Positions 1 through 64,000 are shown, numbered from the stretch's first letter. The stretch is DNA of 64,000 nucleotides from an uncultured Gemmatimonadales bacterium (GCA_963730185.1 CAVSQW010000006.1:32001-96000), one strand, 5' to 3'. Program-made: numbers and translations. Notes: generated from the letters alone by a model not told the origin.

Positions 1-470
1 AGCATCGCGCCGTTCACGCCGGACGGATCGGGCACCGGGAAGCCCGCCGGCGGGCCGCCGCCGTAGAGCACCAGGGCGGCCACCCGATCGGGCCAGGCCG
101 CCGCGAACCGCATCGCGACGCCCGCGCCGGCCGAGTGCCCGACCAGCACCGCGCGCCGGATGCCGAGGGTGTCGAGCAGCGCCAGGATGTCGCCCGGGTC
201 GGCGCTCGGGTCCGCGAACCCGGTCGACTTGCCGTAGCCCCGCCGGTCCAGCGCGATGACCCGGTAGTGGGCCGAGAGGTCCCGGACCTGGTCGTCCCAC
301 TCCCGGAGGCTCAGGGCCCAGCCGTGGATCAGCACCACGGCCGGCCCGCTGCCCGCCACCACGTAGTTGATCCGGGCGTCACCCCGATCGAGCGTCCTCG
401 GCTGCGCGGCCGCCGGCGCGGTCGCGATCATCAAGCCCAGGCCCGTCACCCACAGAGAAACAAGACGCAT
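1..470 (-). CDS. Secreted alpha/beta hydrolase (3' end outside window)
   Basis: Manual translation from ATG at 470: MRLVSLWVTGLGLMIATAPAAAQ signal peptide, VVLIHGW, nucleophile elbow VGHSAG, PDRVAALVL. Confidence 0.85.
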   Translation of the reverse strand, partial: MRLVSLWVTGLGLMIATAPAAAQPRTLDRGDARINYVVAGSGPAVVLIHGWALSLREWDDQVRDLSAHYRVIALDRRGYGKSTGFADPSADPGDILALLDTLGIRRAVLVGHSAGAGVAMRFAAAWPDRVAALVLYGGGPPAGFPVPDPSGVNGAM

Positions 471-567
471 TCGGCACCCCCTGGTCCGACGGGCCAGCAC
501 CGGCCCGTCTTCGGTAGGTTCGGCCCCGGCGCCCCGATCGGCAACCCCACCCGTCCCGCCCCTCGCA

Positions 568-595
568 TTGACACCCGGGCCCGCTGGGGCAGATT
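568..595 (+). promoter_or_regulatory. Putative sigma70-type promoter of the DUF2169 operon
   Basis: Exact TTGACA at 568-573, CAGATT 16 bp later; hairpin CTCTGACG(599-606)/CGTCAGAG(620-627) follows. Confidence 0.45.
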
Positions 596-719
596 CCGCT
601 CTGACGCCTCGCCTCCTTCCGTCAGAGGCGCCTCGCGCGCCCGTCCGATACCACCACCCGGGATGAGGGGCCATCCGTCCGGATGTCGCTCTCCCAGACA
701 GGCAGCCTCAGGAGCCAGC

Positions 720-1127
720 ATGACAGTACGCCCGGCCTACGACACCCGCACCCACGGGCCGACCTCGATCTCGGAGCCGGTCGAGATCGTCCGGCCCGCC
801 CTCCAGGGCATCGATGCCCGGCTCGACCTCCCGTCCGGCCGCACCATCGAGTGCGCCGACGCCGAGGCCGGGGGCGAGCTGGTCACGATCCGGAGCCCCG
901 GCGGTCAAGTGGAGTTGGAGATCCGGCTCACCGACCGGGGCCCGGTGCTCCGCTTCGAGGCCGCCAGCCTCGACCTCGAGGCCGCGGGCCGGATCCGGAC
1001 CCGCTGCAAGTCCTTCGAGGTGGTGGCCGAGGACGCCGCGATCACCGCCACCCGGGGCGACGTCCAGCTCCGGGCCAACGACGACGTCCGACTCAACGGG
1101 GAGCGCGTCAAGCTGAACTGCAGCTGA
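720..1127 (+). CDS. Small VgrG/gp5 C-terminal beta-helix-like protein (DUF6484-like)
   Basis: AGGAG then ATG at 720; 135 aa of short alternating beta strands ending GDVQLRANDDVRLNGERVKLN, resembling spike tips; directly upstream of DUF2169 genes. Confidence 0.55.
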   Translation: MTVRPAYDTRTHGPTSISEPVEIVRPALQGIDARLDLPSGRTIECADAEAGGELVTIRSPGGQVELEIRLTDRGPVLRFEAASLDLEAAGRIRTRCKSFEVVAEDAAITATRGDVQLRANDDVRLNGERVKLNCS

Positions 1128-1142
1128 GACGCGAGACGAGCC

Positions 1143-2201
1143 ATCGAATTCCAGAACACCGTCCCCTTCGGGGCCCGCTTCCTCAATACCGTCTTCGGCG
1201 AAGACCGCTCGCTCGGCACCGTGATCGCCCGGCCGTGCTTCCGGATCGAGGACGACCGGCTGGCATTCGACGCCGAGACCGAGATGCCGATCGAGGCCGC
1301 CCCGATGGCGACGCCGTTCGGCAATCTCCCGGCCGACACGCCGTTCGTCTCGGGCGGGGTCGACGTCTTCGTGATCGGGCAGGCCCGCCCGCCGCTGGGC
1401 AACCCCGCGTCGGAGCTCCGGGTCGACGTGAGCGTCGGGAGCTCGTTCCGGCGGTCCATCCGGGTGGTGGGCGACCGGGTCTGGCGGGCCAAGGCCTCGG
1501 CCGGCGGCAAGACCACCGCCGCCCTGCTCGAGCCCACCCCGCCGGTGCCGTTCACGGCCATGCCGCTGACCTGGGACCGGGCCTTCGGCGGCAAGACCAA
1601 GATGGAAGACTACGAGTACTTCTTCCCGGCCAACCCCGAGGGCCGGGGCTTCTACGCCACGGCCGACGAGGCCCTGGGCAAGCCGCTGCCCAACCTGGAG
1701 GACCCCGAGGCGCCGATCAAGTCGGTCGAGGACCAGCCCGAGCCGGTCGGCACCGCGCCCTACCCCCAGGCCGGCTCTCTCAAGTCGCTCGCCGCGCTCG
1801 ACCTGAAGGTCGACCAGGCCAATTCCGAGAACACCCGGATCGAGCGGATCAAGCCGCTCCTCTTCAACTCGGCCTCGCCCCGGATGATCGTCCCGCCGGC
1901 CCAGAGCCCCAAACCCGGCGAGCTGGTCGAGGTGACCAACGTCCGGACCTCGGGCCCGATCCGGTTCACGATGCCCGACCTGGCCATGCACGTCCACGTC
2001 CAGCTCGAGAACCGGCAGTACGTCTTCCCGCTCCACCTCGACCAGATCGGCATTCTGGCCGAGGAGCGCCGGGTGTTCCTCTCGTTCAGGGTGGCGTTCA
2101 AGTATCGGATCGTGGCCCGCGAGCGCCGCCGGGCCACCCTCCGGCGGGGTCCGGCGCCGGCGGAGATCCCGGCCGACTACACCATCGGCTGGGGGACCTG
2201 A
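1143..2201 (+). CDS. DUF2169 family T6SS accessory/chaperone protein (copy 1)
   Basis: DVFVIGQA, IRVVGDRVW, PFTAMPLTWDRAFGG, NPEGRGF, LPNLEDP, LFNSA motifs; family-like N-terminus EFQNTVPF begins at ATC 1143, upstream of the track's GTG at 1221. Confidence 0.85.
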   Translation: MEFQNTVPFGARFLNTVFGEDRSLGTVIARPCFRIEDDRLAFDAETEMPIEAAPMATPFGNLPADTPFVSGGVDVFVIGQARPPLGNPASELRVDVSVGSSFRRSIRVVGDRVWRAKASAGGKTTAALLEPTPPVPFTAMPLTWDRAFGGKTKMEDYEYFFPANPEGRGFYATADEALGKPLPNLEDPEAPIKSVEDQPEPVGTAPYPQAGSLKSLAALDLKVDQANSENTRIERIKPLLFNSASPRMIVPPAQSPKPGELVEVTNVRTSGPIRFTMPDLAMHVHVQLENRQYVFPLHLDQIGILAEERRVFLSFRVAFKYRIVARERRRATLRRGPAPAEIPADYTIGWGT

Positions 2202-2203
2202 CC

Positions 2204-3469
2204 GTGACCGATCCCGCCACCGGCCCGTCCGGCTTCCCCGCCCCGCCGACCGAGCTGCCCCCGGAGCTCGGCCAGTTCGAGACCGAGCCGTCCACCCAGG
2301 AGATCATCGACGGCAAGCCCGGGGGGGTGCCCATGGTGGCCCTGGTGCTCAAGCGCACCTACCGGATCGGGTCGCGCGGGGGCTGGGAGCCCGTGGCCGA
2401 CGACGACCAGGAGGTGGTGGTCGAGGACGAGATCCCGTACGAGGAGGCCGAGCCGCCCTTCGTCTCCCCGATCTTCCACAGCGACGACACCCTCTTCCGG
2501 CCCCGGACCGACGTCGTGGTGCAGGGCTCGGCCTGGGCCCCCGGGTCGCCGGCCCAGCGGCTGACCGTCCGGTTCCGGATGGGCGACCTCAAGCGCGACA
2601 TCCTGGTGTCCGGTGCCCGGAACGTGGAGCGCGGATCGGCCCGCGAGCTCCGGTTCACCGAGCCCGAGCCGTTCGAGTCCATCCCGCTCCGCTACGACCG
2701 GGCCTACGGCGGGGTGGACCTCCGGGCCTGGATGCTGACCCGGACGCCCCTGGAGGCCGATCTCCAGCGGGTCATGCCCGGCCTGCCGCTGGCCTCGTCG
2801 TCGCCCTACCACTACCCTCGTAACCCGGCCGGAATGGGCTTCCTGATCGAGGCCGCGCCCTACGACCTGGCCGACCTCCTGGTGCCCCACCTGGAGTACG
2901 AGCACGACCCGGTCACCGCCGACCGGCTGGCGGTGGGTAGCCCGGACCGCTGGACCAGCGCGCCGCTCCCGGCCGGGATGGACTGGCAGGGCTGCGACTG
3001 GTTCCCCCGGAAGGGCTACCTCGGCCTCCACGGGCTCCCGGCCGACTTCGCGGGGCGGGTGGCCGAGCGCGACCTGGGCTGGGCGCCGGCCGACCTGCTC
3101 CAGACCGGGTCGATGCTTCAGGGCCACCAGCCCCGGGCCGAATACGGACAGGGCGCCTCGGCGGGCATGGTCACCGACCTCTCGCTCGAAACGATCCGGG
3201 CCGGCATCCCGGTCAAGCTGGTCCACCTCCACCCCGAGCGGCCCGAGCTCACCATGGAGCTCCCCCGCGACTGGCCGGTGGCCAAGCTGGGACTCGGCGG
3301 TCCCTCGATGACCGACCTGACCCCGAAGCTGAGCGCCGTCGTGATCCGCCCGGACGACTTGGAGGTGGTGATGGTCTGGTGCGCCGAGACCAGGCGGTCC
3401 AGGGAGTACACCCCGAAGCAGTACGCCGAGATGGCCACCGAGGTGGCCTGGCGGCGAGATCCGAGATAG
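2204..3469 (+). CDS. DUF2169 family T6SS accessory/chaperone protein (copy 2)
   Basis: GTG 2 nt after copy-1 stop; VLKRTYRI, RPRTDVVVQGSAWAP, PFESIPLRYDRAYGG, YPRNPAGMGF, WFPR, LSAVVIRPD..VVMVW. Confidence 0.85.
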   Translation: MTDPATGPSGFPAPPTELPPELGQFETEPSTQEIIDGKPGGVPMVALVLKRTYRIGSRGGWEPVADDDQEVVVEDEIPYEEAEPPFVSPIFHSDDTLFRPRTDVVVQGSAWAPGSPAQRLTVRFRMGDLKRDILVSGARNVERGSARELRFTEPEPFESIPLRYDRAYGGVDLRAWMLTRTPLEADLQRVMPGLPLASSSPYHYPRNPAGMGFLIEAAPYDLADLLVPHLEYEHDPVTADRLAVGSPDRWTSAPLPAGMDWQGCDWFPRKGYLGLHGLPADFAGRVAERDLGWAPADLLQTGSMLQGHQPRAEYGQGASAGMVTDLSLETIRAGIPVKLVHLHPERPELTMELPRDWPVAKLGLGGPSMTDLTPKLSAVVIRPDDLEVVMVWCAETRRSREYTPKQYAEMATEVAWRRDPR

Positions 3470-3478
3470 GAGGGCACG

Positions 3479-4489
3479 ATGGGCTGGCAAGCGCTCGCGC
3501 ATCTTCGTTGGCACCCCTTCATCGGGCTCTGCTGGCACGACGGCATCATCGCCGCCGTCCCGCCGATCCCGACCCCCAAGATGCCGCACATCACCTTCAA
3601 CGTGCTGAACGGCCTCTTCCTCGGCGCCCTGCCGTCGGATTCGCCGGCCGGCATGGTGCAGGGACCGGGCGGGATTCCCTTCATGGGCCGGACCAACGAC
3701 GCGGGGTTCATCACCCCCCACGTCTCGATTCCGCCCAACAATTTCCTGCTCCCGCTCACCATTCTCTTCGGCAGCTCGGAGTCGATGCTGGGGTCGTCCA
3801 AGGTCAAGATCCAGTGCACCAACCTGATCTTCGGGGCGGACGAGTACGACATTTCGGCCTGCACCATCCCGGTCATTCCGCTGAGCACCAACTTCGGGTG
3901 CAACGACCCGCTGTTCGTGCCGCTCGACATGGTGATCTCGCCGAACACCGTGGTGGTCGAGATCACCCTGGTCGACCTGCTGAAGATGCTGGTCGACCTG
4001 ATCATCGCCGCCCTGATCGAGGGGCTGATGATGCTGGGCGGGGCGGCCCTCAAGAAGGTCTTCAAGAAGGTCAAGGCCAAGCGCTCCGCCTCGAAGCTCG
4101 CCAAGGCGTCGGGGGCGGGCGACGATGCCTACAAGGCCGCCTACAAGCACGCCGACGACGTCGACGTCGACCACGCCTTCAAGGAAGGGCTCCGGAAGCA
4201 GCGGGCCAAGGCGACCGGTGCCCCGATCCCGCCCCCCAAGCCGAACTTCAAGGCCCGGAAGGAGGCCAAGAAGGCGGGCGACGAAGCGTTCAACAAGGAG
4301 TTCCGGAAGCAGTTCCCACCGGCGAAGCCGGGCCCGGACCTCGGCGACAAGGTCGACCACGTTTTGCAGATCGGGCGGATCGGGGCGGCCCTTCGCCACA
4401 CCGCCAAGGAAGTCGTCAGCAACGTGATCGAGGGAGCGCTGGGACACGCCGCGCCCGGCGCCAACGACATCCTGGACGTCAAGAAGTAG
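3479..4489 (+). CDS. PAAR-like domain protein with hydrophobic helix and Lys-rich C-terminus; candidate T6SS tip/effector
   Basis: GGAGG RBS; HPFIGLCWH..PPIPTPKMPH, NDAGFITPH, GSSKV, GCNDP, NTVVV pattern as in PAAR-like N-termini; hydrophobic LVDLIIAALIEGLMMLGG; follows DUF2169 genes. Confidence 0.6.
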   Translation: MGWQALAHLRWHPFIGLCWHDGIIAAVPPIPTPKMPHITFNVLNGLFLGALPSDSPAGMVQGPGGIPFMGRTNDAGFITPHVSIPPNNFLLPLTILFGSSESMLGSSKVKIQCTNLIFGADEYDISACTIPVIPLSTNFGCNDPLFVPLDMVISPNTVVVEITLVDLLKMLVDLIIAALIEGLMMLGGAALKKVFKKVKAKRSASKLAKASGAGDDAYKAAYKHADDVDVDHAFKEGLRKQRAKATGAPIPPPKPNFKARKEAKKAGDEAFNKEFRKQFPPAKPGPDLGDKVDHVLQIGRIGAALRHTAKEVVSNVIEGALGHAAPGANDILDVKK

Positions 4490-4521
4490 CGGCGCCCGAC
4501 CGGCGCCCCTGGAGGCCGACA

Positions 4522-4731
4522 ATGGACAGCGAGACCTTCGACCAGCTCCCCAAGCGCGAGCAGCTTGGCATCGCCCTGAACCTGGCGGCCAGCGTCTTCG
4601 GCAAGGAGCGGGTCAAGCGCCACTACCAGCACATCGCCCCGCTGGTCGAGGACCGGGTCGGCCACGGCGCGGTCGCCGACCCGGCCCAGAACTACTGGGG
4701 CGGGGTGTGGCAGGTTTACAATGCGGACTGA
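4522..4731 (+). CDS. Small hypothetical protein (69 aa), candidate immunity/partner
   Basis: GGAGG 6 nt before ATG 4522; MDSETFDQLPKREQLG...YWGGVWQVYNAD; host-like GC3. Confidence 0.65.
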   Translation: MDSETFDQLPKREQLGIALNLAASVFGKERVKRHYQHIAPLVEDRVGHGAVADPAQNYWGGVWQVYNAD

Positions 4732-4749
4732 CCCGCACCCGGAGACTTG

Positions 4750-5715
4750 ATGCCCGGCTCGTCCGGTCCCGACCCTCTCGCCACGATTCGCGAGCGCGCC
4801 CCCGACCACCGGGTGTTCGGGGAGCTCGGCCGCACCAGCGACGACGACGTCTGGTACCTGGCCCGGAAAGAGGGTGAGGATCCGCTGGTCGCCCTCCGGC
4901 TCTCCCGGGCCGGGGTGGACGAGTGGGGCGATCCCCGCTACGAGCTCGCCGTCGCCAACGAGCTGGGGAGCGACGTCCCCACCGATCAGGGGAACTGCGT
5001 CGCCTGCGGCGCCCCGCTCCGGAGCTTCGCCCGGTTCTGCACCCGCTGTGGCGCCGACCAGAGCAAGGGGATGCGCGAAGGGGGCTCGGACGACGAGCGG
5101 AAGGTCCTCCTCGCCGAGGTCCGGGCCGCCGCCGCCGAGGTGTACGACGTGCTGGGCGAGATGCCGCAGGCCGACGGCGGCGGGACCGTCTACTTCGCCC
5201 TCGAGCGGCAGTCCGGCGAGCTGGTCCGGCTCCGGCTCCGCGAGGGCAACGAGGGGATGGAGCTCCACGAGACGGCCGTCGCGATGCATCTGGACCAGCT
5301 GGTGACGGCCACCCGGATTCGCTCCGGCGCCTTCCCCCGCCCCAGCGTCCGGATCTCGCCACCCCTCGGCGTCACGGCCCCGCCGCCGACCGCGCCCGAG
5401 CCGGCGGCTCCCGAGCCGGGGCCCCTGCCCCCCGAGGCGGCCGCGCCTCCGCCCGAGCCGGTGAGCCCACCGAGCCCGGTTCAGCCCGCCCCCCGCCCGA
5501 GCGCCCCGCGGCCCGTCCTGCCCGATCCCGGTCCGGCCCGGCCGTCCGGCCGACCCGCTCCGCCGCTCTTCGCACCGACCAACGAGCACGTGTCGCCCCG
5601 GGTCGCGTCGCGGCAGGCACCCCGGGCGTCCGACCGCGAGCGCCAGCTCCTCTGGGCCGTGGTGGTTCTGGCGGCCATCGTCCTGATCGAGACCACCCTG
5701 CTCCTGGTTCGCTGA
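4750..5715 (+). CDS. Double zinc-ribbon protein with two kinase-N-lobe-like repeats, Pro-rich linker and C-terminal membrane anchor
   Basis: CVAC..CTRC; repeats RVFGELGR..VWYLARK..LVALRL and YDVLGEMP..GTVYFALE..LVRLRL; terminal LLWAVVVLAAIVLIETTLLLV. Confidence 0.65.
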   Translation: MPGSSGPDPLATIRERAPDHRVFGELGRTSDDDVWYLARKEGEDPLVALRLSRAGVDEWGDPRYELAVANELGSDVPTDQGNCVACGAPLRSFARFCTRCGADQSKGMREGGSDDERKVLLAEVRAAAAEVYDVLGEMPQADGGGTVYFALERQSGELVRLRLREGNEGMELHETAVAMHLDQLVTATRIRSGAFPRPSVRISPPLGVTAPPPTAPEPAAPEPGPLPPEAAAPPPEPVSPPSPVQPAPRPSAPRPVLPDPGPARPSGRPAPPLFAPTNEHVSPRVASRQAPRASDRERQLLWAVVVLAAIVLIETTLLLVR

Positions 5716-5758
5716 CCCGACCGCTTCGTTCGCGGGGGGCCGGTCCACTCGCGGGGCG

Positions 5759-5784
5759 GGAACTTGCCCCGGGCCTCGGCCGTA
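5759..5784 (+). promoter_or_regulatory. Putative ECF-sigma promoter
   Basis: GGAACT-N16-CGTA about 70 bp upstream of ATG 5857. Confidence 0.4.
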
Positions 5785-5856
5785 CGAGTAGGGGGACGCT
5801 CGTCCGACTCGCGACCCGCCCCCTCGCCCCAGCCCGATCGCTCTCTCGAGGACGCC

Positions 5857-7047
5857 ATGCCCGAGCGCCGTGATTTCCTTCGCGTCTCCCTCGCTACCGG
5901 CGGGTTGATGATCTTCGGCCGCCGCCCCCTTGACGCCCTCGGCGCTCCGGCCAACCCACCGGCGCGGATCCCCGTGATCCCCTCGGCCCCGCGCTCGCTC
6001 AACCTCCTGATCCTGGGCGGCACCGGCCTCACCGGCCCCCACCAGGTGAGCTACGCCCTGGCCCGGGGCCACCAGGTCACCGTGTTCAACCGCGGCCGCC
6101 GGAACGACCGGCTGCCGGCCGGCGTGAGGGAGCTCAAGGGCGACCGGAACCTCCACCAGGTCGAGGCCCTCAAGGGCCAGGACTGGGACGTCGTGATCGA
6201 CAACCCCACCACCCTGCCCTTCTGGGTCAAGGACGCCGCCGAGGTGCTGAAGGACCATACCGGCCAGTACGTCTTCATCTCCACCATCTCGGTCTACGAT
6301 CCGGCCGGGCAGAGCTCGATCACGGAGACCTCGCCGCAGGTCGAGCTCAAGGCGTCCGACGGCGACCCGATGGCCATCACCATGGAGCAGTTCGGGAAGA
6401 ACCTCGAGTATCTCTACGGCCGGCTCAAGACGGCCTCGGAGCGCGAGGCGACCAAGTGGTACGGCGACCGGACCACGATCATCCGCCCCGGGCTCATCGT
6501 CGGCCCGGGCGACGGGTCGTTCCGGTTTACGTACTGGCCCTGGCGGATCGAGCAGGGCGGCGAGATCCTCGCTCCCGGCGACGGGAGCGACTCGATCCAG
6601 ATCATCGACGCCCGCGATCTGGCCGAGTGGACCATCCGGATGGTCGAGAACCACACCACCGGCACCTTCAACGGCACCGGCCCCCGGGCCCCGATGACCA
6701 TGGCCGAGCAGCTCTACGGCATCCGGGGCGCGTTCGACGGCAACAAGGATCTGCGCTTCACCTGGGTGCCGTCGGACTTCCTGGCCGAGCAGAAGGTCAC
6801 GCCCTGGGGGGAAATGCCGACCTGGATCCCCAAGTCGGACCCCGAGCATGTGATCTCGAAGACCGACGTGTCCCGAGCCATCGCCGCCGGCCTGACGTTC
6901 CGACCCCTGGCCACCAGCGCGGTGGATGCGCTGGACTGGTTCCGGAAGCTGCCCGAGAACGTGCGGGAGCAGGTGAGGAAGAATGCCGGCATCGCGGAGG
7001 AGAAGGAGAAGGCCGTCCTGGCGGCCTGGCACGTGAAGGCCGGCTGA
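5857..7047 (+). CDS. Tat-exported NAD-dependent epimerase/dehydratase family protein
   Basis: ERRDFLR twin-arginine signal; LILGGTGLTG Rossmann motif; ISTISVY; YGRLK (YxxxK); RPGLIVGP. Confidence 0.9.
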   Translation: MPERRDFLRVSLATGGLMIFGRRPLDALGAPANPPARIPVIPSAPRSLNLLILGGTGLTGPHQVSYALARGHQVTVFNRGRRNDRLPAGVRELKGDRNLHQVEALKGQDWDVVIDNPTTLPFWVKDAAEVLKDHTGQYVFISTISVYDPAGQSSITETSPQVELKASDGDPMAITMEQFGKNLEYLYGRLKTASEREATKWYGDRTTIIRPGLIVGPGDGSFRFTYWPWRIEQGGEILAPGDGSDSIQIIDARDLAEWTIRMVENHTTGTFNGTGPRAPMTMAEQLYGIRGAFDGNKDLRFTWVPSDFLAEQKVTPWGEMPTWIPKSDPEHVISKTDVSRAIAAGLTFRPLATSAVDALDWFRKLPENVREQVRKNAGIAEEKEKAVLAAWHVKAG

Positions 7048-7078
7048 GTCTTGCGGGGCGGGTATCGCGGGCACAGAC

Positions 7079-7277
7079 GGCAACGGCAACAGCAACAGCA
7101 TTAACCGCAGAGGGCGCCGAGAGTTCTCCGTCCTTCGCGGCCTCCGTGGTTTTTGTTGTTGCTGTTCTTCTTCTTGTTGACCGTTTCCTCCTGTTCCGCC
7201 CGGCGCGGAGATCAGTCGAGCAAGCGATCCCTCTGCGCCCTCTGCGACCTCTGCGGTTATCGCTGTTGGCCGTTGCC
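7079..7277. repeat. REP/MITE-like intergenic inverted-repeat element
   Basis: Left arm GGCAACGGCAACAGC..TAACCGCAGAGGGCGCCGAGAG (7079-7123) is complementary to right arm CTCTGCGCCCTCTGCGACCTCTGCGGTTATCGCTGTTGGCCGTTGCC (7231-7277); third degenerate arm at about 7128-7166; between convergent genes. Confidence 0.75.
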
Positions 7278-7301
7278 CAACCTGGCGCGATGCCTGCCAG
7301 G

Positions 7302-7997
7302 CTATCCGCCGGCCGGAGCCGGACGCTCGACGCCCGCGAACGAGCTGAGCTCGAGCCAGTCCGGCAGCCGCCCCCGGAGGTCGGGCGGCCCGTCGACCGA
7401 GAGCGACCCGGTCCGGAGCACCTCGTCGAAGGTCAGGTCGCCCATCCACACCATCGTCATGGTTCGGACGTCGGTCTCCACCTCGAGGTCGACCCCGAAG
7501 CCGGGGTCGTTGAGGCAGAGGTCGCTCTCCTCGGGCTCGAGCACCAGCCACCAGTGCTTCTGTCCCTTGGGCGCGCTCGGAAAGGCGAAGTGCACCACGA
7601 CCCGGCCCCGCTCGATCCGCTGGGTGCGGACCCGGCGCCGGATGTCCCACATCAGGAGCGAGGCGTCGAGGTCGCCGTCGCCCATCGGCGTCCGGACCCA
7701 GCGCTGGCCCCAGACTCCGAGCATCTCGACGATCGGCCGGAGCTCCTCACCCGCCTCGGTCAGGTGGTATTCGGCGTGGCCACCGTCTCGCTCTCGCCGG
7801 ACGATGCCGGCCCGCTCCAACGCCTTCAGGCGGTCGGAGAGGAGCGAGGGTGACATCAGCGGCACTCCGCGGCGCAGGTCGTTGAAGCGGCGGCTCCCCA
7901 TCAGGAGCTCGCGAATCACGAGCGGCGTCCAGCGCTCGGTGACGATCTCGGCGGCTTTGGCCACGGGGCAAAACTGTCCATACCCATGTCGGCCCAT
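7302..7997 (-). CDS. HxlR family winged-helix regulator with C-terminal SCP2-like domain
   Basis: YGQFCPVAKAAEIVTERWTPLVIRELL, SRRFNDL, LSDRLKALE, EYHLTEAG. Confidence 0.9.
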   Translation of the reverse strand: MGRHGYGQFCPVAKAAEIVTERWTPLVIRELLMGSRRFNDLRRGVPLMSPSLLSDRLKALERAGIVRRERDGGHAEYHLTEAGEELRPIVEMLGVWGQRWVRTPMGDGDLDASLLMWDIRRRVRTQRIERGRVVVHFAFPSAPKGQKHWWLVLEPEESDLCLNDPGFGVDLEVETDVRTMTMVWMGDLTFDEVLRTGSLSVDGPPDLRGRLPDWLELSSFAGVERPAPAGG

Positions 7998-8137
7998 GCT
8001 GCTCAAACTAGAGTCGATTGCACCCTCCTGCCAGCACCGGCCTCGGGCCGGGCGGGGCCGGTACAGATCTCGTACTTGAGACGACCCCGGCGCGGCCCCA
8101 CCATGAAGGTCCGTACCCGTTCAACCAGGAGTCCTCC

Positions 8138-9521
8138 ATGACGACCCAGACGCTCTCGTTCGACACCCTCCAAGCCGGGATCCGGGGCTCGGTCCTCACC
8201 CCCGACGATGACGGCTTCGACGCGGCCCGCTCGGTGTACAACGCGATGATCGACCGCCACCCCGCCGTGATCGTCCGGGCCCGCGACGCCGCCGACGTGA
8301 TGGCCGCGATCCGCTTTGCCCGCGAGCACGACCTGGAGCTCGCCGTTCGAGGCGGGTCGCACAGCGCCCGGGCTACGGTACCACCGACGGCGGCCTGGTG
8401 CTCGACCTGGGCGAACTCCGCTCGGTCCGGGTCGACCCCGCCACCCGCCGGGCCTGGGTCGGCGGCGGGGCGGTGCTCGGCGATCTCGACCACGCCACCC
8501 ACGCCTTCGGCCTGGCCACGCCGGCCGGCTTCAACTCGACCACCGGCGTGGGCGGCCTGACGCTGGGCGGCGGGATCGGGCGTATCTCTCCCGAAAGCTC
8601 GGCCTCACCTGCGACAACCTGGTCTCGGCGACCGTGGTCACGGCGGAGGGAAAGCAGGTCACCGCCAGCGAGCGACAGAACCCGGATCTCTTCTGGGCTA
8701 TCCGCGGCGGCGGCGGCAACTTCGGGGTGGTGACCACCTTCGAGCTGGCCCTTCACCCGGTGAGCACCATCGTCGGCGGGCCGATGTTCTTCGACATCGC
8801 GAGCTCGGCCGACGTGATGCGCGCCTGGCGCGACGTGATCGCCAAGGGACCGCGGGAGCTGAGCGGGTTCTTCGGCTTCCACCTCGCCCCGCCGCTCCCC
8901 TTCATCCCCGAAGCGCGCCACGGGAAGCCGCACGCTGCCATCGTCCCCTGCTGGAGCGGGCCGGCCAAGGAAGCCGAGCAGGCCTTCGCGCCGCTCCGGA
9001 AGTCGGGGAAGCTGGTGGCGGAGCACGTGGGCGAGATGCCCTACCCCGTGCTCCAGTCGGCGTTCGACGCCCTGCTGCCCCGCGGACTCCAGCAGTACTG
9101 GAAGGCCGACTTCGTCGGCGAGCTGACCGACGCCGCCATCGCCGCGCACCTGAAGCACGGCCCCAAGGTGCCGTTCATGAGCTCGACCATGCACCTCTAT
9201 CCGATCAACGGCGCGGTGCACGACGTGGCGCCCGACGCCACCGCCTTCGCCTGCCGTGACGCGCAGTTCGCCTGCGTGATCGCCGGACTCTGGCCCGACC
9301 CCGCCGACAACGAGAAGAACACCAAGTGGGTCCGCGACTACTACGCCGCCATCCATCCCCACTCGGGCTACGCCGGCGGATACACCAACTTCATGGCGGC
9401 GGACGACCAGCAGCGGGTCCGGGACAACTACGGCGCCAGCTACGACCGGCTGGCCGCGCTGAAGAAGACCTGGGACCCGAGCAACCTCTTCCGGCTGAAT
9501 CAGAACGTGAAGCCGGCGTAG
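8138..9521 (+). CDS. FAD-binding oxidoreductase (berberine-bridge-enzyme-like), two frameshifts (~8370, ~8580)
   Basis: [73 protein letters not shown] spread across three frames. Confidence 0.9.
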
Positions 9522-9589
9522 GGTGACCGGCGCCCCGACCACAGGATCCTTCTAGCACGCCTTCTCGGCGCCGGCGATACTTGGACGGA

Positions 9590-10173
9590 TGATCCACCAT
9601 CGCCGGCGCGGGTCGGTTCGTGATCCCCGGTCTCTGGGATATGCACGTGCACCTCGTCCTCGCCGGGTCCGAGGCGCTCGAAACCCTGGTCTCCCAGGGC
9701 GTGACCGGAGTCCGTGACGCGGGCGGCAACATCGACTCGATCAGAACCTGGCGGCGGCAAATCGCCGCCGGCGAACGGGTGGGGCCCTACATCGCGGCGG
9801 CGGGGTGGGTGCTGGAGAGCGCGCCCTGGCTCGAGCGGCTGCCCCGGAGGTGGCCCCGCTGGCCGAGGCCTTCCGAGCCGGGGTGCCCATCGTGACCGGC
9901 ACCGACCTGGGCGCGCTTCTGATGATTCCGGGCCGGGGCATTCACGACGAGCTCCGCCTCCTGGTCCAGGTGGTGGGGCTCCGTCCAATCGACGCGCTCC
10001 GCGCGGCGAAGCTCACCCCGGTCCAGGCACTGCATCTCGAGTCGACCCGGGGTACCATCGAGGTGGGCAAGGTCGCCGACCGGGTGCTTCTCACCGGCAA
10101 CCCGCTGGACGACATCACCAACGTCGATCGGATCGCGGCGGTGATCGCGGGTGGGCGGGTCGTCCAACCGTAA
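9590..10173 (+). pseudogene. Amidohydrolase remnant (N-terminus missing, internal deletion, frameshift)
   Basis: IPGLWDMHVH and GVTGVRDAG joined near 9850 directly to C-terminal GTDLG, GTIEVGKVAD, NPLDDI; about 190 codons versus a much longer typical protein. Confidence 0.7.
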
Positions 10174-10189
10174 GGCAGCGCCGGAGACT

Positions 10190-11014
10190 CGTCGCAGCCC
10201 TCGTCGATCTGAACGGCCAGCGGCTCCACCTGTATTGCACCGGCGCCGGATCGCCGACCGTCCTGCTCGAGAGCGGTCTGGGCGACTTCTCCGTGATCTG
10301 GTCGCTGGTGCAGCCGTCCGTGGCCCGGTTCACCCGGGTCTGCAGCTACGACCGAGGAGGCTACGCCTGGAGCGATCCGGGCCCCCGGCCGCGCACCTTC
10401 GGGCAGCTGGCCCTCGAGCTCCGGACGGCGCTGGAGCGTCTCGGTGAGCGCCCGCCGTTCGTGTGGGTCGGCCAATCCTACGGTGGGCTCGTGGTGCGGG
10501 GCTTCGCGCGGCGCTATCGGAGCGAGACGGCTGGGATGGTGCTGGTCGACGCCGTCCACGAGGATGCTCCGTCATCCGCCGCCGATTCCGTTGCCGCGCC
10601 CGACCCCCGACCGCTCGAGGCTCCGCTAGACCGACTCCCGCCGGCGGCACTGGCCATCTGGCGCTGGGCCGCCGCCCAACCGATGGTGCGCCGGGCCCAG
10701 GAGGCCGAGACCGTTTGGTCGCCGGAGGAGTTGGCCCGCTTTCATCGCGAGCGGCTCCGGAACCGGGCCACCCTCGGCGAGCTTCCCTTGATCGTGCTGG
10801 CCCGCACCGACGGTGGCTACCCCGACGGGATGAGCATCACATCCGACAGCCTCGAGCGGGAGCGCCGGTCCTTCGCTCGCGACCTGGCCCGCCTCTCCCG
10901 CCGCGGGACCGTCGTCTTCGCGGCGGCGTCGGGTCACAACATTCACTTGGAAGATCCCGACCTGGTGATCGGGTCGATTCGGACCATCGTCGAGGCGGCG
11001 CGCGCCGGCGGTGA
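10190..11014 (+). pseudogene. Alpha/beta hydrolase lacking a clear start and in-frame stop
   Basis: LHLYCTGAGSPTVLLESGLG, VCSYDRGG, VGQSYGG, SGHNIH; no start codon/signal peptide; nearest TGA (11012-11014) is out of frame. Confidence 0.7.
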
Positions 11015-11097
11015 GCCAAGGCTCGGAGCGGACCACCGGCGCGACTCCGTCCGGCGGCTGTCTTCCGCGCCGGGAGTCCGATTAGTATCCGACCCCT

Positions 11098-12492
11098 ATG
11101 CGCCCTCGCCTGCTGGCTCCGCTCGTTCTGCTGTCCCTGACCGGGGGAACCCTCACCGCCCAGTCCGGCGCCGGCCGCCTCGACGGTTCCCGATTGGTCG
11201 CTACGCTCGACTCGGCGGCGCGCGGCTACCTGGCCCGCGCCCATCTGGCCGGCTTGGCCGTGGCCGTCGTCCGCCGAGGGCAGCCGCTGCTGCTCCAGGG
11301 CTACGGCCGGGCCGACCTCGAGAACGACGTCCCGGTCACCCCGCGGACGGTGTTCCAGCTGGGGTCGATGACCAAGCAGTTCACCGCCGTCGCTCTCCAT
11401 CAGCTGGCCGAGCAGGGCAAGGTCGATCTCGACGCCGACGTCACGACCTACCTGTCCGACCTCGAGACCCACGGCCGGGCCATCCCCGTCTGGCGGCTCC
11501 TCGACCACACCTCCGGCCTGGCCGAGTACACCGGGCTTCCCGCGTTCGGACTCCTGAGTCTCCAGACCCTGCCGCGGGACACCATCGTCCGGCTGATCAG
11601 CCGCGAGCCCCTGATGTTCGAGCCCGGCGCCGCGATGATCTACGACAATTCGGGCTTCTTCCTGGCCGCCATGATCGTGGCCCGGGTGAGCGGTCAGTCG
11701 TTCGAGACCTATCTGACCGATCACCTGTTCGCGCCGTTAGGCATGACCGACACCCGCTATTGCGACAACGCCGCGATCATCGAGCATCGGGCCCGCGGCT
11801 ACTGGAACGGCCGCCAAGGAAAGCGTCGTAACGCGGATCTGGTCAACCAGACCTGGCCCTATGGCGCCGGCTCCCTCTGCAGCAGCCTTCGCGACCTGGT
11901 CCGGTGGAACGAGGCCCTGCATCACGGCCGGGTCCTGAGCCCGGCCGAGTACCAGCGCCTGGTCACCCCCCGCCCGCTCACCGACGGCCTCCCGATCCGT
12001 TACGCCGGGGGCCTGGCGATCCACGACGCCTACGGACGGCGGACCATCGAGCACGGCGGGGCGATCAACGGATTCTATTCGATGGGGTACGACTACCCCG
12101 ACGACGACGTGCTGATCGTCGTACTCCAGAACGACACGGCTCAGCCCCCGGCGATCCTGGCCGATTCCCTGGCCAACCTGGTGTTCGGCCCTCCCGCGCC
12201 GATCCGTTCGGAAGGGACGCCCGACCTGCGCGATCTGGCGGGCGTGTATCGAGGCCGACGCCGGGGCGGGATGCTGACGGTGCGGGTGGAGACGGGCCCC
12301 GGCCTTCGTCTGTTCCTCGACCAGGACCCGACCCCGGTCACGCCCGACTTCCAGCGCGGCTCGGTCTGGATCGACGGGCCCACCCGGTACACGTTCGTCC
12401 GCCAGGCCGGCTCGGCGCCGGAGCTCCACATCGAGCCGCTCTGGCGGGGCCGGTCGATCTACGGGCACTACGTGCTCAGTCGGCAGCCCTGA
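11098..12492 (+). CDS. Secreted serine hydrolase, beta-lactamase/AmpC-like family
   Basis: Signal peptide; FQLGSMTK (SxxK), LLDHTSG, YDN, EHGG. Confidence 0.9.
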   Translation: MRPRLLAPLVLLSLTGGTLTAQSGAGRLDGSRLVATLDSAARGYLARAHLAGLAVAVVRRGQPLLLQGYGRADLENDVPVTPRTVFQLGSMTKQFTAVALHQLAEQGKVDLDADVTTYLSDLETHGRAIPVWRLLDHTSGLAEYTGLPAFGLLSLQTLPRDTIVRLISREPLMFEPGAAMIYDNSGFFLAAMIVARVSGQSFETYLTDHLFAPLGMTDTRYCDNAAIIEHRARGYWNGRQGKRRNADLVNQTWPYGAGSLCSSLRDLVRWNEALHHGRVLSPAEYQRLVTPRPLTDGLPIRYAGGLAIHDAYGRRTIEHGGAINGFYSMGYDYPDDDVLIVVLQNDTAQPPAILADSLANLVFGPPAPIRSEGTPDLRDLAGVYRGRRRGGMLTVRVETGPGLRLFLDQDPTPVTPDFQRGSVWIDGPTRYTFVRQAGSAPELHIEPLWRGRSIYGHYVLSRQP

Positions 12493-12540
12493 CCGGCGGT
12501 CCCCTCGCCCGCTCAGGCGGCGACCGGCATATTTCGGCCA

Positions 12541-14874
12541 ATGATCCCAGCCATCGGCACGGTCATCGACGATCGCTACCGGCTCGAGCGCGAGCTCGGG
12601 CGGGGCGGCATGGCCGTGGTGTTCGCCGCCCATGACCTCCGCCACGAGCGCTCGGTCGCCATCAAGGTGCTCCGCCCCGAGCTGGTGGCCGCCGACGGCG
12701 GCGAGCGCTTTGCCCGCGAGATCCGGATCACCGCGCAGCTGAGCCATCCCCACATCGTCGGGGTGCTCGACTCCGGCACGATCACGTCACCGGGCGACGC
12801 GCCGGTGGCCTGGTTCGCGATGCCCCTGGTCGAGGGCGAGTCGCTCCGGGCCCGGCTCGAACGCGACCGGGTCCTTCCGGTCGACGAGGCCGTCCGGCTC
12901 GCGGCCGAGGTGGCCGACGCGATGGCCTTCGCCCACGGTCGTGGCGTGATCCACCGCGACCTCAAGCCCGACAACGTGCTCCTGGCCGGGGGCCACGCCC
13001 AGGTAGCCGACTTCGGGATCGCCCGGGCCCTCGACGCCGCTCCCGGACCCCGGCTTACCGAGACCGGGTTCTCGCTCGGCACGCCGGCCTACATGAGCCC
13101 CGAACAAGCGGCCGGCGAACGCGACGTCGACGCCCGCGCCGACCTCTATGCCCTCGGGTGCATCCTCTACGAGATGCTCGCCGGCGAGCCGCCCTTCGGC
13201 GGACCGACCGCCCAGGCCGTCGTGGCCAAGCATCTAGCCCAACCCGCCCCGTCAGTCCGGATCACCCGGGCCACCGTTCCTCAGGCCCTGGACCGGTGCA
13301 TTACCCGCGCTCTGGCCAAGGAACCGGCCGATCGATTCGCCTCGGCGGACGAGATGCGGAGCGCCCTGCTGGCGGCCGTGGCGCCCCCGCCGGCCGGCCG
13401 GCGGCGGGGGCTCGGCGTCGCGGTCGGCGCGGTGGCGCTGCTCGGTCTCGGCCTCGGCGTCGCGGCTTGGTGGAGACGGACCACCTCACCGCCCGGAAGC
13501 GCCGCCCCGAGCCCCAAGCCCGTGCTCCTCGCGGTCCTCCCCTTCCAGAATCTGAGCCCCGACTCCGCCGACGCCTACTTCGCCGACGGCCTCACCGAGG
13601 AGATCACCTCCACCTTGGGCCAGGTCGGCGGGCTGAGCGTGCTGTCCCGAGGCTCGGCCGCCACGCTCGACGGGTCGAACCCGGTTCAGCGGGCCCGCGA
13701 TGCCGGGGTGCGCTACCTGCTGGAGGGATCGGTCCGGAAGGAGGGCCCCCGTTCCCGGATCTCGGTTCGCCTCTCGGACGCCACCACCGGGACCGAGGTC
13801 TGGAACCGCACCTTCGACCGGAGCGGGGGAAAGCTCCTCGGCGTCGAGGTCGACGTCGGCCATGCGGTGGCGGCCGGGCTCCAGGGCCAGCTCCCCTCCG
13901 GGGCGGAGTCCGGCCTCAAGCCGCCTCCCACCCGGAACCTCGAGGCCTACGACCTCTTCCTCCGATCCCTGTCCGGCCAGGACGATCAGGGACGGGGCGT
14001 CGACCAGCGGATCGCGCTGCTCGAACGGGCGGTGGCCCTGGATCCCGCCTTCGTGGCAGCCTGGGCGGCACTGAGCCGAGCCTGGTTGGCCAGCGCCGTC
14101 TGGGCCCGGGTTCCTCTCGGCCAGGTCATCGACTCGGCCCGCTCCGCCACCGACCGGGCGCTGGCCATCGACAGCGCCAGCGCGGAGGCCTGGTCCGCCC
14201 TGGCGCTGATCCGCTTCCGCTACGACTGGGATTGGCCTGGTGCCCTCGCCGCCCACGAGCAAGCCCTCCGGCTCAACCCCAACAGCGCGGACATCCACCA
14301 CGAATACGCCCGGACCCTCCGCTCGCTGGGCCGCTTTGCCGAGTCGCAGACCCAGTACGCGCTGGCCGACCAGCTCGACCCGATCTCCAAACGCGCCAGC
14401 GGCAGCCGGGGGCGGGCCTTCTACTACGCCCGCGACTACGAGCGGGCGCTCGAGGTCTACCGGGCCACGCCGGACGGCACCCCGCTCTTCGCCGCCGAGG
14501 CGCTCCTCCAGCTGGGGCGGTTCAGGGAGGCCGGCGCGGTCTTGGCCGCCGGGGCCGACTCGACCGACTGGTCCGGGCTCCCGCTCTGGGCCTACTACTG
14601 GGCGGTGGCCGGCCCCCGCGACCGGGCCGTCGCCGCCCTCCAACGCCTCGAAGCAGCCGCCCAAACCCGCTACGTCCACCCGGTCCTGATGGCGCTCGCC
14701 TACACCGGCCTTGGCGACCGCGACGCCGCCTTCCGCTGGCTGGAGCGCGCCTATCGCGACCGGAACGAGCGGATGGTCGACCTCATGGTCGAGCCCCGAT
14801 TCGACCCGCTCCGGTCCGACCCCCGCTTTACCGATCTGCTCCACCGGATGCGCTTCCCCACTCCGACCGGCTGA
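12541..14874 (+). CDS. Hanks-type Ser/Thr kinase with TM, TolB-N-like and TPR domains
   Basis: ELGRGGMAVV, VAIK, HRDLKPDN, DFG, GTPAYMSPEQ; AVLPFQNLS, YFADGLTEEI; TPRs; PRFDPLRSDPRF tail. Confidence 0.95.
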   Translation: MIPAIGTVIDDRYRLERELGRGGMAVVFAAHDLRHERSVAIKVLRPELVAADGGERFAREIRITAQLSHPHIVGVLDSGTITSPGDAPVAWFAMPLVEGESLRARLERDRVLPVDEAVRLAAEVADAMAFAHGRGVIHRDLKPDNVLLAGGHAQVADFGIARALDAAPGPRLTETGFSLGTPAYMSPEQAAGERDVDARADLYALGCILYEMLAGEPPFGGPTAQAVVAKHLAQPAPSVRITRATVPQALDRCITRALAKEPADRFASADEMRSALLAAVAPPPAGRRRGLGVAVGAVALLGLGLGVAAWWRRTTSPPGSAAPSPKPVLLAVLPFQNLSPDSADAYFADGLTEEITSTLGQVGGLSVLSRGSAATLDGSNPVQRARDAGVRYLLEGSVRKEGPRSRISVRLSDATTGTEVWNRTFDRSGGKLLGVEVDVGHAVAAGLQGQLPSGAESGLKPPPTRNLEAYDLFLRSLSGQDDQGRGVDQRIALLERAVALDPAFVAAWAALSRAWLASAVWARVPLGQVIDSARSATDRALAIDSASAEAWSALALIRFRYDWDWPGALAAHEQALRLNPNSADIHHEYARTLRSLGRFAESQTQYALADQLDPISKRASGSRGRAFYYARDYERALEVYRATPDGTPLFAAEALLQLGRFREAGAVLAAGADSTDWSGLPLWAYYWAVAGPRDRAVAALQRLEAAAQTRYVHPVLMALAYTGLGDRDAAFRWLERAYRDRNERMVDLMVEPRFDPLRSDPRFTDLLHRMRFPTPTG

Positions 14875-15514
14875 ACGCCCGCTCGCCGCCCGGCGACCCC
14901 GGTCCACAAGGCCCGCGACGCCAGCGCCAGGAGTCCCGCGGCGGAAAGCATGATGAAGGCATAGACCGCAGGTGCCAACGCCATCGTCGGATCTCCGAGC
15001 AGCGTGGCGGTGACGAAGGCGGCGGTGGCAACGTTCTGCATGCCCATTTCGATCCCAACCATGACGATCTCCGGGCGGGCCAGCCTCGCGATGGTCGCGA
15101 TCAGGAGGCCGGCCGTCGTGCTCCCGACGCCCAGCACCGCGAGCGGGAGGCCCAGGGCACGCAGACCCACCCGGAGACTATCGGCGTTCTGCCCGACGAT
15201 GACGACGACGACCGCCAGGAACAACATGGTCGCCAAGCCGCGCACGGCCCTGCGGAGGCGCTCCGTTGCTCCGGCGGCGCGGGCGCGGATCGTCATTCCC
15301 ACCACGACGGGCACCACCGTCACGGCAACCAGGCGCACCAGCGTCCCAACGAAGGGCAGCGACAGGCCGGACGCAGCCGGCGCCCAGAGCCGCGCGGCCC
15401 ACCCGTAGGCGAGCGGCAGGGTGACCGGGGCGACAGGACGACGATCCCGAGCGCCAGCATGATGAACATGAGGGCGAACGGAACGACCCGCACCGCCAAC
15501 CCGGCCTCGGTCAC
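14751..15514 (-). pseudogene. Bile acid:sodium symporter (BASS) family, internally deleted and frameshifted
   Basis: N-terminal PFALMFIMLALG jumps near 15430 to VTLPL..; C-terminal IEMGMQN and APAVYA; conserved CPGG..SN segment absent; frame runs into the kinase gene. Confidence 0.7.
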
Positions 15515-16539
15515 CCGGGTCGAGCCGTCGGCGCGGGGGAGACCACCCGACCGAGATCGAAGAGCCGGATGGCGTTGCCGGCGAAGATCGCCTCGTTGTC
15601 GTGGTCGGCCAGGTCGAGAGACCGGACCAGATCCACGTGCTCGGCGGGACTGATCGGGACGGCCGGGTAATCGGTTCCGAACAGGATCCGGGATGGCCCC
15701 ATCACCGCAAGAAGCTGCCGCAGCATGGGCGACGAAAAACCCATCGTGTCAACGTACAGGTTCGCGAGGTACTCGCTCGGTTTCCGCCGGCACTTGGGCG
15801 TCTGGTACGGAGCATGTCCCGCGTACCCCAGACGGTAGCCCATGTCCATCCGGCCCAATACGCTCATCAGGGCCCCGCCCATGTGGGGCACCACGACCCT
15901 GAGTCCTGGGAAGCGGTCGAAGACGCCGGCGTAGATCATCCTCGCTACCGATACGGTCGTGTCGAAGACCCGCCCGACGACTTCGGCCATTCGGTAGCGG
16001 TCCATCGCTTCGTGGCCCAGCGGAACCAAGGGCGGGTGGACGAACACGGGCAGGCCGAGGGCTTCGGCGCACTCGAAGAAGGGCCAGGCCAGCTCCGAGT
16101 CGAGGTACAGCTCGTCCCAACTGGTGGGAACGCAGACTCCGTGGAGGCCGAGGTCGCCGACGGCGCGCTCCAGCTCGCCGACGTGGGCCGCTTCGAACGG
16201 GGCGACCGAGGCCATGCCGGCCAAACGGCCGCCCGCCCCCGCAACCAGTGCGGCCATCGCGTCGTTGACCCGCTGAGCGACAGCGAGCGTCCGCCGACCG
16301 CCGTATCGGCTGAGCAGATAAATTGCCTCGACGCTGCTGACGATCCGGAGGGTCACCCCCGCCTCCTCGATCACTCCGGCCTGCTTCTCCAAAGACACCA
16401 GGTCCTCGGCGGCTTGCATCGGGATCCCGCGCAAGACGGCGAGCGCGCCGCCGCCATCCAACGGGCGGAAGAGACCGGAGCTGAAGAGCCAACCGTCATC
16501 GACCCCGAGCAGGACATGCGAGTGGATGTCGATGATCAC
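15511..16539 (-). CDS. Amidohydrolase-2 family protein (ACMSD-like decarboxylase/hydratase)
   Basis: IIDIHSH, LPVFVHP, GVFDRFPGL, PHMGG, LYVDT, ILFGTDYP; GGAGG-type RBS. Confidence 0.9.
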   Translation of the reverse strand: MIIDIHSHVLLGVDDGWLFSSGLFRPLDGGGALAVLRGIPMQAAEDLVSLEKQAGVIEEAGVTLRIVSSVEAIYLLSRYGGRRTLAVAQRVNDAMAALVAGAGGRLAGMASVAPFEAAHVGELERAVGDLGLHGVCVPTSWDELYLDSELAWPFFECAEALGLPVFVHPPLVPLGHEAMDRYRMAEVVGRVFDTTVSVARMIYAGVFDRFPGLRVVVPHMGGALMSVLGRMDMGYRLGYAGHAPYQTPKCRRKPSEYLANLYVDTMGFSSPMLRQLLAVMGPSRILFGTDYPAVPISPAEHVDLVRSLDLADHDNEAIFAGNAIRLFDLGRVVSPAPTARPG

Positions 16540-16582
16540 CAGCTCCCTCCCTGAAGAGGCGTGGGTGACGGGGGCATCGGTG

Positions 16583-17344
16583 CTATCGGGGTGCGTGGGC
16601 CGCCACGTGGACCCACCGGCACGGAAGTGGCCCGAACGCCGGCGGACCCTGGCATCCCCCTAGGAGCGTGTTGAGCTGGGCCCGGCGCAGCGGGTGTCCT
16701 TCGGGGAGCACCGGGCCCTTCTCCATGACGCCGGCGTAGAACATCATCCCGGCCGGATTGGTGACCGGGGAGCCGAAGATCACTTCGGTGGGTGTGTCGT
16801 GGACCACGTCGATCCGGAAGCTGATCCGGTCCTGCTCGGCGACCTTGCCCCCGTAGGTACCGACGTAGAAGCCGGTCGCCGGGTCGAGACCATCGAGCCG
16901 GTCGAGCGGGCCGTTGGAGCGACACGGGTACGGGATGCCGAGGAAGCGATCTTCGACGAACCGGCAGTGTTCGGGGTGATCGAACGGAGTCATGGCGTAC
17001 ACGTAGACGTTGCCCGGCGTGATGTTTTCGCTCAGCTGCACCTCATTGATCGCGGTGGCCCGCCGGCGGATGAGGATGTCGCGGCCGCGAGCGCGCTCCC
17101 GGGCGATTTGCGGACAGGCCGGAAAGCACGCCGGCGGCACCAAGGCGTACGGTTGGATCGAGACGCGCCCACGCCCCGTTCGGACCGGCCTTCCGGCGAC
17201 GTCTTCCGGATGATCCGGCAGCGAACGGACCGACCGTGCCGTCGGGGCCGGGGGGGCGGTTTCGGGAGTCGTCACCTGGTTGGAACAGGCTGCGGTCGAC
17301 GCAGCAAGGAACAGGACCACGACGGTTTCCGCGAGCTTGGGCAT
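16583..17344 (-). CDS. Hypothetical Cys-containing lipoprotein
   Basis: GGAGG RBS; lipobox TAAC; no recognised domain. Confidence 0.6.
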   Translation of the reverse strand: MPKLAETVVVLFLAASTAACSNQVTTPETAPPAPTARSVRSLPDHPEDVAGRPVRTGRGRVSIQPYALVPPACFPACPQIARERARGRDILIRRRATAINEVQLSENITPGNVYVYAMTPFDHPEHCRFVEDRFLGIPYPCRSNGPLDRLDGLDPATGFYVGTYGGKVAEQDRISFRIDVVHDTPTEVIFGSPVTNPAGMMFYAGVMEKGPVLPEGHPLRRAQLNTLLGGCQGPPAFGPLPCRWVHVAAHAPR

Positions 17345-17494
17345 CGTTCACCTCCGGCGGCAAGGTTGAGTAGCCGGCGCTCGCTCATCCTGGGGATCCA
17401 TCGGGTGGGCGCGGGCGCGCGGCCGATCACATGCCGGGCGGGGACACCGCCCGGCGGCCTTGCCTTCAAAGCTGGGGCGGAGGGGATGGTCGAC

Positions 17495-17545
17495 AATCCC
17501 ACGAAGCTGGGATTCTCGGGCCTCGACATCCCAGGATACCGGGAT
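17495..17545. promoter_or_regulatory. Two tandem palindromic operators (probable LuxR-type sites)
   Basis: AATCCCA-N6-TGGGATT (17495-17514) and ATCCC-N8-GGGAT (17528-17545), centres 32 bp apart. Confidence 0.6.
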
Positions 17546-18573
17546 TAGGAGTCGGTCGACCCTCGTTCGAGCGCGTATCGGACCGCCGCGGCCCGACCCC
17601 GGACTCCGAGCTTGTCGTAGATGTGGGTGAGATGCCGGGTGACGGTATGGAGGCTGATCGAGAGCCGCGTCGCGATCTCCTGGTTGGTCGCACCCTTCGC
17701 GACCTGGCCCAAGACTTCGCGTTCGCGCTCGGTCAGCTGGCCCAGGTTCGCGGCCGCGCCGGGGTCGAGGCCGACGAGTCGGAGAATGGCGGCGAGCGCG
17801 GTGTCACCGGGCGCTCCCTCTTCGGTCTCGCAGACGGTCAGATGGGCGCCCGCAATCGAAGCGGCGAGCTCACGGCTCCGCTCCTCGCTGGCGAGGGCGT
17901 TGGATCGATCGTGAAGCACGAGCGTCGGTGCCGTCACCCGACCGAGCCGATCCGTCACGTCCCAGCCACGGCGATCCTCGAGGAAACGCAGGAACTCGGC
18001 CTGCGTCGTGGCGTCGCGCGCCACCTGAGCCCATCGCCGAGCCGCTCGGGCATCGCGCCATCCCAACGCCGCCTGGCCGATCGATTCGGTGAACAGGGTC
18101 CAGTCCGCCCGAGCGATTCCGAAGAGAGAGCGGAGGCGCGGAGCGAGGCCGTGGTCCACGTTCCGCGCGAACGAGCTCCACAGCACCAGGTGGGCAACCC
18201 GCGAGGGGTGCTCCGCCGCATAGGCCACGGCCGGCAGGCCGCCGCTCAGCCAGCCGAGCAGGATCACAGGCTCCGACGACACGGACCCGGCGACCGCGTC
18301 GATGTCTCGCGCCAGCGCGTCGATGGTCTGGGGACCGCAGTCGCGGCTGGAGAGGCCTCCGCCGCGGTGATCGTACCGGACGACGGTGAAGCGCCGACTC
18401 AGCGCCTCGTACCAGCGCCGCATCGCCGGGACGGACCACTCGGCATGGGCATGACCCAGCTGCACGTTGGGAGAGTGCAGCAGGACCGGGCCGCGCCCGT
18501 GGCGCCAATAGGCGATATCCGCGCCGTCTTCCGTGCGCACATAGCGAATGGCCGGCGCCCCGCGCTCGGTCAC
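17545..18573 (-). CDS. Alpha/beta-hydrolase-fold sensor fused to LuxR HTH regulator
   Basis: IRYVRTEDGADIAY, VVRYDHRGGG, APTLVLH; LTEREREVL..GATNQEIA..TVTRHLTHIYDKLGV; start uncertain. Confidence 0.9.
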   Translation of the reverse strand: MTERGAPAIRYVRTEDGADIAYWRHGRGPVLLHSPNVQLGHAHAEWSVPAMRRWYEALSRRFTVVRYDHRGGGLSSRDCGPQTIDALARDIDAVAGSVSSEPVILLGWLSGGLPAVAYAAEHPSRVAHLVLWSSFARNVDHGLAPRLRSLFGIARADWTLFTESIGQAALGWRDARAARRWAQVARDATTQAEFLRFLEDRRGWDVTDRLGRVTAPTLVLHDRSNALASEERSRELAASIAGAHLTVCETEEGAPGDTALAAILRLVGLDPGAAANLGQLTEREREVLGQVAKGATNQEIATRLSISLHTVTRHLTHIYDKLGVRGRAAAVRYALERGSTDS

Positions 18574-18698
18574 GGCGCGGCTTCGCGCAGGCCGCCGGGC
18601 GGTTGTCCCCCGGATGCCACGGACCTCATGGCTGATGAGAGCCCGCCGCCGACCGGATGTCAAGTGGAAACGGGCGGCGGCCGGGCAGGAAGGTGTCC

Positions 18699-19202
18699 TC
18701 AGGAGCGCCTTGGGCGCGAGAGCCGGGGGAGCCAGCGCGGGACGGTGTCCCGATACTCGCGATACGGCCGCCCGAACCGGCGCTCGAGCCCGGGCTCCTC
18801 CACCAGCAGGAAGTAGACGTGGTTGAGCAGGAAGAAGGTCCCGGCCCAGACGCCTAACGTCGTCGACCGCCAGACCAGCGCCTCACCGATCAGGACGGCC
18901 AGCACGCTGGTGATCATCGGGTTCCGGACCCAACGGTAGGGTCCCACCGCCACCAGGCGGCGGGTGGGGTCCCAGGGCGCCAGCGTGCCCCGCCCCACCC
19001 TGGCGAAGAGCGCCACGCACCAGGCAAAGAGGCCCAACCCGAGGATCAGCAGGACCAGCCCGGCCAGGCGGACCGCCTCCCAGCCGAGCGGGCCCCCGGG
19101 CAGGAGCCGGGCGTCGTCACCCAGCAGCAGGCGAGGGACCACGATCGTCACCATGACCGGCAGGAGCACGATCGCGAACAGGTGCCGGAGGACCGTCATC
19201 AC
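18699..19202 (-). CDS. Isoprenylcysteine carboxyl methyltransferase/PEMT family membrane protein
   Basis: GRGTLAPWDP, LVAVGPYRWVRNPM, EEPGLERRFG, VPRW. Confidence 0.9.
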   Translation of the reverse strand: MMTVLRHLFAIVLLPVMVTIVVPRLLLGDDARLLPGGPLGWEAVRLAGLVLLILGLGLFAWCVALFARVGRGTLAPWDPTRRLVAVGPYRWVRNPMITSVLAVLIGEALVWRSTTLGVWAGTFFLLNHVYFLLVEEPGLERRFGRPYREYRDTVPRWLPRLSRPRRS

Positions 19203-19217
19203 GCCGAAGCGCCGGCC

Positions 19218-19979
19218 TCAGATGCCGTTGTACCAGGCCCATCCGTGCTGGATGTTGCCCTCCTCGCCGCCGTCGTCCCAGGTGTCGGTGACCTCGACCC
19301 GGGCCAGGAACTTCATGCTCTTGTAGCCGATCTGGTTTTCGACCCGGAGCCGGAGCGGCCCGCCGTGGGGAACGGGCAGGTCGCGTCCGTTCATGCCGTA
19401 GGCGAGGATGGTCTGGGGGTGGAAGGCGTCGATCAGGTCGATGCTGTCGACCCAGCCGTCGTAGGCGCTGTATTTCACGTATCGGGCGGTGGGGAGAATC
19501 CCGGCGGCTTGCAGCACCGTCCGGAGCGGGACTCCGGTCCACTGGCCGATGGCCGACCACCCCTCCTCGCAGGTGTGCCGCGTGATCTGGGTCCGCGCCG
19601 GAAGGGCCTTGAGCTCGGCCAGCGAGAACGACCGCGGCCGCGCCACCCGGCCCTCGACCACCAGCCGCCAATCCGCGAAGCCGCCCGCCCGAAGCCGGCG
19701 GTAGGTCTCCGCCAGCGGTTCGTCCAGCAGACCGGGATCGTACGTGCCGGTCGCCGGGAACGGGCTCAGGTCGGCGACCGAGTACTCCTTCACCAGCGCC
19801 TGGCGCGGCAGCAGAATCCGGTGGGCGGCGTAGGTGAGATCGTCACCCATCCGGAGCAGGTTGCCGTAGGTCGGCGGCAGCATTCGCGGCGCCCGGAGGT
19901 ACGCGGCGACGCCCCCGGCCGCCGCGGCCAGCCCCGCCACGATCGCGTGACGGCGGGTGAACAGTCCGTCTCGGCTCAT
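19218..19979 (-). CDS. Molybdopterin-dependent oxidoreductase (sulfite oxidase/MsrP-like)
   Basis: TRRHAI leader; ITRHTCEEGWS (Mo-ligand Cys); HPQTILAY; HGGPLRL; GYKSMK. Confidence 0.9.
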   Translation of the reverse strand: MSRDGLFTRRHAIVAGLAAAAGGVAAYLRAPRMLPPTYGNLLRMGDDLTYAAHRILLPRQALVKEYSVADLSPFPATGTYDPGLLDEPLAETYRRLRAGGFADWRLVVEGRVARPRSFSLAELKALPARTQITRHTCEEGWSAIGQWTGVPLRTVLQAAGILPTARYVKYSAYDGWVDSIDLIDAFHPQTILAYGMNGRDLPVPHGGPLRLRVENQIGYKSMKFLARVEVTDTWDDGGEEGNIQHGWAWYNGI

Positions 19980-20743
19980 CCTCTTCCTCCCACGGTCATC
20001 CCCCGGATCTGCGTCCGGAAGCCGGACAGCCCCACCATTGCCAAGTGCACGGCCACGAAGCCGAGCAGCAGCGCGAAGGCGAAAAAATGAATCGTCCGGG
20101 CGTACTGGTGCCCGCGGAAGATGGCCAGGATCCAGGGCCACCCGGCCGTGACCGCCGGGGCCATCGCCAGGCCGGACAAGATGATCACCGGCGCCAGGAC
20201 GAAGATCACGACGGTGTAGGCCAGCTTCTGGAGCGAGCCGTAGGCCGGCCCGCCCTGGGCCGGCGCGATCCGGAGCCGGAGGTGGTCGGCCAGCTCTCGC
20301 TTCATCACCGGGGCCGCGAGATCGGCGGCCCGGGGAACCACGTGGCGCCGGAAGTGCCCCGCCACGAGACCCAGCACCAGATACATGAGGCCCGGCAGGA
20401 CCAGCAGCCAGCCGGCCAGGAAGTGGAAGCTCCGAGCCCAGCCGTTCTGGTTCCAGGGCTCGCGGGTGCGGCTCGCCGTGACGACCGAGGCCGACAGGCC
20501 GGGAAAGGTCTCGCGGGCGGTGTAGGCGTCGGCGGGGTAGTCGGGCGCGATCGGAAAGGTGATTAGCGCCGGGGTGAGGTCGTTGCCGACCGGGCCCCAG
20601 TACAGGCGTGGGTGGACCCGCAGAATCCAGACCCCGCTCCCCGCGAGCGCGAGGACCGTCAGAGCCGTGATCCAGTGGGTAACCCGGACCCAGCGGGCGT
20701 GCGCCGGAACGTCGGCCCGGCGGCCGGCGGTTGCTGAGGTCAA
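19976..20743 (-). CDS. Cytochrome b/b6 domain membrane subunit
   Basis: GAGGAG then TTG at 20743; HARWVRVTHW, RSFHF, YGSLQKLAY, ARTIHFF, VAVHL; ATGA overlap with the oxidoreductase. Confidence 0.88.
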   Translation of the reverse strand: MTSATAGRRADVPAHARWVRVTHWITALTVLALAGSGVWILRVHPRLYWGPVGNDLTPALITFPIAPDYPADAYTARETFPGLSASVVTASRTREPWNQNGWARSFHFLAGWLLVLPGLMYLVLGLVAGHFRRHVVPRAADLAAPVMKRELADHLRLRIAPAQGGPAYGSLQKLAYTVVIFVLAPVIILSGLAMAPAVTAGWPWILAIFRGHQYARTIHFFAFALLLGFVAVHLAMVGLSGFRTQIRGMTVGGRG

Positions 20744-20855
20744 CGGCGGATCTCCTCGGGGAAAGGGCCGCGCCCGCTCGGGCAATGGGGTATGCTACCG
20801 CCGTCCTCATGGGAATGCCACATCCGGCCCGCGACGAGGCGCGCCCGCGTCCGCC

Positions 20856-21935
20856 TCAGCTGTCACCGTGGAACTTCTTCTTCGCCGCGGCCGGCGCCGC
20901 CGGCGGCTTGGGCATCTTCTCCGGCTCGAGCCAGTTGGTGATCACCATCGAGAGATACTCCGCCCGGATCGCCTTGGCCGCCGGGCTGGTGGCCACCGCG
21001 CGGGGCCAGAGTCGAAGCCGGTCCAGGCCCGCCATCGAGGTCATCGCGGTGCTCTTCTCGTACCCGGAAATGAAGTCCGGCGTCGTGTAGACCAGGGTCA
21101 CGCTGTCCGCCCGCTCGCTCCCCGGCACCGAGCTGGCCAGGTCGGCCTCCAGCTTGTTGAGGTAGCTCATCTCGAACCGGTACGAGGTGGCCACCGAGAG
21201 CGGGGTGAAGGTCCCCAGCTTCCGGATGGCCGCCTCGGCCGCGCGGCGAATGTTGGCCCGGGCGGCCGCCTCGGGCAGGAGGTTGGCGTGGGCCCGGCCG
21301 TCCGCCGCCTTGACCACGGCGTACTCCACCTTGGGGAACTCCTCCGCGATCTGGGCCCGGAGCACGTCGTCGCCCGAGACCATGATCACCGGAATCCCGT
21401 AGCGCGCCGCCGAGCGGGCCACGATCGACGTCTCCGTCAGCCAGACGCCGTTGACCCGATAGGCGGGCTCCACCGTGACGGTGTGCGCCATGAACCCCGG
21501 CGTGGCCGCCCGGGCGTGCATCCCGATGCAGACGATCGCCTGGTAGCTCGAGTCCGGCGCCTCGACGTAGGGATCGAAGGGGTGGTCCTTGAAGAGGAAG
21601 GTGGCCCGCTTGTCCATCCGGTCGAGCAGGATGTCGGGCTCCTCGGAGTTGCCGCTCCCGTGGGCGTCGGTCACCACGATTTCGCCCGCGCCGCCCGCGA
21701 CCAGGCCCGCGATGGCGGCGTTGACGTCGCCCGTCAGGAGCTCGCGGGAATGGGGATACGCCGGCTGGCCGAAGAGCACCTGGCGGGGCCGGCTGATCCC
21801 CGAGATCCCCTCCATGTCGTAGTAGACCAGCACCTTGGGGCCGGCCCGGTGGCCCGGGAGGGAATCCGAGGGCGCTGGGCCGGCAGGCCCCCCGCCAACG
21901 GCGAGCGCGACGAGACTGAGAGCGACGAACGACAT
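20856..21935 (-). CDS. M55 family D-aminopeptidase (DppA-like), secreted
   Basis: YDMEG, DAHGSG, GMHARA, MAHT, VSGDD; signal peptide. Confidence 0.9.
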   Translation of the reverse strand: MSFVALSLVALAVGGGPAGPAPSDSLPGHRAGPKVLVYYDMEGISGISRPRQVLFGQPAYPHSRELLTGDVNAAIAGLVAGGAGEIVVTDAHGSGNSEEPDILLDRMDKRATFLFKDHPFDPYVEAPDSSYQAIVCIGMHARAATPGFMAHTVTVEPAYRVNGVWLTETSIVARSAARYGIPVIMVSGDDVLRAQIAEEFPKVEYAVVKAADGRAHANLLPEAAARANIRRAAEAAIRKLGTFTPLSVATSYRFEMSYLNKLEADLASSVPGSERADSVTLVYTTPDFISGYEKSTAMTSMAGLDRLRLWPRAVATSPAAKAIRAEYLSMVITNWLEPEKMPKPPAAPAAAKKKFHGDS

Positions 21936-22115
21936 CGGAACCTCGCTGGACGTGGTTGAGGGAGCGGACCGACCCGGAAGATATCGCTGGAGCCCGGTCC
22001 CGTCGCCGAGACCGGCGGGCTCCCCGACGCAACCGGACGGCCCTTCGAGTCATCCTATCTGGTGCCGAAGGCCCCCGTCCGCCATCATTGGAACCGTCCC
22101 CGGGAGAGATCGCTC

Positions 22116-23564
22116 ATGGCATCAGTCGTGTTCCGCGCCGCGCTGGCCCTGACCCTCGTACCGCCGGCCCTGGCGGCGCAGACCGCCTCGCCCGCCGCCC
22201 GCCGAGCCCACGAGCTGGTGAGCCTGATCGACCAGGCGACGCCGGCCGCGATCGAGGCCTACGTCGACAGCGCGTTCGGCGGCCGGATGCGTGAGATGCC
22301 GATGGAAGCGCACCAGAACTTCTTCATGGGTCAGCACGACCAGACCGGCGGCCTCGAATGGATCGAGGCCCGGAACGCCACGCCGACCGCGGCCACCGCG
22401 GTGGTCAAGAGCCGCCTGACCGGCGAGATCATGGCGATCGGGGTCCAGGTCGACGCCCAGAGCCCCTACCGGATCGCCGGGATCGGCCGGCAGCCCCCGC
22501 CGCCCGACCTGGCGGCGAAGGCGGTGGTCACGAGCGACGCCGACCTGGCAACCCAGCTGGCCCGGTACGTCGACCAGCTCGCCGCCGCCGACGTGTTCTC
22601 GGGGGCGGTGCTGGTGGCGCACGGAGGCAAGGTGGTCTTCGAGAAGGCGTACGGCGTCGCCAACAAGGACTTCAACGCCCCCAACACGCTCGAGACCAAG
22701 TTCAACCTCGGTTCGATGAACAAGATGTTCACCAGCGTGGCCATCGCCCAGCTGGTCGAGCAAGGGAAAGTCTCCTACGACGATCCGCTCTCGAAATACC
22801 TCCCGGGCTTCCCCAACCCCGAGGCGGCCAGGAAGATCAAGATCAAGCACCTGCTGAGCCACACCTCGGGGTTGGGCAGCTACTTCAATGAGAAGTTCGA
22901 CCGGTCGTCGCGGGCGCTCTTCAAGACTGTCGATCAGATGCTGACCCTGGCCGAAGGCGACTCGCTGGCCTTCGAGCCGGGCACCCGATGGTCCTACAGC
23001 AACACCGGGATGCTGGTGCTCGGCAAGGTGATCGAGGTGGCGAGCGGGGAGAGCTACTTCGACTACATCCGGGAGCACGTCTACGGCCCGGCCGGGATGA
23101 CCCACTCCGACTCGTATCTGCTGGACGAGGTCAATCCCAACCTGGCGGTGGGCTACGAGAAGGAGCACGAGCCCGACGGCCGGGTGCGCTACCACAACAA
23201 CCTCTACATGCACGTGATCCGGGGCGGTCCCGCGGGCGGGGGCTACTCGACCGTGGGCGACCTGCTCCGGTTCGCCGAGGCGCTCACGGCCGGCCGGCTG
23301 GTGAGCCCGGCCTCCTATCAACTGCTCACCAGCCCCAAGCCCGAGCTCAGCTCGCCGAGCTACGGCTACGGCTTCGGGGTGGACTCGGAGACCGGGATCG
23401 TGGGACACAGCGGCGGCTTCCCGGGCATCAGCTCGAATCTCGACATCTTCAAGGGCACGGGCTGGGTCGCGGCGGTTCAGTCCAACTACAGCGGGGGGGC
23501 GCAGCCGGTGGTGCAGAAGATCCGGGAGCTGGTTCGGGCCCGGGGCACCGGCCCCACGCCCTGA
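22116..23564 (+). CDS. Secreted serine hydrolase, beta-lactamase family
   Basis: Signal peptide; FNLGSMNK, LLSHTSG, YSN, GHSGG. Confidence 0.92.
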   Translation: MASVVFRAALALTLVPPALAAQTASPAARRAHELVSLIDQATPAAIEAYVDSAFGGRMREMPMEAHQNFFMGQHDQTGGLEWIEARNATPTAATAVVKSRLTGEIMAIGVQVDAQSPYRIAGIGRQPPPPDLAAKAVVTSDADLATQLARYVDQLAAADVFSGAVLVAHGGKVVFEKAYGVANKDFNAPNTLETKFNLGSMNKMFTSVAIAQLVEQGKVSYDDPLSKYLPGFPNPEAARKIKIKHLLSHTSGLGSYFNEKFDRSSRALFKTVDQMLTLAEGDSLAFEPGTRWSYSNTGMLVLGKVIEVASGESYFDYIREHVYGPAGMTHSDSYLLDEVNPNLAVGYEKEHEPDGRVRYHNNLYMHVIRGGPAGGGYSTVGDLLRFAEALTAGRLVSPASYQLLTSPKPELSSPSYGYGFGVDSETGIVGHSGGFPGISSNLDIFKGTGWVAAVQSNYSGGAQPVVQKIRELVRARGTGPTP

Positions 23565-23681
23565 GGGTTCGCGCGCCCGATCGGCGGCATCGGGCAGATT
23601 CGCGGTCGGTGGGGGCGGCCAGTAGATTTTCGGCTGGCCGGTAACGGCCTCCGTCCTTCCTTCTCGCATCGGGATCTGCCC

Positions 23682-26600
23682 GTGTCCATCATATCGTCCC
23701 GCGCCGCCTTCGCCCTGCTGGTCGCCGGTCTGGTCGCCACCCCGGCCAGGGCCCAGCTCGCCACGCCGATCGACACCACCGCCCTTCAAGCCCTCCATTG
23801 GCGCCTGATCGGCCCGTTCCGCTCCGGTCGCTCCGTGGCCGTGGCCGGCTCGGCCGAGCGGCCGCTCGAGTACTACGCCGGCACTACCGGCGGTGGGGTG
23901 ATGAAGACCACCAACGGTGGCTACACCTGGAAGCCGGTCACCGACAAGTACTTCGGCGGCACGATCGGGGGAATCGCGGTCTACCAGCCCAACCCCGACA
24001 TCGTCTACGTCGGGACCGGCGAGTACACCCTCCGCGGCAACGCCTCTTACGGCGACGGGGTCTTCAAGACCACCGACGGCGGCCAGACCTGGGACACCCT
24101 CGGCCTGGCCGAGACCCGGCAGATCTCCCGGGTCATCGTCCATCCCTGGAACCCCGAGATCGTCTACGTCGCGGCCCTCGGTCACGAGAGCGGTCCCAAC
24201 CCGGAGCGCGGCGTCTACCGCTCCCGGGACGGCGGCAAGACCTGGGACAAGATCCTCTTCGTGAACGACTCGGTCGGCGCCACCGACCTCCAGATCGACC
24301 CGACCGACCCGAACGTCCTCTACGCCTCCACCTGGCGGGTGGTCCGCACACCCTGGGACATCGTGAGCGGCGGCCCCGGAAGCGGGATCTACAAGACCAC
24401 CGACGGCGGCGACCACTGGACCGAGATCACCCACCACCCGGGGCTCCCCAGCGGCGTCATCGGCAACGTGGGCCTCGCGGTCTCCCCAGCGAATCACCGG
24501 CTGATCTGGGCGATGATCGAGTCGGACTCGGGCGGGCTCTTCCGCTCCGACGACGCCGGCGCCACCTGGACTCGGGTCAACGACTCGAACAACAAGACCA
24601 TCGACGGGATGGGCCCCCACTGGCGCCCGTTCTACTTCTCCAAGGTCTTCGCCGATCCGATCGACACCAACACCTTGTACCTGCCCAATGGCGTCCTCTT
24701 CCGGAGCACCGACGGCGGCAAGCACTTCAAGGAAGTGCAGGGCTACGACGATCTCTGGGACACCCACGCCCTCTGGATCGCGCCGAACGACCCGAACCGG
24801 ATGGCCGTCGCGGCCGACCAGGGCGCCCGGGTCACCTTCGACCAGGGGCAGACCTGGAGCACCACCGGCTACGCCACCGGCCAGTTCTACCACGTCATCG
24901 CCACCAACCACTTCCCCTACCGGGTCTGCGGCGCCCAGCAGGACAACGTGGCCCAATGCGGCCCGAGCCGCACCGACGGGATGTTCGACATCTCGGCCTG
25001 GTACTACCCGGGCGGCGGCGAGGCGGGCATCATCGCGGTGGACCCCCAGAACCCGGACCTGACCTACGCCGCCGGCGAGAAGCTCGATCACGGCCGCGGG
25101 ATCGGAACCCGGATGATCGAGGCCTGGGAGCGGGCGGCGCCGCCGATGACCGCCCAGTACCGCTTCAACTGGACCACTCCGATCATCGTCTCGCCCCACG
25201 ACCGGAACACCCTCTACGAGGGCGCCAACGTGCTCCTGAAGAGCACGGACGGCGGGCAAGAACTGGCGCGCCATCTCGCCCGACCTGACCCGGCACGACC
25301 CGAGCACGCTGGTCGTCGCCGGCCGGCCGATCACCATCGAGAACAGCGGGGCCGAGAACTACGCCACCATCTTTACGGTCGCGGAGTCGCCGGTGGCCAA
25401 GGGCGTGATCTGGGTCGGCTCCGACGACGGGATGGTCCACCTGACCCGGGACGGCGGGGCGCACTGGAAAGACGTGACCCCAAAGGTGCCGCCCTTCACC
25501 CGGATGTCGATCATCGACGCCTCGCCGCACGCGGCGGGCACCGCGTATCTGGCCGCCAACCGGCAAATGCTCGACGACTACACCCCGTACCTCTTCAAGA
25601 CCACCGACTACGGCGCCACCTGGACCGAGATCGACGCCGGGATCCCGAAAAACGAGTTCACCCACGTGATCCGGGAAGATCCGGTCCGCCGGGGGCTCCT
25701 CTACGCCGGGACCGAGCGGGGGGTCTGGTTCAGCCTCGACGACGGCGGCCACTGGCAGTCGCTCCGCCGGAACCTCCCGGAGGTGCCGGTGCACGACCTG
25801 GTGGTGAAGAACGCCGATCTGGCCATCGCCACCCACGGCCGGGCCCTCTGGATCATGGACGACGTCTCGCCCCTCCGGCAGCTCGCGGCCGGCACCCTGA
25901 GCGGGAAGGCCCACCTGTTCGACCCGGAAGACACCTACCGGATCTTCTGGCGCGGGCAGCAGCTGATCCAGAACCTCCCGACCGGCCAGGACCCCGCCAG
26001 CGGAGTGCCCGTCTACTACTGGCTGGCCGACTCGGCCCAGACCGTCACACTCGACGTCCGGGACGCGAGCGGCACCCTGGTCAACCACTTCACCAGCGAG
26101 CAGGACCCGGCCGCCCGGGCCGACAGCCTCAGACTGGACCGGCTCAAAGAGCAGCGGAACGACAGCCTCCGCAAAGCCGGCGTCACGGACTCGGCCACGC
26201 TGGCCAAGCCCTACGTCGAGCCGCCCAGCGACGAGCCCCGGAACCGGCTCGGCAGCCCGCCCCGGCTCCCGGCCAAGCGCGGCCTCAACGTGTTTCATTG
26301 GACCTTCCGCTACGCTGACGGGGTGGCCCTCCGGGACAGCTTGTATCGCCTCACCCGGGTCCGGGGACCGCTGGCGGTGCCGGGTCGCTACTCGGTTTCG
26401 CTCACGGCGGGCGGCCAGACCCAGAAGGCCTCGTTCACGCTGAAGGCCGACCCCCGGATCCCGGCGAGCGCCACGGACCTGTCGGCCCGCCTGGCCTACA
26501 CCCAGCAGCTCAACGCCGCCGTCACCGAGATGATCGAGGCCGCCAATCGGTCGTTCGCGCTCCGGGAACAGATCGACCAGCGCCTGGCGACCGATTCCAC

Positions 26601-26910
26601 CTCGAGCGCGGCTCCATCCCTCCGGGCGCTCCGGGACACGCTCCTGACCTACGGCAAGCGGATGCTGCCGCTCTTCTACGGGCACAATCAGTCTCCCGCG
26701 CCCTACACCTCCACCATCCTCGACGACCTGGCCCGGCTGGGCTACGGCGACACCGACGCCGGGCCCAATGCCGTCGAGCGGAACGCCGCGACGACCATGA
26801 CCGCCCTGGCGCGCCAGGAGGTGACCCGGCTGGACGGCGCGGTTCGAGCCCAGCTGGCCACCGCGAACGAGCGGCTCGAGGCGGCGGGCCAACCGCCCCT
26901 CACCTACTGA
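23682..26910 (+). CDS. Large secreted BNR/VPS10-type beta-propeller glycosyl hydrolase-like protein, frameshift at ~25256
   Basis: WRLIGPFRSGR; many [ST]xDGGxTW Asp boxes; removing one G in GGCGGGC restores DGGKNWRAISPDLT and joins the two ORFs. Confidence 0.9.
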
Positions 26911-26918
26911 GGACACTC

Positions 26919-27866
26919 ATGCCCACCTCGACGATTCCGCGTCTGGCCCTGGCCGCCCTGCTGGCGGGCCCGATCGCCTGCGCCAAGACGCCGCCGGCCG
27001 CCGCCCCCAGCCAGGAAACCGTCGTCATCGACAGCGTCGGCGGCCCCGAGGGCCCGCTGGTGGTCGACAGCGATCTCTACTACGTCGCCTGGACCGGGAA
27101 CGCCTTGTACAAATGGGACGGCAAGACCAGCACCGTGGTGAACGACGAGCCGGGATGCGGACACAACGGGGTGGCGCTCACCCCCGCGAAGACCCTGCTC
27201 GTCGCCTGCTCCGCCGACCCCGGCGCCATCATGGAGGTGGACCTGGCGGGGAAGAAGCTCCGGGAGTGGAAGGCCGACCGCGAGGGCACGCCCTTCGTCG
27301 GCGGGATCAACGACATCGCCGTGGCCGCCAACGGGGGCGCCTACGCCACCGTCTTCGGCCCTTTCGCCGAGCGGCCGACCAAGATCATCGGCAAGGTCCT
27401 CTATCTGGCGCCCGAGGCGATGAACTGGGTCGAGGTGGCGGGCGATCTCAACTACCCGAACGGCGTCGGGATCTCGCCCGACCAGCACACGCTCTACGTC
27501 GCCCAGACCGCCGGCAACAGCATTCTCTCGTTCACCATTTCCCCGGACGGCAGCCTGACCGACCGGTCCGACTTCGCCTTCCTGGCCCGGCTCACCCACG
27601 ACACCAGCGACTCGTGGTGGCTCGGGCCCGACAGCATGAAGCTCGACCCCAACGGCAACCTCTACGTCGCCCAGTGGTCCGCCGGCCGGGTGCTGAAGCT
27701 CTCGCCCGAGGGCGAGCTGCTCCATGTCTTCGACATCGCGGCCGGTCGGGGCACCACCAACGTGGCCTTCAGCGCGGACGGGCGGGACCTGTACGTGAGC
27801 GTGGTACGGGATCCAGACGATCCGAAGGCCATGGGCAGCATCGTGAAGGTCCCGAACGTGGAGTAG
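26919..27866 (+). CDS. SMP-30/gluconolactonase family lipoprotein
   Basis: Lipobox PIAC; GPEGP, IND, YPNGVGISPD, GPDSM, TNVAF. Confidence 0.9.
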   Translation: MPTSTIPRLALAALLAGPIACAKTPPAAAPSQETVVIDSVGGPEGPLVVDSDLYYVAWTGNALYKWDGKTSTVVNDEPGCGHNGVALTPAKTLLVACSADPGAIMEVDLAGKKLREWKADREGTPFVGGINDIAVAANGGAYATVFGPFAERPTKIIGKVLYLAPEAMNWVEVAGDLNYPNGVGISPDQHTLYVAQTAGNSILSFTISPDGSLTDRSDFAFLARLTHDTSDSWWLGPDSMKLDPNGNLYVAQWSAGRVLKLSPEGELLHVFDIAAGRGTTNVAFSADGRDLYVSVVRDPDDPKAMGSIVKVPNVE

Positions 27867-27887
27867 CGGCGGCGGGCCGGCCCCGGC

Positions 27888-30305
27888 TTACCCACTCGAC
27901 AGGGTCCGTCGGGGGTCGATCCGCATCGCCCGGAGCGCCGAGGGCACGGCGGCCAGCGTCGCGAGGCCGACCACCACCAGCCCGGCGCCGGCCAGCACCC
28001 CGATCGACCGCGCCTCCACCCCGAACAGGAAGGCCCGAAGCGCCCCGGCCACCATCCAGGCCCCACCCAGCCCGAGCGCCACGCCGGGCAGCGTCAGCCG
28101 CGCGACCTGCGCGAATACCGACCGGCCGAGCATCGCGGGCCGGGCGCCGAACACCAACCGGAGCGCCAGCTCCCGCTCCCGGCTCGCCACCAGCTGCCGC
28201 ATCACGCCGTAGCTGCCCAGCCCCACGATGGTCACCGCCACCAGGGCCAGCGCCGCCAGCACCGCGGCCCGGAGCCTCGGCAGCGCGTTGGCCTGCCGGC
28301 TCAGGGCGTCGAGCGTGGTGGTCCGGCTGGCCGCGACGATCGGATCGGCCGTCTGGAGCGCCCGGCGGATCGCGGCGAGCCCATCCTCCGGTGGGCCGGC
28401 CGTCTCCGCCACGATCGAGAGCCAGTTGACCGAGACCTGGCCGTAGGGGACGTACACCGCCGACCCGGGCGCTGCCGTGTAGCCGCCGTCCATCACGTCG
28501 CCCACCACGCCCACGATCTCGAACGGCTCCGGCGGGGCGCTCCCCGCCACCCGGTAGAGGCGCCGGCCCAGGGCGTCGCCGTCGGGGAAGTACTTGGCCG
28601 CGAGCGACGCGCTCACCAGCGCCACCCGGCTGGAGCTGGAGTCGTCGTGCGGGTCGAGATACCGCCCCTCCAGGAGCGGGATGCCGATGGTCTGGAGGTA
28701 GCGGGGCGAGACCCGCCGGAAATGAAAGAGCTGGGGCTCGCCGGAGATCGATCCGTCCGGCGCCGGCACCAGGAAGCGCCCGCCCCAGCCCGGATCGCCG
28801 ACCGGGAGAGTGTTGCTGAACCCGAAGCTCTCGAGCGCGGTCTCCCGCGCCAGGGCGGCCTCCAGGGCCACCGCGAACCTGACCCGGTCGGCATGGCTGG
28901 CGTAGGCCGAAGTCGGAAGCGTCACCCGAGCCACCACCCGGTGGGCGGACTCGAACCCGTCCGGCACCCCGGCCAGGTTCCGGAAGGTGAGCCCCACCAG
29001 CGCCGCCGCCGCGAGCACCACGATCGAGAGCGCCGCCTGCACTACCACCATTCCCCGCTGCCAGCGGAGCGCGCCGGCCGACAGGGTGGCCCCCCGCGAC
29101 GAGGAGCGGAGCGCGTCGACCAGGTCCGAGCGCCGCCCGAACCAGATCGGCAGCGTTCCGGCCGCCAGCGCGGCCGCCACCGCGATCGCACCGGACACCG
29201 CCAGGACCCCGGCGTCGAGCCGGACGTGGACGAAGAAGGACCCGAGCTCGGGCCCGAGATCGAGCCGGCGGATCGCCCCGATCGCGACCGCCGCCAGACC
29301 CAGCCCCACCGCCAGACCGGCGCCCACCACCAGAGCGCTCTGGGAGAGCAGGAGCCCGACCACCCGCCCGCCTTCGGCGCCCAGCGCCTGCCGGACGGCC
29401 AGCTCGCGCTTCCGCTCGAAGCCCCACGCCACCAGCACCGACGCCAGGTTCAGCACCGCAAGGAGGAGGAGCACCACCGCGCCGGCCTGGATCAGGAGCA
29501 CCGTGGCGTCCGCTCCGCTCAGGAGAAGCTCGCGCAGGTTCTGGATCACGTAGCGGTAGTCGCGGTTGTCCTTCCGGTTCGCCTCCCGGGTCCGCTCCGT
29601 GAATCCCGCCAGGTCGGCCACCGCAGCCTCCCGGGTCCGGCCGTCGGCGAAGCGGCCGAAGATGGTCAGGATCCGGGCTCCGGTGATGCTGGCCCGCTGC
29701 GCGGCCGGCAGGTCGAACGGCTGCCAGACGTCGGTCGGTACCGGCTGCGCGAACCCCTCGGGCATCACCCCGATCACCGTGGTCGGCACGCCGTTCAGGG
29801 TGATCGCCCGGCCCACGGCGTCGGGATCGGCCCCGAGCGCGGTGCGCCAGAAGGTGTGACTCACCACCACCACCGGCGCGGGCGAGGGTCCCTCCTCCTG
29901 GGAGGTAAATCCCCGGCCGAGAACGGGCGAGACCCGGACCGTGGCGAAGAAGGTCGCCGTGGCCAACGTGGTCCGGAGCGATCGGATGCTGCCGTGATCG
30001 TCCCACGCCGCGATCCCCTGAGTGAAGCAGCTCACCTCGGCGAACGCGTGCTGAGTGGCCCGGAGCAGCTGGTAATTGGGATAGGCGTCGTTGAAGACCA
30101 CCGCCCCCTGCCCCGGGAGCTCCCGCTCCGGCGCAATCAGCACCAGCCGATCGGGCTCCGGCACCGCGAAGCCCGAGAAGAGGAAGGCCCGGACCACCGA
30201 GAACGCGGTGGTGTTGGCGCCCAGGGCAAAGCCCATGGTGAGCACGGCCACCAGGGCGACCGCCTTCCGGCGGCCCAGGAATCGAAGGTTCACGGCCAGC
30301 GACAT
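27888..30305 (-). CDS. Duplicated orphan ABC permease (ADOP-like, 2x MacB-PCD/FtsX)
   Basis: ALGANTTAFS, LGRGF, IGVMPEGF, RELAVRQALGA, Q-ALS, RELALRLVFGA, RAMRIDP. Confidence 0.92.
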   Translation of the reverse strand: MSLAVNLRFLGRRKAVALVAVLTMGFALGANTTAFSVVRAFLFSGFAVPEPDRLVLIAPERELPGQGAVVFNDAYPNYQLLRATQHAFAEVSCFTQGIAAWDDHGSIRSLRTTLATATFFATVRVSPVLGRGFTSQEEGPSPAPVVVVSHTFWRTALGADPDAVGRAITLNGVPTTVIGVMPEGFAQPVPTDVWQPFDLPAAQRASITGARILTIFGRFADGRTREAAVADLAGFTERTREANRKDNRDYRYVIQNLRELLLSGADATVLLIQAGAVVLLLLAVLNLASVLVAWGFERKRELAVRQALGAEGGRVVGLLLSQSALVVGAGLAVGLGLAAVAIGAIRRLDLGPELGSFFVHVRLDAGVLAVSGAIAVAAALAAGTLPIWFGRRSDLVDALRSSSRGATLSAGALRWQRGMVVVQAALSIVVLAAAALVGLTFRNLAGVPDGFESAHRVVARVTLPTSAYASHADRVRFAVALEAALARETALESFGFSNTLPVGDPGWGGRFLVPAPDGSISGEPQLFHFRRVSPRYLQTIGIPLLEGRYLDPHDDSSSSRVALVSASLAAKYFPDGDALGRRLYRVAGSAPPEPFEIVGVVGDVMDGGYTAAPGSAVYVPYGQVSVNWLSIVAETAGPPEDGLAAIRRALQTADPIVAASRTTTLDALSRQANALPRLRAAVLAALALVAVTIVGLGSYGVMRQLVASRERELALRLVFGARPAMLGRSVFAQVARLTLPGVALGLGGAWMVAGALRAFLFGVEARSIGVLAGAGLVVVGLATLAAVPSALRAMRIDPRRTLSSG

Positions 30306-30438
30306 TGCGCGCGCTCCCGGGTTTCGGCCACCCCGCCCACCGGCCCCTCGGCCGGACCGCTTGCGGAGCGGCGACGGCCAACGTATGGTCCGCCAGAGTC
30401 ATGCGTCAAATGCCTACTGATCATTGAGGATATGCCCA

Positions 30439-31392
30439 ATGGTTATACTAAGTCGGGCTCCGCGTTCGCCCGAGCCGGGGCCCGGCGCCCGGCTCGAGAT
30501 CCGCGATCTCCGGCTCCTGGTGGCGGTGTCGGCCGAGGGATCGCTCACCGGCGCGGGCCGGCGGCTGAACGTGACCCAGCCCGCCCTGAGCCGGCACCTC
30601 GCCACGTTGGAGTCCCGGGTCGGCGCGCCGCTCTTCCACCGGACCGGCGTCCGGATGGTGCCCACCGCGGCCGGGGAGCTCCTGCTCCGTCACGCCCGGG
30701 AGGTCCTGGACCGGCTGGCCGCGGCCGAGGCCGACCTCGCGGTGTTCCGGGAAGCGGTGCCGCAGGTGGTGCGGGTCGGGACCGAGTGCTACACCGGTTT
30801 CCACTGGCTCCCCGCCGTCTCCCGGCGCTTCTCGGCCCGGCGTCCAGGCTTCGAGGTAGAGATCGCCTTCGAGGCGAGCCGCCGCCCGCTCGAGCTCCTG
30901 AAGGACGGGCGGATCGACGTCGCCATCCTGACCGAGCACCGGACCGTGCCCGACGTCGCCGTGAGCCGGCTCTTCACCGACGAGCTGGTCGCCGTGGTGC
31001 CCCCGGGACACCCCTGGACCGGCCTCCCGTTCGTGCGGCCGGACGGGTTCGCGGACGTGCGCCTGCTCCTCCTGGCACCGGCCGAGGAGAGCACCGTGGT
31101 AACCCGGTTCCTGGAGCCGGCCGGGGTGACGCCGAGACAGATCGCCGACGTGCAGCTGGTGGGCGCGATGGCCGCGCTGGTCGAGGCCGAGTTCGGAGTG
31201 GGCGTCCTGCCCGCCTGGACCATCGGGCCGGAGGTCCGAAGCGGGCGGCTGGCGGCGGTCCGGCTGGGCCGGAAGGGGCTCCAGCGCACCTGGGCGGCCG
31301 CGGTTACCAAGGCCCGCGCCCGGGAGCGGTGGGTCCGGGAGTTCGTGACCGCGCTGGCCACCGAGGCCGGCCCGGGCGGGCTCGGACGTTAG
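30439..31392 (+). CDS. LysR family transcriptional regulator
   Basis: GSLTGAGRRLNVTQPALSRHLATLE HTH; VGTECYT; ATG-N9-CAT (T-N11-A) box at 30410-30424. Confidence 0.92.
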   Translation: MVILSRAPRSPEPGPGARLEIRDLRLLVAVSAEGSLTGAGRRLNVTQPALSRHLATLESRVGAPLFHRTGVRMVPTAAGELLLRHAREVLDRLAAAEADLAVFREAVPQVVRVGTECYTGFHWLPAVSRRFSARRPGFEVEIAFEASRRPLELLKDGRIDVAILTEHRTVPDVAVSRLFTDELVAVVPPGHPWTGLPFVRPDGFADVRLLLLAPAEESTVVTRFLEPAGVTPRQIADVQLVGAMAALVEAEFGVGVLPAWTIGPEVRSGRLAAVRLGRKGLQRTWAAAVTKARARERWVREFVTALATEAGPGGLGR

Positions 31393-31395
31393 GCG

Positions 31396-31749
31396 CTACC
31401 CAGCCGGGTCCGAGGCATCCTCGACGAACGCCTTGAGGCGGGCCAGCGCCCGATCCCAACTGGCCGACACCCGCTCCAGATGGGCTCGGGCCTCGTCCAG
31501 CGGCGCCGGGTCGAGCGCGTACACCCGCTCCCGGCCCTCGCGCTCGCTCCGCACCACGCCGGCCGACTCCAGGACGCGAAGGTGCTTGGTCACCGCCTGG
31601 CGGGTCACCGCCGTGCCCACGGTCAGCGTGGTGATCGAGTAGCTCCCGCCATCCGCCAGCCGGTCGACCAGACCGAGCCGGGTCTCGTCGCCCAGAGCGG
31701 CGAAAACCGGCACGGTCCGGACCGCGCGGCGAGGCCGCGCGACGGTCAC
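31396..31749 (-). CDS. ArsR/SmtB family regulator
   Basis: VFAALGDETR, TRQAVTKHLRVLE, GRERVY; GTGA overlap with the SRPBCC gene. Confidence 0.9.
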   Translation of the reverse strand: MTVARPRRAVRTVPVFAALGDETRLGLVDRLADGGSYSITTLTVGTAVTRQAVTKHLRVLESAGVVRSEREGRERVYALDPAPLDEARAHLERVSASWDRALARLKAFVEDASDPAG

Positions 31750-32210
31750 CGAGGCTCCTGGAGGTAGCGCTCGATGTTCGCCATCTGCCCCTTCCATCCG
31801 CCCTCGTTCATCCGGAAGGCCTCCGCGCGGCGGCCGGCCGGGAGGGCGTCGAAGCCCGACTCCACCACCCGGAGCCGGGTCCCCTCGGCCACCTCCTCCA
31901 GCGTGAACTCCACCAGCGTCATGGGCTCGTCGTCGTAGCTCGTGTTCGGATCGGGCGCGCCGGGGTGCCACCGGTACGAGAAGTAACGCTCCGGCTCGAT
32001 CCGCTCCACCCGCATGTCCAGCTTCAGGTGCTCGTACCCCTTGACCGTGATCCGGCCCAGGGTCCGCTGCCCCGCGACGAACGGCCCCTCCAGCTCCGCC
32101 TGGAACCAGGTGCTGAACTGCCGGTGGTCCGTGAGGGCGCCCCAGACCCGGGACTGGGGGGCGCGGAGGGTGACTTCCTTCTCGATGCGATCGGTGCTCG
32201 TCATGGTCAT
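31746..32210 (-). CDS. SRPBCC (Aha1-like) family protein
   Basis: DRIEKEV, RVWGALTD, FSYRWHP, TLVEFTL, VVESGF, NEGGW. Confidence 0.9.
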   Translation of the reverse strand: MTMTSTDRIEKEVTLRAPQSRVWGALTDHRQFSTWFQAELEGPFVAGQRTLGRITVKGYEHLKLDMRVERIEPERYFSYRWHPGAPDPNTSYDDEPMTLVEFTLEEVAEGTRLRVVESGFDALPAGRRAEAFRMNEGGWKGQMANIERYLQEPR

Positions 32211-32232
32211 GATCAACCTCGTCGGGGTAATG

Positions 32233-32250
32233 TGCAACCGTATGGTTGCA
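32233..32250. promoter_or_regulatory. Palindromic operator, probable ArsR site
   Basis: Perfect TGCAACC-N4-GGTTGCA just upstream of the SRPBCC-ArsR operon. Confidence 0.7.
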
Positions 32251-32335
32251 TGTTATCACTGACCGACCTCACCCGCAAAGCCCGGGAGCACCGGCGGTAG
32301 CGTCTGGCGCAGGCTGCGGCCAGGTTTCAAGTATC

Positions 32336-33070
32336 ATGATCGAGCGTCGCTACAGCGAGGACGAAGTCGCCGCCATCTTCGAGCGCGCCACCGAGGCCCA
32401 GCAATCCGGCCGCCGAGTGCTGCCCGCCGGGGAAGGCCACACCCTCACCGAGCTCCAGAGCATCGGTCGGGAGGTCGGAATCCCGGCGGAGCTGGTGGCG
32501 GAGGCCGCCCGGGCGCTCGATCGACCCGACTCCCAAGAGCCCAAGCGCTTCCTCGGCCTCCCGGTCGGCGTGGGTCGCACCGTCGAGCTGGGCCGCCGGC
32601 TGACCGATCAGGAATGGGAGCAGCTGGTGGTCGACCTGCGGGAGACCTTCGACGCCCGGGGCACGGTCCGCAGCGACGGGAGCTTCCGCGACTGGACCAA
32701 CGGCAACCTCCAGGCTCTGCTCGAGCCGACCCCGACGGGGGAGCATCGCCTGCGACTGCGGACCTACCGGGCGGCGAGCCGTCTCCGGATGACCGCGGGG
32801 GTCGGGATGGCCGGCCTCGCGGCGGCGGTGGTGGGTGGCGCGGCGATCAGCGGGCACACCGTGCCGGCGCTCGCGAGCGTCTGGCCGCTGGCGGTCATCG
32901 GCGCCGCGCTGTTCGGACTCGGCGCCGCCCGATTGCCCGGCTGGGCCCGGCTCCGGCGCCGGCAGATGGACCAGATCGCGGATCGACTGGCACAGCGGCT
33001 CGCCGCCGGCGGCGAGCCGGCCGGGTTACCGTCGGGGCCGGCGTCCGACCCGTCCGACTCAGCGCGGTAG
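32336..33070 (+). CDS. Hypothetical membrane protein (2 TM)
   Basis: RRYSEDEVAAIFERA, TLTELQSIGREVGI, WTNGNL; two hydrophobic helices. Confidence 0.75.
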   Translation: MIERRYSEDEVAAIFERATEAQQSGRRVLPAGEGHTLTELQSIGREVGIPAELVAEAARALDRPDSQEPKRFLGLPVGVGRTVELGRRLTDQEWEQLVVDLRETFDARGTVRSDGSFRDWTNGNLQALLEPTPTGEHRLRLRTYRAASRLRMTAGVGMAGLAAAVVGGAAISGHTVPALASVWPLAVIGAALFGLGAARLPGWARLRRRQMDQIADRLAQRLAAGGEPAGLPSGPASDPSDSAR

Positions 33071-33565
33071 GCGGTTCCACTCCGCTTCGGTGATCGGCTC
33101 CATCTGCCGCTCCATCAGAGTGCGCCACCGACCGCCCTCCTTGGTGAGCAGCGCCTCCATCCGGGTGTAGCGCGACTCGGTCTTCCCCGCCTGATCGGTG
33201 GTCGAGTACTTGAAGGCGCCGGCCTCGAAGGCGGTGGTGGAGTCGTCCTGCCGGCGGTCGAAGCGGAGCTCCACGCTGGCCTTCGTGCCGGCCTTCCGCA
33301 TGGTCACCATGTCCTTGCCCCAGCCGTCGAGGGCCGAGGCCACCGGGCGAGTCCCACCCGTCGTGACCAGGACCGCGGCCGGGTGGTAGGCCCGGGCCAT
33401 GGCGGCGATGTCGTGATTGGTGACGGACGCCGCGATCGGCTGCCAGACCTGAGCATCGATCTCGGCGGAGTAGCGGCTCGAGCCCGGACGGATGGCGGGC
33501 TGCGGCGCCGCCGGGGCGACGGGCAAGCCCAGGGTGAGCAAGGCGGCGATGGCAAGGCGACTCAT
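33059..33565 (-). CDS. Secreted NTF2/DUF4440-like protein
   Basis: Signal peptide; YHPAAVLV, TAFEAG, GRWRTLME. Confidence 0.75.
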   Translation of the reverse strand: MSRLAIAALLTLGLPVAPAAPQPAIRPGSSRYSAEIDAQVWQPIAASVTNHDIAAMARAYHPAAVLVTTGGTRPVASALDGWGKDMVTMRKAGTKASVELRFDRRQDDSTTAFEAGAFKYSTTDQAGKTESRYTRMEALLTKEGGRWRTLMERQMEPITEAEWNRLPR

Positions 33566-33610
33566 GATCTCTCCGGGAACGTGGGATGGCGGACAAAGCT
33601 ACCTCCAGAC

Positions 33611-33751
33611 GAGCGGCAACGCCCCCGGGGTGGGTTCTCAGGGTGATGAAGGTCCGGCGTTCGAACGCGGGCTTGCCCGGCTCACACCGGGAGTGGACCT
33701 TGGAGAAGGGTCATCGCCGGTTTACCTGAGACGAACCTCGACCGGCCGCTC
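33611..33751. ncRNA. Candidate structured RNA / long nested stem-loop
   Basis: Nested helices 33611-17/33745-51, 33636-42/33725-31, 33642-49/33711-18, 33649-55/33695-701 enclosing short hairpins; no family recognised. Confidence 0.4.
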
Positions 33752-33787
33752 CGCCCGACCCGGAACCTGCACCGGAGAGCCAGCACC

Positions 33788-34384
33788 ATGGCCGGTTACA
33801 ACTTCACCGATCAGGTCCGTCTGCTCCTGACCACGGCCCGGGAGGAGTCCAGACGGCTGGGCCACGAGTACGTCGGCACCGAGCACCTGTTGCTCGGCAT
33901 GCTCAGCTGCGATGACGCCGTGGCCGTCGCCGTGCTCCGGAAGCTCGACGTCGACCTCGACGGACTCCGGGCCGGCATCGTGGCCGCCCTGAAGCCCGGG
34001 ACCGCCGATGCGCCGGCCGCCGACCTGCCCTACACCTCCCGGGCGAAGAAGGTGCTCGAGCTGGCCACGGTCGAGGCTCGCGAGCTCGGGCACGGCTACG
34101 TCGGCACCGAGCACCTGCTCCTGGGGCTGGTACGCGAAGACCAGGCGATCGCCGCGCAGGTGCTGAAATCCCACGGCCTCACCCTTGAAGGCCTCCGGCC
34201 CCCCATCCTCGAGTTGCTCGCCACCGGCCGGCGCGATCCCGCGGACCCCCCGGCCGCCGTGGCCGTGCCGGTCACGTCGGTCATCGTCACCGTCGAGCTC
34301 GCCGACGGACGGCTCAGTGCCACGAAGTTCCGGCGCCCGATTGAGGCGGTAGACTACCTCGCGAGGCTGATGGGCCACCGCTGA
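33788..34384 (+). CDS. Stand-alone Clp protease N-terminal (Clp repeat) domain protein
   Basis: Two LGHxYVGTEHLLLG repeats and YTSRAKKVLEL as in the ClpC N-domain; no AAA+ module. Confidence 0.9.
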   Translation: MAGYNFTDQVRLLLTTAREESRRLGHEYVGTEHLLLGMLSCDDAVAVAVLRKLDVDLDGLRAGIVAALKPGTADAPAADLPYTSRAKKVLELATVEARELGHGYVGTEHLLLGLVREDQAIAAQVLKSHGLTLEGLRPPILELLATGRRDPADPPAAVAVPVTSVIVTVELADGRLSATKFRRPIEAVDYLARLMGHR

Positions 34385-34568
34385 GCCTCTCCTTCAGCAC
34401 CGGCGCCCCTCGGCCCCACGACCTCGTGCTCCTGGCCACCGGCCCCCTCGCGGTCTACCGGGTAGAGCTCCTCCGGGCCCAAACGCGCCTGGCTGAGTAG
34501 GCCTCGGAAAGCCCGCGGCCAGGGGGCCGACGCCACGTCCTGCCGTGCATCCATCCGCTCCGCCCGCC

Positions 34569-34596
34569 TTGACACATTCCCATATGGGTATACATT
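34569..34596 (+). promoter_or_regulatory. Probable leaderless sigma70 promoter with overlapping palindromic operator
   Basis: TTGACA-N16-TACATT ending 6 nt before ATG 34603; palindrome CCCATATGGG in the spacer. Confidence 0.65.
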
Positions 34597-34602
34597 GATC
34601 CC

Positions 34603-34956
34603 ATGGCCAGAGCGGCAACCACCACCGATGCGTTCAACGCCGTCGCCGAACCCCGGCGCCGGCAGATCCTCGACCTGCTCGCCGGCGGCGAGCGGCCGGT
34701 GAACGACCTGGTGGACGAACTGGGCCTGGCCCAGCCCCAGGTCTCCAAGCACCTCCGGGTGCTCCGCGAGGTCGGGCTGGTCCAGGTTCGCGAGGCGGGC
34801 CGGCAGCGGCTCTACCGCGTGAACGACAAGCCGCTCAAGCCGATCCACGACTGGCTGGCGCGGTACCAACGAACCTGGAACGAGCGGTTCGAGGCCCTGG
34901 ACGAGGTCCTGAAGGATCTCAAAACGGAGGAAGGCGACGATGACGATGGCGTCTAG
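34603..34956 (+). CDS. ArsR/SmtB family regulator
   Basis: DAFNAVAEPRRRQILDLL, QPQVSKHLRVLREVGLV. Confidence 0.92.
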   Translation: MARAATTTDAFNAVAEPRRRQILDLLAGGERPVNDLVDELGLAQPQVSKHLRVLREVGLVQVREAGRQRLYRVNDKPLKPIHDWLARYQRTWNERFEALDEVLKDLKTEEGDDDDGV

Positions 34957-35425
34957 CGGGACGGCCACGGTGACCCTGCCCAGCGACACCGAGCTTCTGA
35001 TCACTCGGGAGTTCGCGGCTCCCAGGCACCTGGTGTTCAAAGCGTGGACCACACCCGACCTGATCGAGCGCTGGTGGGCCGGCAAGCGAGGGAAGGTGAG
35101 CTCGATCGAGGTCGACCTCCGCCCGGGCGGCAAATGGCGATACGTGATGATCGCCAACCGGGGCTTCGAGGTCGCTTTCCACGGCGAGTACCAGGAGGTG
35201 GTGCCGAACGAGCGGCTCGTGTACACCGAGATCTTCGAGGGGATGCCCGACGGCTTGGCGCTCGACACGGTGACCTTCACCGAGCAGGACGGCCGGACCA
35301 CGGTGAGGGTGCTGGTCAGGCACAGCTGCAAAGAGCACCGGGACGCCCACATCAACTCCGGCATGGAGGGCGGGATGCAGGAGGCGATGGATCTGCTGGA
35401 GCAGGTGGCGATCGGCCTCGCCTAG
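34940..35425 (+). CDS. SRPBCC (CalC/Aha1-like) family protein
   Basis: ITREFAAPRHLVFKAWT, DLRPGGKWRY, FHGEY, SGMEGG. Confidence 0.92.
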   Translation: MTMASSGTATVTLPSDTELLITREFAAPRHLVFKAWTTPDLIERWWAGKRGKVSSIEVDLRPGGKWRYVMIANRGFEVAFHGEYQEVVPNERLVYTEIFEGMPDGLALDTVTFTEQDGRTTVRVLVRHSCKEHRDAHINSGMEGGMQEAMDLLEQVAIGLA

Positions 35426-36063
35426 CCGTCCGACCCCGGCCCCGCGGGGCACGCCCCCGCGGCCGCCGGATCGGGCAGGAACACCAGGTCGACGTGAACC
35501 ACGATGTGCTGGTTCATCTTGAAGACGCCGAGGAACCTCGAGAGCCCGCCGACCCGGTAGTCCTTGACGTCAACCGGGAAGTCCGCCCGGACCCGGAGCG
35601 AGTCGCCCCGCCAGGTGAGCACTCCGGGCAGGGTGTCGGCCCGGGTCACGCCGTGAAGCGTCAGGTCGCCGATCAGGTCGGCCGTCATCGAGTCCGCTCC
35701 GCCGCTGGGCGCGCCCACGGCCCGGAGCTCGAACCGCATCGTCGGGTGCTTCTCCGTCTCCATCGACTTCCGGAGGTCCCGGTCCCGGTGGTCGTTCCCC
35801 GATACCAGCGTGGCGACCGGGGCCTGCACGCATCCGCGAACCGCGCTCGGATCGGCGCCCCCCGTGATCGAGCCCTCGACCGTGCTGGTCACTCCGGTAA
35901 AGTCGCCCAGGGTGGCCTTGGCATCGAAGCTCAGCCGCCCCTCGGCCACTCGCGACGGCGGCACCGGGCGCATCTGTCCATCGAGCGGGCCGGGAGCCGC
36001 CAGCGCCGCCACGAGCAGGAGCGCGGCGCCCGCGCCGAATCCGAGGGCCGGCGAACGGCCCAC
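35422..36063 (-). CDS. YceI family (polyisoprenoid-binding) protein
   Basis: Signal peptide; SGNDHRDRDL, GDLTLHGVTR; GTG overlaps upstream TAG. Confidence 0.88.
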   Translation of the reverse strand: MGRSPALGFGAGAALLLVAALAAPGPLDGQMRPVPPSRVAEGRLSFDAKATLGDFTGVTSTVEGSITGGADPSAVRGCVQAPVATLVSGNDHRDRDLRKSMETEKHPTMRFELRAVGAPSGGADSMTADLIGDLTLHGVTRADTLPGVLTWRGDSLRVRADFPVDVKDYRVGGLSRFLGVFKMNQHIVVHVDLVFLPDPAAAGACPAGPGSDG

Positions 36064-37067
36064 TAGCGGACCACGATAGTGCCGGCCATCCCGCTCGTCG
36101 TCTGGCCGTTCACGAAGCCGTGGATGGTGCAGATGTACCGATAGGTCCCTGCCACGTTGAAGGTGATGGGTCCGAAGGTAAACCCGGTGTTCTCGGTCGC
36201 GCTGGCCGGCGAGAACGACGGCGCCAGCACCGAGGTGACGTTGTGGCCGGATCCGACCCAGTTCCAGGTGACCGTCCCCCCGACGGCGACCGTGTCCACG
36301 ACCGGGAAGAACGCGTTGTTCCGGACTTCGATCGCGATGTCGAACGGCGCCGGTGCCAGCAGCACGCCGCTGGCGTGGAAGGTCACCGGCGAGCCGGTGA
36401 GCCCGCCTACCGTGGCTTGGAGCGTGTTGGCGCCTTCCGCCGGGCCGAGCGACCAGGCGGTGGACGCCAGCCCCTGCTGATCGGTCTGACCGGCCGACGG
36501 ACTGGTCGAGCCGCCGCCACCGGTCACCAGCCACTCGACGGTCGAGCCGCTGACCCCGTTGCCGAACTGGTCGGTCACCTTCACCACGACCATCTCGGGC
36601 AGGCTCGACGACACGGCGCCGGTCTGGCCTTCACCCGACGCCGGGCCGAGCCGGGCGGCGCCGCCCGGATCGGCCACGGCCGAGAAAGTGACCGAGCCCC
36701 CGCCCGACAGCGCGGCCCGCGCGGTCTGACTCCCGGCTGTCTGGCCGAGGGTCCATTCGACGCTGGTGGTGCCGGCGGAGCCGGTGGTGGTCGTGGTCGC
36801 GCTCACCGACGCGCCGGTCCCGTCGGCGGTCCAGGTGACCACGGCGCCGGACTCGGGCGTGCCGCCTCGGGTCACGAGCACCGTGAGCGGCAACGGAAGC
36901 GGGAATCCGACCGGTCCCCGTTGGGCGTCGCCGCTCGAGCTCGCCTTGGCGATCGCCTGGCTCGACGGTCCTGGCCCCGGCATGCCCCCGATGCCTCCGC
37001 CGCCCCCGCAGGCACCGACCCCGAGGGCCAGCCCCGCGACGATCCACCCGACCTGGGTCCGGTCCAT
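36063..37067 (-). CDS. Lipoprotein with two Ig-like domains and C-terminal cupredoxin domain
   Basis: GAGGAGG RBS; lipobox VGAC; SGDAQ/VKVTDQFGNGV/WSLG Ig repeats; HNV..CTIH..M type-1 copper ligands. Confidence 0.85.
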   Translation of the reverse strand: MDRTQVGWIVAGLALGVGACGGGGGIGGMPGPGPSSQAIAKASSSGDAQRGPVGFPLPLPLTVLVTRGGTPESGAVVTWTADGTGASVSATTTTTGSAGTTSVEWTLGQTAGSQTARAALSGGGSVTFSAVADPGGAARLGPASGEGQTGAVSSSLPEMVVVKVTDQFGNGVSGSTVEWLVTGGGGSTSPSAGQTDQQGLASTAWSLGPAEGANTLQATVGGLTGSPVTFHASGVLLAPAPFDIAIEVRNNAFFPVVDTVAVGGTVTWNWVGSGHNVTSVLAPSFSPASATENTGFTFGPITFNVAGTYRYICTIHGFVNGQTTSGMAGTIVVR

Positions 37068-37114
37068 GGCCACCTCCTCGTGAGCCAAGATCGGGGCTGG
37101 GAGGTCCAGGGATC

Positions 37115-37150
37115 TAGAATGGAACGGACCGATTTGGACGTCCCGATCAG
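37115..37150 (-). promoter_or_regulatory. Conserved 36-bp upstream motif, copy 1
   Basis: Minus strand CTGATCGGGACGTCCAAATCGGTCCGTTCCATTCTA; 31/36 identical to 38093-38128. Confidence 0.7.
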
Positions 37151-37959
37151 GCGGACGAGCGGAGGGCCCGGCGGTAGCGCGACGGGGTGACCCCGGTCCG
37201 GCGGCGGAAGAGGTTGGCGAAGTGGCTTTGATCGGCGAAGCCGGCCTGGGCCGCGATCCGGGAGAGCGGCAGGTCGGTCCGGGCCAACATGGTGGCGGCC
37301 TGCTCGAGCCGGACCCGGCGGAGATACTCGCCCACCGAGCACCCGAAGGCCCGCCGGAAGGCGCGCGACAGGGTGACGGAGTGGACCTCGACCTCGCGGG
37401 CTAGGTCGCTCAGGGAGATGCCCTGGCCCAGCCGCTCGTGCAGGATCTCGCGGGCCCGCACCAGGAAGCGCGGCAGATCGCGCCCCTCGAGCGGCGCCTG
37501 CGCCCGGCTCGACTCGGCGATCAGCTCGAGCACCAGCCCCTCGACCGCCAGCGGCGCGGCGGAGTCGTGGTGTTGGAGCTCTTGATAGACCCGCATGGCG
37601 AGGACCGCCGCCCGGCCGCCCTGGAAATGGACCCGCTCGTCGAGGATCGGCGCCAGGGGACGGAGGTCCTGAGCCCGGCTCGGATCCACCTCGACCATCA
37701 GGCCGCGGGTACCGGTCCAGTCGAACCGGTTGTAGTGGGGCTCGCCGGCGGGCGTGAATTTGACCATGGCCGGCTCGCAGGTGAGGGTATGGCCCCGGAA
37801 GCCCTCCACGAACCCGCCCTGCATCACGAAGCAGATCGTGGGGCCTTGGTGGGCGTGCCAGGGCAGCTCGCTGCCCTGGGCGTGGACCCCTTCGGTGACC
37901 TGAAACCCACCCACGGCCCGGGTGGCCGGCGGACGCTGAACGAATTCGCGAGTCAACAT
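37147..37959 (-). CDS. AraC family regulator with cupin sensor domain
   Basis: WHAH..PAGEPH cupin; LSRAFRRAFG; AGFADQSHFANLFRRRTGVTPSRYR. Confidence 0.92.
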   Translation of the reverse strand: MLTREFVQRPPATRAVGGFQVTEGVHAQGSELPWHAHQGPTICFVMQGGFVEGFRGHTLTCEPAMVKFTPAGEPHYNRFDWTGTRGLMVEVDPSRAQDLRPLAPILDERVHFQGGRAAVLAMRVYQELQHHDSAAPLAVEGLVLELIAESSRAQAPLEGRDLPRFLVRAREILHERLGQGISLSDLAREVEVHSVTLSRAFRRAFGCSVGEYLRRVRLEQAATMLARTDLPLSRIAAQAGFADQSHFANLFRRRTGVTPSRYRRALRSSA

Positions 37960-38092
37960 GATCGCTCGAGGACGCGGTTCGAGGTCGAAGGCCCGACTCG
38001 GGGCCGGAAGCGTCGGGATGGCGCCGGTATTTAAGGACACGCGAGCGCCCGGGTACCCTGCTCCCGCCCCGTTCAATGGAGCGGCAACGCCC

Positions 38093-38128
38093 CTGATCGA
38101 AACGTGCAAATCGGTTCGTTCCGTTCTA
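38093..38128 (+). promoter_or_regulatory. Conserved 36-bp upstream motif, copy 2
   Basis: CTGATCGAAACGTGCAAATCGGTTCGTTCCGTTCTA upstream of the small cupredoxin gene. Confidence 0.7.
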
Positions 38129-38199
38129 TCCGCCTGGAACGGGCCCACCCAGCTTCGACGAGGAGATGCACCACGGACTCGTCACCGAGAAGGATTGCC

Positions 38200-38580
38200 A
38201 TGTCCTCCCAGACCCACCGCTCCCCTACCCGCCGCCGGGCCTTCGCGACCGCCTCCCTGGTCCTGGGCGGCACCTTGGTCGCGTCGTGCAGCGGCGCCAC
38301 CGACCCCACCCCCGCACCCGGCCAGCTGGCCGTGGTCGCCGGCGGGTCCCTCCAGTTCACTCCGGCCACCCTCGACGTCCACATGGGCGACGACGTGAGC
38401 TTCCTGTTCGGCCCGGTGGCCCACAACGTGTTCTTCGACGGGACGGCCGGCGCCCCCGCCGACATCCCGGGCAACAATGCCAACGTGAGCGTGGATCGGA
38501 CCTTCGACACGGCGGGGACCTATCACTACACCTGCCACATTCACGCCGGGATGGCTGGGACGATCGTCGTGGCGCCCTGA
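38200..38580 (+). CDS. Plastocyanin/azurin family copper-binding lipoprotein
   Basis: Lipobox VASC; FTPATL, HNV, YTCHIHAGMAGTI. Confidence 0.9.
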   Translation: MSSQTHRSPTRRRAFATASLVLGGTLVASCSGATDPTPAPGQLAVVAGGSLQFTPATLDVHMGDDVSFLFGPVAHNVFFDGTAGAPADIPGNNANVSVDRTFDTAGTYHYTCHIHAGMAGTIVVAP

Positions 38581-38590
38581 CGCCGAGACG

Positions 38591-38748
38591 AATAGGGGAT
38601 AGGGATAGTGAATGGTGAGTGGTGAGTAGGGACTAGGGAGTAAACAGGGAGTCGTGAGCAGGGGTGGCTCCCCCACTCACGACTCCCTACTCCCTACTCC
38701 CTACTCCCTCCCTACTCCCTATTCTCTATTCCCTACTCCCTACCACCC
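38591..38748. repeat. Inverted array of degenerate heptamer repeats (TAGGGAG / CTCCCTA)
   Basis: Purine-rich 7-mers on the left, tandem CTCCCTA on the right; core stem AGGGAGTCGTGAG(38646-58)/CTCACGACTCCCT(38676-88); between convergent genes. Confidence 0.8.
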
Positions 38749-40749
38749 CTACATCCCTAAGCTCCGTACCGTCTCGGCCAGCATCCGCACCTTGGCGCCG
38801 TCCATCGAGCGCCCGGCGTCGCCGTCGAGCTGACCGGCCAGGGCGCTGAGCGCGGACGACCGGGCGCCGCCCGAGGCCTTCTCGGCCTGGGAGAGGCTCT
38901 GCCGAATCGCGTTGATCCGGGCCCCGTCGAGCCCGTGCGACCGCTCCAGCTGGTCGGTGTAGGCCCGGGCCAGGGCGAACGTGGCGGGCCAGACGAACTT
39001 CGGCTGGTCCTGCACGTTCAGGTGATCGAGCTTGACGGTCTTGGCCGCGTCGATCTCGTTCTGGGTCAGGTACGGACTGGGCGTGAGCTCGAGGATGTCG
39101 AGCCCCCGGGCGATCTCGGAGCTGACGAGCACGCCGTTGTACCAGTAGACCGACCAGGATCCGCCCATCGAGAAGCGGTCGGGATCGACCGGGCCGCGGT
39201 CGAAGAAGGCGATCTCCTGCGGGTGCTTGATGTCGGTCCAGTCGAAGACCGTGATCCCGCCCTGGTAGAAGGCCTGGACCATCACGTCGCGGCCCGGGAT
39301 CGGGATCAGCGAGCCGTTGTGGGCCACGCAGTTCTCGAGCGGGCTCTGGGCGGCCGGGAGCTTGTAGTAGCTCTGGAACTCCATCCGGCCATTGTCGATG
39401 GTGAAGAGCGCGTCGGCCCCCCAGTCCTTCGGGTCGCTGGCCCGGCACTTGGGCTGGCCACCGCCGCCCCACTCGTCGCTGAACAGGATCTTGGTCCCGT
39501 CGTTGTTGAAGGTGGCCGAGTGCCAGTAGGAGAAGTTGGAGTCGGACACCGCGGCCATCCGGGTCGGCGCCGCCGGGTTCTCGATGTCCAGCAACAGGCC
39601 GTAGCCCTCGCACGCGCCGCCCGCCCGGCCGATGCCCGGATAAAGCGTGATGTCGTGGCACTGGGTGATCCCGGGGTGGTCGCCGCCCGAGTCCCGGCTC
39701 CCGACCATCTTGGCGATCATCGCCGGGATGCCCGCCCGAAGCGCCGCACTGTCGGCACCGGTCGGCGCGCCGCTCCCACCCCGAGCCTTCACGATGCTGT
39801 CGAGCATCGGCTGGGTGAAGCGGGAGGGCAGGACCATCTGGTTGCCCATGATGTCGGCGATGAAGGCGCCCTCGGCCTTGGCCTTGTCGATCGCGGCCTT
39901 GTCGTCCGGCGCGAGTCCGTGGCTGTGGGGCGGCGCCTTCAGCTGGTCGAAGATCGCGGGCGAGCTCACGATCGCGGCCTGCTCGGGGTGAGCGAGCGGG
40001 ACCTTGATGATCTCGATCCGGAACTGCGAGGTGTTGGGATCGTTCGGGTCGGCCATGCAGCCGGGGAGCTCCTCGGAGGAGCGGACCGGCGCGGAGCCGG
40101 AGACGTAGACGTAGACGTTGTCGGCGTCCTTGGGGTCGACCAGCAGGCTGTGGGTATGCGAGCCGCGGCAGGTCTGGACGTTGGCGACGTTCTTCGGATG
40201 GGCGATGTCGGTGATGTCGAAGATCCGGATGCCCCGGATCCGCTCGGAGCTCACCGCCTGGGCCACCCCTTCGGCACCGCAGTCGATCCGGCCGGAGTTT
40301 CCTTCGGCCGAGACGAAGAGGAGGTTCTGGTAGGTGGAGACGTCGCTCTGCGAGGCCGGGCAGTAGTTGCTGGTGGCCAGGACGGGGTGGGCCGGATCGG
40401 AGATGTCCCAGACCTGATACCCGTCGTAGTTGCCCTGGATGGCGTACTTGCCGGTGAAGGCCAGGTCCGAATTGGTGCTGCCCAGGAACTTGCCCGAGGG
40501 CCGGGTAGCCGACATCAGCTTCATGTTCCAGAGGGCTTGGGCGGCGTCCCAGTGACCGCCTTTCAGTCCCACCCGGGGGTCGGGGCTGGGCGGACGGACG
40601 TTGAGCCCGCTCATGGCCGGCATCGGGGATTGGCCGGCGCCGCCGGACGAGGCGTGGGAACAGGCCGCTGCCGCCACCAGGGCGAGACCTAACCCCAAGC
40701 GGCTGGGGCGGATATGCCGGCGTGGGGCAAAGGAAGACGACGGGCTCAT
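38749..40749 (-). CDS. LVIVD-repeat-type lipoprotein
   Basis: ATG 40749 after GAGGA; lipobox AAAC; PDPRVGL, NSDLAF, VQTCRGSHTH, CHDIT, YWHSATF, NCVAHNGSL, EIARGLD. Confidence 0.8.
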   Translation of the reverse strand: MSPSSSFAPRRHIRPSRLGLGLALVAAAACSHASSGGAGQSPMPAMSGLNVRPPSPDPRVGLKGGHWDAAQALWNMKLMSATRPSGKFLGSTNSDLAFTGKYAIQGNYDGYQVWDISDPAHPVLATSNYCPASQSDVSTYQNLLFVSAEGNSGRIDCGAEGVAQAVSSERIRGIRIFDITDIAHPKNVANVQTCRGSHTHSLLVDPKDADNVYVYVSGSAPVRSSEELPGCMADPNDPNTSQFRIEIIKVPLAHPEQAAIVSSPAIFDQLKAPPHSHGLAPDDKAAIDKAKAEGAFIADIMGNQMVLPSRFTQPMLDSIVKARGGSGAPTGADSAALRAGIPAMIAKMVGSRDSGGDHPGITQCHDITLYPGIGRAGGACEGYGLLLDIENPAAPTRMAAVSDSNFSYWHSATFNNDGTKILFSDEWGGGGQPKCRASDPKDWGADALFTIDNGRMEFQSYYKLPAAQSPLENCVAHNGSLIPIPGRDVMVQAFYQGGITVFDWTDIKHPQEIAFFDRGPVDPDRFSMGGSWSVYWYNGVLVSSEIARGLDILELTPSPYLTQNEIDAAKTVKLDHLNVQDQPKFVWPATFALARAYTDQLERSHGLDGARINAIRQSLSQAEKASGGARSSALSALAGQLDGDAGRSMDGAKVRMLAETVRSLGM

Positions 40750-40954
40750 GCTTCGATCCTCTGGGATGGGGGCTGGTGTCGGTTGGCCGGCGGGACGCTG
40801 CCCTGGGGCCACGACCTTTACGGCGCCGCCTGCCAAAGGTTTCTCGGGGGGAGCGGGCCGGGGTCGACGCTCAAAAGTATACCGCCCCAGGGAGGCGGGC
40901 ACCACGCCGGTTTCCCGGCGAACGGGCAGGATCGGGCCGACACCGAGCTCGAGC

Positions 40955-41900
40955 GGAGGCCAGTCGTGCAGATGGGCCAGGTACGCCTGCTCGGCCTCCC
41001 GTGTGTGGCCGGTACGCCGGAGCCGGAGGGCCGCGAGGAGGCTTCGGTCGCGGGGTGAAAGGCGGGCGGCGTATTGGAAAGCCTGGTCGGCGGAGGAGCG
41101 GACGTCGTAGGCGTCGTTCCACTCGGCGACCAGGCTGATCCGGTGGTAGGCCAGCGCGAAGGCGCTGTCGAGCGCAATGACGGCCTGGTACGCCGCCTGG
41201 GCCCCGCGATACTCGCCGGCCCGAAAGAGCCGCTCGCCCTGGAGGTACTGCTTGAGCGCCGGGAGCGAGCCGATGGTGGCCACCGCCAGCCGTTGGAGCC
41301 GGGTGCCTGAGTCGCCGATGGCGTCGACCAGCACGCCGGCGGCAAGCGAGTCGACCACCTCGAAGAGCTGGTCGGGGTGGCCGCCCGACGTGGCGCGCTC
41401 GGGACTGTCGCCGGACTCCGCCGTCCGGTGCAGGTACGCGGTGACCTGAATCCGCCCACCCACCTCGAGCACGTCACCGGTCAGGAGCGGCCGGCGCCCA
41501 GCTCGCGCGCCACCCGGAGCGTCTCGGTCGGATCGCCCAGGTCGGAATGCCGGCGGTTGACCGCGGCGATCACCGCCCGCGGGTTCACGACGGTCAAGGG
41601 TCCGACGCCATCCAGCTTGGTGCTCATCAGGTCGACCATGTCCTCGCCCAGGTAGGCGCGGCTCGGGGCGCCGCGAACCTGGAACGGCATCACCGCGATG
41701 AGGTCCCGGGCCAGCTCGGGCCCACCGCGCCCACGAACCCGGGTGACGCCAACGTAGCCGGCCGCGATCACGAGCAGACCGACCAGCGCGCCGACGAGGG
41801 CCCGGCGCCGGCTGGAGGGCGCCGGCCGCTCGACCCGTCCGCGAGCTCCCGACACGGCCGCCGGGGACAAGGAGTCACGGGGCCACCTGAGCTGCAGGAG
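40955..41900 (-). pseudogene. Remnant of a TM/TolB-N-like/TPR protein (C-terminal part of a kinase-type protein)
   Basis: TM helix, IAVMPFQVRG, DLMSTKLDG, frame change ~41475, SLPALKQYLQGE, LDSAFALAYHR; no N-terminal domain, truncated 3' end. Confidence 0.65.
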
Positions 41901-42047
41901 GAACGCACCGGCAAGATGGTCCCGCGATGCTGGCCAGGCTAGGGACGACGCAACCCCGGGCTCGATCGTGCTATCCTTCGCTTCCCAACCAGGTCCCGAT
42001 CCCCGCCCCCTGCGCGGCACGGCGACCCGGCCTGTTCAGGTACGCTC

Positions 42048-43696
42048 ATGTCCGACCCCGCCGTCCTCGGCCTCCATCACGTCACCGCCATCTGCGGCGA
42101 CCCCCAGCGCAACCTCGACTTCTACGCCGGCGTGCTCGGGCTCCGCTTCGTCAAGCGCACCGTCAACTTCGACGACCCCGAGACCTACCACTTCTACTAC
42201 GGAGACGAGATCGGCCGGCCGGGAAGCGTGATGACGTTCTTCCCCTGGCCCGGGGCCCGGCCGGGCGGGCCGGCACCGGGCGGGTCGCGGTGACCTCCTT
42301 CGCGATCCCGCAGGAGGCGCTCGGATTCTGGCTGGAACGGCTGATCCACCACGGGGTCCGCTACGAGGGGCCCCGCCAGCGTGAGGCGCCGGGCGGGCTG
42401 GCCGAGCCGGTAGTCGCGTTTCGCGACCCGGACGGGCTGATGCTCGAGCTGGTGGCGGCACCCGGGGTCGAGAACCGGCCGGGTTGGGAGGGCGCGCCCG
42501 GCGTCCCCGCCGAGCACACGCTCCGGGGGTTCCACTCGGTGACCCTCTGGGAAAAGGTGGGCGACGACACCGAGCGGATCCTGGTAGACATCCTCGGCTT
42601 TCGTCCCATGGGTGCGATCGACGGGACCCACCGATTCGCCGCGGGCGACGGCGGACCGGGGAACCTCGTGGAGGTCCGGCGGGTGGGCGGGTTTCCGGAT
42701 GGGTTCGACGGGGTGGGCGGCATCCACCACGTCGCCTTCCGGGTGGCCGACGACCTGGCCCAGCTCGACGTCCGCCGCCGGGTCATCGAAGCCGAGCTGC
42801 GGCCGACCCCGGTGATCGACCGGCAGTACTTCCACTCCGTGTACTTCCGCGAGCCCGGCGGCGTGTTGTTCGAGCTGGCCACCGACCGCCCCGGCTTTCT
42901 GATCGACGAGTCGAAGGAGCACCTGGGCGAGGGCTTGAAGCTGCCGCCGCAGTTCGAGTCGCGGCGCGAGCATCTGGCGCAGGTCCTCCCCCCCATTCAT
43001 CTCCCCGGTTCGGCCAGCGATCACGAGGCGTTTACGACCCTGCCCGACCCGGCGGTCGACGCGACCCGCCTCTTCATCCACCGCTACCTCCCGCCCGAGG
43101 CCGGGGCCGAGCCGGCCGGGCTCACCCTCCTCCTGCTCCATGGGACCGGCGCCGACGAGAACGATCTCGTGCCGCTCGGCCGGGCGCTGCTGCCGGGCGC
43201 GGGACTCTTGAGCCCGCGGGGCAAGGTCCTGGAGCACGGGATGTCGCGCTTCTTTCGCCGCCGGGCCGAGGGCGTGTTCGACCTGGACGACCTGGGGGCG
43301 CAGACCGACGAACTGGCCCGGTTCGTCGCGGCGGCCCCGGCGGCCTACCACGCGACGGCGCCGGTGGTGGCGGTGGGATTCTCGAACGGGGCCAACATCG
43401 CGGTGAGCCTCCTGCTCCGGCACTCTGGGCTCCTGAAGGGCGCGGTGCTCCTGAGCCCGATGCTCCCCTACGAGCCGGATCAGGTCGGCGACCTGACCGG
43501 CACCGAGATCTTCATCGGCGCGGGACAGCAGGACCCGACCGCGCCGGCCGAGCAGGTGGAACGGCTGGCGCGGGTGCTTCAAGCGGCCGGCGCGATGGTG
43601 ACGATCGAGTGGTACCAGGGCGGGCACGGCATCACGGAATCGGAGGTCGCGGCGGCGCGGGACTGGCTGAGGGGGGTGGCGCGGCGGCTCGGGTGA
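42048..43696 (+). CDS. Ring-cleaving VOC dioxygenase (MhqO-like) fused to carboxylesterase (MhqD-like); frameshift ~42265
   Basis: GLHHVTAI, KRTVNFDDP, IHHVAFR, DRQYFHSVYFREPGGVLFELAT; then LLHGTGADE, SPRGKV, GFSNGAN, GGH. Confidence 0.88.
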
Positions 43697-43787
43697 GCCT
43701 GGGCCGGCTTGAGACGCCCGGCGCCGGGGCGGTGTAACGCTCGGCCGCCGCCGAGGACTGTTCTCTCGTCACCGAACGAGAGAGCCT

Positions 43788-45096
43788 GTGTCCCGACCTT
43801 TCGCTGTCACGTTGATGGTCCTCCTCGCCGCCCTCCCGGGCCCGGCCGGCGCCCAGTCGACCGACCCCCGCGTCGCCTGGCTGGCAACCAACGCGACCCC
43901 GATCCACAGCCTCGCCTTCGACGCCGACGACGCCGATCTCGCCTCGATCGGGCGGGCCATCGGCTCGAGCCGGCTCGTGTTCCTGGGGGAGGAAAGCCAC
44001 GGCGACGGCGCCACCTTCCAGGCCAAGGCCCGCCTCATCCGCTACCTGCACCGGCGGCTCGGATTCGACCTTCTGGTGTTCGAGAGCGGGTTCTACGACT
44101 GCCGCCGGACCTGGGTCGACGCCCGGGCCGGCATGGCCCTCGCCGATTCGGCCGACGGCTGCATGTTCCCGCTCTGGGCGAACAGCGAACAGGTCCAGCC
44201 GCTGCTCCAGTATCTGGACCAGCAGAAAGGGGGCCCCCAGCCACTCGAGCTCGCCGGAATGGATTTCCAACTCTCAGGGCGAAAGGCCCGGGAGCTGGCG
44301 GGCGACCTGACCCGGTTCGTCTCCACCCAACCCAACGCCGCCGCGCTCGGTCCGGACCTGAAGCCGGTCACGGACCTGCTCCACGCGCTGTTCACCAACC
44401 CTCGGGCGCTCCGAAGCACGCCCGACAGCGTTCGGGCGGCCTTCCGGGCCAGCGTCGCACGGCTGGCCGCCGGGGCCGCCGCCCCGGCGCCGGCCATGGG
44501 ATCGCTCGGGGAGCCCGCCTTCTGGCACCGGACGCTGACCGGGTTCCAGGCCTGGACCGACTTCGCCTGGGCGATGGATCCACGGGCACCCGACCCGGCC
44601 GTGTTCAACCGGCGCGATTCGGTGATGGCCGCCAATCTCGTCTGGCTGGTCCGCCGGCATCCCGACCGGAAGGTGGTGATCTGGGGCGCGTCGTCGCACT
44701 TCATCCGGAACCGGACCGGCATCGAGGGCGATCCCGCCCCTAACATGGTGCCGGCCGGCCACCTGGTCTCCCTGGCGCTCGGCTCCGAGGTGTACATCCT
44801 CGGCTTCCTGGCCGCCGAGGGCGAGATCGGATTCGCGAACCCGGGAACCAAAACGCCGCATCAGCCGGTGCCTCCGGCCGACTCCACCATGCTCGACGGC
44901 CTCTGGGCCCGCACCGACCAGAAGGTGGGCTTTCTCGACCTCCGCGCCCGCCGGCCGGGCGACGAGTGGCTCCATCGGCCGCTCACCGCCCGCCCACTCG
45001 GCTACGGACCGATGACGGCGGTCTGGCCCGATCACCTGGACGGGTTCCTCTGGATTCGGCGAATGACGCCGAGCACCCCGCGAAACGGGCGGCTAG
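43788..45096 (+). CDS. Erythromycin esterase family protein, secreted (true stop probably TAG 45094-45096, off-frame by an indel)
   Basis: LGEESHGDG, FESGFYD, GMDFQ, RDSVMAANL, KVVIWGASSH, DGFLWI..MTPS. Confidence 0.85.
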
Positions 45097-45662
45097 CGGG
45101 AGGGATCGAGGGTCCGGCGGAGGAGCCGCTTCCCTTCGCGGGCCTCCGCCCGGGTAACCAACTCGAGCGGGCGAAGGACCAGAAGCATCGCGAAGGCCAG
45201 GGTGAACCAGGCGCTCCACTGGAGCCGGGCACCCGAGAGCAGCGTCGCGAGCGGCGGCCAGAGAAAGGTGAGCAAGACCTCGACCGTCACCACCTGGCGG
45301 AGCAGCGCGAGCCGGCCACCCCGGTCGGCCAGGGTCCGCCTGAGACGCCCGAGGCGCGAGACCGGACCGTCGACGGGTGCCGGGCCGAGAGCGCGGGGCT
45401 GGAAGGCCGCCTCGGCGACGAGCGCGCGGGCCGGGAGCCAGCAGGCCGCCAGCGCGGCCAGGTGAAAGCCGACTACGCCGAGCACGAGCGGCTGGTAGTG
45501 GAGGCCGTAGACCGTGAGGCCGAAGAGGAGCCAGAGACCGGGAACGGTCACCAGCGCCAGCACCACCCGGCGGAGCAGCTCGCGGCGGCTCGCCAGCCGA
45601 GGGGCCTCGAGGGCCAGCTCCCGCCAGGGACGGGGCTCGTGGGTTCGGGCGGGCGCGGTCAT
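45093..45662 (-). CDS. Membrane protein, putative anti-sigma factor
   Basis: GGAGG RBS and TGATG junction; about four hydrophobic helices; directly downstream of ECF sigma. Confidence 0.6.
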   Translation of the reverse strand: MTAPARTHEPRPWRELALEAPRLASRRELLRRVVLALVTVPGLWLLFGLTVYGLHYQPLVLGVVGFHLAALAACWLPARALVAEAAFQPRALGPAPVDGPVSRLGRLRRTLADRGGRLALLRQVVTVEVLLTFLWPPLATLLSGARLQWSAWFTLAFAMLLVLRPLELVTRAEAREGKRLLRRTLDPSR

Positions 45663-46172
45663 CAGGCGACCTCCCCGACCGAGGCCGAGCCAACGGCGGA
45701 CCGTCCGACGGGCCCGGTGGAGGGCCACCCGCACCGCGCCGGCGGACGACCCGGTTTGCCTGGCGATCTCCGCCGGGGTGTGACCGGTCGACGCCAAGGC
45801 CAGCGCCACCCGCTGCGCCGGCGGAAGGCGATCGAGCGCCTGTTCCAAACGGCTCCGGAGCCAGGCGACGTCGTGCTCGCCCGAGCTCGGCATCGGAGCC
45901 GGTTCGTCACCGACGAGCTCCACCTGCAGCGCTCGGCGCCGGGCCAGCCGGAGACAGAACGTGATGGCCCGGTTCTGGGCGATACGGGCGACGTAGGTGC
46001 GCTCGCTGGACTCGCCCCGGAAGGCGGGAAGCGCGCGCCAGAGGGCGACGGCGATCTCCTGCCGGAGGTCCTCCCGATCGGCGGGGTCGTCGACGTACTG
46101 CCGGACTATGGCGTCGAGGTCTCCGGCGTGCCGGGCCAGGAGCCGCTCGAAGCCGTCTCGGGATGATGACAT
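45662..46172 (-). CDS. ECF RNA polymerase sigma factor
   Basis: DREDLRQEI..LWRALPAFRGESSERTYVARIAQN; LDRLPPAQR; EIARQTG..VRVALHRAR; GGAAAC-N17-CGTA promoter on minus strand at 46208-46182. Confidence 0.9.
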
Positions 46173-46246
46173 ACGATCCGGTACGCGCGGGACCCGGCCG
46201 AGGTTTCCACTTGCCACCGGTCGGGCCGACCCCTACTCTCTCCAGC

Positions 46247-47112
46247 ATGAGCGAAGGCGACTGGCCCCCCGAACGCCGCTCGGCCTCGTCCGAAGGCCAG
46301 GTTCCCGACGTGAGCCGCCGGCTCCGCCGGCTGCTGGCGCAGATGCCGACCCCGTTCCCCTGCCGGTACGCCTGTTTCATCCATCCCCGGCGCCGCCAGG
46401 GCGAGCAGGGCTTCGGGGTCATAACCCTGGCCGGCGAGAGCCTGCCCCTCACCGTCACCATGCTGGACGGCCTCCGTCAGGTTCCGACTCTGTTCGAGGG
46501 CCGGGCGCCGGTGGTCGTCGGCCCCGCGCAGACCCGGGACGCAGTGATCCCCTCCGAAGACGGGGAATGGTCGGTGCCGCTCCCGGTGAACCGGTTCGCG
46601 ATGCGTCTCCTTCCCGACGACGATCCCGACGACCCGGACGGGCCCTCCCCCGCGGGCCGCGAAGAGGAGCAGATCGTCACCCCCACGCCCGGAGGCCCCC
46701 AGCTCACTCTGCTCTGCGCCAACCGGCCGGCCGGCTGGCCGGCCTGATTCCTGATCTCCTCGCGGGCCCGGCCCGGCGGCCGGCTGGCTACCTTCCCGGC
46801 ATGTTTCCCGATCTACCCTACGAGGCGGCGTTCCTCGGGGCGGTCTCGCGGAAGATGGTGCGCGACCGGCCGGCAACCCGCGGTACGGCGGCCGAGCCCC
46901 AGGGCTGGATGGTATCCTCGCCCCCGGATGCTTTCACCGGGGTCGTGCTGAACGAGCCCGCCTGGGACATCGTGCAGCGCGAGTTCGGGCCCCTCCCGAT
47001 CGCGAGCCGGATTCCCTACCGAACCCTCCCGGCCGGGGCGGTGCTGGTCCTGACCGCCGACACCGCCTCGCCGCTTGGCGCCGACGCGGCGGCCGGGCTC
47101 CTGGCCGGCTAG
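46247..47112 (+). CDS. Hypothetical protein, probable frameshift ~46730
   Basis: TTGCCA-N17-TACTCT ends 7 nt before ATG 46247; protein-like sequence continues in a second frame to TAG 47112. Confidence 0.55.
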
Positions 47113-47206
47113 CTCGGGCAGACCGGGCGGACCGCCGGACCGAAACCCCGCCCGGCGGGCGGTCGTACAGGAAGCGCCGCCCTCCGCACCCATCGAACGG
47201 ACGTCG

Positions 47207-48466
47207 ATGATCAACCGGGTCGCGCTCACGGCCAACGTCAAGATCGGGGTCGACGCGCTTCGCATTCATCCCCTGCGAACCGTGCTCTCCGTGGTGGGCA
47301 TCATCATCGGCTCGGCCTCGCTGGTCGCGACCATGGCGGTGAGCGACGGGATGATGGCCTTCGCCCGCGGGCAGATCCTCCAGCAGACCGGGGTGCAGGT
47401 GGTGGCCATCTCGTCGCGGACCAGCGAGTACCGGCAGGGCCGCTGGGTTCCGATCACCGACTATCCGGTCTTCACCATGGCCGACGCCGACAACGCCCGG
47501 CGGAGCATCCCGGGCAGCGACGCGGTGGCGATGACGGTGAGCGGCCGGGCCACGGCCCGCTACCACGGCGCCAAGCTCGACGCCGCCGTGACCCTCGGCA
47601 CGGCCGACCTGCCGGCGTTCGTGGTGATGGAGATGGGCGCCGGCCGGTTCTTCAGCCGGATCGAAGCGTCGCGCAACGCCCCCGTGGTCGTCCTGAACTA
47701 CGCCCTGGCCCGGGAGCTCTCACCCTCGCACGATCCGCTCGGCATGCTGGGCGAATCGATCACCCTCGGGCGGCGGATCTTCCGGATCGTCGGGGTGCTC
47801 GCACGCGACAAGTACGAGGAGCGGGACGATCCCTCCTTCGTGGCCTACGCCCCGATCCGATCGGCCTACGGCGTCATCGGCGCCTCGACCGGAGGCCGAC
47901 TGACCCCCACCATCCAGCTTCGCGCCCCGACGGTCGAGGCGGTCATGGCCCTGCGCGACGCCACGATCGACTGGCTGGCCCGCCGCTATCTCCGCTGGCA
48001 GGACCGGGTCAGGGTGACCGTGGGCCTGGAACGGCTGGCCCAGATGGAGCAGGGCATTCTCCTGGCCAAGCTCTTCATCGGCTCGCTGGTGGGGATCTCG
48101 CTGCTGGTGGGCGGGATCGGGATCATGAACGTGCTGCTCTCGTCGGTCACCGAGCGGACCCGCGAGATCGGGATCCGGAAGGCCGTCGGCGCCAAGCGGG
48201 CCGACATCCGGGCTCAGTTCCTGGCGGAGTCGGTGGCGATCGCCATGGCCGGGACGGGGATCGGACTGGCGTTCGGCCTGCTCCTGGCCATCGGCTTGAC
48301 CGCGATCTTCCGACGGATGGTCGGCGTCGACGTGCACGCGGTCCTCTCGGCCTCGACGATCGCGCTGGCGGTGATCTCGTCCTCGCTGGTCGGGCTCGTG
48401 TTCGGAACCTATCCCGCGCGGCGGGCGGCCAATCTCCCGCCGATCGAGGCCATCGCCCACGAGTGA
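47207..48466 (+). CDS. MacB/FtsX family ABC transporter permease
   Basis: [54 protein letters not shown]. Confidence 0.93.
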
Positions 48467-48490
48467 CCGGCCCGACCCGGCCGCCGACCC

Positions 48491-48787
48491 TCATCCCCCC
48501 GACGTCGCCCCCACGACCAGGAAGGGCTCCTCCCCGCGCGCCACGGGGTCCGGCAGCGGCGCATCGGGGTCGTCGTGGGAGCGATCCTCCTCGCAGGCGA
48601 AGAAGCGGAGATAGGCCCGGCGGCGGCCGGTGGCGTGGTCGCGCACCGTGCCCTTCAGCACCGGGTAGCGGGCTTCGAGCGCGTCGAGCAGGGCGCGTTG
48701 GGTCACCGGCGGCGACACCTCCAGCGTCACTTCGCCGCGGATCCCGGCGAAGGCCCGGAGCGGGGCCGGAAGCTCGATCCGGATCAC
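48491..48787 (-). CDS. MoaD/ThiS family ubiquitin-like protein
   Basis: [21 protein letters not shown]-terminal GATSGG; GTGA overlap with upstream gene. Confidence 0.88.
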
Positions 48788-49905
48788 GGCAGGGTCTGCA
48801 CCTCGACCGACAGCACCGGCGGCAGGTCGCGGACGATGGCCTTCCACGAGTCGCCGCCGTCGGCGGAGACGTAGACCTGCCCGCCGCGTGGTGCCGAAGT
48901 ACACGCCGCACTCGTCGAGGGTGTCGACCGCCATCGCGTCCCGAAGCACGTTGACGTAGCAGTTCTGCTGGGGAAGGCCCTTGGTCAGCGGCTCCCACTC
49001 GTCGCCGCCGTTCCGGCTCCGATAGACCCGAGCTTGCCGTTCGGGGAGGAAGTGCTCGGCGTCGCTCTTGATCGGCACCACGTAGACCGTTTCGGGTTCG
49101 TGGGCGTGCACGTCGATCGCGAAGCCGAAGTCGGTCGGCAGGTTGCCGCTGATCTCGCGCCAGTTCTCGCCGGCGTCGTCGGTCCGCATCACGTCCCAGT
49201 GCTTCTGCATGAAGAGCAGGCCGGGCCGCGACGGATGCATCGCGATGCCGGTGCACGCAGTGGCCGACCTCGGCGTCGGGGTTCGGGATGTACTCGGAGC
49301 GGCAGCCCGTTGTTGATCGGCTTCCAGGACTCGGCCGCCGTCGTCGGTCCGGAACGCGCCGGCGGCCGAGATCGCGACGAAGATCCGGTCGGCGTTGGCG
49401 GGATCCAGCAGGATGGTGTGGAGGCACATGCCGCCGGCGCCGGGCGGCCAGTGCGGGCCCGGTCCCGTGCTCGCGGAGCCCGGGCAGCTCGTGCCAGCTC
49501 TTCCCGCCGTCGGTGGTCCGGAAGAGAGCCGCGTCCTCGACGCCGGCGTAGACCGTGTCGGGATCGTGGCGGGACGGCTCCAGGTGCCAGACCCGCTTGA
49601 ACTCCCAAGGGTGGGGCGTGCCGTCGTACCACTGGTGGGTGCCGGGCGTCGCCTCGTAGGCGAACTCGTTGCCCACCGGCTCCCAGCTTCCGGCCGCCGT
49701 CGTCGGAGCGCTGCATGATCTGGCCGAACCAGCCGCTGGACTGCGAGGCGTAGATGCGGTCGGGATCGGCGGGCGATCCCTTGAGGTGGTAGATCTCCCA
49801 GCCCGCCGAAGTGCGGTCCCTTGACCTTCCACCGGTCCCGCGTTCGTCGGAGGTCAGGATGAAGGCGCCCTTGCGAGTGCCGACCAACACGCGAACTCCA
49901 GTCAT
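48784..49905 (-). CDS. BNR/Asp-box beta-propeller protein (sialidase-like annotation class), several frameshifts
   Basis: [69 protein letters not shown] across frames. Confidence 0.85.
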
Positions 49906-49988
49906 GATTCCTCCGGCCCAGGCTCCGATGGCTGTCAATAATCCAATGACTGCCCAAAACGGTAGCGCGTCGAGGGCGCGCTGTCGAC

Positions 49989-50994
49989 CTACGGTCGGAC
50001 GCGAGTCAGGCTCCCGACGCCGTCGACCTGCATCGAGCGGACATCGGCAGGGCCCAACTCGAAGGTGACGAACGGATAGAGGCCGGCCATCCCCTCCCAG
50101 AGCGGAGCCCGCCACCGGGCCACTCGGAACACGTCACCATGCCAGTGGCGCAGCTCACCGACCCAGGCCGAGCTGACGTGCCAGACCAGGTGGCCGGCCT
50201 CGACCTCCACCCGGGTCGAGGCTTGCCGCGGTCTTCGCCAGCCGGGCCAGGAGCGCGGCGCTCCGATCCGGCACCGGCCCGGCGCCAACCAAGCGATCGA
50301 GAATCGTCCGGAGCACCGCGACCGGATACTGGGACAGTGGCGATTGCAGAACAGCGGTCGAAGGATCCGGTCTTCAGCAGCTACTTCCGGGACCGGGCCG
50401 TCAGCTCGGCCGCGAAACCTGCGACGGTGTAGGTGATGTTGTGGTAGATCCAGCGGGAGCAGAGTGAGGCCGCTGAGGGGCTCGTACGAAGGCGTCGGAC
50501 CAGCTCGTCGGCGGCTCGCCGAGCTGCCCCAGTATTCCAACAGCTGGTAGGTCCCGGCGACGCCGGTCGATGACTCAGCAGGTCGCGGATCGTCGTCTCG
50601 CGCGTGGCGTAGGCGTGTACAACTGGAAGGCGGGCACGCGGTCGACCACCCGGTCATCCCAGTCCAGCGCGCCTCGTCCACGAGCGTCCCGATCACGGCG
50701 GCGGTGAAGGCCTTGGTGGTGGATCCGTTGCCGAACAGCGTGCGGGTGTCCACGGCTCCGGACGGCCGACGCTACGAATGCCGAACCGTCGCGCAAGGAG
50801 CATCCGAATAGTGGCGAACAACGACGATGGCGAGCCCGGAACCCCCAGTGCTCATGGTCCGGTGGACAGCGGTGGACGTCTCTCAGGCGAGGTTCGGGTA
50901 CGACCGGCGCCCCTTGCGAGTCGGCGGTGCCGGTCCCGAAAAGCAACACCGCCCAAGCGAAGAGCGCGGAAGGGCCCCAACGACCGGTCATCAT
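49989..50994 (-). pseudogene. Serine hydrolase (beta-lactamase family), heavily disrupted
   Basis: Signal peptide, TLFGNGSTTKAFTA, TIRDLLSH, YHNITY, C-terminal LRHWHGDVF; many frame changes and shortened core. Confidence 0.65.
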
Positions 50995-51246
50995 GATCCG
51001 CTCGGCTCCGAACTGTCGTGCGCGGGTTGCGAGCCGACAAGCTTACTATCGGGTGATCTCAGGTTGTCGACGTTACGGATCGGCGAGGGCGGGGGACATC
51101 ATCACTGAGAGCGTTGGGCGGGAACGGCTCAGGATCAAGGTCGGGTTGGGAGGCCGCGAGGTGGGCGTCGACCTGCCGGCCCGGTCCTCGCGCAGCAGGT
51201 GGAAAGAGTCGTAAAGTCTGATACTCACCATGCACAACTGGATCGC

Positions 51247-52810
51247 ATGAGAACGCTAGCCCTGCTCCTCACAATGAACGGCTCGCTCACCCCGGCCGCC
51301 GCGGCGCAAGCTGGACCCGCGCACTCGAGCGAGCGCCGCCTGATAGAGGCGCTCGAGACCTAGACATTCCCGAGATCCTTAGGATCGATTGGGGACGCCG
51401 AGGGCCTCAATCTGGCCATCGCTCGGAGGGGTGAAGTGATCTGGCAGGCGGGCTTCGGCTTCGCCGACCTCGAGCGGCGGATCCCGATGACCGCCGCCAC
51501 GTTGACCCACTCCGGCTCGATGGGCAAGACCTACACGGCCGTCGCGACCATGCAGCTGGTCGAGCAGGGGGTGCTGGCGACTCGACGCGCCCGTGAACCG
51601 CTACCTCACCGGCTGGAAGATCGTCAATCCGCTGGGAGGCCGGGAGGTCACGGTCCGGGATCTCCTCACCCATCGGAGCGGGCTGGCCGAGAACGCCGCC
51701 TGGCCGGTGCTGAGCCTGCCCACACCGCTGGCCAAGCACGTCCGGGACGCCTACGGGCGGGACCGCAACGACTTCTACGGCGGAGCGGCGTCGCCCACCT
51801 GGACGGCCAAGGCGGGTGAGCGGTATCAGTACTCGAATCTCGGGATCGCCACGCTGGGGTACCTGGTCGAGATCACCAATCCGGAGAAGCTCTCCTTTCC
51901 GAGTACGTCCAGCGACACCTGATCGATCCGCTGGGGATGACCTCCACTCAGTTTCCACCGGTCCAGGATCTCGGCCCACGTCCGGCCCGACCTGTGGGCC
52001 CGGCTGTCGCGGGGGTACGCCGGGCTCGGGCCGGTGCGCATCCCCACCCCGGCGATCTACTTCGAGGATCATCCCGCGGGCACCGTGGTCACCACCCCGG
52101 GCGACCACATCCGGATCCTGCTCGCCCTGCTGGGCGACGGGCGCTATCACGGCTACCAGCTGCTCGAGCCGGAGACCGTCCGCGCGATGCTCACCCCGGA
52201 GGTGACGCTCGCGCCGGACGTCGCCGTGGGGCTGGTCTGGAATCTCCTCAACTGGGATCACCCCGATCGGAGCTTCGGGCACAGCGGGGCACACATGTGG
52301 GGGTGGACGAACACGTACGCGGCCTACCCGAACCTGGACCTCGCGGTGGCGGTCTTCATGAACCAGTGGTCGCTCCCCGACGACGGGCAAGGCGCCCGCT
52401 ACCGGGAGGCCAAGCTGGTGATCGACTTCGTTCGCTCCTGGATGATGCGGGAGCGGGCCGGCACCCTTCAGGCGGTTCGCGCGCGACCATGGGCCTGGAA
52501 GGTCTCTTACGTCCAGGGGCTGATGATGGTCGACTACGTCAACGGGATCCTTGGCATCTCGGAGCGCCTGTCGCCGGCCGCGATCGAGACCATGGTGCGG
52601 GGTGCGGCGCCGCGGGCGGACCGGGACGGCGCCGCGCGCTGGGACCCCGATGGATTCAGGACGGGGCTCGATGATCTGGCCCGGGAGGAGCTCACGCCCG
52701 CCGGCATCGCGACGTTTCTCGGCTCGGATCGGCTGCAGGTGCTGCCCGAAGAGCTGCCCCTCATCTATCTCGAGCTCGGCGGCCGGGGCACCTTCCCCGC
52801 CCCCAACTGA
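51247..52810 (+). CDS. Secreted serine hydrolase (beta-lactamase family) with C-terminal extension; several frameshifts
   Basis: HSGSMGK, LLTHRSG, YQYSN, FGHSGA in successive frames; in-frame TAG at 51361 in the signal-peptide frame. Confidence 0.75.
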
Positions 52811-52828
52811 GGCTCGGCCGGAGGAACC

Positions 52829-53913
52829 ATGGATCGACGAGAACTGTTACAGGGCGCCCTGGCCACGGCGGCACTCTCCACCCGCCCGCGGGGGGCACTT
52901 GGAGCGGCGGTCCCCGCCGACCCCGCTCCTGACGGGCCGATCATCGTCGAGGGATTGTTCGCGGGCTCGATTCGCCTGTCGCATCTCCGCGGGATGCAGC
53001 AAGGCGGCGTGCACTGCGGTGTGGCCGGCGGTCCGGGCGACATGGAGGGGTTCGCCGGGTTGCTTCGGTTCCTGGATCAGTACCGTGACGAGGTCGTGCT
53101 GGCCAAGTCGGTGGCCGACATTCGCGCGGCCCGACGGGCCGGCAAGGTGTCCACCGTGTTTTGCAGGCAGTCGGCCGATGCCCTGGGCGACGGGTTCAAT
53201 TCGGCGTTGGGCACGTCCGCCACCTCGCTTCGGGCCTTCGCCGAGACCGGACTTCGGATCATCGGCCTCTGCTACAACACGGTCAATCCCTTCGGCGGCG
53301 GCTGTCTGGAGCCCACGGCGGGCCTGACCCGGGCCGGCCATCGTTTGGTGGACGAGATCCACTCGCTCCGGCTCGTCCTCGACGTCGGCGGCCATACGGG
53401 CGAGCAGACCTCGCTCGACGCGATTGCCCAGTCCCGCGGGGTTCCGGTGATCTGCACCCACACCAACATCGCCACGATCGCCGACAACGTCCGGTGCGTG
53501 AGCGACCGGGTGATCGACGCCATCGCGGCGACCGGCGGGGTCATCGGGCTCACCGCCGTCAACGACTTCCACGTTCGGGGCAAGGGCAACACGGGGCCGG
53601 TGCCCCACGTGGGCATCGATGCCCACATCGATCAGTACGACTACCTCCGGAAGCGGGTCGGGATCGATCACGTCGGGATGGGCACCGACTTCATCGACGG
53701 GTTACCGATCCCCTACGGCGGCGGCGTCAACCGGGACGTCATTCCGCCGGACATGGTGAGCGAGCCGTGGCGGTACGTCGACGGCTTCGAGAGCTCGGGC
53801 AGCTGCCCAACCTGCTCGCCGGCTTCCGGCGCCGAGGGTGGAGCGAGGACGAGATCGCCAAGGCCATGGGCGGGAACTGGCTCCGCGTCTACGAAAGAGT
53901 GTGGGGGGCCTGA
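52829..53913 (+). CDS. Tat-exported membrane dipeptidase (M19) family protein; frameshift ~53795
   Basis: MDRRELL signal; IGLCYN, GLTRAG, ICTHTN, IDHVGMGTDF, then GGNWLRVY in the next frame. Confidence 0.85.
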
Positions 53914-54017
53914 TCCGAGGGGTCGGCCCGCCCGCTCGAGGGGCCGGAGGCTGGGAAGACGGCAGCGCGCCCCCCGCCGGCTATCTTCCGAAGTCGTCTG
54001 ATCCCCCTCGATTCATC

Positions 54018-55805
54018 ATGCCGGAGTTGCTGCTCATGGTCCCGCTCGGCCGGGTGTGCCTCAGCCTCGCTCTCCTCGCAGCCTGCGCCCGCACGCCCGA
54101 GCCCGCGGGGTCGGCGGCGGCTCGTCTCGATCGCGTGCTCGCGGCGACGCAGGAGCTCTCGATCTCGACCAGCATCGCGCAGCAGCTCAAGTACGGCCGG
54201 CCGATCGACCGGCTCGCGGGCGTCTCGCTCGGCGATGAGGAGGCCCGGGCCCGAACCGCGGCGGCCCTGCTGGACTCGCTGGGCGCCGTCACCCGCGGCG
54301 GCCTCACCCCCGATCAGGAGATCAGTGCCGAGGTGGCGGAGTGGGTGCTCCAAGGCCAGGTCGAGGCGCCGAAATACTACTGGCTGTCGTTCGCGTCGAT
54401 CACGCCGTACCAGAGCCCGCTCACCAACGAGCTCCTCTTTCTCGGCCGTGACCTCCCGCTCGACACCCCGGCCGCGCGGACCCGCCTGCTGGCGCGCCTG
54501 GCCGACATCGGCCCCCTGACCGACAGCATCCGGGCCGGCCTCGAGGCCCGCGCCGGTCGGGGCATCCGGCTGCCCCGCCCCGAGATCGATCAGGTGGTCG
54601 GCGCGCTCGGCGCGATGCGGGCTGCTGGGACGGCGAGCCCCTACGCTCCGCCCGCCGCCCGGATTGCGGCGCTGCCCGACTCCGTGCGACCGGCGTTCGA
54701 GGCCGCGGTCGAGGCGGCGGTCGACCAGTCCATCACCCCCGCCCTCGGCCGGCTGACCGACTTCCTCCAGGGCGACTACCGGGCGGCCGCCCCGGACGGC
54801 GTCGGGTTGAGCCAGTACCCCGGCGGCGAGGCCTACTACCGCTACCTCGTCGCCCGGAATACCACGCTCGAGCGTTCGCCCGAAGAGATCCAGCGGACGG
54901 GGCTCGCGTACCTGGCCACGCTCGAGGGCCAGATGGACAGCCTGCTCCGGGTCATCGGGTTCCAGGGCACCCGCCGCCAGTTCCAGGACGCGATGAACCG
55001 GGATCCCCGGTTCCTGGCCCAAACGCCGGAGGAGGTCGGCGCCCGGTACCAGACGTACTACGACCTGATCGCCCCGCTCGTCCCCAAGCTCTTCTCGCGG
55101 ATCCCGAAGGCGCCGGCCGAGTTCCGCCGGCTGAACCCCGCGCTCGAGGGCGCCCAGACCTACGGCTTCTACCAGTCGCCAACCCCGGCCTCGCCAATCG
55201 GGGTCTACTTCTACAACGCGTCGAACCTGGCCCACCGGAGCCTCTTCCAGGTGGCGCCGATCGCCTACCACGAGCTGGTGCCGGGCCACCACTTCCAGGT
55301 GTCGCTGGCGCTCGAAAACGACAGCCTGCCTCGGCTCCGCCGCGACTTCTACACCACGGCGTTCGGCGAGGGATGGGCGGAGTATGCCTCCGAGCTTCCC
55401 CTCGAGCTCGGGCTCTACTCCGACCCGTATGACCGGTACGGCCGGCTGATCAGTGAGGCGTTCCTGACCACCCGGCTGATCGTCGACCCGGGCATGAACC
55501 TGTTGGGTTGGTCGCGCGATTCGGCCATGGCCTTCATGCGGATCCACACCATGATGGCCGAATCGGAGATCCGGTCGGAGACGCTCCGGTACTCGGTGGA
55601 CATGCCGGCCCAGGCGTTAGGTTACAAGCTTGGGGCGATGGAGCTCTGGCGGCTCCGGCACCGGGCCGAGCAGGCGCTGGGCGACCGCTTCGACGTTCGC
55701 GCCTTCCACGCGTTGATCCTGGATCACGGGAACCTGCCGATGAGCATCGTGGGACGGATGGTGGACCGGTGGATCGCGGCGTCCGGAGGCGCTCCCGCCT
55801 CGTGA
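54018..55805 (+). CDS. DUF885 domain lipoprotein
   Basis: Lipobox LAAC; YHELVPGHHFQ, EGWAEY, RLIVDPG, PAQALGYKLG, FDVRAFH. Confidence 0.92.
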   Translation: MPELLLMVPLGRVCLSLALLAACARTPEPAGSAAARLDRVLAATQELSISTSIAQQLKYGRPIDRLAGVSLGDEEARARTAAALLDSLGAVTRGGLTPDQEISAEVAEWVLQGQVEAPKYYWLSFASITPYQSPLTNELLFLGRDLPLDTPAARTRLLARLADIGPLTDSIRAGLEARAGRGIRLPRPEIDQVVGALGAMRAAGTASPYAPPAARIAALPDSVRPAFEAAVEAAVDQSITPALGRLTDFLQGDYRAAAPDGVGLSQYPGGEAYYRYLVARNTTLERSPEEIQRTGLAYLATLEGQMDSLLRVIGFQGTRRQFQDAMNRDPRFLAQTPEEVGARYQTYYDLIAPLVPKLFSRIPKAPAEFRRLNPALEGAQTYGFYQSPTPASPIGVYFYNASNLAHRSLFQVAPIAYHELVPGHHFQVSLALENDSLPRLRRDFYTTAFGEGWAEYASELPLELGLYSDPYDRYGRLISEAFLTTRLIVDPGMNLLGWSRDSAMAFMRIHTMMAESEIRSETLRYSVDMPAQALGYKLGAMELWRLRHRAEQALGDRFDVRAFHALILDHGNLPMSIVGRMVDRWIAASGGAPAS

Positions 55806-57013
55806 GCCCGATTCGGCACGTCACCCACGGCCGTCCGCTCGACACCACCCTCGCGGGCGAGGCGTTGCCCGGGCCGTGGCGTTACTCCTCGCGGCTCGGC
55901 CTGGTCCTCTCCGGCGGTGGGGCCCGGGGCGCCTATCAGGTGGGCGTGGTGGCCGGGCTGGCCGAGCGGCTGCCCGGCCTGGAGTTCCCGATCCTGACCG
56001 GGGTGTCGGCCGGCGCGATCAACACCGCGTACCTCGCGGCACACCCCGGCCCGTTGCGCTCGGCCGTCGAGGGACTGGCCGGTGAGTGGCGGCGCCTGAC
56101 CAGCGACCAGGTGTTCAGCGTCCGCCCGGCCCGCATGACCCGGTCGGCGCTCCATTGGCTCTGGCAGGGAGTCACCCAGCAGAAACGGGGGCCCGCCACC
56201 GTCCGCGGCCTGGTCGACACGGCGCCGCTTCGCGCCTTCCTCGAGAACTGCCTGGACATGAAGGGAATCGACGCCAACGTCGCGATCGGGCGGCTTCGCG
56301 CGGTGGCACTCACCGCCGTGTCCTACGCCAGCGGGCAGGCGGTCACCTTCGTCCATGGTGATCGGGACGGCGTCCTCTGGACTCGGAGCCAGCGTTCGGC
56401 GGTCCGGACCCCGCTGACCCTCGACCACGTGATGGCCTCGGCGGCGGTGCCGATCGTCTTTCCAGCCATCAGGATGGGCGAGGAATTCTACGGCGACGGC
56501 GGGATCGGCGCCTTGGCTCCGCTGTCGCCGGCCATCCGTCTCGGCGCCCGCGGGATCGTGGCGGTGAGTACCGCGGCCGCGACCGCGGAGGCCCCGGCGG
56601 GCCTCCACAGCTACCCGACCGTGGCGGAGGTCGTCGGTCTCCTTTTCCGGGCCATCTTCGTCGACGCGCTGGAGACCGACGCGGAGCGCCTGGAACGGGT
56701 GAACCGGCTCCTGGCCGCGCTCCCCGAGGGAACGCCGGCGCCGGACGGGCTCAAACCGGTGGAGCTGCTGGTGATCAAGCCGTCGCGGAACCTGAGCCAG
56801 ATGGCGGGGGGACGGGAATCGTTGCTGCCGCCGGCGATGCGGCAGATCGTCCGGGCCTTCGGAGGCGCCCGGGTCAACGCCTCGGAGTTCCTGGCCTACT
56901 TGCTCTTCCACCCCGAGTACACCTCGCCCCTGGCCGAGATCGGGTACGAGGACGTGGGGGCGCAGTGGCCCGCGATCGAGCAGTTCTTCGAGCGGCTGGA
57001 GCGGCGGGGGTAG
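55802..57013 (+). CDS. Patatin-like phospholipase
   Basis: LSGGGARG, GVSAG, ASAAVP, DGG; GTGA overlap with DUF885. Confidence 0.92.
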   Translation: MSPIRHVTHGRPLDTTLAGEALPGPWRYSSRLGLVLSGGGARGAYQVGVVAGLAERLPGLEFPILTGVSAGAINTAYLAAHPGPLRSAVEGLAGEWRRLTSDQVFSVRPARMTRSALHWLWQGVTQQKRGPATVRGLVDTAPLRAFLENCLDMKGIDANVAIGRLRAVALTAVSYASGQAVTFVHGDRDGVLWTRSQRSAVRTPLTLDHVMASAAVPIVFPAIRMGEEFYGDGGIGALAPLSPAIRLGARGIVAVSTAAATAEAPAGLHSYPTVAEVVGLLFRAIFVDALETDAERLERVNRLLAALPEGTPAPDGLKPVELLVIKPSRNLSQMAGGRESLLPPAMRQIVRAFGGARVNASEFLAYLLFHPEYTSPLAEIGYEDVGAQWPAIEQFFERLERRG

Positions 57014-57026
57014 CCGGTCGGTGCGC

Positions 57027-59444
57027 CTAACGAGCGTTCGGGCCGGGAGGCCGGGGATCGGCCTCGGCCAGGATCCGATCGAACCGGGGTGTCCCGGCCA
57101 GGCGGGTGAACTCAGGATTCCTGAGATAGAACCAAAGCTGCGCGCCCCGAGGGCGGGCCCGTTCGATGACGTCGAGCGCCTGGGAGTCGCGAGCCAGCGC
57201 GAGTAAGGCGGTCGACGCATAGAGCACGGCATTGGGCGACGGCCCGTCGGGATCGAGCGAAGCGAGAATCCGGTGAACCTGGACCGCCGCCGCCACCGTG
57301 TCTCCCTCCGCGACGAGGGTCCGCGCCAGCAACGAACGGGCCGGCACGGCGTAGCCGCTGTCGAGGGCGAGCGCCAGCTCGGCTTCACTCCGAGCTTGCC
57401 GACGATCGCCCGCTTCGAGCGCCATGATCCCGCGCATGACCCGGACGTAGGGGCTGGTCACGGTGCGGCTGGCCAGCACGGCGCTGTCGATGATCTGGCG
57501 GGCACGGCGCGGTTGACCGTTCTTCCGGTACACCGCCGCGAGCGACATCAGGGCCATCGGCCGGTCGGGATCGAGGTGGAACGCCCGCCGGTAGGCGGCC
57601 ATCGCGGCGCTGTCGCGGCCCAGCACCATCAGGGCCTGCCCGTACTGATACCATCCCTCGGCGGTCGTCGAATCGAGGGCGAGGGCCCGCTCGAACGCCG
57701 GCAGGGCATCCCGGAGGTGGTACGGATCCTCCTGGGTCAGGACGTAGCCGCGGGTGAGCCATCCGGCGGCCGAGGTGGAGTCGACCGCGAGGGCCCGGTT
57801 GGCAAATCCGAGCGCCCGGGCCCGCAGCTCGCCCGGCGCCAGTCCTTGGAAGGCCCACCCCCAGTCGGTGAACAGGGTGTAAGCGTAGCCAATCTTGGCC
57901 AGAGCGTCGGCATAACCCGGGTCGATCGCCAACGCCGAGTCGTATTCGCGGATCGCCCGTTCGACGGCGTCCGGGGTCCGGCGGGCGAGAAGGAAGTTAC
58001 CACGCAGGACCCGGTCGTAGGCCGCGACGTTGAGGGTGGGACGGCGGGCGAGGCGGGTCCGATCGCCGGCCCCGAGCGTCACGCCGAGGGCTTCGGCGAC
58101 CTGGCCGGCGATCCGGCCCTGCAGGGCGAAGACGTCCTCCAGCCCGGCATCGAAGCTGGCCGCCCAGAGCTGCTGGGCGTCGCGGGTCCGGATCAAGCGG
58201 GTGGTGATCCGGATTCGGGCCCTCTGTCCAGCGCCCGACGCCCATTGCACCAGGCCGGCCAGGAGATACGGGGCGCCCACCTCTCGGCCGATCGTGGTGG
58301 CGGGAACCGAGTCGTCCCGGTAGCGGGCCGTGGCCGTAGGGGCCATGACGTCGAGCTCCCGCACGGTCGACAGGCGGGTGGCGATCTCCTCGGTGAGGCC
58401 GTCGGCGAAGTACTGTTCGGCGGGGCTGCCGACGTTGCGAAAGGGCAGGACCGCCACCAGCCGCGGCTCGAGCGCCCTCGCCCGCCAGACGAGCGCGGCC
58501 CCGGCGGCGAGCGCGAGAACAAGAGCCAGTCCTGCCACGCGCCCCGCCCGGAGCCGGAAACGGCGGCGAGTCCAGATGACCCGACCGCGCGGGGCGTCAT
58601 CCCCCCCGTCGAGCGCGGCGAGAAAGTCGCTCGCGGTGGCCGGCCGATCGGCCGCCGACGTGGCCAGGGCTCGGGTCAGGGCTCGCGCCACCCCCGGCGG
58701 CACGGTGGGCCGGACCGTGGTGATGTCGGGAGCCGGTGCACTGAGGCGCTTGGCGATCACGGCCTGGGCGGTCGGACCGGTGTATGGCGGCTCGCCGGCG
58801 AGCATCTCGTACAGCACGGAAGCGAGCGAATAGAGATCGCTCCGCCCGTCGATCGCCGGCTCGCCGACCGACTGTTCCGGACTCATGTAGGCCGGCGTTC
58901 CGATGGCCATCCCGGTCGCCGTCAGTCGGCTGCCGCTCAGCGCCGTGACGGCGCGGGCGATCCCGAAATCCGCGACCACCGCGTGGCCGCCATCGAGCAG
59001 GATGTTTTCCGGCTTGACGTCGCGGTGCACCACCCCGGCCTGATGGGCGGCGCCCAGGGCCTGGGCGACCTCCCGGGCGATCCGGATCGCCTCGTCGACG
59101 GGGAGCCGCCTTTCCCGATCGAGGCGCTGCCGCAGTGACTCCCCGTCCACCCAGGGCATGACGTAATACGGCAAGCGGCCGTCGGCCGACTCCACCTGGC
59201 CGGTGTCGAAGAGCGGCAGGATATGGGGATGGCGGAGGTTCGCGGTCGTCTCGATCTCGCGAAGGAAGCGCTCCGCCCCGAGCGGGCCAGCCAACTCGGG
59301 CCGGAGCACCTTGATCGCCACCCGGCGCTTGAGCCGGCGATCCACGGCGCGGTAGACGATCGCCATTCCGCCCGAGCCCAGCTCGTGCTCGATCTGATAA
59401 CGGTCGCCGACACCGAGCCGCAGGCGATCGAGGAGGTCGCTCAT
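57027..59444 (-). CDS. Hanks-type Ser/Thr kinase with TM, TolB-N-like and TPR domains
   Basis: ELGSGGMAIVY, HRDVKPEN, DFG, GTPAYMSPEQ, AVLPFRN, YFADGLTEEI; paralogue of 12541-14874. Confidence 0.95.
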   Translation of the reverse strand: MSDLLDRLRLGVGDRYQIEHELGSGGMAIVYRAVDRRLKRRVAIKVLRPELAGPLGAERFLREIETTANLRHPHILPLFDTGQVESADGRLPYYVMPWVDGESLRQRLDRERRLPVDEAIRIAREVAQALGAAHQAGVVHRDVKPENILLDGGHAVVADFGIARAVTALSGSRLTATGMAIGTPAYMSPEQSVGEPAIDGRSDLYSLASVLYEMLAGEPPYTGPTAQAVIAKRLSAPAPDITTVRPTVPPGVARALTRALATSAADRPATASDFLAALDGGDDAPRGRVIWTRRRFRLRAGRVAGLALVLALAAGAALVWRARALEPRLVAVLPFRNVGSPAEQYFADGLTEEIATRLSTVRELDVMAPTATARYRDDSVPATTIGREVGAPYLLAGLVQWASGAGQRARIRITTRLIRTRDAQQLWAASFDAGLEDVFALQGRIAGQVAEALGVTLGAGDRTRLARRPTLNVAAYDRVLRGNFLLARRTPDAVERAIREYDSALAIDPGYADALAKIGYAYTLFTDWGWAFQGLAPGELRARALGFANRALAVDSTSAAGWLTRGYVLTQEDPYHLRDALPAFERALALDSTTAEGWYQYGQALMVLGRDSAAMAAYRRAFHLDPDRPMALMSLAAVYRKNGQPRRARQIIDSAVLASRTVTSPYVRVMRGIMALEAGDRRQARSEAELALALDSGYAVPARSLLARTLVAEGDTVAAAVQVHRILASLDPDGPSPNAVLYASTALLALARDSQALDVIERARPRGAQLWFYLRNPEFTRLAGTPRFDRILAEADPRPPGPNAR

Positions 59445-59530
59445 GACCTATGCTCGCGTCTCCGCGCCGCGGACACAAGTCGGACCGGGTGGGAGGTCCG
59501 CCATCGACCCCGGCCCCGCCGATCGGGGCC

Positions 59531-59661
59531 GCCGGGCCACCACATCCAGGCATCGCTCACGCGCTGGAATGGCAGCCCTCCTCCGCTCCCGCCCGACTTC
59601 GACACCACGGCGTTCGGCGAGGGATGGGCGGAGTACGCCACCGAGCTTGCCCTCGAGCTCG
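59531..59661 (+). repeat. Degenerate direct copy of DUF885 segment 55280-55410
   Basis: Ungapped 131-bp manual alignment, 21 mismatches, 34-bp exact core. Confidence 0.85.
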
Positions 59662-59820
59662 ATCCGAAAACGCGGAAGGAGGCCAACCCCTCGAACGGAT
59701 CGGCCAGGGGGAAGGCCCGCAAGCCACGAGACCGGGTCAGGACTCCGACGAGGGCGTTGACTCGAGCCCGGGCCACGACAACAGTCACGACCGGGCTATC
59801 TTTCGGCTTCGTTCCCGTCA

Positions 59821-62277
59821 TTGCCGAACCCGGACCAGGCACGACCGCACTTGAGCTCCAGCCCCGCCCGTCCCCGGCACCGACACCTCGGCCTCGCGCT
59901 CGGGGTGGCGGTGATCTATTGGGGGCTGGGGACGCTGGGCTACCTCTTCGTCATCCGCCCCTCCGGCGTGGCCCTCTGGCCGGCCGGTGGGTTCCTCCTC
60001 GGAGCTCTCCTCCTCCTCGATCCCGCGTGGTGGCCGGCCGCCCTGATCGGCGGCGTGCTCGGCAACTTCGCCGTCGACCTGCAGCACGGCCTCTCGGTCC
60101 CCTTCGCGCTGACCGCCGACCTGGCCAACGCCCTCGAGCCCCTGGTCGCCGCCACGCTTCTCCGGTGGGCGCTGCCGCGGCCGATCTCGGTCGGTACGCT
60201 GAAGGAGGTCGGCTGGCTGGTGCTCGGCGCCGCCGTCTTCAGCAACGCGCTGACCGCGCTGGGCGGCGCCGCGGCACTGAGCTCCTGGGGCCGCCACGAC
60301 TTCTGGCACGCTTGGCTGGTCTGGTGGATCGGCGACGGGATGGGGATCCTGGTCGTGACGCCGGTGGTGCTCTCGATCGCCGCGCTGGTCCGGGACCGGG
60401 AACCGATCCCCGGCCGCACCGTGCTGGAAGGCGTCGTCGTGCTGGCCGCCGTGGGGGTGATCGCGGCCCTGGTCCTCCGGCGGGACCCCGGCTCGCCTCG
60501 GCCGTTAGGCGGCTACCCTTATCTCGCCTTTCCGGCCCTGCTCTGGGCCGCGGTCCGGTTCGGCCCGCCCGGCGCCGCCCTCTCGACCCTGGTGCTCGGG
60601 TGCGTCGGGGTCTGGAATGCGGCCCATCCCCGCGGAGCGATGGCGGCCACCGGCCGGAGCCCGATCAGCGAAGCGCTCGAGATCTACTCGTTCCTGGGGC
60701 TGGCCGCGGTGTCGTCGCTGATGCCGGCCTCGATCCTGAACCAGCGGCGGCTCGATCAGCGCGAGCTGGAGGAGAGCGAACGCCGTTTCCGCCAGATGGC
60801 CGAGAAGATCCAGGAAGTGTTCTTCGTGGTCGACCTCGAGACCGAGACCCCGCTCTACGTCAGCCCCATCTGGGCCGAGATCTGGGGCCGGCCGCTGGCC
60901 GAGCGTTTCGATCCGGCCATCTGGCTCGAGGCCGTGCATCCGGGAGACCGCGAGACCGTGACGGAGGCGCAGCAGCGGGTGGCCCGGGGCGAGACCGACG
61001 TCTCGGTCTTTCGGATCATCCGGCCCGCCGGCGAGTTGCGCTGGATCCGCCGGCGAGCCTTTCCGGTCGCCGATGAGGAGGGCCGGATCTACCGGATGGT
61101 GGGTGTCTCCGAGGACATCACCGAGCTCCGCCACACCGAGATCCAGCTGGCCCACTCGCAGAAGATGGAATCGGTGGGCCGGCTCGCCGGCGGCGTCGCC
61201 CACGACTTCAACAACCTGCTCACCGTCATCCTGGCCGAGACCGACCTGTTGCTGGACGGCGACGGGGTCGATCCGCCCACCGAGAACGCCCTGCGCGACA
61301 TTCGGGGCGCGGCCGAGCGGGCCACGGTCCTGACCCGACAGCTGTTGGCCTTCTCCCGACGCCAGGTGGTCGAGCCGGTGGTGTTCGACCTGAACGAGCT
61401 GGTGCGCGATGCCGCGGCGCTGCTCCGACGACTGATCGGCGAGGACGTGGATCTGATCCTCAGGCCGTCCCCCGACCCGGCCCGGGTCCGCGCCGATCGA
61501 GGGCAGATCGAGCAGGTGATCACCAACCTGGCGATCAACGCCCGCGACGCGATGCCCGACGGCGGAACGCTCACCCTGGAGATCGACCGGACCACCCTGG
61601 ACAGCTCCTCTACCGCCGGCCGCCCGGGGATCGAGCCGGGACCGTACGTGGTGCTCTCGGTGACCGACACGGGTTCGGGAATGGCGGAGGAGGTGCAGGC
61701 CCGAATCTTCGAGCCGTTCTTCACCACCAAGGAGGGCAGCAAGGGCACCGGGCTCGGGCTCTCCACCAGCTACGGGATCGCGACCCAAGCCGGTGGGCAG
61801 CTCACCGTCTACAGCGAGCCCGGCCTGGGGAGCACCTTCCGCCTCTACCTGCCCCAGGCCGACGGGTCGGCCCGGTCCTCCCGCGCGGCCCTGGCCGCGA
61901 CTCTGCCCACCGGGACCGAGACGATCCTCCTGGTCGAGGACGAAGCCGCGGTCCGCCGGGTGGCCGCCCGGATGCTCCGGGGCAACGGCTATCGGGTCCT
62001 GGAGGCCGAAGATGCCGAGACAGCCAAGGAGATCCTGGCCGGGACCGACGGCCCGATCCACCTGCTCCTGTCCGACGTGATGTTGCCCGGACAGGGAGGT
62101 CGCGAGCTGGCCGAGGAGGTCCGCGCCGTCCGGCCCGAGATCCGGGTCCTGTTCGCCTCGGGATACACCGACGACGCCGTATTACGGCATCAGCTCCTGG
62201 CGCGGGGAGCTGACCTCCTCCAAAAGCCCTACAGCCGGGAGACCCTCGTCCGCCGGGTGCGGGCCGCGCTCGACTGA
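59821..62277 (+). CDS. Hybrid sensor histidine kinase (MASE1-PAS-HisKA-HATPase-REC); start uncertain
   Basis: ALWPAGG and WWIGDGMG (MASE1); VHPGDR PAS; AHDFNNLL; NLAINARDAM; EPFFTTK; GTGLGL; LVEDE, SDVMLP, LQKP. Confidence 0.93.
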   Translation: MPNPDQARPHLSSSPARPRHRHLGLALGVAVIYWGLGTLGYLFVIRPSGVALWPAGGFLLGALLLLDPAWWPAALIGGVLGNFAVDLQHGLSVPFALTADLANALEPLVAATLLRWALPRPISVGTLKEVGWLVLGAAVFSNALTALGGAAALSSWGRHDFWHAWLVWWIGDGMGILVVTPVVLSIAALVRDREPIPGRTVLEGVVVLAAVGVIAALVLRRDPGSPRPLGGYPYLAFPALLWAAVRFGPPGAALSTLVLGCVGVWNAAHPRGAMAATGRSPISEALEIYSFLGLAAVSSLMPASILNQRRLDQRELEESERRFRQMAEKIQEVFFVVDLETETPLYVSPIWAEIWGRPLAERFDPAIWLEAVHPGDRETVTEAQQRVARGETDVSVFRIIRPAGELRWIRRRAFPVADEEGRIYRMVGVSEDITELRHTEIQLAHSQKMESVGRLAGGVAHDFNNLLTVILAETDLLLDGDGVDPPTENALRDIRGAAERATVLTRQLLAFSRRQVVEPVVFDLNELVRDAAALLRRLIGEDVDLILRPSPDPARVRADRGQIEQVITNLAINARDAMPDGGTLTLEIDRTTLDSSSTAGRPGIEPGPYVVLSVTDTGSGMAEEVQARIFEPFFTTKEGSKGTGLGLSTSYGIATQAGGQLTVYSEPGLGSTFRLYLPQADGSARSSRAALAATLPTGTETILLVEDEAAVRRVAARMLRGNGYRVLEAEDAETAKEILAGTDGPIHLLLSDVMLPGQGGRELAEEVRAVRPEIRVLFASGYTDDAVLRHQLLARGADLLQKPYSRETLVRRVRAALD

Positions 62278-62302
62278 GGCGGCCACCGCGATCCACCGAC
62301 GC

Positions 62303-64000
62303 TCACCCGCCGGTCCGCACCACCTCCAGAAGATCCCCGCCGTACTTGGCCGCCTTGGCCGGCCCGATCCCGTAGACGCCCTCCAAGGCCGCCAGCGACT
62401 CCGGCCGGACCTGGGCCAGCTCGCGGAGGGTCCGGTCGCTCGCCACCACGTAAGGAGGTACCCCGCCGGAGCGAGCCAGCTCGAGCCGTCGGGCTCGGAG
62501 CCGCTCGAAGAGAGCAGCGTCGGCGGGGGCCAGGGTGTCGTCCGCCGGGGCCCGTCGCCGGGAGCCGCCCGACACTCTGGCGCTCCCCGACCGCCCCGAC
62601 GCCTCGGCCGGCAGCAGCAGGCGCACCGGGCCGCTGGCAAAGAGCACCGTCTTGCCGGCCGGGGTCAGGAGCACCATCGGCCGATCGCCGGTGGTGAAGT
62701 CCACCCACCCCGCGGTCACGCAGCGACGGATCAGGGCCACCAGCCAGTCCTCCCCCTTGCCCTGAAGCGCGCCAAAGGTCTTGCTCCGGTCCAGGCCGCT
62801 CCGCGCCAACCGCGGATCGGGGGTGCCGGCCAGGAGCTTGACCGCGGCCTGGAGCCCGAACCGCCCATGGGTCCGGGCCACCGCGCTGAGCGCCTTCCGG
62901 ACCGCGACCGCCGTGGTCTCGGCGTCGGCGGGGTCGGGCTCGTCGTCGAGCGCGGCGCAGGCGTCGCAGCGGCCGCAGCCCGCCAGCGTCTCCGCCTCGT
63001 CGCCGAAGTACCGGAGGATCGCGTCGTGGCGGCAAGAGCCGCCCTCGGTCCACCGCATCAGCTCTAAAAAGAGCTGCCACCGATGCTGCACCCGGGACGG
63101 ATCCGGCGGCTGGCCGTCCACCGGCAGCTCGAGCAGGCGCCGTCGAAGCGGCAGGTCCGAGGGGCTGGTGCAGAGGACGCCGAGGGCGGGTTCGCCATCC
63201 CGGCCGGCCCGGCCCACCTCCTGGTAGTAGGCCTCGATCGAGCCCGGGGGCGCGAGGTGGACGACCGCCCGAACGTCGGGGCGGTCGATTCCCATTCCGA
63301 AGGCGTTGGTGGCCACGATCAGCTCGAGCCCGCCGTCGCGAAACGCCTGCTGGGCCCGCTCCCGGCCCTCGCCCGAGAGCCCGGCGTGATACGGCGCCGC
63401 CCGCCAGCCGGCCCGGACCAACCGATCGCACTCCTGCTCGGTGATCTTCCGGGTGGGCGCGTAGACGATCGCCGTGCCGCGGGCCTGACCCGGCGCCCCG
63501 AGGGCCTCGCTGGAGCGTCTCGTCGACCACCCGACCGGAGCCGCTCAGGCCCCGGACCTCGCGCACCCGGAGCGCCAGGTTGGGCCGAGCGAAGCCCCGG
63601 ACGATCTGCGGGGTGTCGGCCGGGAGGCCGAGCCGGGCCAGGATCTCGTCGCGGACGATCGGGGTGGCGGTGGCCGTGCAGGCCAACACCCGCGCCTCCG
63701 GCAGATCGGTCACCAGCTCGCCGATCTGGAGATACTCGGGCCGGAAGTCGTGCCCCCATTCGGAAATGCAGTGGGCCTCGTCGACCGCCAGAAGGGGGCA
63801 GCCCAGGTCGCGCGCCAGGCCCCGAAAGCCGGGGAAGGCCAGCCGTTCGGGCGCCACGTAGGCCAGGCGGTACTCCCCCCGGGCCAGGCCGGCCATCCGG
63901 CGGCGGACTTCATCGCTGCTCAGCGTGGCCGCCAGAAACGTGGCCGGGACGCCCCGTTCGGTGAGGGCCGCTACCTGGTCGTGCATCAGCGACACCAGGG
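62303..64000 (-). CDS. recQ: RecQ family ATP-dependent DNA helicase (5' end outside window; frameshift ~63510)
   Basis: YVAPER, DEAHCISEWGHDFRP, TATAT, YHAG, ATNAFGMGID, YYQEVGRAGRDG, Zn motif CGRCDAC, HRDC domain. Confidence 0.92.

Follow-up and report, generated by a model that had tools for sequence, protein, structure and literature searches.

The six-gene operon and its flanks

The window, the whole 64,000-nucleotide stretch of DNA that was analysed, carries six real genes (g1 to g6) that all lie on the plus strand (720-1127, 1143-2201, 2204-3469, 3479-4489, 4522-4731 and 4747-5715), are separated by gaps of 2-32 nt, and have a GC3 of 0.92-0.96. Their tight packing and common orientation had been recognised in an earlier reading of the sequence alone, as had the divergent gene on the left, which encodes an alpha/beta hydrolase by Pfam match. 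The right-hand neighbour encodes a TAT-signal epimerase; no promoter was called there, where the sequence-only reading had placed a candidate. DNA contigs from three runs cover pieces of the operon, none spanning it whole. No Rfam family was matched in positions 1-7000, and no tRNA was found within C6:10-70 kb.

A possible, weak promoter for the operon (TTGACA-N16-CAGATT, 568..595, plus strand) can be seen in the sequence. The best -10 element for the TTGACA at 568 is CAGATT (590-595), which agrees at 3 of 6 positions; TTGACA occurs 241 times on both strands of 5.27 Mb, and a sigma-70 scan of positions 1-7000 returned 0 promoters, leaving the earlier claim of a dedicated promoter unconfirmed. 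A similar element, TTG-N17-CAAACT, is found at the equivalent place in two relatives, G010 and G003, which carry different genes upstream of it, and this alignment lends weak support to a promoter at 568.

Searches of the window by tblastn with VgrG, TssB, C, E, F, K, Hcp and PAAR of the same genome, plus T6SSi seeds, matched only g1 (through VgrG residues 443-548) and g6, in agreement with the earlier statement that no vgrG, hcp or tss gene is present in the 64 kb. The closest named relatives are Gemmatimonadales, which supports the suspected Gemmatimonadota host.

The encoded proteins

The first gene (g1, 720..1127, plus strand) encodes a 135-aa protein that corresponds by profile match to the beta-prism of VgrG without the OB fold. 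The g1 family profile matches residues 454-583 of a VgrG in the PDB (8gra_I, E 4.6e-8), the match being confined to the post-OB part, with which the N-terminal half of g1 aligns, and g1 also matches the VgrG of its own genome (tblastn E 1.6e-5; hhalign 83%). Its conserved C-terminus, DVRLNGERVKLNC, resembles the end of the VgrGs encoded beside it at other loci (G-x-x-V-K-x-N). Pfam gives no DUF6484 or DUF3540 match in g1 and DUF2345 at E 0.026; PF20093 and PF04717 are found neither in g1 nor in 8 g1 homologues, in which DUF3540 matches are weak and below cut-off (E 0.003-0.04). By these comparisons g1 and the C-terminal beta-prism of VgrG are homologous, and g1 likely acts as a TvpC-like placeholder trimer. 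A search of 400 genomes across the phylum gave no further clear g1 and three weak matches; one candidate, in G005, proved to be the VgrG of that genome. Fusion of g1 to g2 by stop read-through was also rejected, being in frame in the window and out of frame in G010 and G003.

The next two genes bear out the tandem DUF2169 arrangement read from the sequence, both with PF09937 matches above cut-off: g2 (1143..2201, plus strand; 352 aa, E 1.3e-48) is a type A, TvpA-like chaperone, and g3 (2204..3469, plus strand; 421 aa, E 6.4e-42) is of type B and has insertions. The two types form clades with support of 96 (A) and 100 (B); g2 and g3 are anciently diverged paralogues, and type B is a paralogue family of its own. 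A DUF2169 crystal chain, 8vth_A, is matched by g3 (E 0.003), which has 192 homologues at E<=1e-20, including ones in Sorangium and Stieleria; a sequence search of the PDB with g2 gave nothing significant. There is no ATG for g2, and its conserved N-terminus begins at ATC 1143. The aligned codon is ATC in the window, G010 and G003, TTG at other loci (L039-L041) and ATG at others still (L030-L034, L036, L038), and ATC 1143 is the probable start codon.

The g4 protein divides into residues 1-162 (3479..3964, plus strand), predicted with AlphaFold2 and VIA-align to be a PAAR-fold spike tip, and residues 163-336 (3965..4489, plus strand), a hydrophobic helix followed by a basic helical tail that together make a candidate effector portion. 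The AlphaFold2 model of residues 1-190, built from an alignment of 133 sequences, has a pLDDT of 96 and a pTM of 0.88 (the full-length model, from 10 sequences, has a pLDDT of 39). Its top six VIA-align matches are PAAR-type tips (Z 8.2-5.7; the next, unrelated, 2.7), the best value of 8.2 lying close to the background stated for the tool. Foldseek of the tip model on the PDB gave no match at E<=0.001, and profile searches of PDB sequences gave nothing significant. Neither g4 nor any of 90 homologues has a PAAR (PF05488) or DUF4150 (PF13665) Pfam match, PF13665 was not found anywhere in the genome, and hhalign of the tip family against one DUF4150-type protein gave a probability of 0.5%; the P[IV]P[YF] string occurs in 15 of 132 g4 homologues and the PAAR motif in 1. 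The earlier description of g4 as PAAR-like thus holds for the predicted cone fold and finds no backing in Pfam matches to DUF4150 or PAAR. The N-terminal domain is predicted to be a PAAR-fold tip; its family, for which Pfam has no model, comprises at least 425 representative proteins.

The zinc ligand set of PAAR proteins is three histidines plus a cysteine. Across 133 sequences of the g4 family H20 (97%), H37 (71%), H81 (99%) and C141 (100%) are conserved, suggesting a putative metal site, and the HPxIGxDxH start of the family presumably resembles the N-termini of PAAR_4-type Rhs proteins. Behind the tip, the hydrophobic helix spans about residues 162-188 (Kyte-Doolittle 19-mer peak 2.27), and the tail has a net charge of +14 and no Pfam match; 129 tails of the tip family fall into 79 unlinked groups. 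The best atlas matches of g4 are unnamed Myxococcota/Bacteroidota clusters (0.87-0.90), with PAAR, DUF4150, DUF4280 and prePAAR clusters at 0.76-0.81 as leads only. No g4 relative was found in viral contigs.

The small soluble protein g5 (4522..4731, plus strand; 69 aa) matches no family in Pfam or NCBIfam. It is present in 3 of 61 genomes, directly behind g4 every time (dN/dS 0.16), and could serve the g4 tail as an immunity protein or an adaptor. The last gene, g6 (4747..5715, plus strand; 322 aa), encodes the membrane-anchored zinc-ribbon protein that had been anticipated, with a ribbon just under the Pfam cut-off (E 4.6e-5), a C-terminal hydrophobic helix, an internal repeat (E 0.006) and a Pro-rich linker. 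A paralogue with 40% identity lies beside a T6SS on contig C12 of the same genome, strong matches occur in precisely those 14 genomes among the 61 that bear a T6SS, six genomes have g6 without g1-g5, and the orthologue follows a T6SS-linked kinase in G008 and G011. The best atlas match is an unnamed Gemmatimonadota cluster. The g6 gene belongs to an accessory module of the host T6SS and was recruited by the cassette in this genus, where it is attached in 3 of 3 genomes. A conserved g6-epimerase linkage was rejected: the epimerase behind g6 in G011 is best matched on contig C8 (76%), with only 42.5% for the one in the window.

Related loci and the host T6SS

The module of g1, DUF2169-A, DUF2169-B and tip recurs in Bacteroidota, Planctomycetota and another Gemmatimonadales genome. 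Types A and B occur together at 18 loci outside the genus, with a tip in 17, a g1-like gene in all 18 and an adjacent vgrG in 13; one locus lies inside a T6SS core cluster and four are cut upstream. The module adjoins vgrG at 13 of the 14 informative loci, so g1 is not a replacement for it, contrary to the proposal that the 135-aa protein takes its position; TvpC is likewise encoded together with a full vgrG in published systems (PMC13373197). Among 351 Planctomycetota genomes the tip is found in 7, always within the module. The count leaves out L037, which is cut after type A, and five loci that the type A profile had picked up (L120, L122 and L127-L129), which have one DUF2169 and group apart. 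G032, with a classical single-type DUF2169 and vgrG, was rejected as a carrier, having no g1 or tip match, and plasmids yielded distant DUF2169s only.

In the genus, 3 of 22 genomes carry the cassette, and no vgrG lies beside it in the window, G010 or G003; a supposed fourth orphan, L028, turned out to lie within the G003 genome. Across different genomic settings the order of the six genes is unchanged. Because G003 and G010 are close kin (protein identity 91-99%), the cassettes represent only two independent lineages. All three are free of stops and frameshifts, and each of the six genes has a dN/dS within 0.05-0.16 when G010 is compared with G003; the values for the window against G010 are 0.43-0.84, where a GC3 near 0.95 depresses the synonymous distance. 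By these measures the orphan cassette is under purifying selection in the three genomes, and its intactness argues against a broken fragment of a canonical vgrG locus. The related idea of a relic, in which a horizontally acquired locus lost its vgrG and is decaying, with the ATC start of g2 as an early lesion, draws on the rarity of the cassette, the lack of an ATG and the missing vgrG where relatives have one. It is nevertheless very improbable: the reading frames and low dN/dS tell against decay, the ATC is common to lineages only 63% identical in g2, and cassette identity to G010 (51-63%) is in line with the 54-68% of VgrG and the T6SS accessory genes, so that long co-inheritance is suggested.

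Contig C12 of the genome encodes TssB, TssC, VgrG, TssK, a Clp ATPase, FHA and PAAR, in support of the earlier idea of a cassette for a T6SS elsewhere. The order is compact (tssB-C-hcp-E-vgrG-F-G-K-clpV), TssC matches PF17541 and not PF05943, and neither TssM (PF06744) nor TssN (PF17555) was found; on sequence grounds this is a Bacteroidota-type, T6SSiii-like machine. The reading as part of an eCIS gained no support, the phage-type sheath PF04984 not being found in a genome that is 82% complete. TssC and a single detected VgrG are present in each of the three cassette genomes; because 12 of 22 genus genomes have TssC, chance alone would produce co-occurrence in 3 of 3 with a probability of about 14%.

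The presence of a T6SS in all three hosts also bears on the suggestion that g1 to g6 assemble into an independent complex that has g6 as its anchor and serves no injection machine. The window without T6SS genes, the constant gene order in differing settings and the attachment of g6 in 3 of 3 genomes are compatible with such a complex. Outside the genus, however, T6SS genes accompany the module at all 14 informative loci, g6 belongs among the T6SS accessory genes and also occurs without g1-g5, and g1 lacks the hub needed for tube start, so that a stand-alone complex seems very improbable.

Proposed tip loading and known Tvp systems

We favour, with moderate confidence, the reading of the operon as a detached Tvp-type loading kit for the host T6SS that passes its tip to the C12 VgrG. 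On the model of Serratia TvpC/TvpAB/Paar1, a g1 trimer would be a temporary stand-in for VgrG, on which the predicted PAAR-fold tip of g4 would be held by two different DUF2169 chaperones before being handed over, likely to the single VgrG detected on C12. This pre-complex and hand-over, including loading in trans, are what we infer from the published mechanism. That the second DUF2169 shields the helix behind the tip, that the basic g4 tail is a membrane-acting effector with g5 as its immunity protein, and that g6 ties the kit to a kinase/FHA control module are additions that we judge to fall somewhat short of an even chance.

The kit could operate as described with a cognate VgrG encoded by a second vgrG that is missing from the assemblies, the resident spike not being re-tipped. 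The cassette genomes are 82, 86 and 73% complete, the resident VgrG tip is unlike the cognate ones, and Tvp systems are usually paired with an alternative second VgrG. We consider this unlikely: the three separate assemblies have one VgrG apiece, searches of G000 with six VgrG seeds of foreign origin and with a custom VgrG profile find C12 only, and completeness puts the odds of three misses near 0.7% if losses are independent.

Slightly less probable again is that g1 is not exchanged and acts as a permanent spike extension or adaptor, fired along between the resident VgrG and the tip. After GGMVHVQP the resident VgrG runs on for roughly 35 residues, whereas the VgrGs that adjoin the module at other loci end bluntly; its end thus differs from that of the VgrGs with which the tip is normally paired, a gap that an adaptor would bridge, and g1 also has none of the OB fold seen in known TvpC proteins. 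Yet g1 is kept even where a matching VgrG adjoins, a Serratia complex contains either TvpC or VgrG but not both, and the N-terminal half of g1 matches the post-OB part of VgrG and not a PAAR-like docking face.

Some observations weigh against a loading kit. The resident C12 VgrG has an end unlike that of module-linked VgrGs and a canonical PAAR of its own encoded nearby; published Tvp clusters each follow immediately after a vgrG of their own; and there are the dN/dS of the window against G010, the Foldseek null and near-background Z for the tip, the chance level of the T6SS co-occurrence, the small number of independent lineages and the 73-86% completeness of the three genomes.

More tentatively than the roles of tail, g5 and g6, the module may represent a fourth, portable Tvp class, in which a minimal OB-less VgrG mimic and a heterodimeric DUF2169 clamp pre-assemble a metal-binding PAAR-fold tip, of a kind not catalogued before, for a non-cognate VgrG. 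If true, this class would explain how one module serves T6SSi and T6SSiii in at least three phyla and how it functions detached from vgrG, re-tipping the sole spike of an undescribed Gemmatimonadota T6SSiii-like machine; the ATC start codon would throttle chaperone supply. The module makes testable whether the TvpC step serves the cognate VgrG only or also lets a tip move to a different spike, and the 135-aa mimic offers a minimal substrate with which the hand-over could be reconstituted. The tip family is a polymorphic one that Pfam-based effector searches miss. Roughly 20% of DUF2169 genes are uncategorised in PMC11883445, and the module may give an identity to part of them.

In two recent papers DUF2169 proteins pair, mostly one to one, with DUF4150 tips and an adjacent vgrG, and fall into three classes. 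The module breaks this pattern with two paralogues per tip, a non-DUF4150 tip and, in this genus, no vgrG. Class II (P. aeruginosa PA0095-PA0099 and V. parahaemolyticus, PMC13373197; synteny type A of PMC11883445) is similar in its short VgrG-mimic gene, single-domain DUF2169, second co-chaperone gene and PAAR-like tip with a C-terminal extension, and in its usual place downstream of vgrG, a gene that the locus lacks in this genus. However, its mimic is a DUF6484 TvpC with an OB fold (g1 has neither), its tip is DUF4150, and its second chaperone is TvpD (PRK06147, thiolase-like), a type matched by none of the six proteins in Pfam or NCBIfam; DUF2169-B occupies that slot here. Class III (Serratia marcescens TvpAB, TvpB, TvpC and Paar1, PMC13373197) is the source of the mechanism, a TvpC pre-complex that precedes VgrG loading, with TvpC/VgrG exchange demonstrated experimentally (PMC13373197). 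The sub-cut-off DUF3540 matches in g1 homologues are a weak likeness to it, whereas its pentapeptide-repeat TvpB/TvpAB and DUF3540 TvpC have no counterpart here among pentapeptide or over-cut-off DUF3540 matches, g1 is much shorter than its mimic, and the g4 tip is not DUF4150.

Canonical zinc-binding PAAR tips (c1882 in 4JIW, T4 gp5.4, Pvc10) share the predicted cone fold of g4 (Z 8.2, rmsd 2.5 A over 93 residues) and conserved His and Cys, but the g4 tip has 162 residues, long insertions and no PF05488 match, and DUF2169 genes accompany every g4-family tip, whereas canonical PAARs need no helper to bind VgrG (PMC11883445). The C12 machine resembles T6SSiii in its PF17541 TssC and compact gene order, yet is found in Gemmatimonadales, whereas T6SSiii is restricted to Bacteroidota according to PMC4793230 and PMC13584744. 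With its two DUF2169 paralogues, OB-less TvpC and His/Cys-bearing non-DUF4150 tip with polymorphic tails, the module therefore fits none of the three published Tvp classes.

Layout of the six-gene operon

The cassette is made up of six genes on the + strand, g1 to g6 (720-1127, 1143-2201, 2204-3469, 3479-4489, 4522-4731 and 4747-5715), which run from 720 to 5715 with intergenic gaps of 2-32 nt and a host-like GC3, confirming the tight, co-oriented packing first described for this region. Domain searches with Pfam likewise upheld the tandem DUF2169 pair, g2 (DUF2169-A) and g3 (DUF2169-B), which are the sole two DUF2169 genes in the host genome G000 (5.27 Mb, 17 contigs, 82% complete). The window corresponds to C6:32001-96000 of G000. 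The TTGACA promoter claimed for the operon by the sequence-only reading was not borne out, as a consensus promoter scan calls none there; a TTG-N16/17-CA.A.T element occurs at the aligned position in two relatives. The g1 leader holds an inverted repeat at 599-627, CTCTGACG...CGTCAGAG, that has no Rfam match and is not conserved in the related genomes G010 and G003. The g2 gene lacks an ATG, and its conserved N-terminus IEFQNT (aligned to MELxNxT) begins at an ATC common to three genomes (window 1143-1145, L024:9650 in G010 and L028:7555 in G003). ATC in place of ATG may hold down the level of the chaperone. In loci L039-L041 the DUF2169-A start codon is TTG.

A profile of 42 g1 homologues matches the VgrG chain 8gra_I at residues 454-583 (E 4.6e-8) as well as the VgrG of G000 itself, and the match is confined to the VgrG beta-prism; neither an OB-fold nor DUF6484 was matched in g1 or in eight homologues.

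The g4 tip family

A g4 profile search gave 425 representatives at E<=0.001. The description of g4 as PAAR-like held for its predicted structure but not for its domain content, with matches to PAAR, DUF4150 or DUF4280 in none of the 90 family members scanned. Residues 1-190, modelled with AlphaFold2 from 133 sequences (pLDDT 96), were compared by VIA-align with 48,161 chains, and the top six were PAAR-type tips only, led by 4jiw_D (Z 8.2, rmsd 2.5, 93 aligned) and followed by matches at Z 8.1, 7.7, 7.0, 6.2 and 5.7, with the next chain at 2.7. Foldseek found no match with the same model, and the case for a PAAR fold therefore stands on the uniform identity of the matches, a Z of 8 by itself being near background. 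Conservation is high at H20 (97%), H81 (99%) and C141 (100%), and stands at 71% at H37. Since PAARs possess a zinc site and DUF4150 proteins do not, according to PMC11883445, it is reasonable to predict a metal site in g4.

Directly after the cone lies a hydrophobic helix, which scores above 1.6 (Kyte-Doolittle 19-mer) in 67 of 133 sequences. The tails that follow are diverse (129 tails in 79 groups), a diversity typical of a polymorphic carrier. In g4 no match to a known toxin domain was detected. Among the 90 members scanned, seven have a C-terminal Big_12 and the others no domain match. Ig-like Big_12 C-termini, not toxin-like tails, are seen in P0055, P0056, P0057, P0060, P0067, P0070 and P0074, and the tip domain is internal in P0062 and P0064. 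The small soluble protein g5 occurs in 3/61 genomes, each time behind g4. In Bacteroidota, a small membrane protein adjoins the tip or DUF2169-B (L031:11322-11753, L034:12143-12553, L038:11857-12330), with DUF3592 in two of the three; this gene possibly occupies the slot of a candidate immunity gene.

A T6SS on contig C12 and the cassette in the host genus

The earlier proposal of a machine elsewhere in the genome is supported for a T6SS; for another contractile system, the phage-type sheath PF04984 was not found in the 82% complete assembly. The single PF04717 match in G000 lies on contig C12, within a cluster of TssB, TssC, TssK, TssF-like, Clp ATPase, FHA, vWA, Sel1 and kinase genes, with Hcp, TssE and TssG putatively assigned by position and reading and having no Pfam match. 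TssC is of the Bacteroidota type (PF17541), present in 13 of 61 relatives, G000 counted. A canonical PAAR lies ~18 kb from vgrG. PF05943, TssM and TssN were not found in this 82% complete genome, and neither a custom VgrG profile nor any of six foreign VgrG seeds detected a second VgrG.

The T6SSiii-like system (G000:C12:302000-324800; L004, L005) is flanked by vWA, polytopic membrane, FHA, Sel1 and kinase genes. A second auxiliary cluster lies nearby (G000:C12:329700-341500; L007), in which a canonical PAAR with a C-terminal extension precedes a twice-repeated set of peptidoglycan-binding and OmpA-domain genes, interspersed with unknown ORFs. An ORF read as PLP-decarboxylase-like (G000:C12:318900-320400; L005:8906-10400) sits between a kinase and the T6SS operon, in a variable slot that holds PAAR/OmpA genes in G005 and apparently nothing in G010. 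The TssC matches in G011, G008 and G010 (L014, L015, L021) contain one TGA each, which may reflect a match overrunning the gene end.

The membrane zinc-ribbon gene g6 matches at E<1e-18, a cut-off placed post hoc in the empty interval from 1e-19 to 5e-13, in 14/61 genomes, 13 with TssC plus G032, which bears a classical vgrG cluster; six genomes with weaker matches lack TssC, and kin among the genomes do not count as independent. The g6 orthologues of G008 and G011 lie directly 3′ of a gene for a zinc-ribbon kinase, and the best match of this kinase in G000 flanks the T6SS; in G000, G003 and G010, g6 is placed after g5 instead. Sequence evidence thus assigns g6 to the machine on C12, and the cassette may have taken g6 from a T6SS accessory module or may formerly have sat inside it.

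The complete g1-g6 order without vgrG was found in G000, G010 (L024) and G003 (split over two contigs, L028 and L025), 3 of 22 genomes of the genus, with flanks that differ among the three. An epimerase gene (window 5775-6467) is covered with gaps by contigs from the DNA runs X1 and X2, so that close relatives differ directly after g6. The loci closest to the cassette are from Gemmatimonadales. All six genes have dN/dS values of 0.05-0.16 between G010 and G003; in comparisons with the window the values are 0.43-0.84, which GC3 saturation makes hard to read. All three cassette genomes have TssC and one detected VgrG, and the cassette is real and T6SS-linked, not the stand-alone complex once considered.

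The module outside the host genus and known loading kits

The loci were collected by scanning genomes with g1 (11) and metagenomes with g4 (3), and by type A searches of 351 Planctomycetota (9 matches) and 401 Bacteroidota genomes (7 matches). Both DUF2169 types occur in 18 distinct loci outside the host genus, several of them close kin and some used to build the type A profile. A tip was detected in 17 of the 18, L124 being the exception and L125 and L126 matching at only 39-45 bits, and all 18 have a g1-like gene, which in L121 and L123 is a weak match located downstream. Of the 351 Planctomycetota genomes, 7 encode the tip, always within the module. Module hosts include T6SSi (L030) and T6SSiii (L031) systems. 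L125:3362-5264 and L126:3335-5221 each have two tandem, highly diverged tip genes after one A+B pair. In L032 (Stieleria mannarensis) the module stands in tandem with a classical class II Tvp cluster, and both have an hcp and a vgrG of their own. A quick tree built from 43 DUF2169 proteins places type A and type B each on one side of a branch (support 96 and 100), away from seven single-copy DUF2169s; this argues for an old, fixed partnership and not a local duplication.

A vgrG adjoins the module in 13 of the 18 loci; L118 has the module inside a T6SS core cluster, a VgrG-type gene lying ~11 kb away, and L040, L041, L119 and L123 are cut upstream. The nearest vgrG-linked relatives of the cassette are L030 and L039/L041, and the vgrG-less form in the host genus is unusual. 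VgrGs beside the module share with g1 a blunt end (G-x-x-V/I-K/T-x-N), unlike the resident VgrGs of the genus, which end in GGMVxxQPPG plus an extension; this counts against loading in trans.

PMC13373197 describes Serratia TvpC as a VgrG mimic that complexes with a DUF2169 protein and the tip, its complex and the VgrG complex being mutually exclusive and the former required for the latter. By analogy, g1 would template the tip, DUF2169-A and -B would shield it, and the tip would then pass to VgrG. Tentatively, and at somewhat under even confidence, DUF2169-B may shield the hydrophobic helix, with the g4 tail as effector and g5 as its immunity protein.

PMC11883445 reports that DUF2169 accompanies vgrG and DUF4150, in a one-to-one ratio in >80% of genomes, and leaves ~20% of DUF2169 genes uncategorised; sequences of other phyla are said to fit three Tvp classes (PMC13373197). 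Neither the module nor a T6SSiii-type system in Gemmatimonadota was found described in the literature searched, mostly open-access main text. The module would work like Tvp class II or III yet lacks the defining features of each. Judged by Pfam models, its tip family is new, and the module likely represents a fourth Tvp class.
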